Shown here: piece by piece, positions 1-14,239 of the stretch
How the letters are laid out: the number at the start of each line of letters is the position of its first letter
How positions within the stretch are numbered: position 1 is the first letter of the stretch
Assembly: GCA_963977445.1 (NCBI GenBank)
Contig: CAXBPH010000185.1
Coordinates: 1 to 14,239 of the forward strand
Length of the DNA: 14,239 nucleotides
Direction: 5' to 3'
Source: an uncultured bacterium
GTDB taxonomy: Bacteria; Hydrogenedentota; Hydrogenedentia; Hydrogenedentales; JAEUWI01
Translations under genes and position numbers: made by a program
The notes under the pieces: model-generated
Database searches by the model: none
What the model saw: only the letters and a program-made list of their open reading frames with translations
Told to the model about the DNA's origin: nothing

Positions 1-10
1 TTCCCATCAT
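1..10 (-). CDS. 5' end of an unidentified gene running off the left edge
   Basis: Minus strand reads AAGGAGGT-AGA-ATG-ATG-GGA: a perfect Shine-Dalgarno (14-21) followed by ATGs at 10 and 7. The ATG at 7 has the better 6-nt spacing. Product cannot be determined. Confidence 0.6.
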
Positions 11-108
11 TCTACCTCCTTCAAACCAACACGCATCTATGCATGCTAACAGTCTCGCCCGTTGGTGTTGGTATTGCCCACTTCAGATTTCTAGGTCGGC
101 CACGGGTT

Positions 109-2079
109 TTATTTGGTCCAAGGAATCTTGTAGGGCGAGACAGTCCCTATACGCTCCACACCGCGTAGCAAGACCACGGTTCGATCATCGTTTAGGGGCT
201 CATTGCCGACGAATTCCCGAACCTGTTTCAGCAAGTCGGCCACCTGCTCAGTAGCCCCCTTATCGTCTCCGATGGCGGCGGCCATACGATCATCGCCGAA
301 GAGGTTCTGGTCGCAGTCCATGGCTTCCGTGATACCGTCGGTGTAGAGGAGCAGGGTCTGCCCTATCTCCAGATTCACGGTGGAGGCTTCATAGCTAACC
401 TCCTCCATGATGCCCAGGGGAAGGCCACCTTGTTTCTCCAGGGTGCGGACGCTATTTCCCTGTGCTTCGGCCACCATGGGCGGATTGTGGCCCGCCGAGG
501 AGTATCGGAAGCTTCGGTCGCTGGGGTCGTAGACTCCGTAGATGGCGGTGACGAAATCGCCCCGATGCTCATAGTGGCGGGCGAGGTTGCGGTTGATGTA
601 GGCGATGGCGTTCTCTGGCCCCGTTTCCAGGGGCTCTTCATGGAGAATGTGAGCAATCGTGTGGGTGATGGCCATGAGAACGGCCGCGGGGCTGCCGTGG
701 CCGCTTACGTCGGCGATGAGGATGCCCAGGTTGCCATTGCGCAGGGGAAAGAAGTCGTAGTAGTCCCCCCCGGCCCGCTGACAGGTTTCATAATGGGTCG
801 CGATATCGAGTCCAGCCACCACGGGTTTTTTTCCGGGCAGGAGACTACGCTGGATGTTTCCGATGATTTCGAATTCGGCATCGAGAAGGCGGTAGGCCGC
901 CGCGATTTGTTCCTTCTGCGCTTCGGAGAGGATGTTGGCTTCGCGGAGATCGGATTCGATTTTTTTGAGATAGGTAATCTCTGTCCCCGCAAGGATGACC
1001 GAATCTTCTTTCGGAAAACTCACATAGTGGCAGTTGAAGGTACGGTTGTCAGCGGTGGTTTCATCCCGAAAGGTTCGTCCAGGTGTTTCGAGTGAATCCC
1101 GTACCAAATCACGATACCCGGATGAAAGCAGTTCGTCGAGGTGCTCCTCGCTGAGGCTGAGTGCCTCCAGGAGTTGTTTTCCAGCAGGGTTGATATAGCG
1201 AGCCACGCCTTCAGGCGAGAGCTCCATCACTATGTTGGGATTGGCCTCGGGGAATCGAGAGAGCTTTTCAATCTGCGCCACGTAGCGCTGCATCATGACA
1301 TCGTGGTGTTCCCGGGTATATTGGATGGAGCCGAGGGCATACATGGTTACCGCCGCAGCCAAGGCGGCTATGACACCCAGCCCGCAAAAGAGGACAATCG
1401 CCACCATGGGGTACCAGATGTAGAGGAGGGTCGGTAGGAGTACCAGAAAGAAGGCCAGGAGTCCAACCCGTGGTGCGGCACGAAACAGGACGCGATGATC
1501 CCCATACTTGGCATGGCGTTGGACGTAGTGCTGAACAAAGATACTCAGGGGAAGTTCGCAATAGGAATAGGTCGCGCTGAAGTGGTCGTGTTCGCGGTCG
1601 TATTGGAGCAGAAAACAAAACCGATGAAAGCCCACGTCGGTCAGCATCTGCCCGGCCACCCGGGAGGCCCGCCAGCCCTTGTATTCCGTCGTCGGTGCCG
1701 TAGCCGAGCGGAGATGTATGTGGGCGTGGAACAACAGCAGGACGGCTTCGGTAACCTGCCCCTCCTCCAGCTGGACATCCAAACTAATCTGCTTTACCCC
1801 CATGGCGTGGAGCGTTTCATGGAGTAGGGAACACGATGCCACGTAGTGGGTCGACTCGGGATCGTCATTCAACGTCAGGCCGTCTTCGGTTACCCGCAGG
1901 ATATTAAATGTCGCTCCCGACTTCGCACGGAGTGGAGAGATTTCGTGTTCGAAGGCCGTGGCCAGGGGGCGCAACTCCTGTAAGACGTGGCGATGCTTGA
2001 CGGACAAGCGATTCATGACGCCCACACCCCAGAGGTGGCCTGCAAACTTACGGACGATTTGGACAGCCTCGCGCAGCAT
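109..2079 (-). CDS. Membrane-bound PP2C-type (SpoIIE/RsbU family) Ser/Thr phosphatase with N-terminal unknown domain, 2 TM helices and a PAS-like domain, 656 aa
   Basis: Intact PP2C motifs GGDYYD, IADVSGHG, YSSAGHNPP, LLLYTDGITEA and DDRT. PAS-like start FPEANPNIVMELSPEGVARYINPAG. Hydrophobic hairpin VGLLAFF...AVTMYAL. Start moved from 2268 to ATG 2079 because AAGGAG lies 5 nt upstream and the longer version runs into the repeat region. Confidence 0.9.
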   Translation of the reverse strand: MLREAVQIVRKFAGHLWGVGVMNRLSVKHRHVLQELRPLATAFEHEISPLRAKSGATFNILRVTEDGLTLNDDPESTHYVASCSLLHETLHAMGVKQISLDVQLEEGQVTEAVLLLFHAHIHLRSATAPTTEYKGWRASRVAGQMLTDVGFHRFCFLLQYDREHDHFSATYSYCELPLSIFVQHYVQRHAKYGDHRVLFRAAPRVGLLAFFLVLLPTLLYIWYPMVAIVLFCGLGVIAALAAAVTMYALGSIQYTREHHDVMMQRYVAQIEKLSRFPEANPNIVMELSPEGVARYINPAGKQLLEALSLSEEHLDELLSSGYRDLVRDSLETPGRTFRDETTADNRTFNCHYVSFPKEDSVILAGTEITYLKKIESDLREANILSEAQKEQIAAAYRLLDAEFEIIGNIQRSLLPGKKPVVAGLDIATHYETCQRAGGDYYDFFPLRNGNLGILIADVSGHGSPAAVLMAITHTIAHILHEEPLETGPENAIAYINRNLARHYEHRGDFVTAIYGVYDPSDRSFRYSSAGHNPPMVAEAQGNSVRTLEKQGGLPLGIMEEVSYEASTVNLEIGQTLLLYTDGITEAMDCDQNLFGDDRMAAAIGDDKGATEQVADLLKQVREFVGNEPLNDDRTVVLLRGVERIGTVSPYKIPWTK

Positions 2080-2117
2080 GAACGCTCCTTGTAACGTTGA
2101 ACCCAATCTGTAGTGAC

Positions 2118-2146
2118 AGTATACGGGTGTATTCACAGGGAGTCGA
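2118..2146 (-). promoter_or_regulatory. Putative sigma70 promoter for the phosphatase gene
   Basis: Minus strand TCGACT-N17-TATACT, about 40 nt upstream of ATG 2079. Confidence 0.5.
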
Positions 2147-2198
2147 GGATGGGGTTGGGAATCACGCGAACGTGAAATTCTGGCGTGCGGTTCTACAG

Positions 2199-2515
2199 GG
2201 CGTTGGCGTCCTATAGGATCTTGGACATTCCTGTCCGAGGCAAGGCGGATGCTCCTCTGAGGCAGCAATGACGGTCTCTCGGAAATACTGGCGCAGAGAA
2301 GTTACGACGTAGGTGATGAAGAAATCGCCACTTTGGTGGGTAATATTCTTTGGTGTTGTCGTCCAATAGGAGCTTGGACATTCTTGTCCGAGGTAACGCG
2401 GACGTTGGCCTGGAGGCGCAATGGCCGTCTCTCGGAAATGCTGGCGCAGAAAAGTTACGACGTAGGTGATGAGGGAATTGTCACCCTTGTACGTAATATT
2501 CTTTGGCGTTGTCGT
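2199..2515. repeat. Imperfect tandem direct repeat, 153-bp unit x2 plus a short partial third copy
   Basis: 2199-2351 aligns to 2352-2504 without gaps, with about 29 mismatches by manual count (~81% identity). Shared blocks include TTGGACATTC, GTCTCTCGGAAAT, AAGTTACGACGTAGGTGATGA and GTAATATTCTTTGG. Confidence 0.92.
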
Positions 2516-2549
2516 TCACGTTGCCTCGGACAGGAATGTCCAAGATCCT
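2215..2549. repeat. REP-like palindromic element, three copies (two direct, one inverted)
   Basis: AGGATCTTGGACATTCCTGTCCGAGGCAA at 2215-2243 is the exact 29-bp reverse complement of 2521-2549. A variant copy lies at 2368-2396. Each copy has an internal hairpin GGACA-TTCC/TTCT-TGTCC. Confidence 0.75.
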
Positions 2550-2675
2550 TTCAAGTGCCCCTCAGGGGGACGGCCCCGACTGTCTTCGTGCCATTGTATA
2601 GGCTTGGGGCACCGATTGACCAGGACATAAGCAGTGCATACCACCGCAGGCCAGGTCGGTGTGGTCAGTAGGCAC

Positions 2676-3473
2676 TCAGCTTTTCGTAGCGTCCACCAGG
2701 GACTTCACGAAGGCCCCCACTTTCGGTGCGGTCTCGTCGCTGTCGCCGAGTTCACCAATCATGCGGACGATGGCGCTGCCTACTACCACGCCCTGGGCCA
2801 TGGTAGCGACGACTTTCGCCTGCTCGGGGGTGGAGATGCCGAAGCCGACGGCCACGGGGGTATCGGTGTGTTTCTGTATATTGGCGACGGCGGTGTCCAA
2901 ATCGTTGGCCAGTGCGGCTTGCTCGCCGGTGACACCGAGGCGGGACACGTAGTAGATAAAGCCCGTCGACTGTTTGGCGATCAGCTCGATCCGTTCGTCG
3001 GTACTGGTAGGCGACATGAGGAAGACGGTCCGCAGATCGTTGGCGTCGAGGGCAGCCTTGTAGCCGTCGGCCTCTTCGGGAGGCAGATCAACACAGAGCA
3101 CCCCGTCGGCACCGGCATCGGCAGCGGCCGTTGCGAATGCTTCCAGCCCATAGGCCAACACAGGGTTGTAGTAGGTGAAGATGAGAATGGCGACCTGGGA
3201 CTTCGCCCGGATGTTCTTGATGAGGCCAATGACATCCTTCAGGGTGACGTGGTTCTTCAGCGCGCGGAGGGCCGCTTCCTGATTTACCGGGCCGTCACCG
3301 ATGGGGTCCGAAAAGGGCACACCAAATTCGATGATGTCCGCGCCGGCTTCTTCCAGGGCGTAGACGATCTTTTCGGTCTGTGCGAGGGTCGGGTCACCGG
3401 CGGTGATATAGGGAATGAATGCGGTTTTTCCCGCGGCTTTCAGGTCTTGGAATCGTTGGTCAATGCGGTTCAC
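2676..3473 (-). CDS. trpA: Tryptophan synthase alpha chain
   Basis: FIPYITAGDP, IEFGVPFSDPIGDGP (catalytic Glu/Asp), YYVSRLGVTG, VGFGIS, GVVVGSA. GTG start with GAGGAG upstream. Confidence 0.98.
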   Translation of the reverse strand: MNRIDQRFQDLKAAGKTAFIPYITAGDPTLAQTEKIVYALEEAGADIIEFGVPFSDPIGDGPVNQEAALRALKNHVTLKDVIGLIKNIRAKSQVAILIFTYYNPVLAYGLEAFATAAADAGADGVLCVDLPPEEADGYKAALDANDLRTVFLMSPTSTDERIELIAKQSTGFIYYVSRLGVTGEQAALANDLDTAVANIQKHTDTPVAVGFGISTPEQAKVVATMAQGVVVGSAIVRMIGELGDSDETAPKVGAFVKSLVDATKS

Positions 3474-3478
3474 GGTGC

Positions 3479-4711
3479 CTATATCTCCTCGTCCGGCATG
3501 ATGAGCCGGGCGGCTTGCGTTACATCTTTATCGCCACGACCCGAAAGGTTCACGATGACGATATCGTCTTTGGGCATGTCGGGCACGACCTTGATGGCGT
3601 GGGCGATGGCGTGGGAGCTTTCCAGGGCGGGAATGATGCCCTCCAGCTTGCTGCACGTCTGAAAGGCGGCGAGGGCTTCTTCGTCACTGGCGTGGGTGTA
3701 GTTGACCCGGCCACTCTTGTGAAAGAACGCATGCTCTGGACCAACACTGGCATAATCCAGCCCGGCGGAAACACTGTGGGTGGCACCAATTTGTCCGGCG
3801 TCATCCTGGAGCACATAGCTGATGGCCCCATGGAGCATGCCGTAGTGGCCACCATCGAATCGGGCCGCATGTTCTCCGGGAACGATGGCCCGCCCCCCCG
3901 CTTCCACGCCGATCATGGCGACGTCTTCGTCTCCTACGAATTCAAAAAACAGTCCGATGGCATTGCTGCCGCCACCGACGCAGGCGATGAGTGTGTTGGG
4001 CAGGCGGCCCTCGGCGGCGAGGATTTGCCGCCGGGCTTCTTTGCCGATAACGCTCTGAAAATCGCGGCAAATCATGGGAAAGGGATGGGGTCCATGTACC
4101 GTGCCCAGGACATAGTGTGAATCGCCTACGGTGGTCACCCAATCACGGAGGGCCTCGTTGATGGCGTCTTTGAGGGTCTTACTGCCCGATTTTACCGAGA
4201 CGACTTCACTGCCGAGGAGGCGCATGCGGAATACATTGAGCTTTTGACGCTCAATATCTTCCGAGCCCATGTAGACGACACATTTCAAGCCCAGGAGCGC
4301 GCAGGCGGTCGCTGTGGCCACGCCGTGCTGCCCCGCGCCGGTTTCGGCGATAATACGCTTCTTTCCCATGCGCTTGGCCAGCAGACACTGTCCGAGGGCG
4401 TTATTTATCTTGTGGGCACCGGTATGGGCCAAATCTTCCCGTTTGAGATAGATTTTCGCACCACCGAGATGTTCCGTCAGGCGGGAAGCGAAATAAAGTG
4501 GCGTTTCCCGACCGATGTAGTGGGTGCGCAGGTCTTCGAGCTGTGCCTCAAAGGCGGGGTCCGCCTGGGCAGCGATATAGGCCTTTTCAAGTTCGTCGAG
4601 GGCATACATGAGCGTCTCGGGGACAAATTTTCCTCCGAAATCACCGTAGCGCCCCTTGGCGTCAGGCCAGAGATGCTTTTGCGTTGTGGATGAAGGCGCG
4701 AATTCGGTCAT
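3479..4711 (-). CDS. trpB: Tryptophan synthase beta chain
   Basis: [15 protein letters not shown] (PLP lysine), [46 protein letters not shown]. Exact start is uncertain (50-nt overlap with trpF). Confidence 0.98.
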
Positions 4712-5282
4712 GATCTTTCTTTCCGGGGGCAGATTCCACCCCGCTCGACGTATCTACGGCGTAGGGCCGTACGAGGCCCACGGCTTCGGCTACATTTTCG
4801 GGTGTGAGGCCACCCGCGAGTATGATTGGTTTTCCTGTACCCACCGCCATCTTCGCAAATTCCCAGTCGCCCTGCTCTCCTGTGCCGCCCCGATCCGTGT
4901 TGGACCAGGCATCCAGCAGGTAGGCGCGCACGGGGTACCGCGTCATGTCACTGATACCAAAGCCCGGGCCGGGCCGAAAGGCTTTGATGGTCACGTGACT
5001 CGGTGGACAGTCCTCGGGCTCTTCTTCGCCATGAAGCTGAACGCAGTCAAAATAGGTCAGATGTCCGGCCAACTCCATGATGGGGGCATTTACCGTCACC
5101 GCAACGGTGGTGATAAAGGGGGGCAACTGCTCGATAATTTCAATAGCCGCTTCCCGCTCTATATAGCGATTGCGTTTCTTTGCTTCGGGTGCCAACACAA
5201 AACCGAGGGCGTCGGCTCCAGCTTCACAGGCCACCAGGGCATCTTCCAGGTTGGTGATGCCGCAAATCTTAACTTTGGTCAT
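4662..5282 (-). CDS. trpF: Phosphoribosylanthranilate isomerase
   Basis: [49 protein letters not shown] 5282 overlaps the end of trpC. Confidence 0.97.
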
Positions 5283-6051
5283 GGCCAAGCAACTCCCGCA
5301 TTTTTCCCCGGATGTCGTTGCTCGTCAAAAGCGATTCACCCACCAGGATGGCATCCACGCCCCCGGCTTCCAGGGTTTCCACCTGCTCACGGGTATAGAT
5401 TCCACTCTCGCTGACCAGGGTATTGCCGCCGGGAACCATCCTTTTCAGTTCCAGCGTCCGATTTACATCCACGGTCAAGGTGTCGAGGTCGCGATTGTTA
5501 ATACCAATGATATGCGCACCGGCATCCAGAGCCCGGGAAATTTCTTCCGCCGTGTGGGTCTCCACCAGCACTTCCATCTCCAACTTCCGGGCAAGTTTGT
5601 AAAAATTCATGAGCTCTTTGTCGGTCAGGCATCGGACGATGAGCAGGATGGCATCCGCGGAGGCCGCCCGGGCTTCATAAATCTGATACTCGTCGATGAC
5701 GAACTCTTTGCGAAGACAAGGTATCTGCACATGGCGGTGTACGTTAGTCAGATCTTCGAGCTTGCCTTTGAAGAACTTCTCGTCGGTCAAGACGGATATA
5801 GCCCGGGCACCCATTTGCTCGTAGAGGGCGGCAATTTCGACCGCATCGACGTCCGGCAGGATATCGCCCTTGGACGGTGAGGCCCGTTTGACCTCGGCGA
5901 TAAGGCTTATGCCTTCCTGGCGCAGGGCGGCGCGGAAATCCCGGGGTTTTCGGTTGAAGGAAATTCTTTCCTCCAACTCCGCCATGGGAACGGATATCTT
6001 ACGCGCTTCTACTTCAACGCGCTTATTTTCTAGGATAGGATCAAGAATCAT
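5269..6051 (-). CDS. trpC: Indole-3-glycerol phosphate synthase
   Basis: IAEVKRASPSKG, AISVLTD, LRKEFVID, ADAILLI, IGINNRDL, VSESGI, LVGESL. ATG 6051 overlaps the last 11 nt of trpD. Confidence 0.97.
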   Translation of the reverse strand: MILDPILENKRVEVEARKISVPMAELEERISFNRKPRDFRAALRQEGISLIAEVKRASPSKGDILPDVDAVEIAALYEQMGARAISVLTDEKFFKGKLEDLTNVHRHVQIPCLRKEFVIDEYQIYEARAASADAILLIVRCLTDKELMNFYKLARKLEMEVLVETHTAEEISRALDAGAHIIGINNRDLDTLTVDVNRTLELKRMVPGGNTLVSESGIYTREQVETLEAGGVDAILVGESLLTSNDIRGKMRELLGHDQS

Positions 6052-7054
6052 TGCTTCTCTGGACCAACTGTTCAAGTTTTTTCAATGCGGCCCCCGAATC
6101 GATGGCCACCCGAGCTTGCTCTATACCCGCTGCAATATTGTCAGCGGCGCCACCAGCCACCAGGGCCGGTGCTGCATTGAGGAGGACGATATCCCGACGT
6201 GGTCCGGGTTCGCCGGAAAGTACCGCGCGCAGAATGGCGGCATTGGCCTGGGCGTCGCCCCCCTTGAGGGCATCGGCCGATACGGTGGAAAGGCCAAAGT
6301 CTTCGGGGTGCACCTCGTAGGTGCGCACCATGCCGTCTCTCGCCTCTGCAACATAGCTGGAGCCCGTCAGCGTAATCTCGTCGAGTCCGTCGGAACCAGC
6401 GACAATAAACACATGGCGGCTGCCCAGATTCATGAGCACTTCTGCAATCGGAGCGACCAGCGACTTGTCAAAGACGCCGACCACCTGATTTTCAGCACCG
6501 GCAGGATTGGTAAGCGGGCCAAGAATGTTAAACATGGTGCGCAATTTAAGTTCTGCGCGAATGGGTCCCACGTTTTTCATGGCGCTGTGAAGATTGCGGG
6601 CAAAAAGGAATCCGATACCGATGGTATCGACGCACTCTCCCACGCGCTCGGCACCGACATTCAGGTTAACGCCCAGCGCTTCCAACACATCGGCACTGCC
6701 ACAAAGGCTTGACGCACTCCGGTTGCCGTGTTTGGCAACAGGGACCCCAGCGCCAGCAACGACAAAGGCCGACGTCGTGGATATGTTGAAGGTGCCCGAA
6801 TGGTCTCCACCCGTGCCGCACGTGTCTACCATGCCCACGGAGGTGGTGGGGATCTTGGTGGACAGGGCTCGCATGGTTTCCGCGAAACCCGTGATCTCCT
6901 CAACCGTTTCGCCTTTCATGGCAAAAGCGGTGAGCAGCGCGCCTACCTGACTTGGGGTGGCTTCCCCCGACATGAGAATGCGCATTACGGCGGAGGCGCT
7001 TTCCCGATCAAGATTTTCGCCGCGTACAACACGCGCGAGGGCCTCTTGAATCAT
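6041..7054 (-). CDS. trpD: Anthranilate phosphoribosyltransferase
   Basis: DTCGTGGD, FNISTT, AKHGNRS, GSADVLEALG, RTMFNILGPLTNPA, DGLDE. AGGAG RBS upstream of ATG 7054. Confidence 0.98.
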   Translation of the reverse strand: MIQEALARVVRGENLDRESASAVMRILMSGEATPSQVGALLTAFAMKGETVEEITGFAETMRALSTKIPTTSVGMVDTCGTGGDHSGTFNISTTSAFVVAGAGVPVAKHGNRSASSLCGSADVLEALGVNLNVGAERVGECVDTIGIGFLFARNLHSAMKNVGPIRAELKLRTMFNILGPLTNPAGAENQVVGVFDKSLVAPIAEVLMNLGSRHVFIVAGSDGLDEITLTGSSYVAEARDGMVRTYEVHPEDFGLSTVSADALKGGDAQANAAILRAVLSGEPGPRRDIVLLNAAPALVAGGAADNIAAGIEQARVAIDSGAALKKLEQLVQRSNDS

Positions 7055-7104
7055 GAGAAATCTCCTGTAAGTTTATACACTGCACGCCCGCATAGAGGAC
7101 AGTG

Positions 7105-7134
7105 ACTTTACCAATCGAGGGGCTTTAAAGTCAA
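7105..7134 (-). promoter_or_regulatory. Putative sigma70 promoter for trpDCFBA, embedded in an inverted repeat
   Basis: Minus strand TTGACT-N18-TAAAGT, with TG-N before the -10 box (extended -10). It overlaps the dyad TGACTTTA(7103-7110)-N15-TAAAGTCA(7126-7133). Confidence 0.55.
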
Positions 7135-7145
7135 TAAGTGTCCAA

Positions 7146-8456
7146 TTATGGCTTTGTTTGGACACCTCGAAAAAGCGCCTCTCCCCTCAACCTTTCAGCG
7201 ACTACTTTGTGTGCCGTTGGCCGGGGATGACTGTCGTAGGGAAGGAAGAAGTAGTCTTCTGGCTTGCCAGTGAGCAGCGCGGTGTAATCCAGGACCCGTA
7301 TTCCCCGCTTTTCCAAGTAGGGAATCATGATCCTCGTGTCGAATTCATTCGAAGGGGTCTCAGGATAAAAAAGGACATAGAAATCATCGGAAGCAAACTG
7401 TGCCGTGAACTCTTCCGCGGCCGCCTCGATGATCGCGGCGGTCAATTGGAATTCCTTTTTGCCGAGAAAAATCGGAAAGTCCAGCTGGTAGTACTGAAAG
7501 ACCTGATCACCCTGGAGGAAATCGTACCATTGTGTGAGGCCCGCCCGTTCCCCCTGAAAGGATCCTGAACGTACGACTTCCCCATCGCCTCCAAAGTGAT
7601 AGTAGGGCGAATGGCGCGACCAATTTATGACGGAATACGCACCGATAACCCGCCGTACGTGATTGGGTATGAAGGTATACACCGCCGCCACGGTTGCTTC
7701 TGGCACGTCAGCCCGTACATCGTAGGACTCCAGGCGGGCGAGCATCTGGCCGGGGCCGTAGCCACTGAAAGCATAATTATACATGGTCGTGTCCGGCTCG
7801 AGCAGGGCGAGTTGATTGGGCAGCGTTTCTTCATCGTTGACGCCCTCGCCGAAGGCGAAGGAGCCGCCGAAAAATAGGATGGCCCTTTCGCGCTGGGTAT
7901 TCGTGTTCGCCTGGCTGGGAACGTTGCGCCGCTTGTGGCTATCGGTGGTGTAGGTGTAATCGAAAACAAGTTCACCGCGAACGGTCAGTCGTGCGTCTGC
8001 CGTGAATTGGGGTCTGGGGCCATAGCCTAACACCCGGTCAAACCGGTAACTGTCGCCCCGACTGTGAGACCCGATACGTTCGATAGTTTCCGCACGATTG
8101 CGGTTCAATTTCCAATATACCCCTTGGGCCATGCCATAGAGTCCGAGAAAGATCAGAAAAAAAACCAGCGGGCCTGCTAATCCGCTGATACGCCGGACCC
8201 TTTTCTCTTCCATAGGTTGGAAATAGCGGGCCAGACAAACGCCAAGTAGCCCAGCAATAAAAAGCCAAATACCCAATAGGGTGCATTGGTATTCATAGGG
8301 GGCGAGTCGACCAATGCCCAGGCGATAGCATACATAGACGCCTCCCCCACACCCCACGACGGCTACCCAGCAAAGGAGCGCGAGCCGGGTGCGCTGCCAT
8401 CGCGCTGCCTTAGAAAGGGCGGTGTTCTCCTCTGACGAAGCACCGCTATTTCCCAT
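7146..8456 (-). CDS. Membrane-anchored SGNH/GDSL hydrolase-like protein (~436 aa)
   Basis: Three N-terminal hydrophobic helices. Block I-like FFGGSFAFGEG, block II-like YNYAFSGYG and C-terminal YDSHP (D-x-H). Start chosen at ATG 8456 (MGNSG), which overlaps the upstream gene by 11 nt. Confidence 0.7.
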   Translation of the reverse strand: MGNSGASSEENTALSKAARWQRTRLALLCWVAVVGCGGGVYVCYRLGIGRLAPYEYQCTLLGIWLFIAGLLGVCLARYFQPMEEKRVRRISGLAGPLVFFLIFLGLYGMAQGVYWKLNRNRAETIERIGSHSRGDSYRFDRVLGYGPRPQFTADARLTVRGELVFDYTYTTDSHKRRNVPSQANTNTQRERAILFFGGSFAFGEGVNDEETLPNQLALLEPDTTMYNYAFSGYGPGQMLARLESYDVRADVPEATVAAVYTFIPNHVRRVIGAYSVINWSRHSPYYHFGGDGEVVRSGSFQGERAGLTQWYDFLQGDQVFQYYQLDFPIFLGKKEFQLTAAIIEAAAEEFTAQFASDDFYVLFYPETPSNEFDTRIMIPYLEKRGIRVLDYTALLTGKPEDYFFLPYDSHPRPTAHKVVAERLRGEALFRGVQTKP

Positions 8457-9417
8457 GGGCGGGGCGTCCCGTGGAACGATTGCGCAGGGTAGACACGATG
8501 AGCCGTATTTCGACTTGCGACACCTTTTTCCCGACAATCGGACCGATTATGGCCGGGTTGAGGGTTTCCGCCTGTCCGGCCACCATGGCCACCATGAGAT
8601 AGGTGGGCCGGTCAATCCAGGGAAAGGGCGTGGTTCTGCCCGATTCTTCGATATAGCGTTCCAGGGCGGTGCCACACCATTCCGAATCGCGGTCCAGCGC
8701 CTCTGCAACCATGCTCAGCGCTTCTTCTCGTTCAAAATAAGGAAATGCGAGTCGCATGGGGTCGTCGGCCGCCAGGATTACCTTGGGAACGTTGGGTGGT
8801 AACGTCGCCAGGGGCGGGACTACTGCCGGCGTCGGGGCAGCTGTCTTCACCGTTGTTGCTGTTGCCTTCTCCTGCGGCAGCGGCACGTCGAGAGGCTTTA
8901 CCCGCAGACTCAGGGTGGCGATCACGGCATTGTACGCCACACCGCCTTGGGGCTCGTCCAGTAGTGCGAGGATCGGTGCGTCGGGTAAGAGTGCGCGTAA
9001 GGAACGAAGGGTTGCATAGTCTTCCAGGCAATCGGAGGCATCCAGGTTGCAACGTTGCGCAGAAGCCACTACCACCTGGGAGGGTGCCAGAGACTGCATG
9101 AATTGCACGAATTTCTTCTGGAGGAACCGTTCGGGAGAAACAAACAAGTATTCGATCTCCCCGGCGCGCAGCCGTTCGGCCACGACACGGCGGTCGTCAT
9201 CGGCCATATCCGGTACGATCCGGGTTGAACGTTTGGCGATGTCTGCTGCTTCGCTGGCCTGTACCAGATGGTGTGTCATGTCGGGAACGACGATGAGCCA
9301 AAGGTGGCCTGCTTGTGTGCCATGAAGGTGGACAAGCTCGGGCCATTGTTGGGCCCTTGGGGTGGTGTCAACCACGGCATCGGTGCCTGCAATGACGGAT
9401 GAAAGTTCACGGCTCAT
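8446..9417 (-). CDS. RecQ-derived protein: degenerate helicase domain 1 + Pro/Ala/Thr linker + HTH_40-like C-terminal domain (323 aa)
   Basis: RLRAGEIEYLFVSPERF and DYATLRSLRALLPDAPILAL track RecQ domain 1 (GQIRLLYIAPERL; EYAALGQLRQRFPTLPFMAL). The C-terminus LSMVAEALDRDSEWCGTALERYI...VSQVEIRLIV resembles HTH_40. ATG 9417 overlaps the mgtE stop (ATGA). Confidence 0.7.
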   Translation of the reverse strand: MSRELSSVIAGTDAVVDTTPRAQQWPELVHLHGTQAGHLWLIVVPDMTHHLVQASEAADIAKRSTRIVPDMADDDRRVVAERLRAGEIEYLFVSPERFLQKKFVQFMQSLAPSQVVVASAQRCNLDASDCLEDYATLRSLRALLPDAPILALLDEPQGGVAYNAVIATLSLRVKPLDVPLPQEKATATTVKTAAPTPAVVPPLATLPPNVPKVILAADDPMRLAFPYFEREEALSMVAEALDRDSEWCGTALERYIEESGRTTPFPWIDRPTYLMVAMVAGQAETLNPAIIGPIVGKKVSQVEIRLIVSTLRNRSTGRPAHGK

Positions 9418-10811
9418 GGGCTTGCCGTCCCGAGTAGCCCGAAATGGGTCGCGAGGGTCGCCAAGGCCAGCATGAGAAAGAGGCCGAACATATCGGTCAG
9501 TGTCGTCTGAATCGGGGGCGCACCCAGCGCGGGATCGGCCTTCATACGTCGAATTAATAAGGGAATTACGCCGCCGATGCACACGGCGAGCACCGTGTTG
9601 AGCAGGAAGGCCAGTCCAACAAACAGGGCCAACACGGGCACCTGATACCCCTGCACACGATCAAGTCCAAAGGCGACAAGCACCACAATGGTCCCGAGCA
9701 CGCCACCATTGATGAGACCAATCTGCACTTCCTTCCGCAGTACGCGGAAAATATCAGTGGGCTGAATGAGGCCCAGAGTAAGCTCCCGAATACTCACCGC
9801 AACGGCCTGGTTGCCACTGCACCCGCACAGATTTCCGATAATGGGGATAAAGAACAGCAATATGGGAAAACTGACCACGGTAGATTCAAACAGGGGAATT
9901 ACGGCGGCCGCCATCATGCTCAGGGGCAAGTTAATGCCGAGCCAGACCATGCGTCGGGTGACCCGCTCGCGGGTTGGCATACTCCGCAATTCCTCGCCAC
10001 CGATAATACCACCAAAGCGCATGAGGCTCTTCTCGATCCCCTCGCCGAGGGCTTCTTCGGCTTCGGCTCGGTGGACCACGCCCACCATCCGGTGTTCCAT
10101 GTCAGTGACGGGAACACTGTAAAACAGGTAGCGATCAAAAAGCTGCGTGAGTTCATCCAGGGGCGTGTCGACAAGGACGTAAATGGGGTTTACAATCATC
10201 AGCTCTTGCAGCGGGGTCTCGGCGGGCGCGAGGATCAGGTCTCTCAGGCGAAGTACGCCCACTAACGTGCCCCGTTTGCTGTTTACATAGGCATATTGAA
10301 CCCCAAAATCGCTGTAACGCTCTGCATTGGCGCGTAAATCCTGGATGACCTCCCCGACCAATGTGCCCTGCCCATAGGTCACAAATTCGGTCATCATGAT
10401 GCCGCCAGCGGTCTCTTCATGGTATTCGAGGAGCAACCGGGCGTCTTTCGCCTCCTCGGGATCCATGGCACGGAGAATGGCCTCTGCATCGTCTTCGTCC
10501 ATCTCTCCGAGGATGTCGGCGCGATGGTTACTCTCCATCTCGTCGATAATGGCGGCTGCCTCTTTCGCCGCCAGCATTTCTACGAGGTCCGAGCCCTGGG
10601 TGTCTGACAATTCCTCAATAAGGTCGGCCGCTTCTTCCGGACCGAGGAGCACGAGAACATCGTGCTGCTCTGCCTCATTAAGGCGGGTAAAGGCCCGGGC
10701 CACCTGGCCCGGATTGAGCAGATCGAGATAGGCGGCCAGTCCATCACTGTCCCGTGCTGTCACGAGCAGGCGAATCTGCTCCCAACTCTCGTTGGCGACC
10801 GCGTCATTCAT
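9414..10811 (-). CDS. mgtE: Magnesium transporter MgtE
   Basis: Acidic N-terminal domain, TAGGIMMTEF, two CBS domains (LVGVLRLRDLI; VPVTDMEHRMVGVV) and five TM segments with GNLCGCSGNQA and DPALGAPPIQTTLTD (Mg-binding Asp retained). Confidence 0.95.
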   Translation of the reverse strand: MNDAVANESWEQIRLLVTARDSDGLAAYLDLLNPGQVARAFTRLNEAEQHDVLVLLGPEEAADLIEELSDTQGSDLVEMLAAKEAAAIIDEMESNHRADILGEMDEDDAEAILRAMDPEEAKDARLLLEYHEETAGGIMMTEFVTYGQGTLVGEVIQDLRANAERYSDFGVQYAYVNSKRGTLVGVLRLRDLILAPAETPLQELMIVNPIYVLVDTPLDELTQLFDRYLFYSVPVTDMEHRMVGVVHRAEAEEALGEGIEKSLMRFGGIIGGEELRSMPTRERVTRRMVWLGINLPLSMMAAAVIPLFESTVVSFPILLFFIPIIGNLCGCSGNQAVAVSIRELTLGLIQPTDIFRVLRKEVQIGLINGGVLGTIVVLVAFGLDRVQGYQVPVLALFVGLAFLLNTVLAVCIGGVIPLLIRRMKADPALGAPPIQTTLTDMFGLFLMLALATLATHFGLLGTASP

Positions 10812-10992
10812 CGGGCAGATTTCTCCACGGTATCACCCGGGAGATCACACCGTATATATCGAGCTGTCATGGTTGGGGAAATCCTCTGGGTTCAATGAGT
10901 GGAGACTGGAGCATTCGCAGAAACACAGTTTAACAAAGTTGAATCGTAGATGGGTATGATTCCGTAGGTAGCGGCGTTGGGGTGCATTGGCG

Positions 10993-11010
10993 TAGCGATA
11001 TTGCTATACT
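10993..11010 (+). promoter_or_regulatory. Putative extended -10 promoter with overlapping near-palindrome upstream of the ANL-family gene
   Basis: TG-C-TATACT at 11002-11010. TAGCGAT/ATTGCTA 14-bp dyad with one mismatch at 10993-11006. No good -35 box. Confidence 0.4.
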
Positions 11011-11090
11011 CTGCGGCTCCCGTATTGTGATGGAATCGCGCGCTCAGAATCGTGCATCGTATGGCCGATTGTGCCGCAGGATAGCCCTAT

Positions 11091-12617
11091 ATGGCCCTCA
11101 ATGTAGCCGAATGTATTACCTTGCCCGCACAACAATCACCAGAAGCTGTGGCCCTGGTTTTTGAATCCATCCGTTTGACCTTTGGCTCCCTGTTGGAACA
11201 GGTTCAGCGCGTTGCGGCCTTTCTGGAGCGCTCCGGGCTTCAGCCAGGTGATCGGGTGGCCCTTCTGTTGCCGAATACCCCCCACTTTCCCATTATTTAC
11301 TATGGGGTGCTCTATGCCGGTGGGATTGCCGTGCCCCTTAACCCGATGCAGACCGCCGGAGAACTTAACTATCTTTTGCAGGATGCCACTCCCCAATTGG
11401 TCTTCGTCTGGTCGGACCTGGCGGACGTAGTCACCCGGGCAACGGAAGGATTGACGTCGATACCTGACCTCGTTGTGGTTGAGACCGACCTGGTCACGGT
11501 TGTGCCGGAATCGGGGTATTCCTTCCTTACCGAAATGGCCCGTGCCGACACCAAACCAGCGATGGCAGAAACCACACCCGATGATGTGGCGGTTATTATG
11601 TATACGGCGGCTTACAATGGTCGGCCCCTGGGCGCGCAATTAACCCACTACAATATTTTCCAGAATGCCTACACCGCAGGCCATCGATTGCTGAAGTTCA
11701 CGCCCGAGGATTGCAGCTTGGGCGTGCTGCCGTTATTTCATAGTTTTGGGCAGATTGTCCTTATGAACGCCGTGCTACTTGCAGGGTCCAGCCTGGTGCT
11801 CATGGCGCGCTTTGATGCCACGCGGGTCTTCGAATTGATAGAAAAAGAACGGGTCACCGTTATTGGGCTCGTGCCGACCATGTATCACTTTCTGCTGGGG
11901 ACAAAAACCAACCTGCAGCCGGACCTATCCTCCCTCCGTCATGTGCTTGCCGGTGGGGCCATGCTCTCCCAAGACCTGGTAGTGGCCTTCAGGGAACGCT
12001 TTGGTCATACGATTCTCGAAGGGTATGGCCTGACGGAGACCAGTCCGGTCGTCTCTTTTAATATGTCGATGGAAGCCAATCGACCCGGCTCGATGGGCCT
12101 TCCCCTCTGGGGGTGCAACGTCCGGGCGGTTGATGAGGCCGGAAACACCCTGCCACCCGGTGAGACGGGTGAGCTTCTTGTTCGTGGTCATAACGTGATG
12201 AAGGGCTACCTGAATCAACCGGAGGTCACCGAAAAGGCGATTGTGGACGGTTGGTTCCATACCGGCGACAGGGGTTATCTCGACAAGGACGGCTACCTCT
12301 ATTTTCAGGGGCTCAAAAAGGATATGTTCATTCGTGCCGGGCTGAACGTCTATCCCCGGGAAATTGAGCGGGTATTGGAAGAGCATCCCCAGGTAGCCGA
12401 GGCGGCCGTCATTGGAGTGGCCGACGTGGTTCGTGGTGCGGAAGGGCAGGCATTTGTCGTGCTGTCTTCTGAGCTCGACGATGCCGAAAAAGAACTTAAA
12501 CGCTATTGTCGGGAGCTCATGGCGGGCTACAAGTGTCCACGGGCCATTGTGTTCCTCGCGAGTTTGCCCCGACGGAATGACGGTCGAATTGATAAAGATG
12601 CGCTACGGGAACGTTGA
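11091..12617 (+). CDS. Long-chain acyl-CoA ligase-like ANL adenylate-forming protein with atypical catalytic motifs
   Basis: GDRVALLLPN, LPLFHSFG, EGYGLTETSP, GELLVRGHNVMKGY, GWFHTGD, NVYPREIE, YKCPR. The P-loop, A8 and A10 motifs deviate from consensus. AGGA RBS upstream. Confidence 0.9.
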   Translation: MALNVAECITLPAQQSPEAVALVFESIRLTFGSLLEQVQRVAAFLERSGLQPGDRVALLLPNTPHFPIIYYGVLYAGGIAVPLNPMQTAGELNYLLQDATPQLVFVWSDLADVVTRATEGLTSIPDLVVVETDLVTVVPESGYSFLTEMARADTKPAMAETTPDDVAVIMYTAAYNGRPLGAQLTHYNIFQNAYTAGHRLLKFTPEDCSLGVLPLFHSFGQIVLMNAVLLAGSSLVLMARFDATRVFELIEKERVTVIGLVPTMYHFLLGTKTNLQPDLSSLRHVLAGGAMLSQDLVVAFRERFGHTILEGYGLTETSPVVSFNMSMEANRPGSMGLPLWGCNVRAVDEAGNTLPPGETGELLVRGHNVMKGYLNQPEVTEKAIVDGWFHTGDRGYLDKDGYLYFQGLKKDMFIRAGLNVYPREIERVLEEHPQVAEAAVIGVADVVRGAEGQAFVVLSSELDDAEKELKRYCRELMAGYKCPRAIVFLASLPRRNDGRIDKDALRER

Positions 12618-12651
12618 TGCCTGTCAACCGTGGAGGCTGCAGGCCGGACTA

Positions 12652-12691
12652 TGGTACAATTTCCCTTTATTGCTGCACCGTGTGACACGGT
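12652..12691 (+). promoter_or_regulatory. Putative extended -10 plus perfect 15-bp palindrome upstream of dxs
   Basis: TG-G-TACAAT at 12652-12660 and ACCGTGT-G-ACACGGT at 12677-12691, in an AT-rich intergenic region. Confidence 0.45.
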
Positions 12692-12828
12692 ATTCCATGT
12701 GATTTTGTATTTTTCGTGATGTTGAACGTACATCGGATAAGATTTACAGCCACACGAAACTTTTTAAGCGCTTTCTGATATAAAGTAAATAGATTCTACC
12801 GACGCAATGGGTGCAAAGTGATTGACTG

Positions 12829-14239
12829 ATGGCCGTATTGGATTCTATAAATTCCCCAAAAGACATTAAATCCCTTTCTCAAAGTGAGCTGGCAGCGCTT
12901 GCCGTTGAACTGAGAGAACAGGTGATTGACGTGGTAAATCACAACGGCGGCCATCTTTCGGCTCCGTTGGGCGTCGTAGAGCTTACCTTGGCGCTTCACT
13001 ACGTATACGACATCGGTCATGACCAGCTAATCTGGGACGTTGGTCACCAATGCTACCCCCATAAACTCCTGACGGGCCGTCGAGAAGTTTTTAGCACGAT
13101 TCGGAAAAAAGATGGTATCAGCGGCTATCCGAAGATTTCCGAGAGCGAATATGACTGCTTCGGCACCGGCCACTCCTCCACGTCTATTTCTGCTGCGGTC
13201 GGTATGGCGATTGCCCGAGACCAGTTGAAAGAGTCCTATGGCGTCGTTGCCCTGATCGGTGATGGGGCCATTACCGGCGGCATGGCCTTAGAGGGCCTCA
13301 GCCATGCGGGTCATCTGGGCCTGGACATGCTTGTCATTCTCAATGACAATGAAATGTCTATCTCCCCCAATGCCAGTGCCCTGAACAAATATTTCAATCG
13401 ACTGATTGTGGCGGAACCCTACAAACGGGCCAAGGAAGATGCCGGAAGCTTTGTAAAGAAGCTTATCGGCAATCGTATGACCCGTGCGATTCAGGATATC
13501 GAAAAGTCCGTCAAAAACTATATAACAAAAGGTGCTCTTTTTCAGGAGTTGGGAATCAACTATATCGGGCCGGTAGACGGCAACGATTTGCCCATGCTCA
13601 TCGAGTGTCTTTCCAGTATAAAGAGTATGCATGGTCCCATTTTGCTCCACTGCCGCACGGAAAAGGGAAAAGGGCTCAAGCAAGCAGAAGAAGATCCCCT
13701 CAAGTATCACGGTGTATCGCCCCGGGCCATTCGTCCGTCCGAAAAAGAAGGCGATGCACTGCCTGCGGAAAGCGAATCCACTGCCGCGCCGTCACGATCC
13801 TTTACGGACGCCTTTGTCGATGGCATGTTGGAAGCAGGCGAAGCGGATACGCGGGTGGTAGGCATTACGGCCGCCATGCCCACGGGAACAGGACTTTCTG
13901 TTTTTGAAGAACGTTTTCCAGACCGCTTTTTTGACGTAGGTATCTGTGAGCAACACGCGGTTACCATGGCCGCCGGTATGGCCGCTAAAGGGCTTCGTCC
14001 AGTTGCCGCAATTTACTCCACCTTCCTGCAACGGGGCTATGATCAGCTCATCCACGACGTCTGCATTCAGAAATTGCCGGTCGTTTTTGCGATTGATCGA
14101 TCGGGTCTGGTCGGAGAAGACAGTCCGACCCAAAACGGCACCTTTGACATTTCTTTCTTGCGTTGCGTGCCCGATCTTCAGATAGTTGCCCCTCGGGATG
14201 ACGTCGATACCACGCTCATGCTGAAATGGGCCCTGACCC
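12829..14239 (+). CDS. dxs: 1-deoxy-D-xylulose-5-phosphate synthase (3' truncated by window edge)
   Basis: Manually translated open frame from ATG 12829 (in-frame stop at 12823): GGHLSAPLGVVELT, WDVGHQCYPHKLLTGR, FGTGHSSTSIS, ThDP motif GDGAITGG...LNDNEMSIS, ITAAMPTGTG, DVGICEQHA, IYSTFLQRGYDQ. Absent from the ORF track because there is no stop in the window. Confidence 0.98.
   Translation, partial: MAVLDSINSPKDIKSLSQSELAALAVELREQVIDVVNHNGGHLSAPLGVVELTLALHYVYDIGHDQLIWDVGHQCYPHKLLTGRREVFSTIRKKDGISGYPKISESEYDCFGTGHSSTSISAAVGMAIARDQLKESYGVVALIGDGAITGGMALEGLSHAGHLGLDMLVILNDNEMSISPNASALNKYFNRLIVAEPYKRAKEDAGSFVKKLIGNRMTRAIQDIEKSVKNYITKGALFQELGINYIGPVDGNDLPMLIECLSSIKSMHGPILLHCRTEKGKGLKQAEEDPLKYHGVSPRAIRPSEKEGDALPAESESTAAPSRSFTDAFVDGMLEAGEADTRVVGITAAMPTGTGLSVFEERFPDRFFDVGICEQHAVTMAAGMAAKGLRPVAAIYSTFLQRGYDQLIHDVCIQKLPVVFAIDRSGLVGEDSPTQNGTFDISFLRCVPDLQIVAPRDDVDTTLMLKWALT

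Follow-up and report, generated by a model that had tools for sequence, protein, structure and literature searches.

A gene on the reverse strand between the Mg2+ channel gene mgtE and trpDCFBA in an uncultured Hydrogenedentota bacterium codes for a protein that can be aligned with the helicase RecQ, in which the residues that RecQ needs for using ATP have been replaced. The question raised by this locus is what such a gene is kept for, if it is kept at all. The window, that is the whole stretch of DNA analysed, is 14,239 nucleotides long (contig CAXBPH010000185.1), and related loci and genomes were compared with it. The gene is a RecQ paralogue that was cut down to a dead helicase domain 1 (D1), a linker and an HTH_40 domain and is maintained by selection. 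We think it rather likely that this happened in place and that the protein acts by binding and not by catalysis, probably on the ligand of the RecQ tail. The positions of all features are given in Table 1.

Table 1. Features of the pseudo-helicase gene and its two neighbours in the window.
Feature	Positions	Strand	Remarks
SGNH/GDSL-like, membrane-anchored, 436 aa, downstream gene	7146..8456	(-)	NCBIfam LA_2486 GDSL, E 1.5e-5 only
Whole gene, RecQ-derived pseudo-helicase	8446..9417	(-)	323 aa + stop, intact
Divergent HTH_40, six helices, residues 218-323 (domain 218-317)	8449..8766	(-)	hhalign, ESM Atlas, pLDDT 94-97
PFPW, residues 264-267, most conserved motif of the family	8617..8628	(-)	common to RecQ HTH_40
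P/A/T-rich linker, residues 173-217, in place of domain 2, Zn, RQC and HRDC	8767..8901	(-)	predicted disordered
RecA-like domain, RecQ D1 fold, without ATPase motifs, residues 1-172	8902..9417	(-)	hhalign, Foldseek, VIA, pLDDT mostly 83-95
Motif II DEAH position, ASAQ, residues 118-121	9055..9066	(-)	profile-profile alignment
Motif Ib SPER, residues 94-97, retained	9127..9138	(-)	Pro + Glu in 10/13 family rows
Walker A P-loop position, DTTPRAQQ, residues 17-24	9346..9369	(-)	5 residues shorter, no Gly-Lys-Ser
mgtE (Mg2+ channel), upstream gene	9414..10811	(-)	Pfam MgtE_N, CBS, MgtE

The gene and its N-terminal domain

The gene order is mgtE, the pseudo-helicase gene, the SGNH-like gene and trpDCFBA. 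The reverse-strand frame is open throughout positions 8446-9582, and ATG 9417 is supported as the start because the homologues begin with MS, M1 and S2 being invariant in a four-row homologue alignment (A1), and because this ATG overlaps the TGA of mgtE in a shared ATGA. A start at GTG 9582, giving 378 aa, was rejected: the extension sits within mgtE and the homologues start at the ATG. At its other end the gene overlaps the downstream gene by 11 nt, provided that the latter starts at ATG 8456. A previous sequence-only reading had described the frame as intact and coupled to both neighbours, and at the sequence level the two overlaps bear this out. The 436-aa downstream protein had no match in a Pfam scan. 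Scanning positions 6900-11200 for promoters and terminators gave 3 and 6 candidates, respectively, where 2.3 and 3.9 were expected, which is not above shuffled sequences.

The N-terminal domain is RecQ-type helicase domain 1. Residues 1-172 were aligned by hhalign with a profile of 13 long RecQs at a probability of 99.6% (E 1.8e-23, 162 columns). The NCBIfam RecQ models matched the 323-aa protein at E 8.6e-8 to 4.6e-6 and the RecQ chains of the PDB matched it in sequence at E 5e-4, while in BLASTP against the genome's own RecQ the N part (E 1e-8) and the C part (E 2e-4) were colinear. For structural comparison the AF2 model made from a 13-row alignment was used (pLDDT 83.9); the model from the four-row alignment reached only pLDDT 63.9 and was dropped as too weak. 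All the Foldseek matches listed for the model used (about 40, to rank 50) belonged to the RecQ family, with 167-179 columns at an rmsd of 2.4-3.8 and an E of 2.2e-7 to 1oyy. VIA gave Z scores of 16.2-20.0 for seven RecQ-family rows and at most 13.9 for other SF2 helicases; the list of the wide VIA search was filled by the N domain (model residues 1-186) and the C domain was barely covered. Profile, sequence and structure comparisons thus agree on the co-linear alignment with RecQ domain 1 that had earlier been drawn by eye. The scores stay below the family cut-offs (25.7 bits against 219.8 for TIGR00614, 28.6 against 640.2 for TIGR01389), a Pfam scan of the 323-aa protein gave nothing even at E 10, and no DEAD match was found by Pfam in the 13 family members.

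In the hhalign alignment PTGGGKS of RecQ stands opposite DTTPRAQ with a five-residue deletion, SPLISLMKDQ opposite VP-----DMTHH, IDEAHCISQWGHDFRPEY opposite VASAQRCNLDASDCLEDY, and TATATP opposite LLDEPQ; YVSPERV stands opposite FVSPERF and is kept. The substitutions listed by the sequence-only reading at Walker A, motif Ia, DEAH, the aromatic loop and motif III were all reproduced, as was the persistence of SPER at motif Ib. The match begins at RecQ residue 24, so that the N-terminal segment carrying motif 0 is also absent. In all, little of motif Ia is left in D1, and motif 0, the P-loop, DEAH, the aromatic-rich loop and motif III are gone.

The same losses run through the family. Among 46 near-invariant columns of RecQ D1, 32 are kept in 0-2 of the 13 family rows and four in at least ten. 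No family row retains K46 or S47 of Walker A or D139, E140 or H142 of DEAH (0/13). W147 and H149 of the aromatic-rich loop are likewise retained in 0/13 rows, and T174, T176 and T178 of motif III in two at most. R97 is invariant in all 14 family rows, and VVASA in the four-row alignment. Because the ATPase motifs are lost, the protein would by the canonical mechanism neither bind nor hydrolyse ATP; because domain 2 (D2) is absent, neither translocation nor unwinding should be possible.

An NTPase that works through non-canonical residues, or a part of a RecQ-like defence or toxin system of the DpdF or PsyrT kind, was considered on account of weak partial PADLOC matches over residues 35-160 (DpdF best at E 8.2e-10, PsyrT at E 1.2e-4) and an NCBIfam DpdF match at E 0.0024. 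These matches are, however, confined to the segment of D1 that matches RecQ (the best PADLOC match covers residues 53-152) and their scores lie far under the cut-offs, the NCBIfam DpdF score being 16.5 bits against 550. The P-loop is deleted, motif II lacks its acidic residues in 13/13 rows, no D2 is present, and the neighbours are mgtE, the SGNH-like gene and trp genes, with no Dpd or PsyrA partners. We find this explanation hardly credible.

The linker and the C-terminal domain

Helicase_C, Zn, RQC and HRDC were not found by Pfam in the protein (to E 10) or in the 13 family members. The earlier description of a P/A/T-rich linker in place of domain 2, Zn/RQC and HRDC was thereby upheld; residues 179-217 of the linker have a pLDDT below 50 in the AF2 model, and the family members have linkers of 12 to 87 aa. 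At 323 aa, compared with 606-866 aa for RecQs, the protein has two of the six modules of the long-form RecQ left, helicase domain 1 and the C-terminal HTH_40.

Profile alignment and fold identify the C-terminal domain as a divergent HTH_40, the tail of the long-form RecQ. It was aligned by hhalign with the C-terminal extension of RecQ at 99.3% (E 2.6e-20), and this extension is HTH_40 by Pfam in all six full-length long RecQs scanned. The family profile also matches the C-termini of long RecQs and stand-alone HTH_40 proteins. In the ESM Atlas, residues 215-318 had a feature score of 0.90 to HTH_40 clusters, and the structure had a TM of 0.69-0.80 to the HTH_40 parts of RecQ and Pif1-type helicases. 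The HTH_40-like domain that had been proposed from the sequence thus stands by alignment and structure, but not by Pfam's own HTH_40 model (PF14493), which had no match to the protein at E<=10 and none in the 13 family members at E<=1. P264 and W267 of the PFPW motif are invariant in 14/14 family rows; W267 aligns with W664 of RecQ, and this Trp is kept in 23/23 RecQs and 13/13 family rows. The net charge of the C domain is negative in 12/14 family rows, as the HTH_40 of real RecQs is acidic in 9/13, and the pI of the N domain ranges from 4.5 to 7.9 across the family.

An octocoral protein (P0014) that matched the family profile at E 5.3e-27 over 11 stretches was set aside as unrelated. It is built of tandem repeats that bear a short 'RRPFPV' resemblance, and its score is high because this resemblance is summed over the repeats.

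Selection, distribution and origin

A full-length two-domain match was found in 10 of the 135 Hydrogenedentota genomes searched. The carriers belong to two genera of one family: all nine genomes of genus g1, the window's own included, and one genome (G011) of genus g4. A family profile search gave nine representatives at E<=1e-30 among 1.84 billion, and the family is confined to uncultured bacteria. The sequence-only reading had proposed to look for homologues with the same two-domain architecture, and 13 aligned rows, plus P0039, were found to share both the architecture and the dead motifs. It had also proposed to look for a dN/dS below 1 and for a separate intact recQ in the genome, on which the following results bear.

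The dN/dS was determined by NG86 for the six pairs among loci L011-L014 and for the pair L015/L016; only these closer pairs were used, since the whole-gene comparison of the window with the other loci had saturated dS (1.3 to >5). In the L011-L014 pairs the dN/dS was 0.17-0.23 for the N domain and 0.15-0.26 for the C domain, and in L015/L016 it was 0.15 and 0.14, respectively, while the linker had 0.34-1.03. As controls, MgtE had 0.02-0.03, the Trp genes 0.01-0.08, Dxs 0.015-0.02 and the SGNH-like gene 0.07-0.19; the TrpC pair of L018/L019 (dN 2.19) was left out, its value being an artefact of aligning a partial gene. Purifying selection acts on both folded domains, 5-10 times more weakly than on the neighbouring housekeeping genes, and their dN/dS of about 0.2 is relaxed constraint.

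That the gene is a decaying, functionless remnant of a recQ duplicate which survives only through its position in the operon would fit several of these observations. The gene evolves faster than any other of the region, with 32-40% amino-acid identity within one genus compared with 65-93% for MgtE, the Trp proteins and Dxs and 50-56% for the SGNH-like neighbour (40% in L032), it is missing in sister genera where mgtE abuts trpD, and every catalytic residue and four domains are gone. A dN/dS below 1 in both folded domains nevertheless means that the gene is not decaying neutrally, and the contrast with the linker points the same way. The frames are uninterrupted in 7/7 related loci read, which together with the dN/dS of 0.14-0.26 sides with the earlier argument against a decaying pseudogene, and no genome of genus g1 is without the gene. 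Furthermore, 12 columns are invariant over 14 rows of 20-41% identity, clustered at motif Ib and the PFPW region, and both domains are modelled with confidence by AF2. A mere remnant is therefore very improbable.

The genome has two intact RecQ-family genes elsewhere, scoring 471 and 368 bits against the TIGR00614 cut-off of 219.8. One codes for a RecQ of 712 aa (L001:1477-3615) with DEAD, Helicase_C, Zn, RQC and HRDC followed by a C-terminal extension.

In every related locus that extends far enough, mgtE lies immediately 5′ of the gene, and the SGNH-like gene follows it in L017-L022 and L032 but is missing in L030. In two genomes of other families, G020 (family f7) and G025 (family f12), mgtE is followed on one strand by one or more trypsin-like genes and then by recQ. 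The trypsin-like genes of the two are homologous (39-44% identity, E 1e-50 and 2e-70), the mgtE is orthologous, and no long RecQ other than the mgtE-linked one was matched in either genome. A long recQ downstream of an orthologous mgtE in these two families suggests that the gene evolved in place out of an ancestral mgtE-linked recQ, which became redundant after a second RecQ copy had arisen. The mgtE-recQ linkage was seen in these two genomes only. Counting against an origin in place, trpD directly follows mgtE in the sister genera g2 (G009) and g3 (G010), with nothing in between, and in the phylogenetic tree the family is not resolved as sister to the mgtE-linked RecQs, there being a polytomy at that level.

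The same gene order invites two further explanations. The protein could be a subunit that assists or regulates the MgtE channel, with the dead nucleotide-binding-like fold serving as a docking or sensing module, in view of the start codon that overlaps the mgtE stop and the adjacency to mgtE in all loci covering that side, in two genera and even in the locus without the SGNH-like gene. Gene order is, however, the one line of support, descent from an mgtE-linked recQ accounts for the adjacency just as well, and mgtE orthologues occur without the gene in G009, G010 and most of the phylum. A complex prediction for the cytosolic part of MgtE (residues 1-318) with the protein scored 0.00 and was counted neither for nor against. 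We hold such a subunit to be unlikely. A sequence-specific transcription regulator, with HTH_40 on an operator (of mgtE or the adjacent trp genes, for example) and the dead D1 in ligand sensing or oligomerisation, would agree with the position of the gene between mgtE and trpDCFBA and with the helix-turn-helix in the name of the C-terminal domain's family. Yet HTH_40 is known only as the tail of RecQ- or Pif1-type helicases or as small stand-alone proteins, not as a characterised regulator, the C domain is predominantly net negative, and the sister genera have the same mgtE-trp arrangement without the gene, which makes a regulator quite improbable as well.

Proposed function and relation to known systems

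Since the residues for the use of ATP are lost and the gene is nevertheless under selection, the most probable role of the protein is binding without enzymatic activity. HTH_40 would bind the same ligand as the RecQ tail, either a protein partner or a DNA structure; this ligand is the most likely one because the best-conserved feature of the family is the 'PFPW' surface that it has in common with bona fide RecQ. The dead D1 may provide a second docking surface, and the Pro-Glu-Arg retained from motif Ib may still contact single-stranded DNA. With such contacts the protein could either recruit to the shared ligand or compete there with RecQ. Its acidic to neutral domains do not favour strong non-specific binding of DNA, and the acidity of most HTH_40 domains of real RecQs makes a protein ligand at least as likely as DNA.

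To our knowledge, natural pseudo-helicases are few. The locus is a natural dissection of RecQ in which selection retained D1 minus its chemistry together with the HTH_40 tail, and this points to a binding role for both modules apart from unwinding. It is also a compact example of a redundant repair gene that was whittled down and then retained. The small, soluble-looking protein could serve as a reagent for identifying what is bound by HTH_40, which is widespread on RecQ and Pif1-type helicases, although the reach of the finding is limited by the rarity of the family and its confinement to uncultured bacteria.

A literature search did not find the architecture of a dead D1 with HTH_40 described; a pseudo-helicase of RecQ type was not found either, and HTH_40 was mentioned only in passing. 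Described pseudohelicases include Deinococcus radiodurans PriA and yeast Utp25, proteins of helicase fold which have degenerate helicase motifs and act without unwinding (PMC4504706, PMC9539457). Both belong to other helicase families and have kept both RecA-like domains, and neither is a D1-only RecQ with HTH_40.

Another parallel is P0024, a 773-aa 'HRDC domain-containing protein' from a Candidatus Sumerlaeota MAG (MBN1518405.1), which is RecQ-derived, has dead ATPase motifs with neither G.GK[ST] nor DE.H, and carries an HTH_40-like tail as the protein studied here does. Unlike the latter it comes from another phylum and by sequence retains all six modules in degenerate form. In the tree P0024 is the sister of the family with a support of 98/98, but both branches are long, so that this placement may be due to long-branch attraction. 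No close relatives of P0024 were found in the 135 Hydrogenedentota genomes, the best matches being ordinary RecQs at 26-33% identity. P0080, a RecQ-like fragment that is likewise dead, falls outside the family in the tree. It is conceivable, though we would not expect it, that P0024 and the present family belong together in a so far unrecognised clade of RecQ paralogues without catalysis, in which the ATPase died before the domains were lost. D1 and HTH_40 would then carry the non-enzymatic contacts of RecQ, and the mini-protein, born in place from an mgtE-linked recQ, would be a natural dominant-negative or recruiting factor for the HTH_40 ligand. If true, this would give a handle on the role of HTH_40 in RecQ and Pif1-type helicases.

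HTH_40 proteins (PF14493), whether stand-alone or attached to a helicase, resemble the C domain in features and in predicted structure, to the extent given above. The HTH_40 described here, which escapes Pfam's model, sits on a dead D1 and not on an active helicase or HRDC. Compared with the long-form RecQ (DEAD, Helicase_C, RecQ_Zn_bind, RQC, HRDC and HTH_40), the protein is without equivalents of RecQ residues ~200-600 and has lost motifs 0, I, Ia, II and III and the aromatic-rich loop, whereas its two modules are homologous to, and colinear with, the first and the last of RecQ, and motif Ib and the Trp of HTH_40 are common to both.

The gene and its surroundings

The mini-RecQ gene begins at an ATG that shares the tetranucleotide ATGA with the TGA of the upstream mgtE, and this start is backed by its homologues, which carry the same Met-Ser first residues. 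A role as an accessory protein of MgtE is unlikely. For the downstream gene, the most probable start is ATG 8456, which lies 11 nt ahead of the mini-RecQ stop; its family is hinted at solely by NCBIfam, through a weak SGNH/GDSL esterase match (E 1.5e-5). Read by eye, its product has N-terminal hydrophobic segments and the GDSL-like blocks GGSFAFGEG and, C-terminally, DSHP. The genes of the trp cluster overlap in the order trpD-C-F-B-A, and trpE and trpG are absent from the window. A sigma-70-like site lies directly upstream of trpD, the number of such sites being not above chance.

Features of the window and domains of the mini-RecQ product
Feature	Position	Strand	Remark
AMP-binding ligase and dxs		+	other flank; Pfam
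mgtE	9414-10811	-	upstream of mini-RecQ; Pfam
mini-RecQ open frame	8446-9582	-	frame without stops
mini-RecQ gene	start ATG 9417	-	product of 323 residues
436-aa SGNH/GDSL-like protein	7146-8456	-	downstream of mini-RecQ; no Pfam family
sigma-70-like site	7134-7105	-	
trpD, trpC, trpF, trpB, trpA	2676-7054	-	beyond the 436-aa gene; Pfam
alpha/beta domain	residues 14-168		AlphaFold2 model
disordered stretch	residues 179-217		AlphaFold2 model
six-helix domain	residues 220-317		AlphaFold2 model

A RecQ domain 1 and an HTH_40 relative

The mini-RecQ protein gave no match to Pfam, even at E 10. NCBIfam RecQ models matched residues ~66-154 at E 8.6e-8 to 4.6e-6, and solved RecQ chains were matched at E 5e-4 and 3e-3. 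A profile-profile alignment of 13 family members (the mini-RecQ and its two-domain relatives) with 13 long RecQs spanned 162 columns at a probability of 99.6%, and recovered the substitutions listed in the sequence-only reading, which had described a domain 1 with every catalytic motif replaced. Opposite the P-loop PTGGGKS stands DTTPRAQ, in a segment that has lost five residues; motif Ia is shorter by five residues, ASAQ occupies the DEAH position, and both TAT and the aromatic-rich loop, which in RecQ couples hydrolysis to DNA binding, are substituted; YVSPER is retained as FVSPER. In a 39-row alignment, 46 domain 1 columns were near-invariant among 23 RecQs. Four of these are retained in at least 10 of the 13 family rows (the Pro of motif Ia, Pro-Glu of motif Ib and one Leu), and 32 in just 0-2. 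The Walker A Lys and Ser, which bind the ATP phosphates and Mg, and the D, E and H of DEAH, which coordinates Mg and water, are kept in none of the 13. Motif Ib, in such helicases a contact to single-stranded nucleic acid, survives with an invariant Arg.

The loss of the canonical ATP site together with the second motor domain shows that the mini-RecQ cannot be a helicase of known kind, and a defence-type or otherwise non-canonical NTPase is highly improbable. The protein lacks defining features of the RecQ family (a score above the cut-off, the ATPase motifs, the second motor domain, Zn and RQC) and is derived from that family nonetheless.

An AlphaFold2 model built from 13 sequences had a mean pLDDT of 83.9. 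Among the Foldseek matches listed from the PDB, all were RecQ-family helicases (E. coli and C. sakazakii RecQ, D. radiodurans RecQ, RECQL5, WRN, BLM and RECQ1; 167-179 columns, rmsd 2.4-3.8). In an independent VIA search, seven RecQ-family chains reached Z 16.2-20.0 and the next helicases at most 13.9. Because both the matches and the gap in Z favour the RecQ family, the N-domain is specifically RecQ domain 1 rather than a RecA fold of a generic sort.

BLASTP aligned the C-terminal part with the final ~100 residues of the RecQ encoded in the same genome (E 2e-4), and sliced profiles of the C-domain and the RecQ tail aligned with a probability of 99.3% (E 2.6e-20). The family profile also picked up numerous small proteins and the C-terminal ends of long RecQs; HTH_40 was called by Pfam in 12 of the 16 such hits scanned, including all six full-length RecQs. 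The genome's own RecQ (at E<=0.01) and all 13 family members were left without an HTH_40 call by Pfam. ESM Atlas features assigned residues 215-318 to HTH_40 (score 0.90; 21 of 30 matches), and its predicted structure placed them on the HTH_40 of RecQ and Pif1-type helicases (TM 0.69-0.80). All 23 RecQs and all 13 family rows have the Trp of the P-x-P-W motif. The C-domain is an HTH_40 relative missed by Pfam's model.

Distribution, constraint and probable origin

Among 5.8 billion proteins, a word-indexed search located three relatives at 36-37% identity. With the family profile, 1.84 billion representatives were searched exhaustively, which gave nine at E<=1e-30, the query counted, and beyond these the distant full-length members P0018 and P0039 plus fragments; all named family proteins are 'hypothetical' in the source databases, and the related loci are assigned to Candidatus Hydrogenedentota. 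The octocoral protein P0014 (Dendronephthya gigantea, 882 aa) was rejected as a relative, since tandem repeats inflate its E of 5.3e-27 against the family profile, the score being the sum of 11 weak repeat matches around an RRPFPV motif. Both domains were matched in one short frame in 10 of 135 genomes of the phylum, namely all nine of the window's genus, its own genome included, and G011, from a second genus of the same family, whose copy is P0039 (305 aa). In the other genomes searched only long RecQs matched, as two separate pieces. The window's genome holds two RecQ-family genes above the curated cut-off, one of them encoding 712 aa with all five Pfam domains and the tail.

The frames are unbroken in all seven related loci read, and stops flagged in three rows of the 135-genome search sit at the ends of the genes, the match there running a codon beyond the stop. 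By NG86, restricted to pairs with unsaturated or moderately saturated dS, dN/dS was 0.15-0.23 for the N-domain, 0.14-0.26 for the C-domain and 0.34-1.03 for the linker, against 0.02-0.03 for MgtE, 0.01-0.08 for the Trp genes, 0.015-0.02 for Dxs and 0.07-0.19 for the SGNH-like gene in the same genomes. The gene is thus constrained, but far less than its neighbours, in agreement with its low identity within the genus (32-40% versus 65-93% for MgtE, Trp proteins and Dxs). That it is a functionless remnant is very unlikely.

The loci of the window's genus share with G011 the order dxs <- (AMP-ligase <-) mgtE -> mini-RecQ -> SGNH-like gene -> trpDCFBA; locus L030 (G004) retains the mini-RecQ and lacks the SGNH-like gene. 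Sister genera of the same family (L047, G009:C456; L048, G010:C4) have dxs <- AMP-ligase <- mgtE -> trpDCFBA with nothing between mgtE and trpD, which are spaced by ~100-150 nt; the mini-RecQ and the SGNH-like gene are therefore a pair specific to their lineage at this junction. Two further families of the order differ in that recQ itself lies downstream of mgtE on one strand: in G025 (L045, G025:C1, 3137-7204) after one trypsin-like gene (RecQ of 606 aa), and in G020 (L037, G020:C96, 6509-12554) after two (866 aa). The trypsin-like genes are homologues of one another (E 1e-50 and 2e-70), and the mgtE-linked recQ is the only long RecQ match in each genome. The G025 RecQ has no RQC domain by Pfam; that of G020 carries two tandem HTH_40-like copies, the second being the best non-family match to the mini-RecQ C-domain (96.8 bits).

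It is unlikely to be chance that a RecQ-derived gene directly follows mgtE in one family and that two other families have recQ itself a short way downstream of the orthologous mgtE. We infer from this that the mini-gene most likely arose in place from an mgtE-linked recQ, which the presence of another RecQ copy had made dispensable. With the linkage seen in just two genomes and the family in a polytomy among long RecQs in the gene tree, this descent is probable and not certain.

The family-profile matches included P0024, a 773-aa 'HRDC domain-containing protein' from a Candidatus Sumerlaeota MAG. It resembles RecQ over its full length but has neither Walker A nor DEAH, and its motifs III and VI are degenerate; it retains a Zn-finger-like Cys cluster and HRDC-like and HTH_40-like parts. 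In a maximum-likelihood tree (39 rows, 292 shared columns) the mini-RecQ family was monophyletic (support 100/97) with P0024 as its sister (98/98). Since the two branches are long and the tree program flagged such rows, the grouping may be an attraction of two degenerate sequences. P0024 is a possible intermediate between long RecQ and mini-RecQ. No close relatives of it were found in the 135 Hydrogenedentota genomes. Another RecQ-like protein, P0080 (447 aa, from a metagenome contig of 1802 nt), has Met for the Walker A Lys and KAAH for DEAH; the tree does not group it with the family.

Possible function and known pseudohelicases

The mini-RecQ protein probably acts by binding and not by catalysis. 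The PFPW region of HTH_40, common to it and RecQ, is its best-preserved surface, and the favoured reading is that it serves as an adaptor to the RecQ tail's ligand or competes for it. The acidic to neutral character of both domains, shared by most HTH_40 tails of RecQs, makes a protein ligand at least as likely as DNA; a transcription regulator is quite unlikely. A preprint reports that a RecQ4-family helicase engineered to be catalytically dead is dominant negative via DNA binding (bioRxiv 10.64898/2026.02.13.705743), so an effect of this kind can occur in principle. Among openly accessible papers, supplements aside, nothing relevant was found on a described dead RecQ or on HTH_40 function. 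The described pseudohelicases D. radiodurans PriA and yeast Utp25 (PMC4504706, PMC9539457) belong to other helicase families and keep both motor domains, whereas the mini-RecQ has lost the second.
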